Shown one piece after another: positions 1 through 64,000 of a DNA stretch of 64,000 nucleotides. The position numbers and the translations under genes are program-made. Position 1 is the first letter of the stretch. Every line of letters starts with the position of its first letter. Source of the DNA: Porphyridium purpureum (Eukaryota); assembly GCA_008690995.1 (NCBI GenBank), contig VRMN01000003.1, positions 682,001-746,000 of the forward strand. The letters are read 5' to 3'. Under the pieces are notes generated by a model. It did not search any database and was not told the origin of the DNA. It saw nothing but the letters and a program-made list of their open reading frames with translations.

Positions 1-52
1 GTCATTTTAAAAAACGGGTTTAATATAAAAAAACGGGAGAGACGCAGGCAAC

Positions 53-1024
53 TTAGACGTAAGCCTTGACGGCGTCACGTTCCTTGAGGAGAATGTCTTG
101 AGCCTTCTCCATCATGCTCGCAGAATAAGCCGTCACAGGAATGCCGTACACGCGTTCCGGGGCCCATCCACTGTTCACAGTCGGCTGCGAAAAGAAAATA
201 CCGGTTTCGATCCCGTATGCACCATGATCCGAATAAACTCCGAGCGACAACCATTGCGAGGCGCCAGTGCCCTGTACGAACGAAGACAACGTCGTGGCGG
301 TTGCGTCTGCCATGACGTCCGCCTTGCTCTTCAACAGTGTCGGTGCGACTTTTTCAACCTTGCTTGCAACATCCTCTACCCATGTTTTCGACTTCAGCGT
401 GGAGCCCGCCCACTTGCCTTTCACACGTGCATGAGAAATATCCGCGAAAGCTGCCGCGCCAGTACCGCCCCAAATAATGACACGGTCTACATCCGCGGTG
501 GTGGCCTTGGCGGCTGATGCAAGTTCCGATGCTGCCATCATTTGTTCGCCCATCGAAACGGCATAGAATCTGCTCGAGTGCATGTCCGGAGCGCTCCTCG
601 AGAGAACCAGGGCCATTGTGTTCGCATTCGGTCCCACGGTGAAAACATTGGTGTTATTTACCAGGTCGTGCGTGCGCGCGAGGGCCTTGCCCAAAGCAGC
701 AAAGGTCTTTGCTTCGGCGCCCAGCTCTGGCGTGCCCTGAACCGCGACTACAAAGTTTGCGCCCTCGACGGCATCTTCCACCGAGTCGACCACGCTAAAT
801 CCCTTCACGAGCGGGCCCGAGAGCTTCTTGCTCGGCTCCCCGAATACCTTGATCACGATATCTTGATCCTTACCAAGGACGGATCCGGAAGCCAGCTTGC
901 TTGTGAAGGAACTACCAAGCGCCGCGCACCCGACCAAAGTAACAGTAATCGGCGGCATACGAATCGGTGGGGGGGCTGCGGGAGCACCCGAGGCGAGTCC
1001 CCGCACAAAACTTCGGATCATCAT
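53..1024 (-). CDS. Malate dehydrogenase-like protein (cytosolic MDH1-type fold), catalytic residues lost, probable mitochondrial presequence
   Basis: Collinear with MDH1 motifs: ASGSVLGKDQDIVI (cf. GNGSVFGKDQPIIL), VGPNANTMALV (cf. VGNPANTNCL), VIIWGG (cf. VIIWGNH), YGIETGIFFSQP. N-terminus MIRSFVRGLAS is Arg/Ser-rich with no acidic residues. Confidence 0.8.
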   Translation of the reverse strand: MMIRSFVRGLASGAPAAPPPIRMPPITVTLVGCAALGSSFTSKLASGSVLGKDQDIVIKVFGEPSKKLSGPLVKGFSVVDSVEDAVEGANFVVAVQGTPELGAEAKTFAALGKALARTHDLVNNTNVFTVGPNANTMALVLSRSAPDMHSSRFYAVSMGEQMMAASELASAAKATTADVDRVIIWGGTGAAAFADISHARVKGKWAGSTLKSKTWVEDVASKVEKVAPTLLKSKADVMADATATTLSSFVQGTGASQWLSLGVYSDHGAYGIETGIFFSQPTVNSGWAPERVYGIPVTAYSASMMEKAQDILLKERDAVKAYV

Positions 1025-1321
1025 GGTGTGTCGGCGTAATGTGTAGCAGGATTCCGCTTTGAATCACCCTCCCGCAACCAAATCTCCCGAACGCTACTCG
1101 TCGTTTGACACAGCCGATTCGCCTGGTCCTTCCCACCCCGCAGGCCAGGTGTCGCAGACAAAAAAGAGGCCGCTGCGCGGAATGGTCCAACGTAGAAGAA
1201 ACCACCATTTATTGTTCAGGTGTACAACAGTACTGTACCTCGGAGAACGTCGCCAGCCACAAAGTGCAAGCTGTCAACAGTGGGAGAGCGTCATGGCCCC
1301 GACGACCCCGCCGGCCCTGGC

Positions 1322-4261
1322 CTACAGCGTCACGACCGGGCGCCCATGCGCCAGCTCACTTGCAGTAGTATGATCCGGTGCGTGCGGCGCACCGGATATT
1401 TCGGCTGTACCGCCATCCTGTTGCGCGCACAAGTCAAACTCCCCGAGAGCAGTGTCACAGCTCTGAGAAACCTCCTCTGTGGGAGGCTTACTGTTCAAAT
1501 ATGTACGAAGATCGTCCACGCTTTGACTCCGAATGTACTTGTCTGCGATTTTCCGATCAATTTTCGCGATGCGGGTCTGTGCATACCAGTCCATCCACTT
1601 TTTCTTGAAACCAGCCAGTCGCAGGAGAAAAAGAAGCAAGGATATGCTGATGAATCCCGCTGTCACCAGAAAGAGCCCGCTCAACTGATTAAATTCCATT
1701 CTGTCACTTGAATCATCCAGACTGCATATCGAGACGCTCGACCCCAAAATTCGGTTCCTTGAAGCCTCCACCACATTCTCACTCCGAGCAACTAGAATAG
1801 CAGAGTCCAGGTCCCTCCGAAATGGCGCATCTTTCCGAAGCGCAATGCCGTAGTTTTGAAGTGCAAATAGAGACCCTCGAGCTGCCAGCTCCGTGCACTC
1901 AGATGTAATGTAAAGGTCTGCAATCGGCGAGTCCATTATTGTTGCTCGGACCGTCCCATCCAAAACAAGGTCGAAGCACTCCTGAATCGAGAAGCACGGC
2001 GTGTACAGTCTTTGTTCGGGTAGACAAACATCGTCGCAGTCTAGAATATTTTGATCGACATACAGACTGATTGATGAGTCCACCAGAACCGCTGCTTCTG
2101 CTATGGTCACGCCTCGCGAGCGCTGCAGGTCTTGAATCCCATTGAATGTTGAAATTTGCTTCTGCAGAGTCAGAAAAGAAGTAAGCCTTGCCGTGTATGC
2201 TGCAGCAACGATAAATGTGAAGATGAGCCACGCAATGGATAAAACAAATCCCTCTCCTGTGACTGGTTTGTGGGCGAGCTGCGCCATGAGCAATGCAATC
2301 GATGTGTACAACGCCTTCCCAAAGCTCTGGGAACGATAATACGCAGCAAAGTCTCTATTCCTACCGCTTTCGAAAAGAGTGAAGAGCAGCGCTGCAAGTA
2401 TTGTAAAGGCACCAATCAAAAGCCACAAGCTCCACGAAAACGGACTGAGAAAATTCAGCGCGTCTATGGCCGGCGGAGGCGGAATCGTTCGGGTTACTAC
2501 GATAAGGCCAAGGTCAAAGTACGATGTGGTGAAATCCACCTTGTTCAGCCTTGAACTGTACATGGTCACCCAGTCAATGACGAAGTCCACCGTGCCATTT
2601 TCTAGGAAGGGAACTAGGTCATCAAACGGAGTCACTGGAGCTACTGATAGCTCGTAAGTGAAACCCGCGTGTTCAGATAGCCACTCCATCAAGTCAATCG
2701 CTATGCCCTTTTCCACTCGCGATCCAGAATCATCAAGGAACACGAAAGGAGGAGCATTTCGTACAAATCCTTTCAGATGAGATCCTCGCAAGCTTGTCCG
2801 GTCCCCAGGCACTTCATCGGCGTTTCCTGGATAAGCTTGACTCGTACCCTGCACTTGCTTAAATGTTTCCGGTTCTTCCGTGTTCCAAGTTTGTATCCCG
2901 ACCAACTCCGGAATGGAATCGTCCGAACCAGCTTGCAAATTGAACACCTTGTACTGCGAATGATCCAGCGAGCGAGAGCGCTGCCATCTAAGAACACCGG
3001 AAGCCGAAACATTTTCAACTGTATCAAACAAGACGCGGCCTGAGAAACCGGCAAAGTCAACGCCCGCCAATGCGACTTGGACTGCGTCGCCCGGAGCCCA
3101 ACGAGCATTTGAAAAGCATCCGTCAGCAGCGTAGCCGAATACATCGACACCAGAATCAGAAACATTTGCGAATGCATGAGCCAAGGACAAGATCGCGTCT
3201 ACAAATTTGCGCGCACGGTGAGCCCAAAGCGGGTTGACAGCCGCCACGTTTGCCGGGATATCATCTTCTTGTGCTTCGGAATTTGAAACCTCAAATACGC
3301 CCAAGGATCCTGCGAGAACTGTAGCGAGACGATCGTCAGACGAAAACGTTGAACTTGCGAGTGCTTCAAGGGCTGAACTCCCAAAATAAAGCTGGTACTC
3401 GAAAGAAAATAGGCTCGAGTCAAGCATGTAATGGAGAAGAATGTCCAGAACATTTTGGCTCGACACAAACACAACGAGCAGACGGCAATCATTTTTCTGG
3501 ATGCTCTCAAACGCATCACCTATTCGGCTTGGCTCATCTGAGATGGCATGAGACGTTACAATTTGCAGAGTTGAGCCATTTCTGCGAGTGCTCTGAGCAG
3601 CTCGAGAAAAGGCGAGCATCATGTTATCCCCGTCACTGATTTTCTCGTGCAGCACGGCGACACGCACCGAAGGCTGAGCAATCAAGCCAAGCTTTCGCGC
3701 TCGATCCTGACCGTTGAAAAGAATTAGCTGCGCTAACACCGCGGCTTGGGCATCTTCGGATGCGAATATTCTCCACGTGTTCGAAGATCTTGATACCGAC
3801 GATGCACCAGAGGACGACGTCGATATCACAGGAACGGGAAAGATGGCATACGACGCTTGCAAAAGGCGGGCTACATGGGCGTCCGATGGACCGACAATTC
3901 CGATCAAACCCTTTTCACGGGAGGTCAGAATTCCTCTGCACACTTTCTCGAATGCGCTTCTTTCATCAACTACAAGTGCGATGGTCTCAACAGAAAACCC
4001 GGCGTTTCGCTTCTCCAGGACTTGATTCGCTTGAGCCACCGCAAACTGGACCAATCCTTCCCCTTCCCGTGCTTCTTGCTCTGAAAATAGTATCAGCACG
4101 TTGTAAGTCGGCTGTTCAGAGCTGCTCTGACGTCGAGCCGCACCGTCCGTCGACGCTATGCAAGCCGGTATGAGCTGCGCGACGATGGCAAATAACACGA
4201 CGAGCCAAGCAGAGGGGAGCCGCCAGCGCCGGTGCGGCGCAAAACGAACGTCCATCATCAC
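1322..4261 (-). CDS. Ionotropic glutamate receptor / GLR-like ligand-gated channel
   Basis: Hydrophobic signal segment, periplasmic-binding-type N-terminal domain (GIVGP), S1 (PPFVF..GIAIDL, RLNKVDFTTSY), M1 (FLSPFSWSLWLLI), pore loop, M3 AAYTARLTSFLT (SYTANLA-like), S2 (YGIALRKDAP), M4 (LSGLFLV). Confidence 0.92.
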   Translation of the reverse strand: MMMDVRFAPHRRWRLPSAWLVVLFAIVAQLIPACIASTDGAARRQSSSEQPTYNVLILFSEQEAREGEGLVQFAVAQANQVLEKRNAGFSVETIALVVDERSAFEKVCRGILTSREKGLIGIVGPSDAHVARLLQASYAIFPVPVISTSSSGASSVSRSSNTWRIFASEDAQAAVLAQLILFNGQDRARKLGLIAQPSVRVAVLHEKISDGDNMMLAFSRAAQSTRRNGSTLQIVTSHAISDEPSRIGDAFESIQKNDCRLLVVFVSSQNVLDILLHYMLDSSLFSFEYQLYFGSSALEALASSTFSSDDRLATVLAGSLGVFEVSNSEAQEDDIPANVAAVNPLWAHRARKFVDAILSLAHAFANVSDSGVDVFGYAADGCFSNARWAPGDAVQVALAGVDFAGFSGRVLFDTVENVSASGVLRWQRSRSLDHSQYKVFNLQAGSDDSIPELVGIQTWNTEEPETFKQVQGTSQAYPGNADEVPGDRTSLRGSHLKGFVRNAPPFVFLDDSGSRVEKGIAIDLMEWLSEHAGFTYELSVAPVTPFDDLVPFLENGTVDFVIDWVTMYSSRLNKVDFTTSYFDLGLIVVTRTIPPPPAIDALNFLSPFSWSLWLLIGAFTILAALLFTLFESGRNRDFAAYYRSQSFGKALYTSIALLMAQLAHKPVTGEGFVLSIAWLIFTFIVAAAYTARLTSFLTLQKQISTFNGIQDLQRSRGVTIAEAAVLVDSSISLYVDQNILDCDDVCLPEQRLYTPCFSIQECFDLVLDGTVRATIMDSPIADLYITSECTELAARGSLFALQNYGIALRKDAPFRRDLDSAILVARSENVVEASRNRILGSSVSICSLDDSSDRMEFNQLSGLFLVTAGFISISLLLFLLRLAGFKKKWMDWYAQTRIAKIDRKIADKYIRSQSVDDLRTYLNSKPPTEEVSQSCDTALGEFDLCAQQDGGTAEISGAPHAPDHTTASELAHGRPVVTL

Positions 4262-4767
4262 CGCAGCCGGCTTGCAATCTTATCCCCCCCGTGCCGTTTG
4301 CTTCGTGAATGCAGCGCCGAGCGTTGAACAAGCGGTGCTAGAGAATCTTGCGTCCACGCCTTCCACAAGTGTAAGTTCGGTACCCCACGAGAACGCGTGG
4401 TGAGTTTTGATTATTTTGTGATTTCTCGCAATTCTCACAACCACACTGAACGAACCTCGTTGCTCATCGTGAACGCGACGAGCGCGCTGTACTCCGGTAT
4501 TCGTGTTTCGCCAAGGGACGCGATAGTCCCTGCCGAACGGACAAAGTCGGCCCTAACCTCCTGCAACCATGAGAAAGAAGCCAGCCAAGGCACTTTTACT
4601 CGAATGAACATCTCTCCGTTGGCCACGCCCTGAAACACAGTCACCACATTGTTGGGCTCTGTGAAAGTGCAAGTGAGTTCTCTGGTCCCACGCTCAGGAA
4701 ACAACGACAGTCAGAACGAAGAATATCGACGCGCTCTGGAAAGCAAGAACAAGTCGAGGGAAGGGAA

Positions 4768-4830
4768 CAAAAAAAGAAGAAGCAGAAGAAAAAAATAAAA
4801 AAAATTATTAAAAAAAAATTAAAAAAATTC
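4768..4830. repeat. A-rich low-complexity tract
   Basis: About 60 bp of nearly pure A/T/purine sequence (aaaaaaagaagaagcagaagaaaaaaataaaaaaaattattaaaaaaaaattaaaaaaatt) in a GC-rich background. Confidence 0.7.
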
Positions 4831-5086
4831 TCTGTTTCCCATGCTACCGTGCACAGGTTATTGTCTTTCATGAAGTACATGAGTTCCGCTCGACTCAAGT
4901 GTGAAAGGTGGCATGAACATTTTGAGTAAGACTTGAACTCCCGCACCATTCTCACGAGAAGATCAGTGAGCGCGTGTGCACCGCTTCAAACAGGAATCGG
5001 CTCACATACTGGAGAGCTAGGTAGAGACGAGTGTGTCACCCCCTGAAGTGTAGTTCCTCGCGAAAGCCACGACCTCAGCGAGGTCT

Positions 5087-6898
5087 CTAGGTACGGGCCT
5101 CCTCCATTGCTCCAAAAATCGCCGATCGATACGCCTGCGCCATCACACTGAAGCTGAATTGTGACAGGACGCGTTTTCGTCCGGCCACACCCATGGTTTT
5201 GCGCAATTCCGGGTTGGCCAGAGCAACGATCTTTTCTTCCAACGCTGCGGCGTCTCCGGGAGGGATCAAGTATCCTTCCTGAGAATCGGTCAGTGCCTCA
5301 GGAATGCCATCAATCTTGGACGCAATCACTGGTCGCTCAAATGCCATGGCTTCACAGATAACAAGCGGGAGCACCTCGTTCAGCGAGGGGCACAGCACAA
5401 TGTCTGCGGCCAAATAGTATGGCAACACGTTCTTCTTCACGTCCAAGATCGTCGTATGCGCGTCCGCACCAGTCGCAGCAAGCTGGGCCTTGATTGCGTC
5501 GATGTACTCAATTTCATGCTGTCGAATGTACCGAGCGCCCACCATGAGCAGTTTTGGCTGCATGCCCTTCACAGAATCTTTCTTGATCAAATTGGCAAAC
5601 GCCTCCGCTGTCACTATCTGACCTTTGCGTTTGCACACGGTGCCAAGTTGCACGATGACATAGTCATTTTCGCCATATCCTAATTCCTTGCGAACCTGCT
5701 TGCGACTTGATACCGAGCGGTACGCGTTCAAAGCACCGAGTGGAATTCCGTTGTAGATCACACGCACTGCAGACTCCTGATACAAGCCGTCGTAACAGTG
5801 TTGTTGTATAACTGCTGGAAAGACAATGCGCGTCGCTTCCGCGAATGACTGGCGAATTTTGTCGGCGTCGAGGTGGGACATAAGAAAGACCTCCTTTGCG
5901 TAATACTCGAACTGGTCCTGAGGCCATGCCTCGTGAATTACCCATAACGTTGGGATGCCAAGTTCCTTGCCCGCGATTATGACCTCCGTGGTCATGATGG
6001 TGTTCGCGATTGCAAAGTCAAAGCCATCCAAGAGCGCGCGAATATCCTGTGGATACGTTTCTGCCTTCATATCTGCAAGCTGGACTGGAACGCCCATGCT
6101 TTCGTAGTCGTCGCGCATAGGGCCGTCTTTCGGTGCTACTACGGTGAACGCTAGCTCCTCGCGCAGTTCACGAACAAGGTAAAGCAGAAAATTGTTTGCT
6201 CCATTTCTCTCCAGAGAATGACCAAACGCAGCACATCGCTTTCGGGGCTTCAGGTCTTCCTTGACGAGCAATTCCTTCGCACCCTCAAGGTCTGCAGGTA
6301 GAACTGCGACACCTTCATCAAGCGTAATTTCAGGAGCGGAGAGCAAATCGAGCTGAATCCAAGACAGGAGGTCATTGAACGCTTCATCTGGCATGGAATA
6401 CTTCTCTTTGATTTCCATCAAGCTCCTCGTTCGCTCGGCCATGTTCCGCTCATCCAATCTCTTCTTCTCCGTCTCAAATTTCTTTGTGTCTTCAACGCCA
6501 AACATATCACCAACCATTCTCGAGGTACTTTCTTGAGCCTGCTTGAGAGACTTGTCCAGATCCATGTCGAATTTTTCGAATTCGGACAGCTGGGTCTCAT
6601 CGATGTCATCCGGCAACGCGCCGCCGCGCACGCGCTCCTTGAACCACATGCGCCAGGAGGCGTTCTCCAGGCGCCGGCCATTGTCCAGGACATCTTTGAC
6701 TTTGGTGAACACGCGCCAAGTGCGACGGAGCTCGTCCTCAGACTTCACTTCCTGAAAGTACGGCTGGAAGTCAAACTCCTCGTAGGGGTCCACGCCGGCG
6801 GGCAAGTCCAGGTCCCGCGACATCAACTCACTGACACCCGCCATGCTGGGCCACTGCGTGTCCTCGTCTCCCGCGCCACCCACGCGTCCCCACTGCAC
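5087..6898 (-). CDS. GT-B (GT4-like) glycosyltransferase with N-terminal DUF1752-like motif; likely ATG at 6844
   Basis: GT4 motifs VIYNGI, KRKGQ, PSLNEVLPLVICEAMAFERPVIASKIDGIPE. N-terminal NGRRLENASWRMW matches the RLENxSWR signature of DUF1752. Confidence 0.85.
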   Translation of the reverse strand: MQWGRVGGAGDEDTQWPSMAGVSELMSRDLDLPAGVDPYEEFDFQPYFQEVKSEDELRRTWRVFTKVKDVLDNGRRLENASWRMWFKERVRGGALPDDIDETQLSEFEKFDMDLDKSLKQAQESTSRMVGDMFGVEDTKKFETEKKRLDERNMAERTRSLMEIKEKYSMPDEAFNDLLSWIQLDLLSAPEITLDEGVAVLPADLEGAKELLVKEDLKPRKRCAAFGHSLERNGANNFLLYLVRELREELAFTVVAPKDGPMRDDYESMGVPVQLADMKAETYPQDIRALLDGFDFAIANTIMTTEVIIAGKELGIPTLWVIHEAWPQDQFEYYAKEVFLMSHLDADKIRQSFAEATRIVFPAVIQQHCYDGLYQESAVRVIYNGIPLGALNAYRSVSSRKQVRKELGYGENDYVIVQLGTVCKRKGQIVTAEAFANLIKKDSVKGMQPKLLMVGARYIRQHEIEYIDAIKAQLAATGADAHTTILDVKKNVLPYYLAADIVLCPSLNEVLPLVICEAMAFERPVIASKIDGIPEALTDSQEGYLIPPGDAAALEEKIVALANPELRKTMGVAGRKRVLSQFSFSVMAQAYRSAIFGAMEEART

Positions 6899-7298
6899 GC
6901 CTACACAGTGCCGCCTGTCGCCCGTCGCCCTTCTGCCTGCGATTCTACGGAAACTGCCCGACGCGCGCTCGGACTTTTATGTGTTGGTACGACACTGCCC
7001 CGTTGCGCAACGAGCGGTTTGCCGGCTTCCAGCTGGTCGCGGGGCGGCTCGTAAATCACAGCAAGTGGATTGTTTCTGGGCTGCAGGTCGCACTGCAGTG
7101 GCAACGAGATCCGGTGGGGCCCGAGGCGAGACGCGCTGGAAGCGGTACTGCTTGCTGCGCGGCGGCGCTGTACCGTGCGGGAGAGTGCGCGCTAGGGTTT
7201 ATGACGTCTCCTCCATCCCGCTGACCTCCGCAGGCGAGGTCGGGCCGGCAGCTTCAAGGCGCGCACACGCGCGCTTCTCTTCGCGGGCTGCGGGTGGG

Positions 7299-7685
7299 AT
7301 GGAGCGCATCGCGGAACTGGAAGTGCAGATCGCAAAGCTCGCACCGCTGGTCGGAATCGACTCGCGGCTCGCTCCGGACGGCGAGGGCAACACCGGCTTT
7401 GATGGCGTCACCTGCGACCTGGAGTTGTATCCCTTCACGAAGAGCATCATTCAGACTTTGAAGGAGCTGGACCTCTTTCTGCAGTCCTTGGTTGACCAGT
7501 CCACGGTTGATGTCGGTGTCTCAATGTACGAGCCGGCTTTCCCGGAGCAGGAGGTCGCGAGGCTTGAGAAAAGCGTTCAACGAAAAACCCTTCTACTCCG
7601 GCAGATTGTGACAACCCTCTACGAAAGCCGCGAAAAATTGGACGCAATTAAGACTCGTCACATGCAAGAACTTTACAAGGTTTGA
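7299..7685 (+). CDS. Small coiled-coil hypothetical protein (128 aa)
   Basis: ATG at 7299 inside the 6843..7685 ORF. The downstream part (MERIAELEVQIAKL...) has normal composition and a heptad-like pattern; the upstream part looks non-coding. Confidence 0.6.
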   Translation: MERIAELEVQIAKLAPLVGIDSRLAPDGEGNTGFDGVTCDLELYPFTKSIIQTLKELDLFLQSLVDQSTVDVGVSMYEPAFPEQEVARLEKSVQRKTLLLRQIVTTLYESREKLDAIKTRHMQELYKV

Positions 7686-9769
7686 GGCAGCGAGTTAGGT
7701 CGGCTGTGCGCGGTGTCCTTCAGGTCACAGTCTTGGTTTCGAGCGTCGGGTCGGGCCGGGCCACACCATCCTAAATGTAACTTGATTGCCACAGCTGGAT
7801 CAGACATTTGCAAGCTCTCAATGACAGTGATCGAGGCGAGCAGGTCTCTGCCTTTCAGTGTTTCAAGCCGAATAGACGTCTCAAACGCGAGCACATACTG
7901 CGAGCAAATGTACGCACGCAGAACCATTGGCGTCCGAACGCCGCGGCCATCCAGGTATTGCGAAGCCACAAGAATAACAGCGTCTGTTCCTTTTGCGTCG
8001 ATGTCTTCAATTGTGAAATCCAAAATCCCGTACCCAAACATGCTGGATTCTGTCGCCCGGATCCAGCACGAGGATAATCTCTCTGAAACATATTTAGGAG
8101 AAAGCTCCTCATCGGTTCCCATGGGTCGAGCTACGGCTTGGATTTCGATCATGGCGTTTGCTGGCAGTGCCGAAACGATAATCATGTCCTGGAGTATCTT
8201 GCTTTCGCTGGTAGATTCCACAATTTGCCTAATATCCCCAATCCGTCCCGCGACGAACTCGTCAATGAAAATTGTCAAGACTAGCACGTGACTGAAGTCG
8301 CTTTTGAGCGCATCTAGAGTACGCTGTATATGCTGCAAGCAGATTTGGCATTGCCTTGCTGCGCTCAAAGTCGCCGGTACCTGAGCAGTGTATGGTTCCA
8401 GTGCAATCATACCACACAGGAAAATCGAACCACACAGCTCGGACGCCTGGCTGTATGGTCCAATGCACGGCGGAGCCCATTCCGAGAGAGACTTGACGTG
8501 CATCACACTCTTTCGGATGCACTTTCCAAATAGAATCTCGAGTTCGACAAACGTGCTTTCCGGCATTGGGATTTGAATGCAAGTTCTCGTGGGGGCGTGG
8601 TCACATGCAGCGAACACATCTTTGTAGGCGGCATTTATCGCTCCAAAGTTAGTCATATCTTTCAGGTAGAGTTGGCAGTAGAACACATCGCGCAACAGAT
8701 TGCAACCGACTTCTTTCATCACGCTCTCAAGAGTTTCCACAATTTGCTTCAGCTGGGCTGCCGCCATCCGAGAAATATCAAGGTCACCTGCAACCGACAC
8801 TTCTTTCCCAACGCAGTAAGCGCGACCCCAGCCCGATGTTTCATCAAACGAGATAGACACTGGTGCCCGGGCTGGCCGACTCGCAATCGAACTGCGCCGC
8901 TTTTCCATTGTTCCTCTGGTCCCTCTCGTAGGCGAGCGCTCGTGTTGTAGATCACTCTCAGGAGCAAATATACGGGGCGGTACGAAAGCCGGTATGCTGC
9001 AAGCGCCGTGCGTCTTGACCTCCAAATGATAGGTTTCGACGACGCAAACTGCAACCGGGGCGAACCGATCCTCGCTGAGAATCGTCACGCGCATCGAGTC
9101 GGGCACAATCTTTTCCTTGAAAAGTGGCATGTCAAGCACAAGGGTCTCATATTCTCCGCCTTCCCCGCATACATGTACTCCGTATTTTTCCTCTAAATCA
9201 TGCAGAAGAGGCTGAACAAGCGCCAGATCCTGTCCCAAAACTTCAGGGCCCAAACCCATACAGGCAACTTTTACGATGATCGCATGAATTCCGTTCGAAA
9301 TCATCTCTTGCAAAAGCTCACGTTGCGAGCGACGCCACAGATACGCATAGGACCGCAAGTTCAGTCGATCGCAGATGCTCTCAACGCGGAGACGTTGGTA
9401 GTCCGATAAGATGGCCCCTGACAAGATTCCCTCGATGTCCGTATGGTGCTTCTGTACCACGCACCGCACCAGCTCAAACAAGACTTCGACTTCGTCGCCA
9501 GGCGTCGCGCGATAGGCAAGTTCCGTATTTTTGGCAATCGCCCCCTCCGTACCGTCGAAGCGAGCCACGTATAAGGGTATGCGCATGCAATCTGCGATCT
9601 GCTGCACAAGAGCACTTCCGGCAGACTGGAACATGAACGAGTCCTCTTCCAGCACTTCCGCACGCGGTGCGATGTGCGCGGCCGCTACCACATCATGACC
9701 ATGTTGGGTGGCCTTATAAATTGAATAGCATGAATCCTTGCCCCCGCTCAAAAGAGCAAGGACCTTCAT
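7673..9769 (-). CDS. DPH6: Diphthine--ammonia ligase with C-terminal RidA/YjgF-like domains
   Basis: MKVLALLSGGKDS PP-loop, DSFMFQS, SGAILSDYQRLRVE, CGEGGEYETLVLD, then HVKSLSEWAPPCIGPYSQA (YjgF-like). Confidence 0.95.
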   Translation of the reverse strand: MKVLALLSGGKDSCYSIYKATQHGHDVVAAAHIAPRAEVLEEDSFMFQSAGSALVQQIADCMRIPLYVARFDGTEGAIAKNTELAYRATPGDEVEVLFELVRCVVQKHHTDIEGILSGAILSDYQRLRVESICDRLNLRSYAYLWRRSQRELLQEMISNGIHAIIVKVACMGLGPEVLGQDLALVQPLLHDLEEKYGVHVCGEGGEYETLVLDMPLFKEKIVPDSMRVTILSEDRFAPVAVCVVETYHLEVKTHGACSIPAFVPPRIFAPESDLQHERSPTRGTRGTMEKRRSSIASRPARAPVSISFDETSGWGRAYCVGKEVSVAGDLDISRMAAAQLKQIVETLESVMKEVGCNLLRDVFYCQLYLKDMTNFGAINAAYKDVFAACDHAPTRTCIQIPMPESTFVELEILFGKCIRKSVMHVKSLSEWAPPCIGPYSQASELCGSIFLCGMIALEPYTAQVPATLSAARQCQICLQHIQRTLDALKSDFSHVLVLTIFIDEFVAGRIGDIRQIVESTSESKILQDMIIVSALPANAMIEIQAVARPMGTDEELSPKYVSERLSSCWIRATESSMFGYGILDFTIEDIDAKGTDAVILVASQYLDGRGVRTPMVLRAYICSQYVLAFETSIRLETLKGRDLLASITVIESLQMSDPAVAIKLHLGWCGPARPDARNQDCDLKDTAHSRPNSLPQTL

Positions 9770-10198
9770 CGCGTGCGTGCGGTACTCGTTCGGCGCCCAC
9801 AGAAATTAGGCAGAAATTCTGCTGTGAATGCTTCTCTCGGACAAGGCCGCCGGCACCCTCTGCGCACACGAAAGTAATTGATGGCCCAAGCGTGCGGAAG
9901 CCTTGGCTTTTGGCCGAGATGCTCCACACTTTCATCTACTGTGACGAGAACGCGCACTATCATGCCGAATTTTTATTACTTTTTTTATTTCTTTTGTCTT
10001 TTTCTCTCTCTTTTAGTATTCTCCACCATAACCTGTTCCAAGGAAATACGCGACAGAGTAGTTCCTTAAATGTCTAGATTTGCTTCTTGCAGGTCAGTGG
10101 CCTCTCATGACATGGAAACGCCCGTATCAACCTGACTGCGAATGACCGGGAATAAATCAAGAAAACCAGGCCTCGTCTACCCAGCACCCACAGCGCTT

Positions 10199-12535
10199 TC
10201 AAATGGGTTTGTTGTTCGCCTCGAATACAACCTGATGATTGTAGTAAACACGCATCCACTCAACAATATCAGTTCGCATGCCGCGCAAAATCTTTGCCTC
10301 ACAATTTACCGCATTGTCCTCGTTCCAGGCGCGGTACATAACTCGCCCGCTATCATCGGCGGACATCTCCAGCATGATGTTGTTCCTGTTGGAATCCCGA
10401 AAGACCTTCAACATGCTGCCATATTGCTCCACGGGATGGCCTGAGATTTCCGTGGGCGGACTGTGATTCGCCAACTTTTCGAACGCGTACTGAATGGTAT
10501 GAATCCCAGCGTACATGTCCGCCAGAACTTTCGTATGTTCAAACTTCTGAACGGCCACGTACACCCCGCAGTCCTCATATCGTTGCAGCGCAAGGTCGAT
10601 AAGCTGTTCGGACATGGTCAGCTTGCGGAGTTCATCACTACCAAAGAGCCGATTGGCCGCCTTCTGGTTCAGAACGAGCCCGAAGTAGCGTGCAGCGGAC
10701 GCTCGCACAGACATACTCGGACGGTAACACTCTGTGACATGAAGACCGGTTTCCCATTCTACGCTGAGGAGCATAGCGGACCAATCCGGGTCCTTCTTGT
10801 CCAGATCTATAATCATGGAGGGAATGCAGTCACGAAAGGCGCGATATCGGCAGAGCTCCTCGTCTGTCACAATGACGCAACGTGCGGGATGCTCACTCAG
10901 CAGCTCAGCAACAGCAGAAGCTGATTCGAGTTTGTACGTTTGCACGTTGGAGTCATACCCCCACAACAACATGACCTCATCGCAGAGAGCGCTCGACGGA
11001 AAGGCCGCATTAATGATCATTTCAGTGCCGAGGAAGCGGGACCAGAGTGGATAATCCATGTATGCCGCGACAGAATCCCCAACACCACGCATGGCAACAC
11101 CTCGACCGTCCTGTTGCGGCGTGACAACAGTTGCCAGCGAAGGCACGTCCGGCGATAATCCATTGTAAATCTGCTTAATCCTGCTTGCACACTCAGTATC
11201 TTCTGCCGGGCTAAAGATAAATGGCGCGTCAATTTTGAAGCCCATGGAGTGCTGAGCTACGGCATCCCCTCCGGACTCAAACGTGCATCCCAAGGGAACG
11301 TAAACGCCCCCGTATTTGTACACAATTTCCATCGCCAACAGTGTCACAGCCGTCGCGTCCATGCGCTTTGACGTGGAGTACAGATTGACGCAAAAGTACT
11401 CCGAGTTGACCAAGTCGTCGATGCAGTGCATTCTGTATTCGTATTCTGGATGCTGTGAACAGAACTTGCCATACCAAGTCATGGTCCATCGCTCCGGCTT
11501 GTTGCAAGAACGTGCGTCTGGCTCAAGGTAAATTTGATGGATCACTTTGGGCACTAGCTGCGACTCCCCGTCCCTGCGACTTTTTCTTTCGCTCGTCGGA
11601 AATGGTTTGAAGCGGCCAAACTCCCAATCCGTTTTTTTGGAATGAATACTGCACTCGACGGCCTTTCGGCAACGATTGTTCTGTGCAATCCAGTTTTCCA
11701 GTCCGCTGCAAGTGTAGCCAAACTGAAATGCATAGGATCGCGGAAACTTGGAAAGATCGATGGCGTCTGGATTGGGTACAAAATGGAAGAGTGGGTAGAA
11801 TTCGTTCGTCGGCCGGCACGAGAAAGGCATGTTTTGGTGAACAAGTACTTTTGTGGCGGCCAAAGGTCCTGTCACCCACTCCACGCCATGATACGGCCTC
11901 TTGTGGTCATAAATTTTCCGAATGTAGAGAATGAGCATGAGAATGAGCGGATGACCGGGCGTAACGGCAATGATCGAGTTTCCAATGACAGAATAAGGTT
12001 TGTCCTTTGTGTCTGGCTCGTACGAGATCATAAACTTGGTCGAATTATTTGCGTCCACCATGACCTCAGAGAGATCTTTACCCAACGAGACCATGTCCGC
12101 ATCAATGTAAACACCTCCGTATTTGTACAAAAGTTCTAGACGCAAGATGTCGGCCTTGCACTGGTATTTTTGCTCCTTGTCATAGAGATCCCTGTTCACC
12201 ATATCCATGGAGTGCACTTCGGAATCCGACCAAAGTTCGTATTTCCAGCCCGAAAATCGACCGAGGTACTCGATTCGCCAGCTGTCGAGCCAGACGCACG
12301 GCGCCTCGCGAGGGCCAATCCAGATCTGGTGGATGACCTTGGGGATGTCCTGTCGAGCAAGAGGCGAGTGGGCCAGGTACTCCCGAATGGCATCCTTCCA
12401 CTCATGCGCATTTTCCACGCGGCACTCACGCCCGTCCCAGTTACCGAACTTGCCAATATCAGCGACGTGCACGTCGTCTGGAAGCTTGATCCCGACGTCG
12501 AGGTACGACGCAGGCACCGTTAGCCCGGCCGCCAT
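10199..12535 (-). CDS. DXD-motif glycosyltransferase (GT32/Och1-like) with tandem GT domains
   Basis: Domain 1: IPKVIHQIWIG...KADILRLELLYKYGGVYIDAD...VTGP. Domain 2: VPKVIHQIYL...EIVYKYGGVYVPLG. First ATG at 12535. Confidence 0.85.
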   Translation of the reverse strand: MAAGLTVPASYLDVGIKLPDDVHVADIGKFGNWDGRECRVENAHEWKDAIREYLAHSPLARQDIPKVIHQIWIGPREAPCVWLDSWRIEYLGRFSGWKYELWSDSEVHSMDMVNRDLYDKEQKYQCKADILRLELLYKYGGVYIDADMVSLGKDLSEVMVDANNSTKFMISYEPDTKDKPYSVIGNSIIAVTPGHPLILMLILYIRKIYDHKRPYHGVEWVTGPLAATKVLVHQNMPFSCRPTNEFYPLFHFVPNPDAIDLSKFPRSYAFQFGYTCSGLENWIAQNNRCRKAVECSIHSKKTDWEFGRFKPFPTSERKSRRDGESQLVPKVIHQIYLEPDARSCNKPERWTMTWYGKFCSQHPEYEYRMHCIDDLVNSEYFCVNLYSTSKRMDATAVTLLAMEIVYKYGGVYVPLGCTFESGGDAVAQHSMGFKIDAPFIFSPAEDTECASRIKQIYNGLSPDVPSLATVVTPQQDGRGVAMRGVGDSVAAYMDYPLWSRFLGTEMIINAAFPSSALCDEVMLLWGYDSNVQTYKLESASAVAELLSEHPARCVIVTDEELCRYRAFRDCIPSMIIDLDKKDPDWSAMLLSVEWETGLHVTECYRPSMSVRASAARYFGLVLNQKAANRLFGSDELRKLTMSEQLIDLALQRYEDCGVYVAVQKFEHTKVLADMYAGIHTIQYAFEKLANHSPPTEISGHPVEQYGSMLKVFRDSNRNNIMLEMSADDSGRVMYRAWNEDNAVNCEAKILRGMRTDIVEWMRVYYNHQVVFEANNKPI

Positions 12536-12881
12536 GGCGACACCGAACCGATCTCCCAGGAATGCCCAGACCACAGAACAACAAGTTGCAGAGGCCTTCG
12601 CCAAGTATCGCGTGTGTTGCTTGTTTCTTGTTTCCGGCGTAGCTGGTTGCTTCGCGCACAGCGCGAAAGGCGATCGTCCACCTCACCTTGTAAATCTGAT
12701 CTCCCAACGTTCCATGTGTGTTCAGTAAGGACAAAACACATGATCGTGCGCGCCAAGCGGTGATTAACCCGTTTGTCAAGTTTGGGCTACCGGATTCCAT
12801 CTTGTGTGGTGTGGCATGGTCTGATGAGGAGCACGGCATGGTGGCACCTTTTCCTGGCGTATTCCGTACGGCGACTCATGA

Positions 12882-14030
12882 TCATAAACCTACCTCATCT
12901 ACCAGTTCAAAATCAAAGTCGGTCCAGTTTTCCTCCGCACTGTCCCCTACTTCTTCAACCTTTCTCCTGGAACGCAGACCAAACCGAACAACTGTCTGAA
13001 CAAGACGCTTGACCCGATCATCAAGCTGTGACGCACGTTCGACTTCGTGGGGACCCGGTTGTTTCATTCGCTTCAAATCCAACAGAGCCAGTTCAAGTAG
13101 CATGCGGCGGCCGAACAAGACTCGCATATTTTCGGACAGCGCGTCGAGAACGAACGCATTGTCAGCGTTTTCTCCGACATTTAGAAAACCTTCAACTACT
13201 TCCGTCTGAGCATGCAAGCTCTGCAGAGCAGGATGATCGTCAGTGTGCTTTGCGGAGATTTCATGGTTGAAATCCTCGACTAAAAGCAACAGAGCTGCCT
13301 CAATTTCATCACAAGCGCGCGTCACGTCCTGCAAAAGCGGGCGCCAGGATTGGGCCCTTTCGAAATCGTTCGCGAAGGTGATTTGAGCCTCCAGGCCATA
13401 CTTCTGGGCCACAGCATGAGCCTGTCCAGCTGATTCGGGAACACGGATCGCACATTCACGCAGAGCCAAGGTGAGAAAACATTTCAATCGCGGCTTGTGG
13501 CCGTAAGCTTGCGCCATGGAACCAAACATCTCTGGCATATTCTGCACAATCAAAGTGCTGAATCGACTCCAAGCTTTGGACCGCAGTACAAACAGAACAA
13601 GCGAGAGAACGGCGAATTTCTGCTTTCCTGTCGCGGCGTTTTGTCCACGTGCTGCCTTCCGATTCGACATGATGTGCGAACACGCGTGGCTGATGAGCGC
13701 CGCCTCAACCGCGCTCTTACGGCACGACTTCACCACTCGAGTTAAAGGGTCATTTTTGTTCGCGCACGCGAAACCAATGCGCTTACTGCTCCACAAGTCC
13801 AATGGTTGCAGGCCGCGCGGCCAGTGCCAGAGAATCAGCGCGTCCTGTACCATGTCCGCGCTCGTGCCGCTGCCAGACTCCGGCAACGGCGTCTGGGAAA
13901 TGGAGATGGGTTTCTTACCCTTTCGACGGTTCTGCGGCGACCCAATCTTTTCACTGTTTGACATTTTGTCGTCCTGGCAGAGCGGCAAGGATGTCGTCGC
14001 GCCGCCGGCGCTGGAAGACTTGCGGAGCAT
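12882..14030 (-). CDS. Hypothetical protein (382 aa), divergent from NUF2
   Basis: Long ATG-started ORF with helical, protein-like composition; no motif recognised. Confidence 0.65.
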   Translation of the reverse strand: MLRKSSSAGGATTSLPLCQDDKMSNSEKIGSPQNRRKGKKPISISQTPLPESGSGTSADMVQDALILWHWPRGLQPLDLWSSKRIGFACANKNDPLTRVVKSCRKSAVEAALISHACSHIMSNRKAARGQNAATGKQKFAVLSLVLFVLRSKAWSRFSTLIVQNMPEMFGSMAQAYGHKPRLKCFLTLALRECAIRVPESAGQAHAVAQKYGLEAQITFANDFERAQSWRPLLQDVTRACDEIEAALLLLVEDFNHEISAKHTDDHPALQSLHAQTEVVEGFLNVGENADNAFVLDALSENMRVLFGRRMLLELALLDLKRMKQPGPHEVERASQLDDRVKRLVQTVVRFGLRSRRKVEEVGDSAEENWTDFDFELVDEVGL

Positions 14031-14151
14031 GTAGACTTGCGCCCGGAGATGCGTTCGCCGACGTGGTCTCCGATGTGAGTTTCATTTACAGTACCCACCG
14101 CATGGAGTACAGTTTCCTTCATCTGCTGTACCTCATCAACTCGTTCACCTG

Positions 14152-14175
14152 TTTGAAAATTTGAAAATATTTGAA
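14152..14175. promoter_or_regulatory. Three TTTGAA (CHR-like) elements in the bidirectional NUF2 promoter
   Basis: TTTGAA at 14152, 14160 and 14170. Function is inferred from the known CHR consensus. Confidence 0.4.
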
Positions 14176-14295
14176 TGTCTCGCACAGGCTGTCGACGTTT
14201 CGTGCCGCGGGGTCGTACGGGATGTCCGGAACGCGCGCTGGATGGCGAGGCGAGGCGAGGCGCAGAGCTGAGCAGGCAGCAAAGAACAACGGAAG

Positions 14296-15729
14296 ATGTC
14301 GGGAAGGCCGGGGCTGCACGGACACAACCAACATGGCGGCGCACAGTCTTACGGCAGCGGAGCGCCGCCGCAGGTTCAGTATTCGTTCCCGATTCTCAAC
14401 TCATCAGAAATTCTACTGTGCATGTCCGAGCTGCAGATTCCCGTCAGCGAGGACATGCTGAAAAAGCCGAATGTCGACAGTGTCCGTCGCATGTTTGAGC
14501 AATTTCTAGGCTTCTTGCTCGAAGTCACGCCGGAGGAGCTTTCCCAGCCCGAGCTGCACGGTCTCGAGGCTCTTCAGTACCCAGAACTGCACGAGGAGTC
14601 GGTACAACTGATTGCATTTCATCGTTCAATGCAGAAGCTTATGGACGCGAGTGGCATTCCAGACTTCTCCATGCGAGACTACCTTTATCCTGAGTTCCAG
14701 CGCCTTCGCAGGCTTCTGTCTGGGGTGATCAACTTTGCCAAGTTCCGGGAAGAGCGTTTGGTTCGCTTTCAAGAACTAGCAGTGAAGTCAGATGGTATTC
14801 AGGAGCGAAAAGTGCAGTTGGAGCAGGAAAATGCAAGCTTGAAAGCAAGGCTTGAGACATTACTGCGGGAGCGCCGCGCGCACGAGCCAGAAGTGAACGA
14901 ACTGCAGGAGAGTATCAGAACACATATTACCGAAATGTCTCACCTCAGCTCGCAGCAGGCTGTGCTTCAGAATGAGATCCAAGAGCTCAAGACGGCGGTT
15001 GCTGAAATTAGCGACAAATTGGCGGAGACTAAATTGACGTTGCTGAATGAGCTGCAAGAGAAATCAAGGTTGCAGGCGCAGATCGTGCAAAGCCCAGATC
15101 GTGTTCGGCAAGAGATTGAATTCATGCAGGAACAGATTGATGAGGAATCAGCAAATGTCTCGAGTGTTGAGCAGCGCTCACGGGCGCTCGAGAAGCGTTC
15201 GGAAGCCTTGGAACAGTGCGAAGATGAGCTGCGAGAGCTTCTAAAGATTATGGAAGACTGCGAGCGTGAGATGGAGAGGCTTAAGAATATCCAAAAGGAA
15301 ACCAAGGAGCAACGCTCCAGAATTCTTGAGCAGGAGAATGAACGTCATGCGCTAGACCTGTCCGAGGCACATATCGCGCGCCAGATCAGCAGCATAGAAG
15401 ATCGAGTCGTAAAGGTCCAACAACAAGCCCGCGAGCGGCGAACGGGCGCGAAGACAATGCTTCAGCAGCTTCGCGTGGACCTTGACGAGGCTGCGCGCGA
15501 CAAGCGCGGCATGGCAGAAAAAGCCGAGGCCAATTGGCAAGTCACTCAGGAGACCCAAATCAAGATACGGGAGCTTAAGGAGTCGCACATCGAAAATGTG
15601 ACTGCGCTGACAAACAAGTATCATACGCTGGAGCAGTCGGTCCTGAGGTACCATAAGCAACTCTTCCATGCCATGGAGCGTGCCACAAACCATCAGACGA
15701 AGGGACAACAAGAACATCAATTCCTATGA
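14296..15729 (+). CDS. NUF2: Kinetochore protein Nuf2 (NDC80 complex)
   Basis: YSFPILNSSEILLCM, LKKPN, YPELHEES, LSGVINFAKFREER, IVQSPDR and a long coiled coil. Confidence 0.93.
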   Translation: MSGRPGLHGHNQHGGAQSYGSGAPPQVQYSFPILNSSEILLCMSELQIPVSEDMLKKPNVDSVRRMFEQFLGFLLEVTPEELSQPELHGLEALQYPELHEESVQLIAFHRSMQKLMDASGIPDFSMRDYLYPEFQRLRRLLSGVINFAKFREERLVRFQELAVKSDGIQERKVQLEQENASLKARLETLLRERRAHEPEVNELQESIRTHITEMSHLSSQQAVLQNEIQELKTAVAEISDKLAETKLTLLNELQEKSRLQAQIVQSPDRVRQEIEFMQEQIDEESANVSSVEQRSRALEKRSEALEQCEDELRELLKIMEDCEREMERLKNIQKETKEQRSRILEQENERHALDLSEAHIARQISSIEDRVVKVQQQARERRTGAKTMLQQLRVDLDEAARDKRGMAEKAEANWQVTQETQIKIRELKESHIENVTALTNKYHTLEQSVLRYHKQLFHAMERATNHQTKGQQEHQFL

Positions 15730-15750
15730 GCCTATCCCGGCGTCACCTCG

Positions 15751-17388
15751 TCAACGAGAGGATGCAGAAAGGGATCCACGCACGTACTTCAAGTAAAGAT
15801 ACTCATCTAGTCCATACTTTGATCCCTCCCTTCCGTATCCACTCTGCTTGATTCCTCCAAATGGCATCCTGCAATCGGAGATTGCCGTCGTATTGATTCC
15901 GACCATACCAACATCTAATGCTTGAGCTACGCGACTGCACTGACCGCTATCTTGAGAAAATACATATCCCGCAAGACCTGATACAGTGTCATTTGCTAGC
16001 CTGATCGCATCCAGCTCGTTCGCAAACCGAATGATGAAAAACAGTGGTCCAAACGTCTCCTCACCGAACGCTTTCATGCATGGCTGTCCTCCGACGACAA
16101 CAGTGGGTTCATAAAAGTTGAGACCAATTTTTGGAATACGCTTCCCACCACAAACCAGCTGTGCGCCATGATGCAATGCATCGGCAATATGAAGCTCAAT
16201 TTTCTCTACGGCTTCCTGGTGGATTAAAGGCCCAAAGAATCGAGAAGCATCCGGATTCGGCGAACACGGATCTTCCCCTGGATTATCCCAAAAATTATGT
16301 GGCTCCAGCTCACCAATACGCTGCACGAGTTTAGCGAGAAATCTGTCGTACAATAGATCATGGACGAGAATTCTGTTTGCGCTGACACAAGTTTGGCCAC
16401 AGTTCCGAATGACCTTATTGGAAACTAAAGCACTGACTGTTTCGGAGATATCTGCACTGCTAAAGATGAGCAGAGGTGCATTTCCACCGAGCTCCAAACT
16501 TAACCGTTGAACGTGGAGCGCAGATTGCCGGATGATCATCTTTCCAACCGCTGTCGAGCCAGTAAAACTAAGTTTGGCGACCTCCTTTCTTGTTGACAGG
16601 ACTCGACTTACAAGCGCAGGGTCTTTTGCAACCACAACATTGAAGGCGCCAGGGGCAATGCCAGCTCGAACTGCTAGGTCGGCGAGCGCCAGCGCGGTGC
16701 AAGTTGTTCGTTCCGACGGCTTTAGAACCGCTGTACAGCCAGCCGCCAGTGCTGCCGCAACTTTCCTGGTAACCATGGCCGCGGGAAAGTTCCATGGTGT
16801 CATCAAGCCCACCACACCTACAGCAACGCGCTCCACGCGTGCTTCCGGGTCGCAAGAGTAGTCGCCCTGAATTCGAAGGGCCTCCTCTGCAAACCACTCA
16901 ACGTAGGATTTTGCATACTGCACCTCTGCGTAGGCATCATACACGGTCTTGCCCGTTTCTGCGCAAATGATGCGAGCTAAATCGCCGGCATGATTTCGAA
17001 TGAGTTCACTCCACTTTCGGAGCAAAGATGCCCTGTTTCGTACACTCACTGCTCGCCACTGCTCAAACATACGAGCGGCCACGTCTACCGCGTAATGGGC
17101 GGCCATCTCTCCACCGTCGACGAGTTCAACCAGAACGGCTTCCTCGTCAGTTCGTGTCGATGGATCCATGACCAAAAAGGTTCCAGTCCTGCCTTCCCGT
17201 CCTTGATCTCCGCGACTCGGCATTTGTATCGCGTGATGTTCCAGTGGCAATGAGTCGATCGGTTCTACACATCTCCCGTCGATAAAGGACGAATCATGCA
17301 GCAAGCTCGAGTCGAGCATGATATCACTGAGATACTCCATGGCAGATTCCACTGCTCCCACATAGCCACGATTCTTGGGCGCCTGCAT
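15751..17388 (-). CDS. Succinate-semialdehyde dehydrogenase (ALDH5/GabD family); start uncertain
   Basis: TPWNFPAAMVTRK, LKPSE, SFTGSTAVGK, LELGGNAP, RNCGQTCVSAN, EETFGP, PFGGIKQSGYGREGSKYGLDEY. Confidence 0.9.
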   Translation of the reverse strand: MQAPKNRGYVGAVESAMEYLSDIMLDSSLLHDSSFIDGRCVEPIDSLPLEHHAIQMPSRGDQGREGRTGTFLVMDPSTRTDEEAVLVELVDGGEMAAHYAVDVAARMFEQWRAVSVRNRASLLRKWSELIRNHAGDLARIICAETGKTVYDAYAEVQYAKSYVEWFAEEALRIQGDYSCDPEARVERVAVGVVGLMTPWNFPAAMVTRKVAAALAAGCTAVLKPSERTTCTALALADLAVRAGIAPGAFNVVVAKDPALVSRVLSTRKEVAKLSFTGSTAVGKMIIRQSALHVQRLSLELGGNAPLLIFSSADISETVSALVSNKVIRNCGQTCVSANRILVHDLLYDRFLAKLVQRIGELEPHNFWDNPGEDPCSPNPDASRFFGPLIHQEAVEKIELHIADALHHGAQLVCGGKRIPKIGLNFYEPTVVVGGQPCMKAFGEETFGPLFFIIRFANELDAIRLANDTVSGLAGYVFSQDSGQCSRVAQALDVGMVGINTTAISDCRMPFGGIKQSGYGREGSKYGLDEYLYLKYVRGSLSASSR

Positions 17389-17997
17389 CTTGCCTCGGAC
17401 ACACACTCGGATGATCCGTGGGATAAGACCCGTCTTCGTTGATTGGCAGCGCACGACAGCAACGAAGCGCGACCAGGCATGTCCACCAACGATCAGTCAC
17501 GTGGCCGGATACACGGTCGCGATCACGCTGCGTGGCACTGTACCCTCGACGGGGAAGTTTGAGGCGCTTGAACGTGCGGGGTACGCCAGAGTCGAGCAAA
17601 AGTCGCCGATGGTCAAAGGGACTGAGCCGCGCCGAGCGTGCACGAGCTAGATGTTCACACACCGCTATTTTCAGTAGCTCCTCTTCCTTTTCGTCTTCGT
17701 GAACGTAACCAAGGAAAACCTGATTCTGGCGGCTCAGTTCAGGAACGGCGCACGTGCGGAAGCTTATTTCAAGTCTACGGGGCCTGATAATTTCATGCCT
17801 TACCTGTGGAATGCGTGGCATTGTACACGGGTTTAGTGGTGATACATTAATGGCGCGCTTCCATGTACAGAGTCAGTAATTTAGTTTTCAGTCAGCAGCC
17901 AAATAGGGCCGCAAGACACAAAACGTTCAGATCCTGAATGATGTGGCTGCGCAATATCCGGCGCCCACGGAGAGATGCACAGTGCTCGCCGCATGTT

Positions 17998-18402
17998 TCA
18001 ATTTCTGTTCTTTCTTCGAAGCAGGCCATGGGAGCGCTCCTTCAATTGGCCGATTAAGGATTTGCGCTTGTCCGTAATAAATTCTGAATACTCATCCATC
18101 ATTAATGAGACCCTCGAATCCGCGTGCGCAAAGTTTCTTTGCGACGGGATTATAGGCATGCTTGGCTCAGGATGATGATCGGCTTTCGCCTCCTTCTCTC
18201 TCTTCATTGTAGCTGTGGACGATGATGTCGATGTTCTGTTCGACAGCATTGTCCGTATCCCACTAACGGGTGAAAACTTGCGCGTCATCTCCTTCCTCGG
18301 ACTTTGTGAAGAGAGCTCGTCCCCATCATGACCGCGAGACGCACGCAAATTGATCGAGGAGGTGAACTTGGAGTTCGCCCTGTATATCACCGCAGCCTCC
18401 AT
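17998..18402 (-). CDS. Small hypothetical protein (134 aa, Ser-rich)
   Basis: ATG-started ORF in an otherwise empty interval; no motif recognised. Confidence 0.4.
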   Translation of the reverse strand: MEAAVIYRANSKFTSSINLRASRGHDGDELSSQSPRKEMTRKFSPVSGIRTMLSNRTSTSSSTATMKREKEAKADHHPEPSMPIIPSQRNFAHADSRVSLMMDEYSEFITDKRKSLIGQLKERSHGLLRRKNRN

Positions 18403-18926
18403 GCTGGTGCCAATTATTCACTGCGTCGTCAAGTCGAGAATACTCTTGCAAACTTTCCTGCGCTAGATGTGCAAACCGAGGAACCTGGCCTGTGACCTGC
18501 CTTGTTTCCGGGCAGACTGGGAGACGCATTTATACGGTGCGCACCGCGCATCCAAGCGATGCTCCACTCTGCAACAGACACACTGCAATGATTGAAGCAA
18601 AGACGAACGTCTGTGCGAGTGTTCTCCGAAAGACGTGGTCCCACGCGCGGGTTCCGCCATGCAAGTTGATTCCGTCCGAGTCGTCTCGATCCTGGTAATC
18701 ATTTCCTCCTACGAAGAGTCCGCGGCATGTAAGGTTTCGATATTGCCATTCCAAAATTCAACCCACCGGGGCTGACCCTAAAATTATCGTGTTCCAGGGC
18801 GCGAGTTCTATCGCCACCATGCGAGTGTTTTAATATGAAAGTGTCAGGCGCACGCTGGGCGGTCACTGGTCCATGCGGTGAACGCGGTCGCACGGTCCGA
18901 GCAGCGGCGCGCGATGCAAAGCGAAA

Positions 18927-18971
18927 GGATGGATGGATGGATGGATGGATGGATGGATGGATGGATGGATG
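18927..18971. repeat. (GGAT)11 microsatellite
   Basis: Perfect tetranucleotide repeat read directly from the sequence. Confidence 0.97.
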
Positions 18972-19108
18972 CAGGCATGCATGTTAGACAAACAGCATGG
19001 CCTTCCAAAGAGATTCCAATGGAAGACTTATACAAGTGATGCCACAGTGGGCCATCGAATGCGTCGCACAGTGGTCGCGCAGAATCAAAAGCCTCCCCGA
19101 TCTTCGTA

Positions 19109-20605
19109 TCATTTTGTAGGTTGCCGTGTTCCGGGAACTGGAAGCTCTTGCAGCCTCGCAGCAATCTGAGTCTTGTTCGCAGGCTCTATGTCAACCTTGT
19201 AAACTCGCAATTTCGAGCAGTCCGTATGAATAAATCTTGTGTCTTGATAGCTGTTCAAATAATCGCAGAATTGCGCAGGGTTGGGAGGGTCGTGCACGCC
19301 TAACCAGCATCTTCCGTGGAGCAGCACAACAGCTCCATCGACAAAACATTCCCCCTTGTCGTGCCGACAGGGCTGGAAATGGAAGCGCGGGGGTAGCACG
19401 TGGTAGCGCACGTTCCCAAACGACTCAAAATCCTCCAATTCTATTCCCCAGTATTTCTGATCACCTTCCCCGGGATGATTTAAAAGCACGCGAACAATCT
19501 CATGCATCAGCGTTGCTACAGTATGAATTTTTCGATACAGGATCACCCCTCCATTGAAGTCAAGGTTCTGACCACGAAGTATGTGCAAATGTGGAGACCG
19601 GACGTCGCGCGCGAGCGCAATGGCTGAGTACTTGAGTCCATCGAAAATTTCTTTCGGATCGGAGCAGAAGCGCGTATCTCCATCGACATACAGCGTTCTC
19701 TGGAATGGTGTGTAGAGCATAATGAGTAGCTTAATTATCCAGCCAAGGCCACCTGGGAAGCTGTCATGCGCGTCCTCCAGAACTGGATTGTAAATGATAT
19801 AATCAAAAAGTTTTGAGTGCTCTGATTTTAGAGCATCCATGGGCTTGTCTACAATGAGAGCAACACCAATGTTGGATTTCAAAACTAGTCTCAAGCTCTG
19901 AACGGAGTGAGCTATTTCAACCATGTACTTCTGAAATACGGAATCCTCTGAAGAAACATTCTGCCCCTGCCCTCCCACCTTGGACGTGCCGCTCACCCCG
20001 TACACAATTCCCAGTCTAAAGGCGGATGACACCACCTGAGCACCGACAAATGCGTCGCTCGTATTGCGCGCGTTCCGTGCCTTTTTTGCGGTTTCGCTCT
20101 GATACATAATCAAACTCTCTCTGAACAGCCATGCGTCCTTGAGGAGCTCGTTTTTGAGGCGATTGCCCACAATTGTGTCGGGGACACTTAGATGTGCCAA
20201 GACATGATGAAAGACGTGCACGCCATCTTCTTCATCCTCAAATAAGTACTGGTCCTCGTCCACCTCCTCTTTCGCATCGTTCTTTCTCAGCGTGATGTGC
20301 TTCTCCCTTCCCGCGCGAGAAAGAGGGGAATGGCCATGAATTGTGCCGTTAATGCGCCTGAACGCGTCAGCCTGGAGCTCCTTAAGCGCCGTGTACGCGC
20401 TGTGGTTTCGATCCAGCCAGCGGATTGCGCTGTTCGGGCCGTCGCCGTACTCCACGTCGCCAAGCGCCAGCAGGTTCATCAACACCACCAGAAACGTTAG
20501 CACCGCCACCACAGAGCCCAAACGCAGCGCCGTCACTCGACGGCTACTAGCTGCTGGCTGATACGCCTTGTCCTTTTCCAAGGCCTTCGGAGAATACATC
20601 GCCAT
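19109..20605 (-). CDS. Type II membrane GT-A (nucleotide-diphospho-sugar) glycosyltransferase, GT8-like
   Basis: N-terminal TM ([17 protein letters not shown]), stem, [12 protein letters not shown] (DxD), [11 protein letters not shown]. Confidence 0.8.
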
Positions 20606-20956
20606 GTTCGAGGCGCTTCTCGTCACTCAGCACCAGGCGTGTGGTCCACCGTGCCCTTTCCGCGCGAGCTGGTAGCCAGGGCATGTAATGGGATACCCTA
20701 ACGGCGGACATTGAATTCCCACCACGCTGCACAGGTGGCAACGACGGCAAGTGGAATTCAGAACATGAGCATACAAGGGGCACAGAAAGATTCGAGTTTG
20801 TCCATGGCGTGTGCCTGCGCTCTGACACAGGGCATGATTTGTAGGTTCGGATCAGCGTGGAAGCGCGCCCTTTCCCGTCAGCGCAACGATAAGCTCCTGC
20901 TGTGCGTATCTTTCCTGTATTTAGAGTGTATTTCACCTACATTTTTGCGGAATCAG

Positions 20957-21931
20957 CTAGCTGACGCGGGAAATAAATGCGTCCAAGTCTAAAAGTTCGA
21001 TAATTGGAGAGTACCTTTCGGCCTTGATGTGAGAGTCATACACGTTGTACCCCCATACCGCAAAATGTAGCGACAGGCGATGCATCATACCCACTGTCAA
21101 GAACAATTCCATGGTCTCCAGGAGCGCCTCCAGCCTGTCTTCAATAAAGTGGATGTACATTTGAGGATGCCGCCGCGCAATGTTTGCCACTACTTCCGCC
21201 TTGGGGCCGGATCCCAATCCGAAAATATTTTTCTCCTCAATATTAGTGATGCCAAAGCTCTGCAGAAGCTCATGCACAAAGCGGCTATGTTTTGTGGTGC
21301 AAATGTACACCGGAGATGGTGCCGTCAGAAGCGCAGGTTTGACTCCAGGGTAAAGTCGATTCCTCGCTAGCCACGAAAGGCGGTCGCGCTTTATCCATTC
21401 GTCGCGCGTAAATGCAAATTCATCAGAGAGGGCTTGCGTATCGCACTTCCATCTGATTACAAGCGTTTCCTTCAAAAATGCCCAGTTGTAGATAATTTCT
21501 TTGGGACGCAAGGCGTGAGTTCCCTTCGTGGACGTCTCCGACACACGCTGCTCTTCCCACAGAAGGCGGATGAGGAGCACGTTTTCGTAGCCGTGCTCCA
21601 CGACGCACCTCAGCTCCTCCATTCTGCGCATCATCCAAGCTGGAGGCTCGTCGCCCAGCAGCCGTGGCACGTCCAGCACTTCTGGCCACACTCGCCGCGC
21701 GGTTCTGAACGCCGCAATCGTGGACTCCTCCACGCTGTCGCAGATGACGCCGTCAAAGTCCAGCACCCATACCTGCCCTTCATATACCTTCATGGCGCGC
21801 CGAGTCCGAGCCAATGCCCACCACTCGCACCAATCCCTTGGTTCCCCTGGCGTGTGGCGCCGCCGCACCGCATCGAGCAGTTCAGCGTCAACAAACTGTA
21901 CCGCGTGCAACTCAAGGAATGGACATTGCAT
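20957..21931 (-). CDS. HAD-superfamily hydrolase (cyanobacterial/plant type)
   Basis: Motif I VLDFDGVICDS, LYPGV, ICTTK, GPKAEV, FIEDRLE, VWGYN. Confidence 0.85.
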   Translation of the reverse strand: MQCPFLELHAVQFVDAELLDAVRRRHTPGEPRDWCEWWALARTRRAMKVYEGQVWVLDFDGVICDSVEESTIAAFRTARRVWPEVLDVPRLLGDEPPAWMMRRMEELRCVVEHGYENVLLIRLLWEEQRVSETSTKGTHALRPKEIIYNWAFLKETLVIRWKCDTQALSDEFAFTRDEWIKRDRLSWLARNRLYPGVKPALLTAPSPVYICTTKHSRFVHELLQSFGITNIEEKNIFGLGSGPKAEVVANIARRHPQMYIHFIEDRLEALLETMELFLTVGMMHRLSLHFAVWGYNVYDSHIKAERYSPIIELLDLDAFISRVS

Positions 21932-22023
21932 TGCAATGACTCAGCGGGTACAGACTTGCCCCGTGCAGCGACGCCTGGGGAAGTCCTTGCCACGGGGACA
22001 AAACGGTTAGGACGACCGGCAGC

Positions 22024-25000
22024 ATGGTGATGTCTTCCGTTCCCGCGGCATTCCATCCGCAGACCGCGTGTGCCAATGGGATCTCTGTCAAGCATCAGTG
22101 CCCTCCGAGGCGTAAACACCCCCAGCCTCGAGGCCGCGCGAGCTGCGCTGAGCACGCACGAGGTCTCTTCTCGAACGCTGGCTTGAAGTGCTCGCGGCGG
22201 GCTCGCTGCGCCATGATCGCTTCACCCGGATCATCATCGCTGTGGCTTGGTGGTCTTCGGAAAAGAACTTTTGATCACGAATGCTTTCCACGGGCTCCTG
22301 GCAGGGCGAGGCCACGGCACGCGGCGGAACACGATTTCGAAGTGATTGACCAGGCCGATGTATACGACGCTTTGCGCCAAGTGGCGGGAACACCACATGC
22401 CGCTGATATTCTGCGTGACTGCTGGCGGCGAGGTGACTCAGACGCGCGCCACATTTACAGCGTATTTCCTTTCGAGCTCGACGAGTTTCAGAAACTCGCC
22501 ATCAAATATCTCACGGAGGCCAAGAGTCTCGTGGTATCTGCTCCAACTGGCTCGGGCAAAACGGTAGTGGGCGAAGGAGCGATTTGGCTGGCACTTGCAA
22601 GCGGAATGCGCGTCTTCTACACGACGCCACTCAAGGCTCTTTCAAACCAGAAGTTTTTTGATTTTCAGGCGCAGTACGGAGAAGATCGGGTCGGTCTGTT
22701 GACAGGAGATACCACTGTGAATCGTGAAGCGCAAGTCATAGTGATGACAACAGAAATCTACAGAAATATGCTGTATGCAGCAGAGAGCGGCGATATGGTT
22801 GGCGGTATCCAGGGCGCCATGGGCGTCGTAGACGACGTGTTTGCAGTGGTGTTCGATGAGTTCCACTACATGAATGATAAGGAGCGTGGCACTGTTTGGG
22901 AAGAGTCTGTGATTATTAGCCCGCCACATATACTCTTGGTTGCCCTCTCGGCCACCATATCCAACACGATGGAAGTGAAGGATTGGTTTGCACAAGTGCA
23001 TGGACCAACCGAGCTGATTGTCTCAGATTTTCGCCCCGTACCGCTCAACTTTGGGTTTGCGAGGCGTCGCGGTCTTGACCCGTTGTTTGAGAAGGGGGAA
23101 AAAGATGGCGGTGGTAGACTTCGCGGGAGCGGTGGTCTCAGAAGCAGACCGTTACTCCATTCGCGGTTAATGGATGACCCACAGATTGCGAGCATTATGT
23201 CATCCGACCTGAAGATGCTGGACAAGGCCAGCAAATTGCGCGTCAATGAGCGCGGTCGTCGATCAAGTGGTGGAGGACGCGGAAGCCGGGGAAGCTTCAC
23301 TGATGTCATCCAAAATTTAGACATCATTCTAGGCGGGGATATCCCTGGTGTTCGTCGCACGAATTATGCCGAAGTACCGTCCATTCCGTACGTCGTTCGT
23401 GCCCTTCAACGCAAGGACTTGCTTCCGGCTATCGTATTCATCTTCAGCCGCGATGGATGCGATCGTGCGGCGATGGAGGTGCTCACAGAAAATGACTTGC
23501 TAATCACCCCATCTGAACAGCGCGTTTTGCGCGACCGTGTCGATGAATTCTTGAATGTGCATCCAAGCCTGGTCAACGAAGACCGGATCACGCTCGCGCG
23601 GGCCGGCATCGCGTCCCACCATGCGGGAATGCTTCCGATCTGGAAATCGTTTGTGGAGAGGCTCTTTCAGGAGGGGCTCATCAAGGTCGTCTTTGCAACC
23701 GAAACGCTTGCTGCGGGAATCAATATGCCTGCGCGCACCACAGTAATTTCATCCATGTCCAAGCGAGCGGGTGACGCAGGACATGTACTCTTGACCACAT
23801 CGCAAGTCTTGCAAATGGCAGGGCGTGCGGGCCGACGCGGGAAAGACGTGATTGGCCACTCCATCTTTGTCCGCACGGCGTTTGAAGGTCCCCTTCATGC
23901 GTACTACTTGCTGACGAAGGGAGTCGATGCAATTCAGTCTACATTCACGCCATCGTACGGCATGGTGCTGAACCTCTTGAAGAGACGCACCCTTGAAGAA
24001 TCACGGCGATTGTTGGAGAAGTCCTTTGGCCATTTTCTGGCCAGCACAGCAAGCAGTGAAAAAACCAAAAAGCAGTTGAAGAGACAGCGCATTTTGGAGA
24101 CTTTTAGGAAGGCGAAGGAGCTGTTGCAGACCGTGTCGTCATCAAATCTGGTGCGCTACCAAAAGAAGCGCGAACAGCTCAAGGCTGAGATTCGCAACCT
24201 TGAGTATATGAAGAGCGGACTCGAGAAAGTTCGTCAGCTCGACATTGAACGAGATCTTCCGTTCGCACCGAGAGGAAGCCTTCTTCGACTCGAGAGTTTG
24301 CCATCGAGGCCTCGCCTTCCGTCGAAACAGAGCCGCACGGAAGCTCTGGATTATTATGTAGACGTTGAGGATCTGGAGCTTGAAGCAGCTCTAGAGCACG
24401 GACTGGGCCAAAGCGAGCGGCGTTCCTGTGTTTCAGGCATCTTTCTTGGACCTTATCCACGTCAGATTGCCCAAGTTCCTTACTTTGCGGTTATTGGCGG
24501 TGATGGTAATTTTCATTTTGTCACCGCACAGCACGTGACCTTCATCAATCCAAACGTGGATGATGCCGTCTCCAGCATCTTCTTTGAGAACGGAGGAGCG
24601 CTTGCTAATTTTCCTGATCCTTCCGTGTGGAGCCGAGCTGGGCGAAAACGATTCCGGGCGGAAGGGACGCCTACTGCTAAAGAGCTTGCACAGCACATAC
24701 ACTCTGTCGATGCCGAAGCGGAATATGGGAAGACGGACTATGATATGAAATTGGCGATCGAAGATCAGGCCGAGCGTGTCGGACGCTTGCTTGCAGAGCT
24801 TCGCGGAATGTCGGAAGTGCATGATCGCCCCGATCGACTGGAACTCATCAAGGCCGGCCGTGCGTACGCCGCGTTGTACGACAAATACGGGATGGCAGCG
24901 GAAGCTGAAGCAAATGGTTCAAATGAGGGGTCATGGCGGGATTTCATGAGCGTGGTATCTGTATTGCAGGAATTTGGATATCTGGATGATCAGTTTAAAG

Positions 25001-25794
25001 TAACGCGGCTGGGGCATCTCGGAGCAGCAGTCCGAGCAGAAAACGAAGTCTGGATGAGTACGGTGTTGACTGCGGAAGAAATTCAAGCTCTCCAACCACA
25101 GCAGCTGGCCGCCGTGATAGCGGCAGTTGTTGTGGACTCAAGAATTCGTCCCGATGTCTTTGTTGATTTCGAACTGTCAGAAGATGTCGACCAGGCGTGC
25201 AATAGCTTGCTGTATTTGAACGACCGAATTATGCTGAGCCAAGAGGATCGCGGACTTGGGTTTTCCGCCGGCGTCGACAAACTGGAAGCGGCATTGGCAG
25301 AGAATTGGGCGATGGGCATGTCATGGGTCGAGTTCATGTCGAGGACCTCTTTGCAAGAGGGCGACGTGTGTCGCAAGCTGCGACGAACCATGGACGCCTT
25401 GCGGCAGATCCCGCATCTGCCAATCGTTAGTGAATCACTTCGTGTGGCAGCCCGTCGAGCGCTGACCCTCATGGACCGCTTTCCAGTTTCAGACGAGGTG
25501 ACATACAAGGTCGATGACCAGGACAAGGCGCGCGGGGAGACTCCAGAGTCGTTGCGCGCGTCGCTCCGCAGAAACAGGACGGACGTGGGAAACGTCGATG
25601 GCGATACCGAGGTGGACGTGGTCGAAGAAGATGCTTTTGGTACCTATAACGACGAAGATGCAATGGTGGTAGGCCAGGATAATTTCTTTGATTCGGCCAG
25701 TGGCGATGAAGACGACAATGGAGATATCGATGACTCTGACGAGAACCAGAGCGAAAGTGGATTTAGTATGGACCAAGACACCTTATTCGGATAA
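22024..25794 (+). CDS. Ski2-like DExH RNA helicase, ISE2/HelY type, probably plastid-targeted
   Basis: FPFELDEFQ, APTGSGKT, YTTPLKALSNQK, DEFH, SAT, ATETLAAGINMPA, QMAGRAGRRG, C-terminal DSHCT-like QEGDVCR; basic N-terminal extension. Confidence 0.92.
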   Translation: MVMSSVPAAFHPQTACANGISVKHQCPPRRKHPQPRGRASCAEHARGLFSNAGLKCSRRARCAMIASPGSSSLWLGGLRKRTFDHECFPRAPGRARPRHAAEHDFEVIDQADVYDALRQVAGTPHAADILRDCWRRGDSDARHIYSVFPFELDEFQKLAIKYLTEAKSLVVSAPTGSGKTVVGEGAIWLALASGMRVFYTTPLKALSNQKFFDFQAQYGEDRVGLLTGDTTVNREAQVIVMTTEIYRNMLYAAESGDMVGGIQGAMGVVDDVFAVVFDEFHYMNDKERGTVWEESVIISPPHILLVALSATISNTMEVKDWFAQVHGPTELIVSDFRPVPLNFGFARRRGLDPLFEKGEKDGGGRLRGSGGLRSRPLLHSRLMDDPQIASIMSSDLKMLDKASKLRVNERGRRSSGGGRGSRGSFTDVIQNLDIILGGDIPGVRRTNYAEVPSIPYVVRALQRKDLLPAIVFIFSRDGCDRAAMEVLTENDLLITPSEQRVLRDRVDEFLNVHPSLVNEDRITLARAGIASHHAGMLPIWKSFVERLFQEGLIKVVFATETLAAGINMPARTTVISSMSKRAGDAGHVLLTTSQVLQMAGRAGRRGKDVIGHSIFVRTAFEGPLHAYYLLTKGVDAIQSTFTPSYGMVLNLLKRRTLEESRRLLEKSFGHFLASTASSEKTKKQLKRQRILETFRKAKELLQTVSSSNLVRYQKKREQLKAEIRNLEYMKSGLEKVRQLDIERDLPFAPRGSLLRLESLPSRPRLPSKQSRTEALDYYVDVEDLELEAALEHGLGQSERRSCVSGIFLGPYPRQIAQVPYFAVIGGDGNFHFVTAQHVTFINPNVDDAVSSIFFENGGALANFPDPSVWSRAGRKRFRAEGTPTAKELAQHIHSVDAEAEYGKTDYDMKLAIEDQAERVGRLLAELRGMSEVHDRPDRLELIKAGRAYAALYDKYGMAAEAEANGSNEGSWRDFMSVVSVLQEFGYLDDQFKVTRLGHLGAAVRAENEVWMSTVLTAEEIQALQPQQLAAVIAAVVVDSRIRPDVFVDFELSEDVDQACNSLLYLNDRIMLSQEDRGLGFSAGVDKLEAALAENWAMGMSWVEFMSRTSLQEGDVCRKLRRTMDALRQIPHLPIVSESLRVAARRALTLMDRFPVSDEVTYKVDDQDKARGETPESLRASLRRNRTDVGNVDGDTEVDVVEEDAFGTYNDEDAMVVGQDNFFDSASGDEDDNGDIDDSDENQSESGFSMDQDTLFG

Positions 25795-25847
25795 CGGACC
25801 CTGCTCGCATATCTTCATTTGCAGAGAAAAGTGACCTCTCTTCCGCT

Positions 25848-26801
25848 TCATTTCTGATCTGCGTAAAGGCGGGCTCCAAATATAGTGCTTCCGACGCGGA
25901 CATTGGTGGAATGCATGCGAATGGCCCTTTCAAAATCGTTGCTCATCCCCATCGAAAGCTCGAGGGGTTCTTTCGTCAAATCCAGTTGCAGAGCAGACGC
26001 CACTTGCTGTCTAACATTGAGTAGATCCGAGAAGGCTTGCGGCTGCTCAGAGTCATCCGGTTTTCCTATTGTCATCAACCCTGCCAATTTCAGATGCGGA
26101 CAGTTTTCACGAACATGAGCGCAGAGAGCTGGCGCTTCTGTCGGTGCACAGCCGCTCTTTGAGTCTTCTCCGCTGACATTGACCTGAACAAATACTTTCA
26201 GCAGCTCGTGGCGACCGACGTCAGCACAAGCCTTCTCGAGCGCGTTTGCCACCTTTTCACGATCGACGGTCTCAACAACGCACAGATTCGGCGCAGCCAC
26301 CAGCTTCTTTGCCTTGTTTGTCTGTAAAGCTCCAATAAAATGCCACGAAATATCAGCATATTCAGGGCCAGCTTTGCTCACGAACTCCGCCTTGTCACAC
26401 AGTTCATTCACGTAGTTTTCGCCGAAGTCGCGATGCCCCGCGCGATACACGGCCTGAATCATGGACACGTGTTTCGTCTTACCCACGGCCACGAGCCGGA
26501 CGCTGCGCGAGTCGGCACATGCCTCCACCGCGCGCTTGACTCTTGAATAATTCGTAACGACATCCGCGAGCTCTTGCTCACTGGGCACGCCTGCCGTCGT
26601 CTCCGGATCCGACATCGGCTGTGAATGGACAGAACAGATTCCTGTCAGACGGCGTTCCCTGTTTACCCAGACCGGCGGAGTACTCGCACACGCAAACGCC
26701 GGTGCCGCGCCGCTCAATGGACGGCACAAAGCAGACGAGCGGACGAACGCGAGGGCCAGCCGAATTGCCATGCAAGACTTCTCTTCTCGTGTAGTCATCA
26801 A
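25848..26801 (-). CDS. PLPBP: PLP homeostasis protein (YggS/PROSC family) with N-terminal targeting-like extension
   Basis: LVAVGKTK, FGENYVNEL, WHFIGALQTNKAK, GLMTIG, ELSMGMSNDFERAI, VRVGSTIFGAR. Confidence 0.93.
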   Translation of the reverse strand: MMTTREEKSCMAIRLALAFVRSSALCRPLSGAAPAFACASTPPVWVNRERRLTGICSVHSQPMSDPETTAGVPSEQELADVVTNYSRVKRAVEACADSRSVRLVAVGKTKHVSMIQAVYRAGHRDFGENYVNELCDKAEFVSKAGPEYADISWHFIGALQTNKAKKLVAAPNLCVVETVDREKVANALEKACADVGRHELLKVFVQVNVSGEDSKSGCAPTEAPALCAHVRENCPHLKLAGLMTIGKPDDSEQPQAFSDLLNVRQQVASALQLDLTKEPLELSMGMSNDFERAIRMHSTNVRVGSTIFGARLYADQK

Positions 26802-26856
26802 TCTTCTTCAAGCTTTCATCTATGGTTTATTCTTTCTACAGGCGAACTGGGTTTGC

Positions 26857-27504
26857 TTACTTGGCAGGCCCACAGCCGAGGGATTCACGCGTGGATTCGC
26901 CCGTGGACGGATTTTCACCCTTAAGCGTTGGGTTCTTGCACAGAGCGCGCTGTCCGAAGAGACCAATGTACGCGTCAGAAAAGTCAGTGTTCTCGAGAAT
27001 GGCGTTCTCAAAGGAGGAGTCGCTCAGAACGGTGTTGTGAAAAACAGCACCTGTCAGATCGCTGTTATCAAACATGACGCGATCCACGACACCGTTGCTA
27101 AAGTTGGCACCGCGGAAGGAGGCGCGATTGGCATACGTCTTGCTCATCACCACATCTTCGAGATTGGCGCCATCAAGCTTGGCACTCTCGAGGAATGCAC
27201 CAGAAATATCAAAGCCATGGAGATCTGCCTTTGTCAGGTCGCACTCACGCAAATCAAGCAGCGTATCGCGCGCCGCGTTCGCGGCGCCCATCGCCGAGGA
27301 GGTCGGATTGCATCGCTTCTTGTCGGCATAGTTGATCGGAGGCATCTTTGGGGGCGGCAGGGCGTGCACGTCCTGGGCATTCAAAGTACTCAAAAAGACA
27401 GCGACGGCGGCACCAACAGCGACCGCCGCACGCTTTGAGCTCACTGCCGCGTGAGCTGTTTGGCGCTCATTGCGCGCGAGCGAGGGAGCTGCTTGGAACG
27501 CCAT
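26857..27504 (-). CDS. Thylakoid lumen pentapeptide-repeat protein (TL17-like)
   Basis: MAF transit start, hydrophobic lumenal signal ending VHA, pentapeptide repeats, LDLRECD, VVMSKTYA, paired Cys at both ends. Confidence 0.88.
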   Translation of the reverse strand: MAFQAAPSLARNERQTAHAAVSSKRAAVAVGAAVAVFLSTLNAQDVHALPPPKMPPINYADKKRCNPTSSAMGAANAARDTLLDLRECDLTKADLHGFDISGAFLESAKLDGANLEDVVMSKTYANRASFRGANFSNGVVDRVMFDNSDLTGAVFHNTVLSDSSFENAILENTDFSDAYIGLFGQRALCKNPTLKGENPSTGESTRESLGCGPAK

Positions 27505-27836
27505 CGCTTCAGTCCAGAAGTCCGCAGCGCACTTGTCCAGAGTATTCGACGAAGAGGACAGCCGGGCGCACGGGCTTGTCTCCAACTTTACTCACACCCA
27601 CACCCAGCCGTCAACCCCCCTGCCCCAACTTCACCAATCACGCACCCCTTCATCTGCCACCGTGCCACCTTCCACCGCGCCCCGAACCGTATCCGAGGCT
27701 GTACCTCCGTCCCGCCCGGAAACTGAACCCGAGCTCAGCGAGCAACTGTACTATTTCGAATTACGCAAGATGCGTCCAACGCGCGGTTTACGGGCGGACG
27801 TGCCGGCGTTCTTCTGCGGGCGTGGAGTTGCCGCGA

Positions 27837-30416
27837 ATGGACATGAATCTGCCGTGCTCCGTACCTGTGCGCCCTCCTGCGCAACAGTCTGCCGTTTCTT
27901 TGACCCCCGAACGTTCCTGGGTCTTCAAAGAGCTCAGGCTGAGCTATGACTTGGTCACGCATGCCCTGAGCGACGTCCAGTGCGTTCTGCTGGCCGAGGC
28001 CCCGCACCTCGTCAAGTCCGAACGACCGCGTCGCGGAGGACAGGAAAATGAAGATTCGTGGACAGACATGGGCAGTCCGTTGAGCCAGACACAAGAGGCT
28101 TCGAGTGGGCCTGAAGGTGGCAGCCAGAGCAGGGCTCGTAGTTCTCGTAGCCCGCCTGCGAACGAAGGAGTGAGTTACGGCAAGCTGGCGGTCGAAGTTG
28201 AAGCTCTGGCCTGCAGTGCGAGCATGGTGCAGGAGCTGTGTGAATATATCATGACTCAATCGCCGAGACTGTATGTGGGATTGCAGTACCCTGTATTTGA
28301 ACCAGCTGAAGCGCCGCAGAACGGATTCGAGTCTGTGCTTTCGATTTTGACGAAAATCTACCATGAAGTGGCCACCATTTTGGAATCCGGGCGGCCGAGC
28401 GAAGAAGTAGACGGTGATCCAAAATCTTTGCTTACTACAACTGCCAAGACAAATGGGAAGAATAGCCCGCAGGTTCGATGGATAAGGGGACTCAGTGAAA
28501 ATGCGTTGATTGAGCGCCTGCGGGGTCGGCATTCGCAAATCCGTGCGTATTATGCTGTACTTCACCTGGCCAAGCTCGTACTGGCAGAGCTCGTTGCGCA
28601 AGTCGAAGAGCGGAATCAGAGCGGTGCCGCGGAAGACAACGCGGGGGCCCCTCTTCTACCATTCATCCCGCATGCGCTCAAACCGCATTTCAATGCGCGA
28701 CATTGGAAGGAAGCGGTGAATATGGACGCATTCTTCGGCAAATATTTTGGTTTTCAGTATCGATCGGACACAAGGGAGGTTCTACGGGCAACACTGGTAG
28801 CTCGCTCGGCCGTCGAGAAGGCCTATGAGACAGCGCCCAACCATGAGCTGTCACGCACGATAGCCATGATGGGCTACGGGTGGCTCTTTTCGAACCTCAC
28901 CATGCTGGACCAACTGGGTCTCAGTATTGAATCAGTGAATCAAATTGGACGCCCGAAGAGCGACATTGACACGCTTGAGTACGCCCGAACGCTGTGGAAC
29001 CTACCAGAGCTTGCCCCAATGAGTGCTGCGTCGGATTTACTAGGGTCTGATGTGGCCGTAGACAAAGTTGTGAACATTCCCGTCCAAGCATTTGCTGTTA
29101 TGCGGAACTGCACCATGTCACGCGCTGTTGCAGACAATCGAGTTTCAGGAAGGCCTGATATCAACCAAAAGAACGAATCATCACAAGATACCCAGACAAT
29201 GAGATTGAGCGTAGGTGGCGATAGCAGCATCTTATCTGAAAATGAGAAGGAATTAGGGAGCAGCCCCATTTTTAACAGGGACGGAGAGAAGTGCGTTGAT
29301 GATCCATCACGGTCAGTCTCGTCGCAGCCGGAAATAATGAAAATTGAGTTTGTGAAAGGGCGCATTTTGAGCGGAATGTGGCGCCGCTTTGAGCTCTTTC
29401 CTTCGAACGCGAGCCCGCCCCCGCCCGTCATATCTGATACGGTCAATGAGCGCTCGAGCTTCGCGTGGTCCGATGCTTCTGCTTCTCATTTCAGTAAGAA
29501 CGATGGAATCAGTCCAGCCGAGGCAATCGACAGTCAAGCGGAGAAGTTCGTCGAAACCAGCCCGTCGAAACCCTGGCTTCTTCAGGAATTGAATGCACAA
29601 CTCGAATCCCTCTCGGTGCAGGTCGACAACTTTCTTCGGCCCGGAAGTAATACGCGCGCGTCCGGCCTCATTATTTATTTCCATGGCGGCGGCTTTATTT
29701 CGCAAAGCTCTGTGAGCCACTCTACATATCTTCGAGAGTGGGCGGTTCAATTGGAAGATGCCGTAATCCTTGCTCTTGACTACAGATTGGCCCCGGAGTA
29801 CAAGTACCCTGTGGCCGTGAAGGAAGGTGTTTTTGCGTTCGAATGGGCTGTTGCACACCCCGAGAGTCTGGGCTCCTTGGCGCGTAAAGTCATCATTGCT
29901 GGTGACTCGGCGGGTGGCAATCTCGCTTTGTCTGTGACGTACGAGTTGATGCAACGATCAACACGTGGTCCAGATGGAATTGTCCTTGCATATCCGGCAC
30001 TTTATCTGAGTCCGGCGTGGTCCGCAAGTCGTTTGCTCTCCTTTTTCGACCCCTTACTCCCGACAGCGAGTCTCGAGCTTTGTCTGAGAAGCTACGTTCC
30101 AGCTGATATGAATGGCGGGAGCAATTACTTTCTCTCACCTTGTCTGGCGCCCGACGAAGTTCTTGCTCAGTTGCCCCCTGTTGTGGCCATGTGTGGCTCG
30201 CTGGATCCGCTCTTTGACGATTTAGCATATTTTGCGGCCCGACTTCAACGCGTCGCCCAGATGGGTTCCCCAAACCGTAACCGCGACTTTTTTTATGTTG
30301 CAAACGCAATGCCGCACGGTTTCTTAAATATGTGCCTCATCGACGCAGAGTCACGTGCGCTTCGCCGCATTTTAGGCGAGCAAATACGCAAGCTTCTAGA
30401 AAGCAATATCTGCTGA
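27837..30416 (+). CDS. Hormone-sensitive-lipase family alpha/beta hydrolase
   Basis: HGGGF oxyanion motif, LDYRLAPE, GDSAGGNL, DPLFDD, PHGFLN; FFGKYFGFQY resembles the HSL N-terminal domain. First ATG at 27837. Confidence 0.88.
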   Translation: MDMNLPCSVPVRPPAQQSAVSLTPERSWVFKELRLSYDLVTHALSDVQCVLLAEAPHLVKSERPRRGGQENEDSWTDMGSPLSQTQEASSGPEGGSQSRARSSRSPPANEGVSYGKLAVEVEALACSASMVQELCEYIMTQSPRLYVGLQYPVFEPAEAPQNGFESVLSILTKIYHEVATILESGRPSEEVDGDPKSLLTTTAKTNGKNSPQVRWIRGLSENALIERLRGRHSQIRAYYAVLHLAKLVLAELVAQVEERNQSGAAEDNAGAPLLPFIPHALKPHFNARHWKEAVNMDAFFGKYFGFQYRSDTREVLRATLVARSAVEKAYETAPNHELSRTIAMMGYGWLFSNLTMLDQLGLSIESVNQIGRPKSDIDTLEYARTLWNLPELAPMSAASDLLGSDVAVDKVVNIPVQAFAVMRNCTMSRAVADNRVSGRPDINQKNESSQDTQTMRLSVGGDSSILSENEKELGSSPIFNRDGEKCVDDPSRSVSSQPEIMKIEFVKGRILSGMWRRFELFPSNASPPPPVISDTVNERSSFAWSDASASHFSKNDGISPAEAIDSQAEKFVETSPSKPWLLQELNAQLESLSVQVDNFLRPGSNTRASGLIIYFHGGGFISQSSVSHSTYLREWAVQLEDAVILALDYRLAPEYKYPVAVKEGVFAFEWAVAHPESLGSLARKVIIAGDSAGGNLALSVTYELMQRSTRGPDGIVLAYPALYLSPAWSASRLLSFFDPLLPTASLELCLRSYVPADMNGGSNYFLSPCLAPDEVLAQLPPVVAMCGSLDPLFDDLAYFAARLQRVAQMGSPNRNRDFFYVANAMPHGFLNMCLIDAESRALRRILGEQIRKLLESNIC

Positions 30417-31509
30417 AACAGTCATACAATGTCTGGAAAGAGGGAGCAGGCGCTTCTGCTCGTGTGTCGAGCTGAGCGTCACCGACGAAACGTCAAAATT
30501 TGCCCGGTCCGAACGTCGAATTCGGCGGTTTTCTGAGACTTTAAATACATGGTTACACCGGATGGGTGAGGCCCTAACGCTGGAGACCGAAATCCCCAGC
30601 GCTTCATGATTTCGCAACCGGATGTTCTTTGCACCTTTTAACTACTCGATTGACGCTGCCGCAACCCTTGGCCTCCGCCCATTTCTCACATCATCCGTCG
30701 CGCGAGCCGGCGCATGGCTCTACAAGTAGACAAGAAGCCATTGAAAGGCCGCACGATCTATCTAGAAGACACCAACGTTGCCCGCGCTTGATGGCGTGAG
30801 GCATCCATGTTCCATGTCACTCCAGAAGCTCGTGCCGCTGTGCGCGTCTGCTTCCAATTCCACCTGCGCCGCTGGCGGCACGCCTCGAGCGTCCTGCTTC
30901 GTGTATTGTGGACGTGCTGTTATGATTCCCGTTTCTGCATAACACGATTTTTGATTTACCGTGTTGGTTGGTAGCACAATCGCCAGTCAAGTTTGTAAAT
31001 CGAGCTCACCCATTGACCTTGCGTACAAGATGTCGCGGTATGACCCTGCTCCAATGGACCTCAGTCGAGTGCGAAGCACTCGAGTGCAGGCTAGCTGCGG
31101 TGTGCCAGAGCGCATCCCGGTGCCCACCGTATGTCACCAGACAGAAAGAGTCTGTGAGCACCTTGAAAATGCACAAATCACGATGCCACCCAAGCAGGCC
31201 CGGACCGTACGTTCCAAAGTTTTGCTGATAAAATGATCAAATTTTGCCCAAAAAAATTGGACGGAGGTTCGGTGGAAACGGGTTTAGCAAGAGACCGAAG
31301 CGAAGAGGGACGGGGCAGAGGTCTAGCCATTGCTTAGCCACAGACAATCAGAATTGCTCCCGGTTTCCTTGCATGTGTGTGCATCACACATCTGCACAGT
31401 CGAAGGTGCATTTTCGCGTAGACGCGTACAATGTAGCCAGTACGGGCTGTTCCAAACTCTTCCAAGCCACAGAGGAGACATCTTTGAGCTCCAGCACCGT
31501 CGGATACTG

Positions 31510-32040
31510 TCATGCATCCTTATCAACATAGCACGCTAGTATCCTTGGCAAGGTCTTGTTCATATCATGTGTTGGGGAGTAAACCGGCCAGTCTAGAAGC
31601 TCCACGTTCTCATAATTCACAGCAATCTTCAGCCGGCGACTAGATTGCACAGGTGCTTTGTCGTACTGAGAAAGTATGGTAGGTTCCAGCATTTGACGAC
31701 AATGTTTCAACATACCGTCATCCCGAAGCATGGAAACATATTTGGCAGCCGTGAAGGTCCTCTCCTTAGAATAAAGGTAAATGTTTCCTTTCGCAGAAAA
31801 TACACCCCAAATTCTTCATCCACAGCGGCCAGAATCTCCCAGCCAAAGGTCTGGAACATTCTCTGCACGTTCAAGTGCCTTTTTGTTGAAACGATCTGGC
31901 CCATGCATGTTAAACTTCTTCTCGTCAATACATTCACAGGTGACCCGACTCGCTTTTTTTGCGTATGTGGAACCTGAACCAAGCACGCTTTTTGAGCTCC
32001 AAATTGAGTGTCAGAGGAGGGCAAGCTGGATTTTTCTCGC
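31510..32040 (-). mobile_element. Degenerate Tc1/mariner (Tc3-like) transposase remnant
   Basis: Manual translation gives DEKKFNMHGPD (31926-31894), IWGVFSAKG, QYDKAPV and LLDWPVYSP in one frame, with a TGA at 31816-31818. These match the SDEKKFNLDGPD / VWGAF / QDNA / LDWPARSPDLNPIE blocks. Confidence 0.85.
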
Positions 32041-32603
32041 GTATATATGTCAGGTCCCTTGCTCTCCTGATTGAACTTCAAATTTGGACTAGCTTCCCTG
32101 CCGTAAACGCGCAGTGCAGCACGAACTAGACAGGCGATATTAAAATTCCGAAGCTCAAAGATGATGTAAATTTTCGCGACACCTTCATTACGCCTACCTT
32201 TGTAATCTTGGAAGCGTTCGCATTGATTTAATCACGTACAGATGCATTTAAAGCATAGAAGTAGTACAAACTGACGCGCATAGAGCACCCAACTTCGGTC
32301 GCATCGGCTCTCACGCGTTGTCCGACGTCCGATGGCCCTGAAAACGTTTTTTACCCTAATATGAAGGGCCAATTTTGCGTCGCATGGTGTCCTACTGAGT
32401 CTCTTCATGAGCTCCGCTGGATGCGCGCCCGTCCGCTTCTTTTGCATTTCCGACATTCGAGCCGTAAAGCTTCCGCGTACTGTCCCCGATCCGTTTTTGT
32501 CGCACGTTCTGTGGGCCACGTCTCGTTCCGCCCTAACCCAAATGACCCCCACGGTGCGCTGACGTCTTACTCATTACATTGCAATGCGACATTGCAAAAG
32601 TGA

Positions 32604-32638
32604 TTTGAAAAATTTTTCGCACTTTTCAAATTTTTGAA
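32604..32638. promoter_or_regulatory. TTTGAA/TTCAAA (CHR-like) cluster upstream of alpha-tubulin
   Basis: TTTGAA at 32604, TTCAAA at 32625 and TTTGAA at 32633. Confidence 0.4.
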
Positions 32639-32856
32639 AAAGCAGCGCGTGCGGCAAGCGCGCGTTTTTGAGACGTTCCGAATTAGCTCATAAAAAGGCG
32701 TTCGCGGCGTAGCGTCTCATCCGGGTCGAGCGACTGAAGACGGCCCAACAGACGATTGGGAGCGAAGAGCGAGGGAGCGACAGAGTCGAAGGAGTGCTGC
32801 AGAACGCAAAGGGCAAGGGAACGAGGCGTGTGCTTGCGATCACTGGTAGCGCAACG

Positions 32857-34194
32857 ATGAGGCAGCTGGTCTCTCTTCACATTGGACAGTGCGGCGTGCA
32901 GACCGCAAACGCCTGCTGGGAACTCTATTGTCTCGAGCACGGGATCCGACCAGATGGCACAGTCGCTCCGGACAATGTAGCCGTGGGCCGCGATCAGGCC
33001 TTCTCGACCTTTTTCCAGGAGACTGGTCGTGGCAAGTTCACACCTCGTGCGGTCTTTGTCGACCTCGAGCCAACAGTTATGGATGAGGTGCGAACGGGTA
33101 AGTACAAGGACTTGTATCACCCTGAGCAGCTCATTTCCTCGAACGAAGATGCTGCGAATAATTATGCGCGCGGGCACTATACTGTTGGCAAGGAGATTGT
33201 GGACAAGACACTAGACCGCATTCGCCGCGTTGTTGATAACTGCGATGGACTGCAGGGCTTCTTGATCTTCAACTCTGTCGGCGGTGGCACGGGCTCCGGC
33301 TTAGGTTCTCTTTTGCTTGAACGTCTGTCTGTCGAGTATGGTAAGAAGAGCAAGCTCGCGTTCACTGTGTACCCATCTCCGCAGGTGTCGACCGCTGTAG
33401 TCGAGCCGTACAACTCAGTGCTGTCCACCCATGCCCTTCTGGAGCATACCGATGTGGCCGTCATGCTCGATAACGAGGCCATCTACGACATCTGCAAGAA
33501 TTCGCTGGGTATCCAGAGACCCTCTTACAGCAATCTGAACCGTCTCATTGCGCAGGTGATTTCATCCATCACCACATCGCTCCGCTTTGACGGTGCACTG
33601 AATGTGGATATCAATGAGTTCCAGACTAACTTGGTGCCGTACCCGCGCATCCATTTCATGCTTTCGTCGTACGCTCCCATTGTATCCAAGGAAAAGGCAT
33701 ACCACGAGAGCATGTCTGTGAACGAAATCACCGCAGCTGCGTTTGAGCCGTCAGCAATGATGGCCAAGTGTGATCCCCGCCTCGGCAAGTACATGGCGTG
33801 CTGTCTCATGTACCGAGGAGACGTGGTGCCTAAAGAAGTCAACCAGGCGGTGCAACATATCAAGGAGAAGAAGACTATTCAATTTGTAGACTGGTGCCCG
33901 ACAGGACTCAAGCTGGGTCTGAGCAACCAAAAACCGGCTGTGGTTCCAGGTGGTGACCTTGCAGACGTCAGCCGCGCAGTGTGCATGATTAGTAACAGCA
34001 CGGCAATCAGCGAGGTCTTCTCTAGAATTGACCATAAGTTTGACCTTATGTTCGCAAAGCGCGCTTTCGTGCACTGGATGGTCGGCGAGGGCATGGAAGA
34101 AGGCGAGTTTACAGAAGCGCGCGAGTCCACAGCCGCAATCTGCCAGGACTATATCGAAGTCGGAATGGATAGCGAACCAGCAGATGAGTACTAG
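32857..34194 (+). CDS. TUBA: Alpha-tubulin (divergent)
   Basis: [59 protein letters not shown], terminal EY. Confidence 0.97.
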
Positions 34195-34445
34195 ATCTTG
34201 AACCGGTATGAATCGTTCTCTCATGTGCTTTATCTGTTTGCATGGACACCGCGCTTACCTTGGGACTTGAAGGCTTGATCTTCGTTCTACGACAAAGCCG
34301 GTGTCCTTCTTTGTTGTGGTATTTCATCTGTGATATAAATGAGTTAGGCCTTTAATGGGGCGTTTCGGCTGCCGACTCCGAAGGCTTGCAACGGCAGGCT
34401 TGGATTCGGCTCAAGAGCACCAGGTTACAGCATCTTTACATGCCC

Positions 34446-36734
34446 CTAGTTGACAGATGATACTTCAAAAGATCCTTTGACACGGCCGACACGCTGGCCC
34501 GCGGACGAAAGGATATCATCAAAGTCAACCGTGTAGCGCGCATCCGCCAGGCTGCTGAACGTTTTCAGACTGCTGACTGGAAAAGAGCCGAGCCAAATCA
34601 CCCCTCTCGCGACTGGGTAAGGATTACTTTCCACCCCTACGCTACTGAGAGAAACTTGCACATACCTGCGTTTTGTTGCACGTAAAGATCGGTCATACAA
34701 ATCGACGCACGGTAGTTCTTCACTGCTCCAAGTTGGCGTATACGAACCAGACTTTGTGCGCAACACGAGCTTGCGTGTCTCCTTGAAAGCTTGCGAACTC
34801 ATTTCAATACAAAAGGAGCGCTGAATTTCTGTTTGCTGCGGTACGGAGTTCGGACGCGGCTCATAAGTGACTGCAAGGCTCTTGAATTTGAGCTGCAGCT
34901 TCCTCTGCGACTCATCAAAGAGTCCGAAAAACAAATCTCGAGACCGGAACTGGACGCCTGTCGTATGTATAAGGTCGGTTGAAAGGGTCTGAAAGACGGG
35001 TCGATGGTCACTGCCGAGTACATCAGCACAAGATCCGTACGCTAAAACCCGAAGTCGTGTGCCCTTCAGATTTAAATGCAGAACACGATCCGTCCACGAA
35101 GGTACCCGATTCTTGTCCGTTGTGTAAATATTTGCATCACGCGCCAGCTTATACGTGGGCGCAAACTTTATCGGAGGCTCCCGGAAGAGAGCAAACGCGT
35201 CGCCAGAACGTTGCGCTAGTTGCAACTGATCCCGCTCAAACATTGCATCCCAGTTCTGCTCAGCGATCCACTGGCTGCATTCATCCACAGACGCGCCGAG
35301 TCGATAATTCAAGTCACCCATCCAAACAATGTAGTGCGCCGGCGCAAATATGACGCCTTTTCGGCGCTCCATTTCTGTGACCAACTTCTGGCTTAACGCG
35401 GCAAAGTCTGCGTTCCGTCGGGATAGCTCAGAGGCATGCGCAGCAAGATGCGCATTGATTATTATGTACTCCGTATCGTAAACACAAAATCGCAAGGCAA
35501 TAGCGCCCTTGTTGCCCGCAAGTCCAGCAACGCCAACGTAAGAATCCAGGAATTCCACGTTGGTGATAACACTCATCAGCTCAGAGCGCGCGAAGACCAT
35601 GATGGCGCGGTCCCAGCTGGAAAAGAATCTGACCTTTAAGAAAGAGCTCGTGCGAAACAGGTCGCACACGGCACTTTCCCAGGCGGCGCGCTTGCCCACT
35701 TCCTGCAAGCCAAACACGACAATATCTAGCTTGTCCAACTCTGAAGGGAGCAAAGAATCCAAGCTCGCATAGTCAGGGAGCCCAGTTCCCACATTGTAAG
35801 TAACACAATGTAGCACCACGCTGCTACGACGGTCTTGGTGCAAGTACGAATGAATGAAGTTTAGGAACGCCCGCAGCGAATTTTTCGTGATGAATTCAAT
35901 CTCAAGGCAACTCTGATCGCTCTTGCCGTGATCCACACTTTCAGGGTTATGATGCAGCAATCGCAGCCGCCTTCCGCCATGTCCAAACACACCTTGCGCA
36001 TTGATGACGTCCTGTAGTCGAATAGAAACAACCGGACCAGGACTCTGCCTGCGGCGAAATGAGGCCGAAAGAGCCCTGTCCAGCAACGTACCATGCTGCA
36101 ACATGTGGGGTGGAACAGCCGCCTGTGGCAGCGAGTTGTCAGCAGCGATCCTGTCGGTCCGCGAATCCGCTCCCACGAGCCCACTTGTACATTCCATCTT
36201 GCCTATAGCGGTCTCTTGTGAGTCACTGGTTGTGGGCAAAGGGCCATCCTCAGGTCGAACTTCTACGTTACTTTTCTCAACGGGGTAGTTCCCGAAGGCT
36301 TCAAAAGATCTCTCTCGGTGGTGTTGTTGTCGATGCTGCTCTTGCTCTTGTCGTTGACCTTGATGGTCGTGATTCCGCTGCGTATTCTGTGCTGACGGTG
36401 AGGATGGGTGCGGGGGGTCTTCGCGGTGAATGGTGAGCATTTTTGAGGCCAACTCTACCCGAAGCACGTGATTGAGCACGTCCCGGTCGCGCTTGATTCG
36501 AAACTCAAGCACCATATCCGTGTGCTCCTTGGCGCCACGATGGGAAGCAAGTCCTGCATTGAGCAGGAGCATGCGTTCGCGCTCCTCCCGTTCATCGTCC
36601 GTTTCCCAGAATCGCCATCGTGTCACTCGCCCCGGCCCGGGCAGTCTTTTGCGAAGAATCCATCGAAGAAGCACAGAGACTGTGCCCAAAACTGCCGCAC
36701 CACCGAGAACGCGCACCGCCATCACAATCCCCAT
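34446..36734 (-). CDS. Inositol polyphosphate 5-phosphatase with N-terminal hydrophobic anchor
   Basis: VTYNV, GLQE, GNKGA, NAHLAA, WMGDLNYR, FAPTYK, PSWTDRVL, SDHRPV. Confidence 0.92.
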   Translation of the reverse strand: MGIVMAVRVLGGAAVLGTVSVLLRWILRKRLPGPGRVTRWRFWETDDEREERERMLLLNAGLASHRGAKEHTDMVLEFRIKRDRDVLNHVLRVELASKMLTIHREDPPHPSSPSAQNTQRNHDHQGQRQEQEQHRQQHHRERSFEAFGNYPVEKSNVEVRPEDGPLPTTSDSQETAIGKMECTSGLVGADSRTDRIAADNSLPQAAVPPHMLQHGTLLDRALSASFRRRQSPGPVVSIRLQDVINAQGVFGHGGRRLRLLHHNPESVDHGKSDQSCLEIEFITKNSLRAFLNFIHSYLHQDRRSSVVLHCVTYNVGTGLPDYASLDSLLPSELDKLDIVVFGLQEVGKRAAWESAVCDLFRTSSFLKVRFFSSWDRAIMVFARSELMSVITNVEFLDSYVGVAGLAGNKGAIALRFCVYDTEYIIINAHLAAHASELSRRNADFAALSQKLVTEMERRKGVIFAPAHYIVWMGDLNYRLGASVDECSQWIAEQNWDAMFERDQLQLAQRSGDAFALFREPPIKFAPTYKLARDANIYTTDKNRVPSWTDRVLHLNLKGTRLRVLAYGSCADVLGSDHRPVFQTLSTDLIHTTGVQFRSRDLFFGLFDESQRKLQLKFKSLAVTYEPRPNSVPQQTEIQRSFCIEMSSQAFKETRKLVLRTKSGSYTPTWSSEELPCVDLYDRSLRATKRRYVQVSLSSVGVESNPYPVARGVIWLGSFPVSSLKTFSSLADARYTVDFDDILSSAGQRVGRVKGSFEVSSVN

Positions 36735-37112
36735 CGCCGAGCCGAAGGGGGTGCAGGCAGCGTGGCACCGCGAAACGGCGGGAACCGTCGCGCGCTCGGT
36801 GCAGGCCGAGTCCCTCTCGCGCAAGATACAGAGATGCGTTTACGCAGGCGGATGCTTTCGAAGAGCATGAAGGCAGCGCGCGCGCACTCGCTCGCGCTGC
36901 GGGTAAGCTTATGTCCGTGTGCGCCGGTGGTAGTCACGCTGTGCCGAACGGTGAGTGCTTCCGATGAGCGCACGCTTCGCACTGTTCGACAACTGGACGC
37001 TGCTCAAGCTTACACGCCGCCGAGCTGTACCTCAAGACATCAGCACCGCTGTACACCCACCCCGGCACGTAGGAGCCCTCGCGAAGTGTGCGCGGTCGAG
37101 GTTCCGTCGTAG

Positions 37113-38414
<1,302 letters not shown>

Positions 38415-39350
38415 AGACGTGGCTGGTCTTGCGCATTTTCTTTGATGCCACAGTTCTCGTTCGAAGCGGGGGCGATTGCAGCCGGACTTTCGGAAGGGCA
38501 CTGATCCGAAGGTGACCTTTTGGAACATGTCATTAGCTTTCTTTAACCCGTTTGACGACGCCATGCAGCATATGGTTTCCCTTTGTTCTGAGTTGTTATC
38601 ATCGGGCGACGCCCAAAAGTCGGCGAGCAATCAATGAACATCATGGCACCACTTTTTATCGAGCAGTTGCACAAGGACCGAGTCGGTCCATATTTGGAAA
38701 GCAAGACTTGGCACACTCCGTAAAGGTTTTTTCTCTGCTTCGCTGGTCTTTGACGTGCCCGGCTCGACGGGCCACTATTTTACTACCGTAGAGTTTACTT
38801 TTGTCCGATCGTCGCTTCGTTCGTCCCCTTGCAAGGGAGTAAATGACTTTCCAGAGACCCATCAAGACTGAGGTCATGCGTGGGAGAGGTGGGCGACGCG
38901 CGTCCTCTCAAAATGTACCATGGATCTTACCGCTCGCCCAAGTCCATCGCTTTGAGAGCACCGGTATTGCGGCTTCGCCACGGATATTCTGTTCAATGCT
39001 GAAAGTAGGTCTCGGAGCATTGGGACGCCGCCTGCAGTTTGAAGTTTCAGTCTCTGGCAGGGCCGTCCTGCAACGTGACTTCCAGTGAATAGGTTTTGAC
39101 GCAACTGTTCATTCTGTTCACCATGACCGATCGCCTGCAGTGGCATGACACCATCTTCAATTTCCCGTGTCATTCTTCACAAAATAAATGAAGTCTACAC
39201 TTGCGCTCGTGAAAGTTTGTTTAGCAGGCGCTAAGTGATCGGCTCGGGTTCGTTGTCTGCGTCCGCACGTGCATGATTACCAGGGAGAGAATTGTGGGCG
39301 GTGTATTGATTCTGTAGACGTTCATTGAATGCGATCGTAATCGCGACGCC

Positions 39351-39934
39351 ATGAAACTGGTGCGGTTTTTGATGAAGTTGAAAAGCGAAACTGTCACGGT
39401 GGAACTGAAAAATGGCACTAAAGTGCACGGCACGGTGATTCGTATGTTGGCTTTCATCTTTAGAAGAGAGTTTGAGATCTTTCGCTTCTCAAGGTGATGA
39501 GTGGCAGCTAACCATAGTCTTCTCGCTTTCGTACGTCCCACGTGCTCTTTCCTTCAACGTGTTCCGTCATGTGATTTGAACATGTCGCGATTGCGACCTG
39601 TGGTTGCTTCCATATCTTTGCGGGGTTGATTGTCATGCGCATGTACACAGTGGTGGACTATTCAATGAATATCCACATGAGAGGGGTGAAAATGACCTAC
39701 AAGGGCCAGAACCCAGTCCATGTAGACTTCATGTCAGTGCGCGGAAGCACAGTAAGATACGTGATACTTCCGGACAGTCTGAACCTGGACGCATTGCTCA
39801 TCGATTACTCAATGCGGCCTCGTGGTGGAGCTGGCGTATCAGGAAAGCAAGGTTCTCGGAGGTTGGCAGGGTCTCGCGGCCGCGGGCAAGGGCGAGGGGG
39901 TCGGAGCTTGTCAGGGCGCGGAATGCGAGGCTAG
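39351..39934 (+). CDS. SNRPD1: Small nuclear ribonucleoprotein Sm D1, two exons (39351-39441 and 39651-39934)
   Basis: Exon 1 [30 protein letters not shown] (absent from the ORF track) joins in frame to VDYSMNIHM...[22 protein letters not shown] and an RG-rich tail. Confidence 0.93.
39442..39650 (+). other. Spliceosomal intron of SmD1 (209 nt)
   Basis: GTATGT donor at 39442 and CAG acceptor ending at 39650; removal restores the Sm1 motif. Confidence 0.88.
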
Positions 39935-40278
39935 GCCAGTCATTTTGGTTGCATCTGTTTGGGAAATGGCCATGCGCTGATGTCGTTGAGATAAAACTTT
40001 TAAAAAGAACAAAATAGAACACGTTCATGCTTTAGAGGCCCTTAACTTCACAGCGAAGCCCCATCGCAAACTACGGAATTCAAGCGCCGCCACAGTTCTA
40101 TCGCTGGACTATCGAACTGAAGTAAGCACAGCCCATCAGCAAAATGAACACGCAATCAGGTGGATACGTGTTCTCATGCAAGGCGGACACACTTCCTACG
40201 CGATGAGTTCTCGCTGGCACACCTTTCTAATCTCCAAAGTAAACGGGTGAAAGATCCTTGGACCACCAACCCACTTGC

Positions 40279-40836
40279 TTATTTGGAAATCATTGTCATT
40301 GGTCGCTTTGCCTTGAAGACGCCGCGGTGCTTTTTGAGGTATGCGCGCTTCACGCGGTGCGGAAGCGGGAAGCGGATCGAATCAGCGTCATGCATCTGAG
40401 TGATGTGCTCTCTCCTGCAGTCCTCGTCTTTCACTTCCTCGGCCTTAAGCACCTGAATGGAGCTCCACCGAGCGCGATGGTTGCCGCTCATTTCCATGTA
40501 CATTTGCTCGACCGCTCGGGAAATCTTCGTGTCCCGGTACTCTCTGTACATGTTCACGGTGTCAGAGCGCGACTTGTAGCGGATCCACACCCCGTAATTC
40601 TTAATCGTGAGCGGGTCCTTCTCGAAGATTTCGTACACGCCCAGCACCTCGCCGGAGGCCTTCTTCATCTTCTTTAGCTGGCGCAAGTAGTACCAATACC
40701 TCGACTTGGCAACCACCTGATTCGGGGCAAAGATCTTCATGCGATAGACCGGCTGCTCCGGCTCTGTCTCGGTCGGCTTTTTGCGGCCCACCACGACGTA
40801 CTCGTGGAGCCACTGCTTGTTCATCAGGTTCGCCAT
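40279..40836 (-). CDS. RPL18A: 60S ribosomal protein eL20 (L18a)
   Basis: YRMKIFAPNQVVAKSRYWY, KMKKASGE, KNYGVWIRYKSRS, NMYREYRD, HRAR, RFPLPHR. Confidence 0.96.
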   Translation of the reverse strand: MANLMNKQWLHEYVVVGRKKPTETEPEQPVYRMKIFAPNQVVAKSRYWYYLRQLKKMKKASGEVLGVYEIFEKDPLTIKNYGVWIRYKSRSDTVNMYREYRDTKISRAVEQMYMEMSGNHRARWSSIQVLKAEEVKDEDCRREHITQMHDADSIRFPLPHRVKRAYLKKHRGVFKAKRPMTMISK

Positions 40837-41182
40837 CTCGTTGCGCCGGGTTTGTTCCTCGGATGCTCTCACGCCGGCGCACGTCTCTCTTCCCTCTCCC
40901 CGCCGCGCCGCTGAAGTCCACTCTTAAGCTTGTTGACTAAGCCAATGCATCACGTCCATATTAAAATTGAGCGTTTTCAGCACAAACCGACCCAGACGTC
41001 CCCGGCGACGGGCCCAGGCCGCAGAGTACACCCGCAATATGAAGCGCTGTACACACTGCAAAGGTTAGATTGAGGGTTTGGTTTAGTTAGAACGAGGGTC
41101 CATCTTCTACATGTTTGTACATGATGGAGCTAGCGTGGGCAGCTCAGGTGGCGAGAGGCGTTTGGGCGCGACACGCTCGGCA

Positions 41183-41455
41183 ATGGACGCGAAAGAGCGC
41201 CAGCGGCGCGCGATGGAACTGCATCTGGAGTCGCGGCGTCGCGGTAATCGCAAGGTGGTGGCGGGGGTATCTCTCTTCGGTCTGGTAATGTTCTCGTTTC
41301 CTTATTGGTACTCGCAGTGGAAACCGCAGCGCGACATGAATGCACCACTGCGCCCGCATGAAGTGCGTCGTGGACCTTTTAACAATTCGGGTTCCAAGGA
41401 CATTGGCGCCGATCCCGCGTTTCTGCAGCGAGAAGGAAGGTCTCCGGACCGATGA
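41183..41455 (+). CDS. Small single-pass membrane protein (90 aa)
   Basis: TM VVAGVSLFGLVMFSFPYW followed by PL..RRGPFNNSGSKDIGAD, which resembles a C-terminal motif of small uncharacterised plant proteins (from memory, unverified). Confidence 0.7.
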   Translation: MDAKERQRRAMELHLESRRRGNRKVVAGVSLFGLVMFSFPYWYSQWKPQRDMNAPLRPHEVRRGPFNNSGSKDIGADPAFLQREGRSPDR

Positions 41456-42724
41456 ATCGAGTCGGCTTCTCCAGCCGCGGTTCGTGAAGCACATCTGAGC
41501 GACGTGGGGTCGAGCTCGATCATGCCACTCTGCAAGGAAGAGAGAAGGCAACAAATTGGGACTATTCTTCTGGTCGCAGTTATGTTTTGGTATGTTTTCT
41601 CACTCGTAAAGTCTTGTGGAGTATATCATTCGTTGGCCTTCTCTCTTCTTCCTGTGCGGCTCTTCTCGCTGTGGCAGCGTGTCGAGGAAGCGACATCAGG
41701 ACAGCGAATTGTTCGCCACATTCGAGGGCGATCAGACAGCCGGCGACGACATGACGGTCCCCAACTGAATAAACTTCTGTTCGGAGAATAGCCAGGTCGG
41801 AAACTGCGTCCCTGTGATTCCGGTGCTCTTCCGGACTGGAATGGGGCTTAAACAAGTTGCCGTCCAGGAACCGAACTGTTCAAATACTGTAGACATGGAC
41901 CGCCAAGAGTGTGGCGAAATTTGCAGTGGGCCAGCGCGGTAGTGGGCGCGCAAACAGAGGCGGGGGCAAACGAAGTCATCAAACCAGACATCTTTCACTC
42001 CTGGAACGGTACCCGTGCATAGCCGAATGGGAGAGAGCGCAGGTGATAAGGGATTGAGAGAAACACGTTTGCCAGCTTGTTAGAATGACTGACAAGCTCC
42101 ACTTGTGCCTGATGTATTTTACTCTATGACAATCGTCGCGCGGTGCCGAACAACAAGCGCGTAAATGTCACTAGCGGCGCGGTGCAAGTTGTTCGGAGCG
42201 GCGGCAAAAAGATAATCCCATGAGACAGCTTCTGCATTCAAATAGTAGAGTCGCCCTTCCCCCCGCTCAGCACCAGTGGCCGAAAGTCCTTGACATCCTG
42301 TTCAGCAAGCTTGCTCCGATGTTGGCGAGGCTTTGGGAACGCACCCTGGCGTGCTAAATTTAGTGATGGCCGAACTGTACTTTTCGGCTGTCCCCTCTCA
42401 ACAACTTGATTTTGAAACGAACGGAAGGCAAGTGAATTTAACCCATAAATTCACAGTACCCCGCCATTAAGCGGTGGACAGTACCCAAATTGAAATGTCT
42501 ATCAAAAGGACACCGTTTTGAAGGTGTCTTGAAACCACACGTGGTCGTGTCCGCCAGGACACGCGCATAACAGCTTCAAAAGCGAGGCCGGAACCGTGGC
42601 CGACTGGATTAGATGGTAAGAGCGCTGGCGTAGGAAAAGTTCAGAGTCTGGACGGAGCGGAGGCCGAAGGGATAGGGAACCAAAACACTCGGTGAGTGGT
42701 TGCGCGATAGGGAACTCCAGAAGT

Positions 42725-44314
42725 ATGGCGCGCTTTCCAGGGCTGAGAGCCGGGGCTGCAGGATCGATGCTGCTGCTGGTGGCGGTGTGCGTCCTCATCG
42801 CTGGGCGCGCGGTGGCGCGGTCCGACGCGCACAAGTGCGCGTCGGCAGACTTTGGAGTCTCTCAGCTGCGACCGCTGTTGCCGGGGCCGTCGTATTTGCG
42901 CCATATGCTCGGCACCACATGGAAGGATGCCATGCACGAGTCTGCCGAAATCGGCACTCAGCGAAGAGCGAACTGCCATGACACCTTTCCGTACTTGTGG
43001 AAAGTGGAGTTCAAGGGGGATGTCGAAGGTGCTGTGACCGCTCTTGCCCGCTTTCACATTGCCGGTGACATTAGCGAAAGCATCGTTTTCGGAAGGGTAA
43101 CAGCCGTTGACTTCAACTACGGCGACGAGCTAGGCGAGCCGGCCGTGCAACCGACCGTGAACGTCATCGCAGAGGAAGTCGAGAAACCGGACGCCTCGTA
43201 CCCAGACGGGAAGTATGTGAAGCTTACGGCAAGTGGGTTGTTATCGGGAAGCACCGCTGTTTTTCGTATTGACTTGAAGCTCGACTGCTCCAAGCGTAAC
43301 AAGGAAGGTGTCACGGAGGAACAGAGAGAGGCGGCTTTGGTTGAGTATATTGGCGAGATTGTCGATACACCTCGTGTCATGTGCGCAGATTCAATTGAGA
43401 CTGACGCTCGCGGCGTGCCAACGCTTCCATTTGGTGATCTGTCTTCGCGAATCAGCATGCCCACAGTTATCATGAGGCAGGCGGGACCTGTGCGTGGTTT
43501 CACTGAACTGACTGTGTTTGTCAAAGCGTGTCCGGCGCTCAACTGCAACTCAGACTGTAACCCGAGCTCCTTTGGCTCTGGGTTCAGGTTATTGGGAAAC
43601 GTCGACGGGTCAGCTGGCTTTAATGGAGTCAACCCGATTTTCTACCCGCGCGGTGAATGCACTCCTTTCTTATTTTGCTACATCTGGGAAGGTATTTTTG
43701 AGCTATCCGCTGACTATGTCTACTTCAATGTTACGGATCAAGAATTCAGAGTGAACGAGACGAACACAACAATTGAAACTCTGCGCGAAATTGACGGCGT
43801 CGAATACTGGGGATTCAACTGGGTGACAGGAGCCACAGCATTTGAACCTCAGTACGCGTACGATTACTTCAATGTCGGTCCGGCGGGTAACATTCAATAC
43901 TTTGGCACTTCCAGGGCATTCATTGATGCATCAGGAGCAACTGCTCCAATTATTTCAAACGATGTTGTGGGTGTCTTCGCACCGGACGACGTTGCTGATT
44001 GCGACTGTATTAGCACCGGAATGACCGTGCCCACGCTCAGCTGGAGTTGTGGTGCTGGAGCGACTGGCACTGTGTCAGATCTCTGTACGAACAGTGGAAG
44101 TACGTATGACGAATTCCGCTGCGTGGAGTCCGGGGAGACTCCTACGGGCGATTGCTTCATCCTGGAGAAGGACACGTGTGTGCTGAACGCAACAGAAACT
44201 CAGAGTGCAATGGATGGGCTGTTCCGATGCAATGTCCTGAGTGGGCCGCTGTTACAATATTTTCCTTACAATGAGGTGTGTACCAACCCGGAGGCGTCTC
44301 CTCGTGGCTTCTAG
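42725..44314 (+). CDS. Secreted cysteine-rich protein of unknown function
   Basis: Signal peptide MLLLVAVCVLIAGRAVA, many Cys, N-x-T sequons, acidic, no TM. Confidence 0.8.
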   Translation: MARFPGLRAGAAGSMLLLVAVCVLIAGRAVARSDAHKCASADFGVSQLRPLLPGPSYLRHMLGTTWKDAMHESAEIGTQRRANCHDTFPYLWKVEFKGDVEGAVTALARFHIAGDISESIVFGRVTAVDFNYGDELGEPAVQPTVNVIAEEVEKPDASYPDGKYVKLTASGLLSGSTAVFRIDLKLDCSKRNKEGVTEEQREAALVEYIGEIVDTPRVMCADSIETDARGVPTLPFGDLSSRISMPTVIMRQAGPVRGFTELTVFVKACPALNCNSDCNPSSFGSGFRLLGNVDGSAGFNGVNPIFYPRGECTPFLFCYIWEGIFELSADYVYFNVTDQEFRVNETNTTIETLREIDGVEYWGFNWVTGATAFEPQYAYDYFNVGPAGNIQYFGTSRAFIDASGATAPIISNDVVGVFAPDDVADCDCISTGMTVPTLSWSCGAGATGTVSDLCTNSGSTYDEFRCVESGETPTGDCFILEKDTCVLNATETQSAMDGLFRCNVLSGPLLQYFPYNEVCTNPEASPRGF

Positions 44315-44762
44315 ACATGCCACTGGCTCGGACTTGTTACAGAACCTTCTTCCTTAAAACTTGTGACTGTTATTGTGCTGTAAGGCAGATTTTAAATTTG
44401 TACCTTGCTCCGTTCACCTGTTTTTATTGCACAAGTGGGACACACGGGTGGCGGATCGATTTAGGTTTCCCGCCCACCTCGCGCCCCGCGCCCCCCGCCC
44501 CCATCCATCAGAACGTAGAGCATGTGCTCTTTAATATACTTGATTGGGAGGACAATGCGCTTCGAACGCTGCCGCATTACTTCGCAAGAAATAGTTCTGT
44601 GTGTCGGCACGGAACGTTGCATTGTCATCCTACCATTACGCACGTGCATCCCCAGGGTAAAAGAACAACGAAGCGGGCATTTTGCAGGGCTGGCACCATG
44701 CTTCGCCACCAGAACTTGTCGTGAGGCTGCCGTCGTTCCGTAAACACCTCGGCGATTTCTTG

Positions 44763-46289
44763 TCAGAGTTCGTCTCGGGGGTCCGATGCAGGAACTTGGG
44801 ATCCATGCCTTGTAGAGCGCAACGTGTCCAATTGGCGGGAAGCTACGTCGAGCATACCATCCTCACACACGGCGGCCGTGGAGAAAACCATGTGATACTT
44901 GCATTGACTGGGTTCCGAAACCTCCACGATCGCCTCGCTTTCATCACAAGCGAGGTCGACCGTTATGGATCGTCGACTGCGACCCCAGCAGTAGTCTCCC
45001 AAGCGGAAATCCATTCGGACAGACGACTCAATAGACATCAAACTTTTGAAGTCACCAAGTTTAGCGATCTGACGACCATGCTCGTACTGCAAGACCTTGA
45101 CAAAAGGACAAATTTCGTACTCGTACGCACCCAGCGGACTACGATAGCAATTGTCGCGCAACACACGGACTCCGGGGAATCTCGCATGGTTTGCGTCCAA
45201 GGTGCGTATTCGCTCCGCAGCCTGAGACTGGCGATCCTGTACTTTATCAAGGAGTAACTTCCTTTCTTGTTGGATTGCGTCAACGCACGACTTTGCGGCA
45301 AGTAATCGTGCGTCAATAGAAAGAGCGTGGAAGCTCTCGCGCTCTGCGTCCTGGTGCACACACGAGGTGAATGGCATGATCTTGCATAATCTTTCTGTCG
45401 CTGACACAAACGAGTCAACTAGTTGGTGAGGCAGAAAGCCACGAAGCTTCTCCTCTTTCTCGCTTGGCCACGCCGAAATAAAATCAGCACAGCGCGATGG
45501 CGGCCACTTCGAAAGAACGTCCATTGTTTCCGCGCCTTGCACGGTATCGCTCTCCGTAGTGAGCTCGGAATCGGCTTCCGCACTTGTGCTCTGTCCAGCA
45601 CTCTCCGAAACGGTGAGATTTATATCTGACGTTGGGTTTCTGGCCAGTCCATCCTCCCAGCGCTTGACGAGTCTCCCCAATTCTTCAATATGCGCGTCAT
45701 ACTCACCAACCTTTTTGAGAGATCCCTCCGTGTCTAGCGCGGCTGACGCGTTGATCTCGTCCCTGTCCTTCGCCAGCAATGTCCATCCGTCCTTCTCCAT
45801 GCGCTTCCTCTTTGCCAATGCACGTTGGAATGCGCCTACTTTACGTTCCGACTCTTGTATGGCTCGCTCCCATTGGGCGTCACAGACATTTTGACAATGC
45901 GTGCGGCCAGCGTACTCGTCCGATCCATCACAACAATCGCAGACTCCATCGTCAACAAAGGAAGCGTGGATGGACGGCGCACCGACATCTGCGTCGCAGA
46001 CAAAATATCCGCCCGCGCCGCTGCACGCTGACGTCCCGGGTTCATCTGAGCCATCGGCGCAGTCGCAGTGGTCATCATTCACCAATGCGTATGGTAGCTG
46101 CACGGCGCGCGTGCCGGGCGGGGCGTCCAGCGGCACGCACGAGAACGGCTGTCCGTGGGGATACTGCTGGAGCCGCTGCGCACCCGCGCCGCGCACACGC
46201 ACGCCTGGATCGCCATGCACGCGGCTCAGTGCGTGCGCCGCTAGCACCACCGCCACGACGGCGCTCAGGCTTAGCTGCAGAGCCCTCAT
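44763..46289 (-). CDS. PRKCSH: Glucosidase II beta subunit
   Basis: Signal peptide, VNDDHCDCADGSDEPGTSAC, DDGVCDCCDGSDE, MRH domain (YEYEICPF, CWG, EPSQCKY), C-terminal RDEL. Confidence 0.93.
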   Translation of the reverse strand: MRALQLSLSAVVAVVLAAHALSRVHGDPGVRVRGAGAQRLQQYPHGQPFSCVPLDAPPGTRAVQLPYALVNDDHCDCADGSDEPGTSACSGAGGYFVCDADVGAPSIHASFVDDGVCDCCDGSDEYAGRTHCQNVCDAQWERAIQESERKVGAFQRALAKRKRMEKDGWTLLAKDRDEINASAALDTEGSLKKVGEYDAHIEELGRLVKRWEDGLARNPTSDINLTVSESAGQSTSAEADSELTTESDTVQGAETMDVLSKWPPSRCADFISAWPSEKEEKLRGFLPHQLVDSFVSATERLCKIMPFTSCVHQDAERESFHALSIDARLLAAKSCVDAIQQERKLLLDKVQDRQSQAAERIRTLDANHARFPGVRVLRDNCYRSPLGAYEYEICPFVKVLQYEHGRQIAKLGDFKSLMSIESSVRMDFRLGDYCWGRSRRSITVDLACDESEAIVEVSEPSQCKYHMVFSTAAVCEDGMLDVASRQLDTLRSTRHGSQVPASDPRDEL

Positions 46290-46626
46290 GTCCTTTGCGG
46301 CGGCGAGCAGCACGCGTGAGTCGTGACACGCGGACCGCAACCCGAGCAGCTCGCGTGCCATCACGCCTGCACAGGCGGGTGTTCAGTCGCGCGTTGACTG
46401 TAACTGTACACCCATCCACTGTACTCACTGTACTCGATGCCCTTCCAGCCGCGGTCGTCCTTCTGCCGTGCGTTCTTCCACCTGCCAACGAGCTCAAACG
46501 GAAAACGCCTTGTTCCACGACAGCCCGAGTCGGCAACAAAGCCGCATCCGCTCGGGCTGGTAGGGCGGGGAGAGCGAGGCGCGGAACTTTGCTGTAGCGG
46601 TGAGAGGCGTGGGAGGGACGGGAAGT

Positions 46627-47187
46627 ATGGATGCCTACGTGGGCTCGTTCACGCCCGCGTCATGTGGACGCTCGCGTTCGGGAGTCCGCACCGCGGCGGT
46701 TTGCGCAATGAGCAGCGTCGTGCCGCCGCGAGCCCGCTCGTCGCTCGCGGCAAAGCTGCACGTGCTTTCGCAGTCCGCGGCCAGCCCGATGTCTCGCCAG
46801 GCGCGCGAAGGACAGAACGAGCATTTGTACAGGGCGGCTGATCAGCTGCCGTGCGTGCTTTGTTATGGCGGCGGGAGCGTGCGCTGCTTCGATTGCCACG
46901 GAAAGGGCGTGCATCGTGTGCCGAAGGAATGCTCGGCGGCGGTTTTGCTGCAGTTCAAAGGGGGCCCGGTCCAGACTTGCTCCGTGTGTGCGGGCCACTG
47001 TACAGTGCCGTGTCCCGTATGCTTAAGAACGCTTTACAAAGAAGTTCGCAGTAAGTCCCTTGAGCATGCCTCCACGTCGCCGGTCGCTGTGGGCAAAGTG
47101 GCATCGGTTGCGAGGCAAGATTCCGGAGAAAGTGTTTTTCTCGAGCGCGCGGCCACAGCGTCTGTGAGAAGATTACCCGAGAGATAA
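46627..47187 (+). CDS. DnaJ-type CxxCxGxG zinc-finger protein, probably plastid-targeted
   Basis: CVLCYGGG, CFDCHGKG, CSVCAG, CPVC; Ser/Arg/Ala-rich N-terminus. Confidence 0.75.
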   Translation: MDAYVGSFTPASCGRSRSGVRTAAVCAMSSVVPPRARSSLAAKLHVLSQSAASPMSRQAREGQNEHLYRAADQLPCVLCYGGGSVRCFDCHGKGVHRVPKECSAAVLLQFKGGPVQTCSVCAGHCTVPCPVCLRTLYKEVRSKSLEHASTSPVAVGKVASVARQDSGESVFLERAATASVRRLPER

Positions 47188-47469
47188 AGATAGTGAAGAT
47201 CTGACCGTGATTGTGCCTCATCGAACTTGAGCCGGATAGGCCACAGACTCCCTTTGTCTTTACTACGCGCGGAGCACACTCAAAGCTCAGCCACGCAGCT
47301 CACCAACGGGAGGCGGAACCCACCACGAGGCTCTGATGGTCTAGCGCTCACCCGGGAGTCTCGGAGTCCGACATTTTTAGAAAAGAGCGTGCCGCAAAAT
47401 AGCTTGTTTCGTTTTCTTCCCACGGGAACACGAGGAGAGTGTGGTTGTTGCACTGTCGTGGGCGGCGAG

Positions 47470-48657
47470 ATGGGGAGCAAGGAGTATGCGTGGGAAGCGA
47501 ACTTCGAGCGATCATGGGATAAAATTCAAGAAGATCCGCAGACCGGGCGACTGTCAGCGAGCGAAGGAATCGCGCAGCAGCTGGCTCGGAAGCGGCGGCG
47601 TGACAGTCTCCGGGAGACGCTGCGGGGCAAAGTGAGGCGCGGTATGATGCGTTTCATGGTGCTGGCCCTTGACTTTTCGCGCAGCATGAACCTGACAGAC
47701 ATGCGACCTTCCCGTGCCGAGGTCGTGGTCGGCGCCGCACAGCTGTTTGTGCGCGAATTTTACGACCAGAACCCGATTTCACAACTCATCATCATTGCCA
47801 CTCGCAACGGCGTGGCGACCGTGCTGTCGCCGCTTGGATCAAATCCAGTCGCGCACATTAAGGCGCTCTCTGATTCACTGGCCGTGGGCACATTTGGAGA
47901 AGCATCGTTGCAGAACCTTCTTGTGCAAGGACTCGCCATCCTGGACGCCCTCCCTCTGTATGCATCACGAGAAATCCTGGTTGTCTTTGGCTCCATAGCA
48001 ACGTGCGATCCGGGAGATGTTCACGCCACCATTGGCGAGTTGCGCGAAAAGAAAATCACGGTATCCATAGTGTGCGTGGCGGGCGCCGAGGTGTATGTGC
48101 TGAAGAGCGCGTCGCACGAAACAGGCGGAAAACATTTTGTGCCCATGAATGAAGAGCACTTGCATCTGCACATGCAGATGTTCTTGCAGCCGCCGCAAGT
48201 GCGAGCAGATACGTTGGCGCCTTCTCTGATCCGCATGGGGTTTCCTGTGCTTCGCACCATCACCAGCGACCTACCCCCGAAAAAATGTCTTAACGACTTG
48301 ATCGAGCGACGTGTCGGGTACGAATGCCCAAGATGTAGCGCATGGCTCAGCGACGTTCCAATAGAATGCGTCCTTTGTGGACTGACACTTCTATCAAGCC
48401 CGCATTTGGCGCGTTCCTATCACCATCTGTTCCCGGTTCCGCGCTTTACAGAAAAATCCGTGTCAGGTGCAGCGGAAGCTGACCAGCAGCGGGCTTGCTC
48501 GGCTTGCCTCCGTTCTCTAGCAGCCGGCGGCGAGTCTGTGGCCGCCGAGTGTCCACGATGCTCGGAGGAGTTCTGCATTGAATGTGATTCTTTTATCCAC
48601 GAGTCTCTGCACAATTGTCCTGGCTGCGAAAATGGCGGGATCTTTATGTACGAATAG
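47470..48657 (+). CDS. GTF2H2: TFIIH subunit p44 / Ssl1
   Basis: YAWE..FERSW, vWA domain (DMRPSR, DQNPISQL, SLQN, TCDPGD), MGFP, PHLARSYHHLFP, C-terminal CIECDSFIHESLHNCPGC. Confidence 0.96.
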   Translation: MGSKEYAWEANFERSWDKIQEDPQTGRLSASEGIAQQLARKRRRDSLRETLRGKVRRGMMRFMVLALDFSRSMNLTDMRPSRAEVVVGAAQLFVREFYDQNPISQLIIIATRNGVATVLSPLGSNPVAHIKALSDSLAVGTFGEASLQNLLVQGLAILDALPLYASREILVVFGSIATCDPGDVHATIGELREKKITVSIVCVAGAEVYVLKSASHETGGKHFVPMNEEHLHLHMQMFLQPPQVRADTLAPSLIRMGFPVLRTITSDLPPKKCLNDLIERRVGYECPRCSAWLSDVPIECVLCGLTLLSSPHLARSYHHLFPVPRFTEKSVSGAAEADQQRACSACLRSLAAGGESVAAECPRCSEEFCIECDSFIHESLHNCPGCENGGIFMYE

Positions 48658-48795
48658 AGAAAGAATTCCGGAGAGGACGAGAAACTTCGTGATGTATATG
48701 CATAGGAAACATGATACGAAGCACTTAATTTATTCAAAAAGGCCTCTGCATTTATGGATGCGAACGTGACATGAGACGAGGACAATGCTGACATT

Positions 48796-50106
48796 CTACT
48801 TTGTCACGGCGTGAATTGCATCCGCCAAATATTCAACGCTCCTAGACGTAACGCCCGCCATCGAAATTCGGCCGTTCTTGGTCAAGTAAACGCTCCATTC
48901 GGTACTAAGCCGACCGACTTGCTCAGGAGTCAGACCAGAATAACAAAACATACCATTCTGCGAAGTGATGTGATCCCAGATTTTCGCGGAGCCACGTGCT
49001 TCCAAGCCCGAGCGAAGCTTCATGCGCATCCCTGTGATGCGCTCAGCCATGCCTTGCATTTCAAGGCGCCACTTGGACTCCAACGTTTTCTCCTGCAAAA
49101 TTTCATTGACGACACGTACGCCATGAATGGGCGGATTCGAATACATTGGTCGCGCTAGAATTTTGAGCTGCGACTCAACTGCTTGGGCCTCAGCAACAGA
49201 ATCACAGGCGAATGAAAGACATCCCACACGGTGGCCGTACAATCCAAAATTTTTGGAAAAGGACTGGGCCAGAATCATGTGATGACCATCCTTGAGAAAC
49301 TTGCGTGGTGCATATGCATCCACATCTGCGTCTCCGCTCGTAAAGCCCTGATACGCCATGTCAAAGAAAGGCACAAGATGCTTCTCCCTCATCAAGGCCG
49401 ACAACTGGTCCCATTGAGCCTTGGACGGATCCACGCCTGTGGGATTGTGTGCACATGCGTGCAAAAGCACAACAGAGCTGGGTGGCATTTTTTCGATGTC
49501 TGCTACCATACCCTTAAAGTCAAGGCCGCACGTGCTGGCATCGTAGTACGTGTAGCCTTTCACTGTACATCCTGCATCTTTGAAGATGGGAGTGTGATTG
49601 GCCCAGGATGGTGTCGGCAAGTACACGTCCGGAGCGTCATAGAATCGTGCCAGCAACTCCCCGCCCATCCTGCATGCACCGGTGCCAGAAAGCGTTTGCA
49701 TGCCTGCGAAGTTTTCAAACCCAGGCGCAGCCGAACACTCCGATCCGAATGCCAGCTTGAGGGCATTTTTCACGAACGTCTTGTCTCCCGCCACGGGTAG
49801 GTACTCCATTGCGTTCTCGGCCTCCAGCAGAATACGCTCTGCCATTCGAACGGACTCGAGGACAAAAGGCTTGCCCTCGTCGTCTCGATACGCGCCAACG
49901 CCGAGATTGATCTTCTTCGGGTTCGGGTCATGATTGTAGGCCACCGTCACACCAAGAATGGCATCCTCGGGCCCAAGCGGCACTTTACTCCAGCGCGACA
50001 TCTCGCGGCGCGCAGCGCACGAGCGCTGGAGGCTCCTTGCGAGCGTGCTGGACGGCGCCGTGAGCGCGCGCATACCGGCGATCCTCGTCATCGCACCTGG
50101 GGCCAT
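48796..50106 (-). CDS. GOT2: Aspartate aminotransferase, mitochondrial
   Basis: GPEDAILGV, NLGVGAYRDD, QTLSGTGA, HACAHNPTG, DMAYQGF, SFSKNFGLYG, RPMYSNPP, GRISMAG; Arg-rich presequence. Confidence 0.95.
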   Translation of the reverse strand: MAPGAMTRIAGMRALTAPSSTLARSLQRSCAARREMSRWSKVPLGPEDAILGVTVAYNHDPNPKKINLGVGAYRDDEGKPFVLESVRMAERILLEAENAMEYLPVAGDKTFVKNALKLAFGSECSAAPGFENFAGMQTLSGTGACRMGGELLARFYDAPDVYLPTPSWANHTPIFKDAGCTVKGYTYYDASTCGLDFKGMVADIEKMPPSSVVLLHACAHNPTGVDPSKAQWDQLSALMREKHLVPFFDMAYQGFTSGDADVDAYAPRKFLKDGHHMILAQSFSKNFGLYGHRVGCLSFACDSVAEAQAVESQLKILARPMYSNPPIHGVRVVNEILQEKTLESKWRLEMQGMAERITGMRMKLRSGLEARGSAKIWDHITSQNGMFCYSGLTPEQVGRLSTEWSVYLTKNGRISMAGVTSRSVEYLADAIHAVTK

Positions 50107-50657
50107 AGCGATGAGTGACGGTTCCTCCCCGCTGATCAGCAACAGCTCCCCTGCTGTCACACGCACGCACTGCCTCGATCGCCGGCTCACTTGCTCGTGC
50201 GCGACGGGTTCATGTTGTGTGGCGAAATATAAATCGTGTCGTGGATTTTTTTCTGATACGCCAGAAACGCTCAGCACGTACAGTTCGAGCTGTACTCCTG
50301 TCCTCCAGCAGCCGCCAAACACGGCGTGAAACAGGCACGCAGCTCGCGCAGACAGCAGCACATGCGGTCGTCATGTCAACCAGCTACATTTACTCCCCAG
50401 AACGGACCTGCCGATAGGGAATCGACGGAAAACTTGCACCGTCAGCACAGTGCACTTAAACTCCTCACCAGCTCTAATCTTCTGCGGATCAAACCCATCT
50501 CCCTACTGCTCGGCAAGGTCGAGATGGCCACCTGCGAACTGCAATTTCGGAGGCACAGCCCCGTCCCAGGCTCGAGTGTTCCAGACAGGATCGAACCTGC
50601 CATTCTGCTTCAATGATAACTTCCACCGCTTGAACCAGCTCGCTCGGAATAGTGCCG

Positions 50658-51752
50658 TTACTTTCGGAGGTTTCGAAGGTTTTCCAAGTCGCGTACAATG
50701 CGAGGAGGAAATCGGCGAATGCTGGCAATCCATTCAAGATCACGGTACCGATAGTCCTGCCCGGTTGCCAGTAAAAATTCGTCCTCGGCCGATGAGTAGT
50801 CGCCTGTCTCCCAGTATAGCGCGGCTAAAGCCGCGTGCATGTCCGGAAAGTAAGGGTACTTGCGTACAAGGAATTTCATGGTGCGAACCGCAATTTGGTC
50901 TTCGCCAAGCTGCGCATATGCGAGGGCCTCGTTTGCTAGAGCAAATACAAAGTTTTTGTCCAGCATTGCGGCGCGCTTGTAGTTGGCCAAAGCGAGGTCC
51001 CACTCGCCGCGCCCAGCGTGTGCGTTCCCAATATTATTTATGGCTGCAGGATCGTCGGTGCCAAATCTGCGCCGCGAAAGCGCGTTCGACTGCTCGTACG
51101 CCCGAATTGCAGCAGGGAAATCGCGCTTCCCTTCAAGTGCGACGCCCAGACCCAAGAATGGGTCCGGCTCGTCTGGACTCAACGCGATCGCCGCCCGGAA
51201 GTCTGCTATCGCCTCATCAAACCTGCGCTGCGATGTGCGGCAATTGCCGCGATTGCTGTACGCCGCAGCGTTCGAAGTGTTCAACGCAATAATCTCTGTC
51301 CACAGCTTCTCGGCCTCAGCGAAGCGCAGCTGGTTTGTCAGCTCAAACGCTTCGTCCTGCAGCTTGGTCACTTTTTTAAACTCGAGAACTGCATTTTCCT
51401 TCAATGCCTTTTCCGCCCTTCGCTGTTCTGCCTTGCTCCTCACTTCACCCGTGCTCCCGCCCGTTTCTTCTGCCAGAGCATGGATTGGGACGCTCCCGAC
51501 GAGAAGCGAACCGATCCACCACACGTTCATACCGACAAGCCATTCACGCCGCGTGCTCCAGGAACCATGCATGCACGAAGGTGTGAGCTTTCCGGGCTGC
51601 TCTCGCACTTGCTTTCTGGCTGCATGTCCAGCAAACACATCTTTTACGCACGTAGGTCGTCGGCGAACACTACAGACGCTTTGCCTGCACTGCACGCCTG
51701 CACGGCTCCCGCGGGAAACGGAGCCACCTCCATTTGTGAAACAGAGAGTCAT
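50658..51752 (-). CDS. TPR-repeat protein, cyanobacterial type, probably plastid/thylakoid-targeted
   Basis: AAAYSNRGN, NNIGNA, FALANEALA, LVRKYPYFPDMHAALAALYW; transit-like N-terminus with RR and a hydrophobic stretch. Confidence 0.85.
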   Translation of the reverse strand: MTLCFTNGGGSVSRGSRAGVQCRQSVCSVRRRPTCVKDVFAGHAARKQVREQPGKLTPSCMHGSWSTRREWLVGMNVWWIGSLLVGSVPIHALAEETGGSTGEVRSKAEQRRAEKALKENAVLEFKKVTKLQDEAFELTNQLRFAEAEKLWTEIIALNTSNAAAYSNRGNCRTSQRRFDEAIADFRAAIALSPDEPDPFLGLGVALEGKRDFPAAIRAYEQSNALSRRRFGTDDPAAINNIGNAHAGRGEWDLALANYKRAAMLDKNFVFALANEALAYAQLGEDQIAVRTMKFLVRKYPYFPDMHAALAALYWETGDYSSAEDEFLLATGQDYRYRDLEWIASIRRFPPRIVRDLENLRNLRK

Positions 51753-51944
51753 TCTTATCACCGCTCGTCTTCTCCTCAATCCGGCCCAACCAGTCTCGAG
51801 ACGGCATCCTTTTGCTCCTGCCGTTCCTCTGTCGTCAAGGTCGCGTTAGCAGCCGCCACTAATCGCTGATTGGATAAGGGATGCCCGGGCTCGTACGTTT
51901 CATCTTCAGTTAGCCTGGCTGGAGTGGCGTGTGCAGACCCGAGC

Positions 51945-52865
51945 ATGGCGGTGGTAGAAGCAGCGGCATCGGTGGCAGCACCATGCCGGAGCATGTTGGA
52001 CCCGACGCAACTGCGCGAGATGGTGCGTGAATGGCTTCGAGAAGACATACCTGCAATGGACTTCGCAGGCGCAGTGGTAGGGAGCGACGTACGCACAGCA
52101 CACCTCCTGCAGAAATCACCAGGCATGCTGGCCGGGGTACCCTTTGTGGAGGCCGTGTTTGATGAACTGGGGATGCGCGTCGAGTGGGATCCGCATGTTC
52201 ACGAAGGCATGCGAGTAGAGCACACCGGCGCGGGCGAGAAGCGTGTCCTGGCTTCTGTGACGGGGCCAGCCGACGACCTGCTGAGAGCTGAACGCGTGGC
52301 TCTCAATTGCTTGTCGCGATGCTCCGGGATTGCCACGCGAGCAGATGACCTCATGCGGATTGCTGCGGCGCACGGCTGGCGAGGCAGAGTGGCGGCGACT
52401 CGCAAGACCACGCCGGGCTTTCGTGTGGTTGAAAAGTATGGGGTGATCGTGGGCGGTGCCGACCCGCATCGCATGAACCTATCGTCCATGATCATGCTGA
52501 AGGACAATCACGTGTGGAGCGCAGGCAACATAACAAAGTCTGTGCAGCGCGCAAGGGCGCTCGCGGGCTTTTCTGTTAAAATTGAGGTCGAGTGCCGCTC
52601 CCTCGACGAGGCGCGTGAGGCGTGTCATGCCGGTGCGGATGTGGTCATGCTGGACAACTTTGATCCACTTAATTTTAAGGAGACTGCAAGGGCCGTACGC
52701 AGCGAGTTTGCCCATGTAATCATCGAGGGGTCTGGTGGCCTTAGTGAGAGCACGCTTTCCGACTTCTTTTGCGAAGAAGCTGACGTTCTCAGCATGAGCA
52801 TCATGCAGAATTACCAGTGCGTAGACTTTAGCCTCAAAATTCAGCGTCCTTCAGCCGTCGGATGA
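51945..52865 (+). CDS. QPRT: Nicotinate-nucleotide pyrophosphorylase (quinolinate phosphoribosyltransferase)
   Basis: WLREDIP, AERVALN..RCSGIAT, TRKTTPGFR, HR, MLKDNH, KIEVEC, MLDNF, EGSGG, DFSLK. Confidence 0.95.
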   Translation: MAVVEAAASVAAPCRSMLDPTQLREMVREWLREDIPAMDFAGAVVGSDVRTAHLLQKSPGMLAGVPFVEAVFDELGMRVEWDPHVHEGMRVEHTGAGEKRVLASVTGPADDLLRAERVALNCLSRCSGIATRADDLMRIAAAHGWRGRVAATRKTTPGFRVVEKYGVIVGGADPHRMNLSSMIMLKDNHVWSAGNITKSVQRARALAGFSVKIEVECRSLDEAREACHAGADVVMLDNFDPLNFKETARAVRSEFAHVIIEGSGGLSESTLSDFFCEEADVLSMSIMQNYQCVDFSLKIQRPSAVG

Positions 52866-53077
52866 ATAAAGATCTGGCAGCCAGCAGGCTAGGCGGACGA
52901 TCAGAAACGTAGCCGTGAATGCGCATGTGCGGAAGCCGTGTGCCTCGCGCGGACATGGTGCCGCGACGAGCATCAGCTAAGCGAGCGCCCATGGAATAAG
53001 AGCGAATTTAGAAAAGTAATCTGTAAAATATTAATATATATATTTTAATTTTTCACTCAGTTCACAAGAAGCAGCCA

Positions 53078-53150
53078 GCTCCCTTAGCTCAGTTGGTAGA
53101 GCGCCAGACTCTTAATCTGGTGGCCGAGGGTTCGAGCCCCTCAGGGAGTG
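53078..53150 (+). tRNA. tRNA-Lys, anticodon CTT
   Basis: Cloverleaf: acceptor GCTCCCT/AGGGAGT, D arm GCTC/GAGC, anticodon stem CCAGA/TCTGG with loop CTCTTAA, T arm GAGGG-TTCGAGC-CCCTC. Confidence 0.95.
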
Positions 53151-53153
53151 TGA

Positions 53154-53165
53154 TTTTTCTTTTTT
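53154..53165 (+). terminator. Oligo-T RNA polymerase III terminator
   Basis: TTTTTCTTTTTT starting 4 nt after the tRNA 3' end. Confidence 0.75.
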
Positions 53166-54073
53166 GATTTTCTCGCCTCTCATACTTGAGGAGAATGCCG
53201 GGCGGCTCCCTTTTTGCCTTTTTGATGCTGCGCCCGGATGTGCACCGTCGCGGTATTATGTTCGGCGCTCCGCCGCCGCTGCGCGGAAGCTGCGTTGCAC
53301 GCGTGCTCGTGTGTCGAATGCAAAATGTTTCATAACAGGTAAATGATGTCGAGTTTACTATCAGAGTATCTTCGCAAAACGAGATGCCTGTCGCTTCCAG
53401 GCTGTACCTGAGCTTCGCTGCCCGATGTGGCGCACAAGTGCCGACCGGAAGTCTTTCGCCAATTCCGATTTCACAGTTGGTCGTCTGCCGATGCCACTGG
53501 GACCCGTGTCGAACGACACGAGCTCATTGCACGCAAGAGATGGTCATGCCATCCCCATATCAGACTCGGCACGTGCAAGCCAGAAAGTGCTTGTCGTCAA
53601 TCCCGCAACCGCGCCTACCGCATCAAGAAGCCGAAGAGCCTGCGCCCGGATGTTTAAGGAACTTTGGCTTGTGCCATGGAGGCATCACTCACGGCGCCTC
53701 AGGCAAGTGCGAGAGTGTGATTGTCAAGAGTATCATGACAGCCGGCAAGTCGGCTCTTGGCTCTCCCCCGAAGAACGAAAGACAACTACAAGGATGCTGC
53801 GGCTGGCGCACGTCTCCCAGTGATGTTCGCAAGAACTGTTCACGCTTCACTCCATTTGTTCCGAGAGGTTAGATCAAGGGTTATCGAGCGGTTATTTCAA
53901 GGGTTTAGCCTGGGGCGAACTGTACCGAGGCAAGGAAGAAAGCCGGAAACCGACGGCGGTGAAGATTGCAGAGGTTGAATGGCAAAGTGGGGTTGGGCGA
54001 GGGGGAAGGTTAGTGTGCGTGTCAGCGGTAGAGAAGAGTCTTTTGGTCATTTGAATCACACGAGGACAGCAGC

Positions 54074-54493
54074 ATGGCCAAGCGTGGAGGAGGAGCAGCC
54101 GGAAGCAAGTTCCGCACGACACTGGCGCTTCCGGTGGCGGCGATCATGAACTGCGCAGACAACACGGGTGCGAAGAACTTGTACATCATCGCGGTGTACG
54201 GTGTTAGCGGCGTGCTGAATCGTCTGCCGGCGGCCGCCGTCGGCGATATGGTGCTCGCGACCGTGAAGAAGGGAAAGCCGGAGCTGAGGAAGAAAGTCAT
54301 GCCAGCGATTGTGATTCGGCAGAAGAAGGCTTGGCGCAGAAAGGATGGGGTCTACCTGAACTTTGAAGATAATGCGGGAGTCATTGTGAATCCGAAGGGA
54401 GAAATGAAAGGCTCTGCAATCACTGGCCCGGTAGCTAAGGAGTGCGCTGATCTGTGGCCACGTATCGCATCATCTGCCGGAAGCATCTTGTAG
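54074..54493 (+). CDS. RPL23: 60S ribosomal protein uL14 (L23)
   Basis: [65 protein letters not shown]. Confidence 0.98.
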
Positions 54494-54798
54494 TCTTCGG
54501 ATTTCGAGTAGTAAAGCTCATACATTCTTTGCCTTTCGAGGGTCCAATTGATCGTCCTCCAGCAGAGCGCACTGGCGCGCGAATGAATGCGCATTGTATG
54601 GAGTAAGCGCCATCGGAGTCTTGTCCGCGCTTGGCAGTGGGTTTCGACCAAGGGAACTGAACAAAAAGACGCGGCGACTGCCAGGTCTGAAGTAAGGAGC
54701 ACGGGCACATGAAGCAAGATACAGAAAAGCAACTATCATGATGCGTTCACTCTTTACGTCAAATGCAAGTGAAGGAAATGCAGTGTTTCGATGAATTG

Positions 54799-57537
54799 CT
54801 AAGCATTAGCATCTTTTGATCGCTTGGCGAGCTCGACAAGCTCGTCCGCATCGTCTTTGTGTAGACGGTAAAAGTGCCGCTTCAACCCGCTAAATTGAAC
54901 AAACGACTCACCGCACTGGGAACATGTGTGCGGCTTCTGCTTCTCGTGAACCATTCGAATATGCCGGCGCAAGTTTGATTTGGCGACAAAAGTCGAATCA
55001 CATTGTGAGCAGATATGTACACCCTTGTCGCTAGCCGGAGTGGCCCCAACGTCTTGATCATTCCCGGCCGACATCGTCGCTATCGCCGCATAACTGGGAG
55101 CCCCGGGTGCTTCCCCGACGCCATTATTCCATCCAAGACTTCCGGCCTCTCTTGCTTCGCAAGAGGTGGCGACCGAAACCCCTACATGCAATGGCTGCTG
55201 CGTGATTCCATAATCAGCACGTGATACATCCCCCTGCAGAACACTGCCCAGGCCTCGATGGAGGGTGGAGCTGAAGGAGGCTTCGCCAAACGTAGGCATG
55301 CTTCTAAGATGATCCGAGAAGCTGCTGCGCGTGCCTTGTGGATTCGGAAAATCTAAAGAAGCCCCAGACACGCCAGCAGAGTTTGGGGCTTCCATCCATA
55401 AACCTGAGGCCAAAGGCCGCAAACCCTGTTGCTGGTGATGATACTGCTGCTGCTGCTGCTGCTGTTGCTGCTGTTGTTGCTGTTGCTGCTGTTGTTGCTG
55501 TTGTTGCTGTTGCTGCTGTTGCTGCTGCCGTGGCTGCTGCTGCATGCTCATCCGTGGCGACGGTGAAAATGGTAGAACGGAACCATGCTGCTGCAACTGC
55601 TGAAATCTCTGCAGATTCGAAAACGATCCGTACTCCGAAACTCCCTGAATGTACGTCCTCAAGGACCCGTCCCCAGCCATGCGGTCATATTCAGTTCCCA
55701 TGTTGGGGCGCACATGCTGTTGGTGTGATGTACCGCTCGGATCTGGCGTGTATACAGCTGCATGGCCCGAAGGACTAGAGGATGGAAAATCTGCGGGCAA
55801 AGTGTGGTTTGCTGTCGTAATAGGCGAATGCCCTCCGAATCCTTGCGACCACTGAGGGCGCTCTGAAGGCGGAGATACCGCGCTGAAAAAAGGCAGCTCA
55901 TGTGGATTGTCCGTTGTGGAGGATATACCACTCGTCGTTGTGTTCACATGAGTGCTCCGCTGACTCAAAAAGGTGGGTCGAACGAAGGCCGCTGGATTCG
56001 TCTTCGACTTCTCGTGAAAAGTATGACCGCTGAACTGGGCTTCCACAGCCGGTCCTGGCTTTTGCAACCTCCTCATCCACGGACTCATGTCACTCACAGG
56101 AGGCTTTGAGGCGGGAACACTTGTTGGCAGGGACACCGACCACTGAGCGGAAGTGGCCGGTGAAGTCCACGGATCATTTCTCGAGGCACCTTCTACGAAG
56201 TGAGGCAATCCCTGACCTGCGCCTTGACCTCTAGGCTCACGAACTGACCGCTTACCAGTGTCCCGGGTCGTCCACGAACCTGCCGCAGACGGTTCATCGG
56301 GCAAATCCAATGTGGCTAACGGGGTCGGTTCGCTTGCTACTTGTACCGGTTTAACGCTTTCGATGAAGCGTGGCTCCTTACTGACTTGGTTTGTAACTTC
56401 ACTCGCGTGCCACAAGTCGCGAGGATGCTTTTCTCCGGACAACCGACGTGCATCGGCTCGCTCTTCGTGTGGATGAGTTTGTTCCATTTCTCCTTCAAGT
56501 TCTGCATGTTCCGCAGTGACGCGAGATTCCTTGGCGTCCATCTTTTCTGCATTTTCTGCATCCTGGGCGTCCTCGACATAAGCAAACCGCGCGGGACGTT
56601 TCGAATAGTCCAGCACATTCCACCTTGAGCTGCTTGGAGCTTCTGAGAGAACATCTTCGGCGATGAGCTTGTACTGCTCCGGAGTTTCAACTTCCTCTTC
56701 TGCGTCATCATTGTCGAGCGAGCTCTGCTGCGGAAGCCCGAGCGGGTCGCGCCGCGACCACCCGGGAATAAAGTCCAGAAGACCCAGAGAATCAATGATT
56801 TCTGCATTAACTCGCGAAATTTGGTCCGGTGGTAAATGAAAATCAAAGCCGCGCAGCACTCGATATTCTTTTTCGAGCACGCGCCCACCTTCTCCAAAGT
56901 TTCGCACGCGCACCATGCCGTCTGCGTGGGGCACTTTACGCAGCTGCTGCACTAGGAGGTTCCAGCCGTCCATCCCGGAGGGAACATCCATGAGCATGTT
57001 TTGAGGAAGTTCGGAGTTGGCAGAGTCTGGCGACAAGTCCTCCACGACGGTACGCATGACAACCTTTCCCGCACCCTTGCCCAGTTCTGGAGCGTGGTTG
57101 AGCCAAATGACTTCGGCGCGCTTGGGGCCACGCATGCCAAACGTTGTGGTGGCGATCATAAAGGAGCCGTCTTCGTACCAGGCAAACTGCACAAAGTTGG
57201 AAGGGTCGTGCAGATCCACGACAAATCTGCGGGAGACTGGCGGCGAGTCATGGAGGCCCTTCCGAAAGACGGACGGCAGCGCGGGCCCGGTAATTGAGCC
57301 GAGGACGAAGTGCGAGTCGATTCGGTTAGCCACAAAAAGGGATTGAGAAATGCTGCGGTACTCCTTGCGCTCGTGCTGCGACATGGAGTGCGACGAGTAC
57401 GCCTTGTACACGAGCGCGTTCTCCACGTTGACCGCCGACACATTGCTTCGCCAGCCCGCGACGTCGCGTGCCGTCAGCCAGTCCCGGATATTATCATCAT
57501 CAAACACTTTGCGCAGGATATTCTTCACCTTGCCCAT
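54799..57537 (-). CDS. C2H2 zinc-finger transcription factor with polyQ and an unrecognised globular N-terminal domain
   Basis: Two C-terminal fingers CSQC...HIRMVH and CSQC...HFYRLH linked by EKQKPH; long low-complexity middle region. Confidence 0.88.
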   Translation of the reverse strand: MGKVKNILRKVFDDDNIRDWLTARDVAGWRSNVSAVNVENALVYKAYSSHSMSQHERKEYRSISQSLFVANRIDSHFVLGSITGPALPSVFRKGLHDSPPVSRRFVVDLHDPSNFVQFAWYEDGSFMIATTTFGMRGPKRAEVIWLNHAPELGKGAGKVVMRTVVEDLSPDSANSELPQNMLMDVPSGMDGWNLLVQQLRKVPHADGMVRVRNFGEGGRVLEKEYRVLRGFDFHLPPDQISRVNAEIIDSLGLLDFIPGWSRRDPLGLPQQSSLDNDDAEEEVETPEQYKLIAEDVLSEAPSSSRWNVLDYSKRPARFAYVEDAQDAENAEKMDAKESRVTAEHAELEGEMEQTHPHEERADARRLSGEKHPRDLWHASEVTNQVSKEPRFIESVKPVQVASEPTPLATLDLPDEPSAAGSWTTRDTGKRSVREPRGQGAGQGLPHFVEGASRNDPWTSPATSAQWSVSLPTSVPASKPPVSDMSPWMRRLQKPGPAVEAQFSGHTFHEKSKTNPAAFVRPTFLSQRSTHVNTTTSGISSTTDNPHELPFFSAVSPPSERPQWSQGFGGHSPITTANHTLPADFPSSSPSGHAAVYTPDPSGTSHQQHVRPNMGTEYDRMAGDGSLRTYIQGVSEYGSFSNLQRFQQLQQHGSVLPFSPSPRMSMQQQPRQQQQQQQQQQQQQQQQQQQQQQQQQQQQYHHQQQGLRPLASGLWMEAPNSAGVSGASLDFPNPQGTRSSFSDHLRSMPTFGEASFSSTLHRGLGSVLQGDVSRADYGITQQPLHVGVSVATSCEAREAGSLGWNNGVGEAPGAPSYAAIATMSAGNDQDVGATPASDKGVHICSQCDSTFVAKSNLRRHIRMVHEKQKPHTCSQCGESFVQFSGLKRHFYRLHKDDADELVELAKRSKDANA
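55444..55527 (-). repeat. (CAG/CAA)28 polyglutamine tract
   Basis: 84 nt of mixed CTG/TTG triplets on the + strand. Confidence 0.95.
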
Positions 57538-58150
57538 CCTGTCGGGAGCTCGTGCGCCAACACGCCGAGCCGAAGCATCCGCTCTGCGCACCCGCGCTGC
57601 ACCCGCGCTGCACCCGCGCGACGTTCACCCTTTTTCGGCAAGACGCAGCCGCACTCACCCAGCCCCTTGATAAAACCGCGTCACCTTCATCATGCGCGCG
57701 CAGCGCTGTGTGATAATTCCCGCCTAAATCCATATGAACGCGCGCACCAGCACAGCCGATTTATTTTACAACCCCGAACGCCAGCTCGCAGCCGCGCTGC
57801 CACGCGCGCTCACCTTGCGCGCGCCCCGCAGAACGCACGCGTACTGCTCACACTGTACACCACCTCTCACTGTACCGCACCGCCTGCCGAGCTGTACCGC
57901 GCGCGGAGGAGATTCGAGGTCAATGCTTTCGCTCGGTGGAGATGAGATCCCTGGCTAATGAAAACACCGCACCTGGATCCCTAACGATTCGCAGCCGCGC
58001 GTGGCGCTATCAGGGACGGTTGTGTCGGTCTCGGGGTTGGCGTGTCGCAGCGGGTTGTGGGTGGGAGAGAAGAGGGGTTAAGCAGGGTGGCGGTGGGGAG
58101 AGGCGGAGGGGCGACACGTGCACGTGACACGAGGGGAGCAGGCCGGAGAG

Positions 58151-59144
58151 ATGGCGTGCTTTGTGGGAGCAGCAACGTCCGCGCCGGTGCGAGGCACCCG
58201 CAGCGCCGTCGAGTCGGCCCGCGGAGCGCCGCGCCGCCGCGCGCCGCAGCCGCGCGCAGCTGCGCATGAAGCAGGACGACTACGAGCAGTGGAAGACCGA
58301 GTTCGCGGGCGGCTTCCCGGGAGGCGAGGCCTTCTACAAGAAGTGGATCGAGGAGGGCGCCAAGGGCGACGTGCCTGCGCTGGAAGAGGAGCTCCAGCCC
58401 AGGTCGCCCAACAAGAAACCCACCATTTACGAAGAGCAGATGATCTCGAACCGCGGACAGCAAAAGGGCGTGGACCCAACGTGGAAGACGCTGCTTGCGG
58501 GAGGATTCCCTGGCGGTGAGTTCTTCTTCAAAAAGTGGATTGGAGAGGGAGCTCAGGGCGAAGTGCCCAACCTGGACGCTGACCTGCAGCCGGGCTCTGG
58601 CAGTGCGAAAAAGACCGGGAAGAAGGAGGACGCGGACAAGTCCTCCCCTGGAGGTATCATGACGCCCGGCCGCATCATGGTTCCGTCTGGCCTGGGTGAG
58701 GAAGAAGAGACTGTGGACAAGGAAGCGCCACGGCCGGAGCTTTATAATAAGTACTTCTCAGCGGATCGCCTGCACAAGGCCCCAGAGATCCTGTTTGAGT
58801 ACAACAAAACCAAGTATGACCGCGTTGGCGTACGATACACGGAGGTCACGTCGAAAGCCTCGGAGCGATTCTTCCCCAAGTCCCGTATGAATAGGGCGCC
58901 AGTGATTGAAATCAGCTATCGCGAAGGCGCGGTGTCGACTGCCAGCGTTTCGCTGAGCATGCCAGAAATCAGCGGACCGCCCGCACTGCCGTTCCCTGTA
59001 CCAAAGGGTGACGTGACGACGACGATGGTGACGGACCCGACCACGGGAAGGCTGAAGCTTGAGTTCAAGGTAGACGGCGCAGCGGTCTCTGCGTACTCCG
59101 ATCCTCGTGCCACCGAGGCGTACAACAAAATGATCAGAAAGTAA
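58151..59144 (+). CDS. Probable nuclear-encoded phycobilisome (rod-core type) linker protein; apparent frameshift in the transit peptide
   Basis: Two repeats WKTxxAGGFPGGExFxKKWIxEGAxGxVPxLxxxLQP and two [YF]F.....xxAPxI motifs that I associate with red-algal linkers (recall, unverified). The MACFVG transit start at 58151 is out of frame with the LRM-KQDD mature region at 58266. Confidence 0.65.
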
Positions 59145-59274
59145 TGGTCATGTTTGACGACTGAACAAAATAAATAGTCCTCAGCTCTCCCCACCCTGAA
59201 AATGACCCTCGTTTGCATCCACCGGATTGGAGTGAAGGGAACAGATTCTCTTGTGGAACCGCAGCTCTTTGGCA

Positions 59275-59934
59275 ATGATATCCTTCGCGTTACCATTCTC
59301 TGATGGGGTTTTCATCGATGCAGTGAATGTTTTCGGTCGTCTGGCCGAGCAGGCACCTGTGGACTTCACATCGACCTACCGACGTTCCACGCAGCGCGCA
59401 GACTTTGCTTTGTGGCTGCCGTGCCGCTTCAGTCGTCGCTTGATGGTTTTGGATCCGCATTGGCGTGATGTTTTGTTCGCAGACAGCGTCAAAGGAAGGA
59501 ACGGGAGTCGCTCCATTGACTTGCAGCAATTTCAAGAAAGGATTCGATCGGCTACTTTCATGTATCCAATGGACGCCAACACAGGTCGCGCTGTGCGTCT
59601 ACCAGAGGGATTCAGTAGTGTCGCAATGTGGGGCTCGAACGGCGATATCAATGGGTCCTTACAGCGCCTCGCGAAAAGGGCTAGAGACGCCGACGGCCAG
59701 GTAGAGCCTGTCGACACGCTGCTTAGAGATGTCCAAGCGTGGTTTCAAGCCCGACAGATTGGGACCCAATTTCTGGAGCGCGCCTTTGAAGTTCTGGGCA
59801 GCGATTTGACAACCAACACATTGTCTCGAGATAGCGTGGAAATTACGATTCTGCAGCTTGCGCGGGCCGTCGACCCGGATCCTAGCGACGCTGTGCTCGA
59901 TTGGACCACTTGGGTCCATGCGCTTACGCAATGA
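59275..59934 (+). CDS. Hypothetical protein (about 219 aa)
   Basis: ATG-started ORF with protein-like composition; no motif recognised. Confidence 0.5.
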   Translation: MISFALPFSDGVFIDAVNVFGRLAEQAPVDFTSTYRRSTQRADFALWLPCRFSRRLMVLDPHWRDVLFADSVKGRNGSRSIDLQQFQERIRSATFMYPMDANTGRAVRLPEGFSSVAMWGSNGDINGSLQRLAKRARDADGQVEPVDTLLRDVQAWFQARQIGTQFLERAFEVLGSDLTTNTLSRDSVEITILQLARAVDPDPSDAVLDWTTWVHALTQ

Positions 59935-60374
59935 GCTCACAAAGGTGCTTCTCGAGAGCCAAGGAAGGCATAAAATTTGTAGATGCTGCGCGCATGTTTC
60001 GGTGTGAATTTTGTGTTCGACAAAGTTTTGGTGAGTGAAAGGCATACTTGCGCCACACTGCACGCGAACTGTAGCAGTATTGTCTGTGCAACCGCGAAGA
60101 TCTGCTCCTCTGCGGCGCGCTGCCAGCGGGAGTGGGGAGCACTGATGGCGCACGGTTTCCACGCAACAAGAGCGACGTCGACAAAGGACCTAATAGCACG
60201 GGCTATGTGAATCACGATACATGATTGAGCGACGTTTGACTGACCGGCGCACGCGACGTCATCAGAATCTTGTTTTTCTCAAGTACTGTTCAGATCATGA
60301 ACATGTACGAGACCATAAGTTGAACATGTCATGATGAGAGCATCATACTCGAGGTAACCCATAGCCTCACATGC

Positions 60375-62495
60375 TCACCAAGCTGCCGCGTTCTGCAGGG
60401 AAAGCACAATTGCTCTCACATGACCGACTTGCATGGCATTCAGCTCTGATGCTGGTGGATCGCTTGACTGTTGCACAATCATTTCGACGATGAACTTCAG
60501 ATCTTGACCCTGCGTGAGCAGATCTCGAATCGTCTTCAAACCATTATCTTCAAACTCTCTCGAATAGAGCTCAAACTCACTTCCCAGCGAGGTCATGAAG
60601 TCGGGAATGCTCATTGAGCTTGCAATCTTACACACTTCCAGTTCCTTGATGTCTTTCGCGGGGACCAATCCCTTTCTCACAAGCTCAGCGTGGGGCACCA
60701 CCCTGGCAGTAGCCCAGTCAATTTCGCGCCCGCATCCCGATTCACCAGGGGAAGATACTTGATGCGCACCAGACTTTGAGTCTGTATCGCCAAGGTCCTG
60801 CACAAGGGATTCTTGAACCCCTTTGTGCACCACTCTGAACACTCGGCGTATACCCGACAGATCCCTGCCGCCAAAGTCATCTCTCTTGCCTTTTAGAATT
60901 TTCAGCCTGCGAACGAGTCGGAACGGGTCGCTTCGGTCCTCGGTGTATTCGTAGCCGTACGGCGTATCACGCGGTACATCGTGGCCTTCGTCACGCTTCC
61001 GTACCGTGCCGCATATGTCCAACCTACTGCAGCCCCTTGGCTTCAAGAAAATGGTGTTACAATAAGGGCATGCCTTGAACACGTCGTACGATCCGTCAAC
61101 TGGATACTGCATAGCAACACCTCCCAGGACAGCGCTCAACTCAGCCGCCAGCACTTGTTTTACGTAGTTCAGGACTGCGATTCTTGCGTTCATTTCATCC
61201 TCGTTGCTTGCATCCAACCAAAGCTCATCCAGCGGCGCTCCGACAAGTTTAGCGGTGGCTTCCATCGCACATTCTTCAGAGCTGTCGTCTGAGAATTTGA
61301 AGATGATATCGATGGTGGGCCCAACCATATCCACATAGTTCCCTGAAATCTTCTTGTTCCCATGATCATAAGCTTTTCGATTCACTGCTGCAGACAATTC
61401 CTCGCGCGCCAACGCCGCCCGCGCAGCTATCTCGGACCGCGCGTCGAACAGAATATCCGCGAGGTCTGCGTTCTGGGGCTTGGGTATGTGAATAGGGAAT
61501 TCGCGGAGACACTCAACGAGCGGAATCTTGTAATTCGTATTCCAGTCCTTAGCATATCCAGCCAGCGCGACAATCGAATCGTACAGCCACTTCACTGACA
61601 CGTCTGGACCAACAATAGCGACTGGACCCACGAAAGGCAATCTCGATCGCACCTGGTCCACAAACTGTTGGTACTCAAAGAATGGCCGCTTTCCATCCAA
61701 CTGCGAGCGCGTTTTGATTTTGCTCACGTATGCATCTCGATGTGTGAGTACCAAGAAGACTTGGGTCCTTTTGAGCGGTTCGTTGGATGATCCCCGCTTC
61801 AACATCGTGACATGAATTCCGCCCTTATCCTTCTTGAACGTGTTGCAATTCAAAATGGAATCCAGGCTGTTTCCCTGGATTCCTGCAATGAAATCTTCAG
61901 CTCGGCATGATACGGGCAATGGTGCAACCAGCACAATTTGGGTCACATCGCCAGTGATCAACGCCTTACGGATTTCCATGGCTTCATCAAAAGCAATGCT
62001 TTGCCCCAGACCTGGCGTATCGACCACATTTAGATCTTTCGCAGGACCTTGCGTTCGCGCAGATACCATCTTCTTCGTGCAAGTCTGCGTCGCGTATGAA
62101 GTCAATCCAATATCTCCAGTGAGCTTCTTGTGCAACGAGGTCTTTCCACTACCCTGACCGCCCAGAAGCAACATGGTCTTGTTGACGAACGACGGCACCG
62201 CCTCTCTCATTTTGTAGTCTTCAACTTGCCTACGCACATGCTCCGGTAAAAAAAGCTCGCCCTTCGTCGGGTCATAGGATGGTGCCATTGGATCATTTTG
62301 GTATTGAGTCACAAGGACATCCGCATTAAGAACGTGATTCGCAACTTGCACCTCCAGCCACAGCTTCTCTGGAGTCTCTGCTGCAGCGACTATGACGCGC
62401 GCCTGCTCGTTCGGGTCCAGTAGGCGTCCAGCCATCCAGGGCTTCACCGTTCCGTCGTCGTTCCTGAGTGTGAATCCTTCATAGTCATAACACAT
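60375..62495 (-). CDS. TRAFAC/AIG1-like P-loop GTPase with Cys-rich Zn module and C-terminal SAM-like domain (in frame with the upstream MACPF ORF)
   Basis: G1 GGQGSGKT, G2 TCT, G3 VVDTPGL, G4 LVLTHRD; CPYC..KPRGC....CG...GCG..IDW; SIPDFMTSLG..FELYSREFEDNGL...GHVRAI. Confidence 0.8.
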   Translation of the reverse strand: MCYDYEGFTLRNDDGTVKPWMAGRLLDPNEQARVIVAAAETPEKLWLEVQVANHVLNADVLVTQYQNDPMAPSYDPTKGELFLPEHVRRQVEDYKMREAVPSFVNKTMLLLGGQGSGKTSLHKKLTGDIGLTSYATQTCTKKMVSARTQGPAKDLNVVDTPGLGQSIAFDEAMEIRKALITGDVTQIVLVAPLPVSCRAEDFIAGIQGNSLDSILNCNTFKKDKGGIHVTMLKRGSSNEPLKRTQVFLVLTHRDAYVSKIKTRSQLDGKRPFFEYQQFVDQVRSRLPFVGPVAIVGPDVSVKWLYDSIVALAGYAKDWNTNYKIPLVECLREFPIHIPKPQNADLADILFDARSEIAARAALAREELSAAVNRKAYDHGNKKISGNYVDMVGPTIDIIFKFSDDSSEECAMEATAKLVGAPLDELWLDASNEDEMNARIAVLNYVKQVLAAELSAVLGGVAMQYPVDGSYDVFKACPYCNTIFLKPRGCSRLDICGTVRKRDEGHDVPRDTPYGYEYTEDRSDPFRLVRRLKILKGKRDDFGGRDLSGIRRVFRVVHKGVQESLVQDLGDTDSKSGAHQVSSPGESGCGREIDWATARVVPHAELVRKGLVPAKDIKELEVCKIASSMSIPDFMTSLGSEFELYSREFEDNGLKTIRDLLTQGQDLKFIVEMIVQQSSDPPASELNAMQVGHVRAIVLSLQNAAAW

Positions 62496-62498
62496 CTC

Positions 62499-63743
62499 CT
62501 ACACGCTGTCCCACAACCGGACGGGGGACGAGATGAAGCCGTTGCCAATATATCCATGCAAGATGTTCTCCTCTCCACTTCCAAGATCCAACTGTGGAAT
62601 CTCCTTCGTCGGTGGGACGCGCCCAACGAGCTCAGCCAAAGGGAGCTTGCGGTACTCCCAGCATTCCGTCGACTTTTTCTCAAGACGGGCAATCTCAGCG
62701 TCCACTTGGTTCTCATACGGACGAAGCACAAGCTCACGCTCCCTTGCCGAGCATCCGTGCACGGTCCAACGCTCCATCTTAGCGCTTTCGAGGCGCGCCT
62801 TCCAAAGAGAGGCGACCGCAAGGCACTCGCCCACAGTTTGCATCTTTTCGTCCAGCAAGGATGCCTCGGCTCTGCTCAACTGGGTGAGGTAATTTGCGAT
62901 GTTCGCGAGCGAAAACCCAACAACAGTCATCCGGTCCGTGCGTGTCAAATCCTCCAGGTCCTGGTCGGCGCACTCCTGCAAGGCCTTGGAGTCAGCGTTG
63001 AATTCCTCAATCAGCTTCACTACTTCGTCCAGATTCGGCGTCGCAGGACAAACGAAGTTGACTCCGCTCGCAGTTGCAGAAATCTCGAGCGAAAGCTGGT
63101 AAGAGCTTTCCTCATTTCGGCGAGCGAAGTCGGCAGAAAACTCCACCGACAGAGGTCTCACACCAATAGCTCCCTTCAGCTTGGCCATAATATCCGACAG
63201 ATCCGTATCCTCCGAAGAAGTGACTGAAAACTGCACGTCCAGCTGGCACCCGAAGAAAATCTGGTCCACAAACTTTGTACCATACCGATCGGCGATGTCA
63301 TCTCTACCAAACTCGTTTGATGCCAGCATCGACGCGAGGTCGCTGACGGGCTCAAGCATGCCTTTGTCGCCCTGCTTTATCTGGGCAAGGGAGTGGCAAA
63401 CACGGCTTCTGTACCGCAGCGTAGACCTGCGCGAAGTATGAACCGATTGCGAGAGATACGTTCCGGAACCTGCGCCAGAGATAAGCGGTCCGTACGAAAC
63501 GCTCAAGTGGCCTGCGATTTCCATGTGCTTTTTGACTTTGTCATCCGAATCCATGATCTCGCAGAAGACAGACGCATGCTTCGCGGTCTTGAAGACTGTG
63601 CGCCCGTCATCCACCTTGAACGCACGACGCTTGAAGGCTTCCTCACCGCTCTGGATGTTGAGTTTGAACCCGCGGCCGAGGTCGTACGCAGACAGGCCCT
63701 GGGGAAAGCCGTTGCCTACAATGACAGGAACGATCTGCACCAT
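62499..63743 (-). CDS. Stonustoxin-like MACPF/CDC pore-forming domain protein
   Basis: EIMDSDDKVKKHMEIAGHLSVSYGPLISGAGSGTYL and YGTKFVDQIFFG resemble the stonustoxin N-terminal domain and the MACPF YGTHF...GG signature; followed by a helical region. First ATG at 63743. Confidence 0.72.
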   Translation of the reverse strand: MVQIVPVIVGNGFPQGLSAYDLGRGFKLNIQSGEEAFKRRAFKVDDGRTVFKTAKHASVFCEIMDSDDKVKKHMEIAGHLSVSYGPLISGAGSGTYLSQSVHTSRRSTLRYRSRVCHSLAQIKQGDKGMLEPVSDLASMLASNEFGRDDIADRYGTKFVDQIFFGCQLDVQFSVTSSEDTDLSDIMAKLKGAIGVRPLSVEFSADFARRNEESSYQLSLEISATASGVNFVCPATPNLDEVVKLIEEFNADSKALQECADQDLEDLTRTDRMTVVGFSLANIANYLTQLSRAEASLLDEKMQTVGECLAVASLWKARLESAKMERWTVHGCSARERELVLRPYENQVDAEIARLEKKSTECWEYRKLPLAELVGRVPPTKEIPQLDLGSGEENILHGYIGNGFISSPVRLWDSV

Positions 63744-64000
63744 TTTGAATCCCACACCGCCCTGTGCCCCGTCCGCTATCAACACTCCATTTTTTCTGGA
63801 AGACGAGTGCCCTTGCCCAATTCAGATTCACAACCTCCACGCCTTGCCCTCGTGCGTCCCAACATGGCTTCCTCAGCCTTCTTCTCGATCTACTTTCAGC
63901 TTATGTAACCCATCAGGAGAACTCATGTCCAACCTTGCGTTGCATGAGGATCGCTCACAAGTTCGTTGTCGCGGTGAGTGGACATCATGACTTCGTTCGC

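Follow-up and report, generated by a model that had tools for sequence, protein, structure and literature searches.

Fusion of a predicted MACPF pore-former fold with a GTPase, Cys module and SAM domain in the red alga Porphyridium purpureum

For the perforin-type pores known so far, control is exerted through secretion, receptors, pH or proteolysis. MPEG1, perforin, TgPLP1, GNIP1Aa, Mpf2Ba1 and the CDCs are secreted or luminal proteins that carry C2, MABP, beta-prism or D4 binding domains. Stonustoxin, which belongs to the SNTX branch of the MACPF/CDC superfamily (alpha and beta chains, PDB 4WVM), is not known to have a signal peptide. Stonustoxin also contains thioredoxin and PRY/SPRY domains, and borders for its FAT-like domain are given in its description (PMC8704401). 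The gene analyzed here (60375..63743, minus strand, in a window comprising the whole 64-kb stretch of P. purpureum DNA) encodes a MACPF, helical and beta module joined to a GTPase, helical, Cys and SAM half in a single frame of 1122 codons, and in the sequenced culture it is a nonsense allele. As opposed to stonustoxin, the algal protein is a single chain in which GTPase, Cys module and SAM domain follow the N-terminal module, and no thioredoxin or PRY/SPRY domain was matched in it by Pfam or PDB searches. It differs from the perforin-type group in having a GTPase half and in lacking a signal peptide, as the initial annotation had noted.

The AF2 model of the N-terminal 470 residues (pLDDT 88.7, pTM 0.88) presents a bent four-stranded antiparallel sheet with two flanking helical clusters, and the module is thus predicted to have the MACPF/CDC fold, with a core at residues 1-285 (62889..63743, minus strand). 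The model, Foldseek and VIA agree on this fold, which had been proposed for the N-terminal ORF, and Atlas and the PDB profile point to the same core. Foldseek returned 60 matches at E<=0.001, from E 2.6e-7 onward, and the best 42 of these 60 are all pore-former folds (41 MACPF/CDC and one aerolysin-type). VIA ranks 1-16 are MACPF/CDC proteins at Z 8.0-10.9, the first non-pore-former row falling at Z 3.9, and the highest Z to MACPF/CDC proteins across the VIA comparisons is 11.9; MPEG1/perforin-2, perforin, TgPLP1, GNIP1Aa, Mpf2Ba1 and the CDCs share the fold at Z 8-12. The best PDB sequence match is stonustoxin, found by phmmer from the window protein (stonustoxin-alpha, E=0.0089 over residues 54-222) and by the family profile (stonustoxin-beta in the PDB, E=1.1e-5), which reproduces an alignment proposed in the initial annotation; Atlas neighbours of the module include MACPF_SNTX clusters. 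Both proteins place a helical domain after the MACPF domain (VIA Z 10.2-10.4, rmsd 3.9-5.0, 251-295 aligned), but they are only 10-12% identical and stonustoxin is structurally tied with MPEG1, TgPLP1 and GNIP1Aa. In the model, a long helical hairpin after the core (62649..62873, minus strand) occupies the position that the FAT-like domain has in stonustoxin, with helices at residues 291-365 and VIA alignments to stonustoxin-beta 5-381 and alpha 4-340. A small beta domain at residues 373-469 (62337..62627, minus strand; pLDDT 87-96 by block) closes the module, and stand-alone relatives are conserved up to profile position ~465. At the curated cut-off, Pfam PF01823 (MACPF) does not match the window protein; 19 of 63 aligned relatives match it at E<=0.1 and three of 54 pass that cut-off. 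Neither MACPF_SNTX nor Stonustoxin_helical was matched in the window protein, and the 25 families listed across 63 relatives do not include them.

As in perforin-type proteins, both TMH clusters of the algal protein are helical and show beta periodicity. The TMH1 region (~residues 64-105; 63429..63554, minus strand) is helical in the model; its first half shows a beta-like alternation (beta over alpha moment in 56/57 rows) and its second half is Gly/Ser-rich and weakly amphipathic (22/57). The two helices of the TMH2 region (~residues 177-216; 63096..63215, minus strand) carry a strong beta-strand periodicity, in 61/62 and 59/59 rows. For three of the four TMH strands, beta periodicity persists in almost every row despite the helical model, against 1/60, 5/57 and 13/55 rows for control helices under the same measure; in the window's own sequence, one of the four beats shuffles at p<0.05. 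The TMH2 tip holds an Arg in the window copy, as against a Gly in 45 of 61 rows. A signature-like motif at residues 154-166 (63246..63284, minus strand) can be compared with the MACPF signature, Y/W-G-T/S-H-F/Y-x6-G-G: G155, T156, F158 and G165 are conserved (both Gly in all 62 rows with a residue), with Lys for His and Ala/Cys for the second Gly. Some MACPF proteins are not lytic, and astrotactin is among the VIA matches.

The second half begins with a TRAFAC P-loop GTPase (61539..62183, minus strand), identified through Pfam, the alignment of relatives and structure searches. Its G1-G4 motifs are intact, as previously noted, and conserved in relatives, and with GIMAP/AIG1, Toc33/34 and IRG proteins it shares G1-G4, a G4 of the Thr-His-x-Asp type and a helical extension. 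The domain passes Pfam MMR_HSR1 (25.7 bits, cut-off 21.9), and its sequence matches include GIMAP7 (E=0.012) and Toc33 (E=0.016). Assignment to the AIG1/GIMAP class, as initially proposed, holds as a resemblance only, because AIG1 (PF04548) stays at 21.5 bits, under its curated cut-off of 27, and the scores of FeoB and Era match that of GIMAP7 (structural Z: FeoB 12.9, Era 12.1, GIMAP7 11.8, Toc33 11.6, a spread of ~1.3 Z). Close relatives of the C-terminal half reach at most 25.6 bits for AIG1, also below the cut-off, and in contrast to GIMAP/AIG1 the algal GTPase falls in a separate family made of G domain, helices and Cys module. We describe it as a TRAFAC, AIG1/Toc-like GTPase.

A three-helix bundle is modelled after the G domain (61110..61463, minus strand), for which the top Foldseek rows are the IRG GTPases Irgb6/Irgb10 at rmsd 23-25 A. 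The Cys cluster that had been pointed out is conserved. Its first part, modelled at low confidence (61008..61079, minus strand), keeps C892 in 29/29, C895 in 29/29, C905 in 25/30 and C911 in 28/29 aligned rows, and its second part, C1004 with a Trp six residues on (60708..60740, minus strand), follows a variable insert and is kept in 27/27, at 46-268 residues from the first part among relatives. The four most conserved Cys may bind zinc. An additional Gly-Cys, 13 residues beyond the first Cys of the CxxC, recurs in 30 of the 37 representatives that have the motif, and together with the terminal Cys-x5-Trp it recalls the Rcat (RING2) domain of RBR proteins, whose spacing the algal module presumably matches. 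Unlike Rcat, however, none of the 37 representatives has a His two residues after this Cys, a position that parkin, HHARI and HOIP fill as part of a triad with the catalytic Cys, according to PMC3940038. Upstream RING1 and IBR domains are lacking in the algal protein, which has the helical bundle and GTPase instead. Pfam and PDB profile searches gave no Rcat match for the Cys module, where the model is weak; the helical and Cys profile found two chance-level matches and no RBR in the PDB, Atlas gave one cluster at 0.80, to be taken as a lead only, and the fold searches with the C-terminal half were filled by the G domain and barely probed the Cys module. The tail (60381..60614, minus strand) is, on sequence and model, a SAM domain. 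The C-half profile matches SARM1 SAM domains at 9e-6, the nearest SAM match, which bears out the SAM-like tail first suggested; its helices lie at 631-706 of the C-half model, seven of 48 relatives scanned pass the Pfam SAM cut-off, and the window copy reaches E=0.0024, below cut-off, for SAM_CEP-1_C.

The architecture and transcription of the gene, its three paralogs and the age of the fusion, together with the predicted folds, the conserved alternation in the hairpins and the intact G motifs, lead us to infer a likely self-triggering defence protein inside the cell. GIMAP7, Toc33 and IRGs being among the nearest solved GTPases, and SARM1 being nearest to the SAM profile, also speak for it. 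In its specific form, to which we give an even chance, the protein would be a cytosolic defence or cell-death effector: with no signal peptide it would stay in the cytosol, GTP- and SAM-driven assembly would gather it on a target membrane, either an intruder's or the cell's own, and the MACPF hairpins would then insert as a beta-barrel pore. The GTPase-Cys-SAM half would replace the lectin tail of secreted relatives, providing both membrane finding and an assembly trigger. A cytosolic MACPF protein with a built-in nucleotide switch would represent a new control mode for a perforin-type pore, and to our knowledge the immune effectors of unicellular red algae are almost undocumented. A bolder version, rather unlikely in our estimate, is a one-chain cell-autonomous immune machine in which the GTPase would find the membrane, the SAM domain nucleate assembly, the Rcat-like Cys tag with ubiquitin and the MACPF domain punch the membrane; if true, one protein would unite jobs that animals split among IRG/GBP GTPases, RNF213-type ligases and pore-formers. 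The weak points of the model are the weakly amphipathic second TMH1 strand, the Arg at the TMH2 tip, the ambiguous GTPase subfamily and the ungrouped GTPase tree. Cultures with the stop codon are alive though able to make a GTPase-free MACPF piece of 414 residues, which speaks against a simple gasdermin-like release, still compatible should that piece misfold or be degraded. Genetic tractability of the alga (PMC6110788, PMC10866757) and the natural occurrence of cultures of both kinds, carrying the stop or lacking it, make the model testable.

The unlikely alternative of a non-lytic protein for membrane remodelling or signalling, with the MACPF ring as scaffold and the GTPase and SAM domains serving in trafficking, organelle or vacuole control, draws on the existence of non-lytic MACPF proteins, on Toc33/34, FeoB and Era being as close as the immune GTPases, and on expression in cultures that look unchallenged. 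Against it stand the family-wide conservation of the TMH alternation and several features that do not suit a core function: a range that is patchy, paralogs that change fast and a nonsense allele that is tolerated.

Both halves of the protein also occur separately in protists, where they define two families so far uncurated. One is built on the MACPF module, whose tails are interchangeable, and the other on the GTPase-helix-Cys-SAM module, in which the extra Cys is conserved. In stand-alone MACPF relatives the module stops at the same point and is followed by ricin-B, WSC, fn3, dermatopontin, VOMI or MORN domains, and these proteins often combine a signal peptide with a lectin tail. A signal-like start, judged by a crude hydrophobicity criterion, is present in 31 of the 52 relatives that are N-complete, as against none of the three fusions in that set. 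These secreted-looking relatives, and stonustoxin as the nearest solved sequence, itself not known to have a signal peptide, lend something to the idea, unlikely in our view, of a cytolysin stored in the cytosol and, once the cell is damaged, freed to act on grazers, parasites or competitors, the GTPase half holding it inactive or choosing its target. Yet a cytosolic setting is required by the GTPase, the SAM domain and Cys motifs that look unpaired, and the fusions have no lectin, thioredoxin or PRY/SPRY binding domains. The GTPase-Cys-SAM half is found alone in dinoflagellates, and the family of G domain, helices and Cys module extends from these, more distantly, to Paramecium.

The cytosolic effector reading also draws support from the history of the fusion, which is old, shared and kept. 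P. purpureum has three dispersed copies, two of them (P0002, P0003) uninterrupted, and the fusion recurs in two unrelated distant lineages at ~30% identity: P0004 (1171 aa, about 29-30%) has all its parts and the P0169 cluster runs from MACPF through G4. Homologues joining the same domains, as the initial annotation had envisaged, therefore exist; word-based homologue searches, P0004 being one of the queries, added a single name. Fused MACPF domains form one clade (support 95/88); the GTPase tree does not unite the fusions, and an AU test merely fails to reject a single clade (p=0.386). The uncharacterised Dictyostelium DDB_G0280583 family, whose gene name was not found in the literature searched, also has a distant relative of the MACPF module followed by a GTPase domain and, by inspection, no signal peptide. 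It differs in having MORN repeats between the domains, in lacking Cys module and SAM, and in a different G domain unmatched by the C-half profile, and it sits on a separate long branch; it is likely an independent MACPF-GTPase fusion. No description of the algal fusion was found in the literature searched; within that scope, the initial impression that red algae lacked any such report stands.

The two ORFs, whose coordinates and quoted motifs proved accurate, occupy one frame (63743-60375, minus strand) of 414 codons, a single in-frame amber stop (62499..62501) and 707 codons. The stop is polymorphic: it is carried by three of eight runs (contigs of X9, X11 and X12, from three studies) and missing from five, with 9/9, 14/14 and 3/3 reads lacking it at that base in three raw RNA runs and contigs of two further runs likewise without it. 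The ORF pair is one gene, and the nonsense allele is probably tolerated thanks to its two intact paralogs. The public gene model bypasses the stop with a 129-nt GT-AG intron (62627-62499), which we reject: no splice joint was seen across the gene in three RNA runs, all from stop-free cultures, and the residues skipped are conserved in paralogs.

That the family is decaying, a once-acquired gene whose copies drift to pseudogenes without present function, strikes us as improbable. The stop, the loss of SAM and altered G4 in P0003, the Arg at the TMH2 tip of the window copy and the end of P0169 after G4 would fit it, but more than 1070 codons stay open in two paralogs and in the stop-free allele, at 77-81% identity, the window copy and P0002 retain every G motif and Cys, and the window gene is transcribed over its whole length (RNA depth in 30/30 bins, first mates mostly on the plus strand, which in most stranded libraries means RNA from the minus strand). 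Paralogs are 85% identical in the MACPF domain as opposed to 59-74% in the C-terminal parts, and with the three copies, the SAM loss and the nonsense allele this resembles the birth-and-death pattern typical of defence genes.

Two separate adjacent genes or an assembly error, as the split frame and the occurrence of each half alone elsewhere might suggest, are very improbable, since the stop interrupts the folded small beta domain with ~50 residues of the N-terminal module still to come, the halves are joined in the paralogs and in two distant lineages, reads pass through the site with no stop, and three independent studies carry it, which rules out an assembly artefact as its source.

No notable repeats flank the gene and tblastn found no second copy within the window. 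Insensitive pattern scans, which do not show absence, confirmed 0/88 and 0/48 stretches in viral contigs, found no match in prokaryote genomes and confirmed five of 18 in metagenome contigs, all of the N-terminal module only. Composition gave no clear sign of recent transfer, GC3 being 0.67 and 0.57 as compared with 0.49-0.64 in 23 other long ORFs.

The reverse-strand frame at 63743-60375 extends over 1122 codons with a single internal amber stop (62501-62499), and sequence reading recovers both this frame and the motifs quoted for it in the initial annotation. Queried for homologues as a whole, with the stop codon written as X, the read-through frame gave three matches, all from Porphyridium purpureum: the locus's own gene model (P0001, 1079 aa), which omits 43 codons including the stop, and two uninterrupted paralogs, P0002 (1159 aa, 81%) and P0003 (1077 aa, 77%, devoid of SAM). 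The gene and the fusion are both real. At 60600-60700, some RNA reads (12 in run X22, 38 in run X23) agree with the window on the SAM side and are P0003-like upstream in the gene, pointing to a fourth copy or to an inter-paralog mosaic.

The MACPF/CDC fold of the N-terminal module (MACPF, helical and small beta parts), as modelled, is secure. From the single sequence, the match to stonustoxin-alpha is weak (E=0.0089) and Pfam MACPF is not matched. Searching 1.84 billion representatives with a profile returned 144 matches; the 63-sequence profile matches stonustoxin-beta (E=1.1e-5), Pfam MACPF is matched at E<=0.1 by 19 of its 63 aligned sequences, and the Atlas cluster neighbour search returned MACPF, CDC and SNTX clusters at 0.92-0.97. 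Foldseek matched the AlphaFold model (pLDDT 88.7) to 60 structures at E<=0.001, and the top of its list holds GNIP1Aa, a Bacteroides MACPF, perforin, C8 and stonustoxin. Ranks 1-16 of the VIA structure comparison are all MACPF/CDC (Z 8.0-10.9). Rows of aerolysin-type, astrotactin and gasdermin proteins come next, and unrelated ones score no higher than Z 3.9. The fold suspected in the initial annotation is thus confirmed by the model and both lists. The branch within MACPF/CDC is not secure, since the top structural rows are tied; sequence similarity favours placement toward the stonustoxin side. Both membrane-hairpin regions are modelled as helices. Three of their four strands show a larger beta than alpha hydrophobic moment (56/57, 61/62 and 59/59 rows, as against 1/60, 5/57 and 13/55 for control helices) and the fourth has no beta preference (22/57), these rows being related and the counts therefore not independent.

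The C-terminal half had been described as an intact AIG1-class GTPase followed by a cysteine cluster and a SAM-like tail, and most of this description holds. Motifs G1-G4 are intact and conserved in relatives. GIMAP7 and Toc33 are among the closest structures to the G domain, but AIG1 falls below the Pfam cut-off, which MMR_HSR1 exceeds, and FeoB and Era score just as close, so that the AIG1 class is no more than a resemblance; IRGs top the Foldseek list for the whole half with a poor overall fit. In the model, a three-helix bundle follows the G domain. Five conserved cysteines come next (29/29, 29/29, 25/30, 28/29 and 27/27 aligned rows), four of which could ligate a single zinc. The spacing of the fifth, which lies within a Gly-Cys kept in 30 of 37 motif-bearing representatives (60 examined), presumably resembles that of the catalytic cysteine in the Rcat domain of RBR ligases. 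The RBR catalytic triad, however, is described as including a histidine (PMC3940038), and this residue is missing from all 37 motif-bearing representatives; neither Pfam nor PDB yielded a match supporting an Rcat identity. The C-half profile, the model helices and Pfam scans of relatives identify the tail as a SAM domain. A wide eukaryotic family (P0118-P0145, Paramecium included) combines a G domain and helices with CxxC...GC...CG...GCG...W, and only its G domain is covered by a Pfam model; its extra conserved cysteine merits separate study. One relative, P0140, carries a further tail after its Cys module and SAM-like part, which by eye looks like an ADP-ribosyltransferase from its motif; Pfam did not match this tail.

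The two modules are separate families. Stand-alone N-modules (54 scanned) stop at the same place as fused ones and continue into ricin-B, WSC, fn3, dermatopontin, VOMI, MORN or unnamed tails; by a crude rule, 31 of 52 N-complete relatives have a secreted-looking start. Among 30 proteins looked up, named N-module carriers were the diatom Detonula and the dinoflagellate Yihiella, and named C-module carriers Cladocopium, Symbiodinium and, more distantly, Paramecium; no other red alga was among the named matches. Homologues joining the domains do exist: nine proteins of the search set, in three lineages (Porphyridium, P0004 and the P0169 cluster), match both profiles. P0004 (1171 aa, about 30% identity) has every part. 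P0169 terminates after G4, and the Cys-SAM fragments P0060 and P0185, whose contigs equal in length those of cluster members, suggest a continuation of proteins of its cluster beyond that point. The fusion is old. A carefully built tree of 32 selected rows, excluding near-duplicates, partials and several long-branch rows, places the four fused MACPF domains in one clade (95/88); in a quick 74-row tree they group with three to four unfused rows (SH-aLRT 99). The fusions are not grouped in a 21-row GTPase tree, which does not reject a single clade (p-AU 0.386). The gene's GC3 is host-like.

Full-text search of the accessible literature returned no description of this architecture or of any MACPF in Porphyridium. 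In fish, invertebrates and fungi, G domains of AIG1 or septin type are annotated in stonustoxin-like proteins, and on account of these annotations the MACPF-GTPase pairing is probably recurrent. A distant MACPF-MORN-GTPase family, found in Dictyostelium among the 30 proteins looked up, is likely an independent instance. Its uncharacterised members (P0097, P0101, P0107 and P0121), one of which ends in a legume-lectin tail while another repeats the MORN-GTPase unit, would allow the same question to be studied in a tractable organism. The specific GTPase-Cys-SAM partner seems to be uncurated, as do both protist families.

The amber stop is a real polymorphism between cultures. The site was compared in 8 of 24 listed runs: three of them, X9, X11 and X12, each of a different study, have contigs identical to the window over the site, and the stop is absent from five others, namely the contigs of X3 and X8 and every read at that base in three raw RNA runs (9/9, 14/14 and 3/3). 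The cleanest stop-free reads in two of these RNA runs are otherwise identical to the window, and P0002 and P0003 differ from it at the flanking residues, so that these reads do not derive from the paralogs. The three raw RNA runs, all from stop-free cultures, show no splice joint across the gene. RNA covers 30/30 bins, mainly on the coding strand, at a depth that is not gene-specific because paralog reads can map there at 95%. Two separate genes divided at the stop are disfavoured, since it interrupts a confidently predicted small beta domain, roughly 50 residues short of where the N-module naturally ends.

By its position, which is that of the binding domain of secreted relatives, the GTPase-Cys-SAM half would likely do the same job intracellularly, with the protein being recruited to a membrane and clustered there; the hairpins might then form a beta-barrel, as in the account given for stonustoxin (PMC8704401). 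Overall, the chances seem evenly balanced that the fusion is a cytosolic, membrane-recruited pore-former acting in defence, a role suggested by analogy and by the birth-and-death pattern of the paralogs; any gating by GTP would likewise be putative. The main difficulty for a pore-forming defence protein is that stop-carrying cultures survive, and hence either the freed MACPF piece is insufficient to kill or it is not made.

Many two-letter sites, each at about 20-80% of reads in the 2026 RNA runs, span 60041-63992 and thus extend beyond the gene; they may reflect a mixture of cultures, two haplotypes or a near-identical duplicate. Opposite-orientation reads at 59900-60450 run into the 3' end of the gene, as would fit a convergent neighbour. 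Two forward-strand frames downstream gave no match in a Pfam scan: a 232-codon ORF (59236-59934) and an ORF with a 111-nt unit repeated twice (58128-59144), the latter resembling a phycobilisome linker.

Follow-up and report, generated by a model that had tools for sequence, protein, structure and literature searches.

The window analysed here, a stretch of 64,000 nucleotides of Porphyridium purpureum DNA, carries on its minus strand a gene interrupted by an in-frame amber codon (62501-62499). With a probability of roughly two in three, this codon is a genuine recent nonsense mutation in a decaying duplicate and not a recoding signal. An earlier note on this DNA had listed several explanations for the stop, and that of a recent nonsense allele is the best supported of them, given that the stop is derived and both paralogs possess a sense codon at its position. 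Because the ancestral MGQ start appears to be lost, ribosomes would be expected to start at 63743 and, as in eukaryotic translation generally, to terminate at the UAG. The product would be at most a fragment of 414 aa deprived of the membrane anchor, of half of its last domain and of all regulatory domains. The mRNA would probably be subject to nonsense-mediated decay, and the downstream ORF would be left untranslated.

As assembled, the minus strand reads TGG GAC AGC GTG TAG GAG ATG TGT TAT at the junction (all features described below are located on this strand). The single in-frame TAG-GAG-ATG reported earlier is present in the assembly at 62501-62493. The ATG (62495-62493) lies two codons past the stop, in the same frame and with 3 nt between them, and has G at -3 and T at +4. 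The upstream ORF (63743-62499) comprises 414 aa counted from its ATG, and the downstream ORF (62495-60375) comprises 706 aa and ends at a TGA (60377-60375). The description of both halves as otherwise uninterrupted was also correct, the two frames being open and in register; the amber codon is the single internal lesion across 1122 codons, with no further stop or frameshift in either ORF. Translation through the stop, which is codon 429 of the read-through product and was read as X, gives 1136 residues. An exact look-up of the two ORF products found neither of them (0/2) in the protein collection.

The homolog search using the read-through translation found three proteins among 7996 candidates, all belonging to Porphyridium purpureum and each encoded on a different contig, namely FVE85_1717 (P0002), FVE85_6619 (P0003) and FVE85_8653 (P0004). 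From the first Met onwards, the sequence of FVE85_1717 agrees with the window translation and differs from it by nothing but a gap of 43 residues that runs up to the stop, which identifies it as the public model of the locus. The two other proteins are continuous over the junction, with Glu in the column of the stop and Val in the column of the ATG. The presence of Glu in both paralogs indicates that the stop is derived and specific to the FVE85_1717 copy. It is likely that FVE85_6619 represents the working copy. No stand-alone form of 227-725 aa was found among the 7996 candidates, and each half used as a separate query returned the same three proteins among 7998, with no near-identical stand-alone form. 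The 64-kb window contains no additional paralog. A metagenome scan yielded 258 pattern matches, none of which was confirmed, and the top scores obtained with the ESM Atlas were 0.82-0.88, under the lead threshold of 0.9. The FVE85 gene identifiers are absent from seven supplementary files of PMC6811547.

The paralogs share an architecture comprising a MACPF-like domain, an AIG1/IRG-like GTPase, a Cys cluster and a SAM-like end, and the domains recognised earlier, a pore-type fold and a GTPase, hold by profile, Pfam and fold matches. The upstream ORF encodes the MACPF/CDC-like fold (about 63743-62900; profile, Pfam and model matches), the helical bundle that follows it (about 62870-62650) and the first half of a conserved beta-rich domain. 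A profile of the pore half made of 67 sequences matched stonustoxin beta with an E-value of 6.5e-5, and PF01823 was matched by 8 of the 67 relatives. The AlphaFold2 model of the intact paralog FVE85_6619, built from 67 sequences, had a mean pLDDT of 76.6, with values mostly of 80-95 over residues 50-420. The top Foldseek matches of this model were MACPF structures (best E 4.6e-7), and its N-terminal fold matched TgPLP1, GNIP1Aa, complement C8/C9, MPEG-1 and stonustoxin at 9-14% identity. The MACPF core fold is recognisable in the predicted structure, and the role in pore formation is a predicted one.

The downstream ORF comprises a remnant of the cut domain of about 50 aa, the GTPase, a helical region, the Cys cluster (61070-61011) and the SAM-like C-terminus. 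The AIG1/IRG/Toc-like GTPase possesses a P-loop (GGQGSGKT, 62162-62139, conforming to GxxGxGKT) and a DTPG motif, matches PF01926 (E 1.3e-5), with the AIG1 score under the Pfam cut-off, and resembles Irga6 (IRGa6), GIMAP7 and Toc33 in fold or sequence. The C-terminal match to SAM_CEP-1_C (E 0.0024) is weak and below the cut-off. A point against a plain nonsense allele is that the new ATG, with its purine at -3, lies ahead of an entire GTPase module, of a type found elsewhere as a separate protein.

The earlier note placed the TAG between the pore domain and the GTPase, but the comparison with related proteins places it about 50 residues before the family boundary, inside a conserved domain. 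The stop corresponds to profile position 415. The position of the boundary was estimated from 104 unselected non-self matches with E<=1e-10. Among them, 57 pore-side matches reach position 400; 45 of these extend at least 20 residues beyond the stop, in 33 the match ends at profile positions 455-490, and no protein of this group terminates ahead of projected position 450. On the GTPase side, 19 matches begin between positions 400 and 560, and these start at 464-528. The natural boundary of the pore and GTPase modules in the family can thus be placed approximately at 62360-62275. The domain cut by the stop (62597-62361) is beta-rich and closes the pore module, with a GxxG motif before the stop and YxGF, PWMxG and TPExL motifs after it. 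Conservation was assessed in 47 relatives, picked as spanning the junction region from the 144 matches of a profile search over 1.84 billion representatives. Near-invariant residues occur both before the stop (P397, 98%; G411, 98%; G414, 100%) and after it (G437, 100%; P449, 96%; G453, 100%; L475, 91%). In the AlphaFold2 model of FVE85_6619, the stop column lies within a run of strands with pLDDT under 50, so the boundary argument is based on sequence. Judged in this way, the stop splits the terminal domain of the pore module in two, some 50 residues ahead of the module boundary, and the short, the reinitiated and the annotated spliced forms would all have a broken domain.

A probable second lesion concerns the start of the gene. 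The Met of the MGQxxS N-terminus of the paralog is replaced by ATT in the window (63821-63819), with two in-frame TGA codons just upstream, and this probable loss of the start codon would point to decay. The N-terminus of FVE85_6619 is MGQSYS, and P0005, a distant fused relative, also begins with MGQ; the MGQxxS pattern, recognised by a simple regular expression, resembles a myristoylation motif. Within the 26-codon leader, 14 of 26 residues are identical to residues 13-38 of FVE85_6619, and further upstream 1 of 12. In FVE85_8653, too, the annotation begins at a later Met; this copy may therefore share the start lesion, or FVE85_6619 may be alone in having the MGQ start. Besides, the annotated end of FVE85_8653 no longer matches the SAM-like region, which suggests that decay is not confined to one copy of the family.

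The window copy has few substitutions at conserved sites (5/65 versus 17.3 expected, p 1e-4), and this is also seen for the downstream ORF taken alone (4/50 versus 11.7 expected, p 0.004). About 4% of point changes would make stops, and the absence of a second stop bounds the neutral drift of the downstream ORF at approximately 3%. As conserved sites have been avoided and no further stop has appeared, the loss is read as recent. Either the lesion may be young or the downstream ORF may still be selected, the protein comparison fitting both equally; the constraint on this ORF agrees with continued selection as well as with a recent stop. Relaxed selection past the stop was also considered. The changes unique to the window copy number 18 upstream and 62 downstream (p 0.001 against FVE85_6619), but FVE85_8653 is skewed alike (30 upstream and 91 downstream, p 0.74), and in the GTPase half each of the three copies has a longer branch. 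The apparent excess of downstream changes, being common to FVE85_8653, was therefore discarded as evidence of relaxed selection. No copy-specific acceleration of the window copy was detected.

Several other explanations of the stop have to be weighed against a nonsense mutation. It is unlikely that the TAG is an error of the assembly or of the consensus, or one allele of a heterozygous site, in a gene that is really intact. The occurrence of just one internal lesion in the whole coding length, with constraint preserved, would suit an error, as would the use of Nanopore reads in a hybrid assembly. However, PMC6811547 describes a Nanopore-Illumina hybrid assembled with MaSuRCA, which is Illumina-based, followed by an extra Illumina correction step, and this correction lowers the odds of a base error. 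Reads mis-mapped from the paralogs would be expected to favour the paralog base, and the other apparent lesion, that of the start codon, also argues against an error. There is only a slight chance that the public model reflects real cryptic splicing, in which the new TAG would serve as a 3′ acceptor and a protein of 1079 aa with an internal deletion would be made. The segment removed as an intron in FVE85_1717 (62627-62499, 129 nt) was deduced from the 43-residue gap and not from the record. It has GT-AG ends and keeps the frame; GTGTAG/G is a plausible acceptor, and a frame-keeping GT is found 129 nt upstream of it. According to PMC6811547, the gene models were produced by BRAKER2 trained with RNA-seq, so the annotated intron might have read support. 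The donor (CTC/GTTGGG) is nevertheless weak, and the segment contains none of the branch motifs CTRAC, YTRAY, TAAC and TGAC, these splice consensus motifs being general ones and not trained on Porphyridium purpureum. The GC content of the segment (56%) is exon-like, the 43 "intronic" residues that it encodes have 88% identity with either paralog (85-86% for the whole upstream ORF), and they include P397 and the invariant glycines G411 and G414. The number of introns in the entire genome, as given in PMC5880011, is about 245, which also speaks against splicing here. The annotated intron is likely an artefact produced by a gene finder stepping around the stop.

Programmed type III UAG-G readthrough, which would yield a short pore protein and a longer, regulated one, was the lead option of the earlier note and appears highly improbable. 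The locus resembles gag-pol of MuLV in that two long frames, open in one register, are divided by an in-frame UAG with G as the next base. The UAG-G context is formally present, but it is common background: in 28 ORFs of the window, the next base is G for 134 of 507 GAG codons and for 2 of the 11 ordinary TAG stops. A sense codon in the paralogs was among the grounds named beforehand for abandoning readthrough; the paralogs were checked for a stop at the same position, and a sense codon (Glu) was found in 2/2. The stop is also missing from the fused relatives P0005 and P0149, and the short form would end in the middle of a domain. In MuLV, as stated in PMC3159437, type III readthrough depends on a compact pseudoknot placed after a spacer of 8 nt; here the stop is non-conserved and lies inside a domain, and a spacer and strong structure are absent. 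The weak stem pointed out 3′ of the stop is indeed what the first 40 nt form at minimum energy (-5.9 kcal/mol), but it begins at +1 without a spacer and is no better than shuffled sequences (z -0.34; 64/200 shuffles as stable). Longer 3′ windows of 80, 100 and 150 nt gave z values of +0.21, +1.00 and +1.19, the folding with ViennaRNA covering the component hairpins of a possible pseudoknot. A search of Rfam across 62200-62800 gave no match at E<=1.

A nascent fission is improbable as well. It would imply that a GTPase-Cys-SAM protein is produced from the new ATG, by an internal transcript start or by reinitiation, and that the pore half is inactive or acts as a decoy. The ATG is found in the FVE85_1717 copy alone among the three paralogs, GTPase modules such as P0016 occur alone elsewhere, and the downstream ORF is still constrained. 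On the other hand, an in-frame ATG within two codons is expected 4.8% of the time, this one lies about 50 codons ahead of the natural start of the module, and homolog searches gave no protein that corresponds to the downstream ORF by itself. To reinitiate after a long ORF, ribosomes require an element of the TURBS type, whose motifs are typically located 40-90 nt upstream of the stop according to PMC5972666. The locus is similar to the TURBS systems of caliciviruses and influenza B in that the stop and the AUG are a few bases apart (3 nt) and UGGGA occurs upstream. Unlike in these systems, there is no overlap of stop and start, the paralogs have conserved neither of them, and the UGGGA (62513-62509) lies 7 nt before the stop, too near for TURBS motif 1. 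It is the sole UGGGA within 90 nt upstream of the stop, none being present at 40-90 nt; the other nearest one on the minus strand (62660-62656) is about 155 nt away. The motif occurs 114 times in the window (110.6 expected), and its presence near the stop was treated as chance. Thus, termination-reinitiation, also suggested earlier, lacks a correctly spaced TURBS motif. It is similarly improbable that a lipid-anchored, GTPase-gated MACPF pore protein of algae, itself an as yet undescribed and self-contained module of defence or cell death, has here lost its anchor and gained a stop and an ATG, a fission caught in the act. If that were true, the pore half would be disarmed and the GTPase-Cys-SAM half would be an independently translated sensor or regulator, like the stand-alone forms of other algae.

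Premature-stop alleles occur in duplicated defence-like gene families evolving by birth and death. The preferred reading of the TAG as a recent nonsense mutation brings the locus close to such families: the set of paralogs is small, with one apparently intact copy and the others bearing point lesions, and a recent stop is present in an otherwise constrained frame, the function here being putative. The stop itself is probably an ordinary new instance of a common thing, and FVE85_1717 is probably a public gene model in which a nonsense codon is masked by a false intron.

The intact fusion family is of greater interest than the stop. In the intact paralog, one protein combines a MACPF-type fold, a GTPase of the immunity type, a Cys cluster and a SAM-like domain. 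The fusion is a candidate for a regulated pore protein or a cell-death protein and could be of use in studies of immunity in unicellular red algae. Like proteins of the stonustoxin-like branch of the MACPF/CDC superfamily (PF01823, PF24674), it has a predicted N-terminal fold followed by a helical bundle. It differs from them in having no signal peptide, in the predicted lipid anchor (MGQ) of the intact copy, and in being fused to the GTPase, the Cys cluster and the SAM-like domain, with pore activity being a prediction. The GTPase shares the P-loop, the DTPG motif and the GIMAP7, Irga6 and Toc33 matches with GTPases of the AIG1/GIMAP, IRG and Toc34 types. Unlike these, it scores below the Pfam cut-off for AIG1 and forms part of a larger module in algae that also includes the Cys cluster and the SAM-like end.

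No paper describing a pore-GTPase-SAM fusion was found among the titles and abstract openings covered, subscription journals being outside this coverage, and the family appears to be undescribed. The fusion is also present, unbroken, in at least two distant relatives, P0005 and P0057/P0149, and the majority of relatives have one module only. The cluster of the stand-alone GTPase module P0016 includes a protein of the dinoflagellate Cladocopium goreaui, and the diatom Detonula confervacea is the other named source of cluster members. Both halves are also found separately in diatom and dinoflagellate data.

The family to which the broken gene (positions 60375-63821 of the window, minus strand) belongs joins a MACPF-like fold, an AIG1/IRG-like GTPase, a Cys cluster and a SAM-like domain in one protein. 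Its members also include the intact paralog P0003 (FVE85_6619) and the distant relatives P0005 and P0057/P0149, and two fused members carry MGQ at the N-terminus. A literature search for a paper describing this fusion family found none. Many other algal proteins contain the pore module too; their N-termini resemble signal peptides and their C-terminal domains are diverse, including ricin lectin, WSC, MORN and fn3 among the Pfam matches. The GTPase module also stands alone.

Where the paralog has its start Met, the window copy has ATT (63819-63821, minus strand). This is probably a lesion additional to the premature TAG; alternatively, ATT may serve as a near-cognate start. In the other paralog, P0004 (FVE85_8653), three conserved pore-domain columns are changed, the match to the paralogs ends after about alignment column 1070 and the SAM-like end is absent; the C-terminal divergence is possibly a frameshift or a mis-annotation. 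When the three paralogs were compared in 75-residue blocks (alignment A1), the pattern of copy-specific changes varied along the gene, which hints at gene conversion or mosaicism among them.

Tail-to-tail with the broken gene lies an ORF of about 220 aa (59251-59934, plus strand) with no Pfam match at E 0.05. The ORF at 58161-59144 (plus strand), containing the duplicated motif GGFPGGE-F-KKWI, had none at E 0.1 and may resemble a red-algal phycobilisome linker. Ordinary neighbours are quinolinate phosphoribosyltransferase (51870-52865) and ribosomal protein L23e (54074-54493), both on the plus strand, and a poly-Gln C2H2 zinc-finger protein (54799-57591, minus strand).
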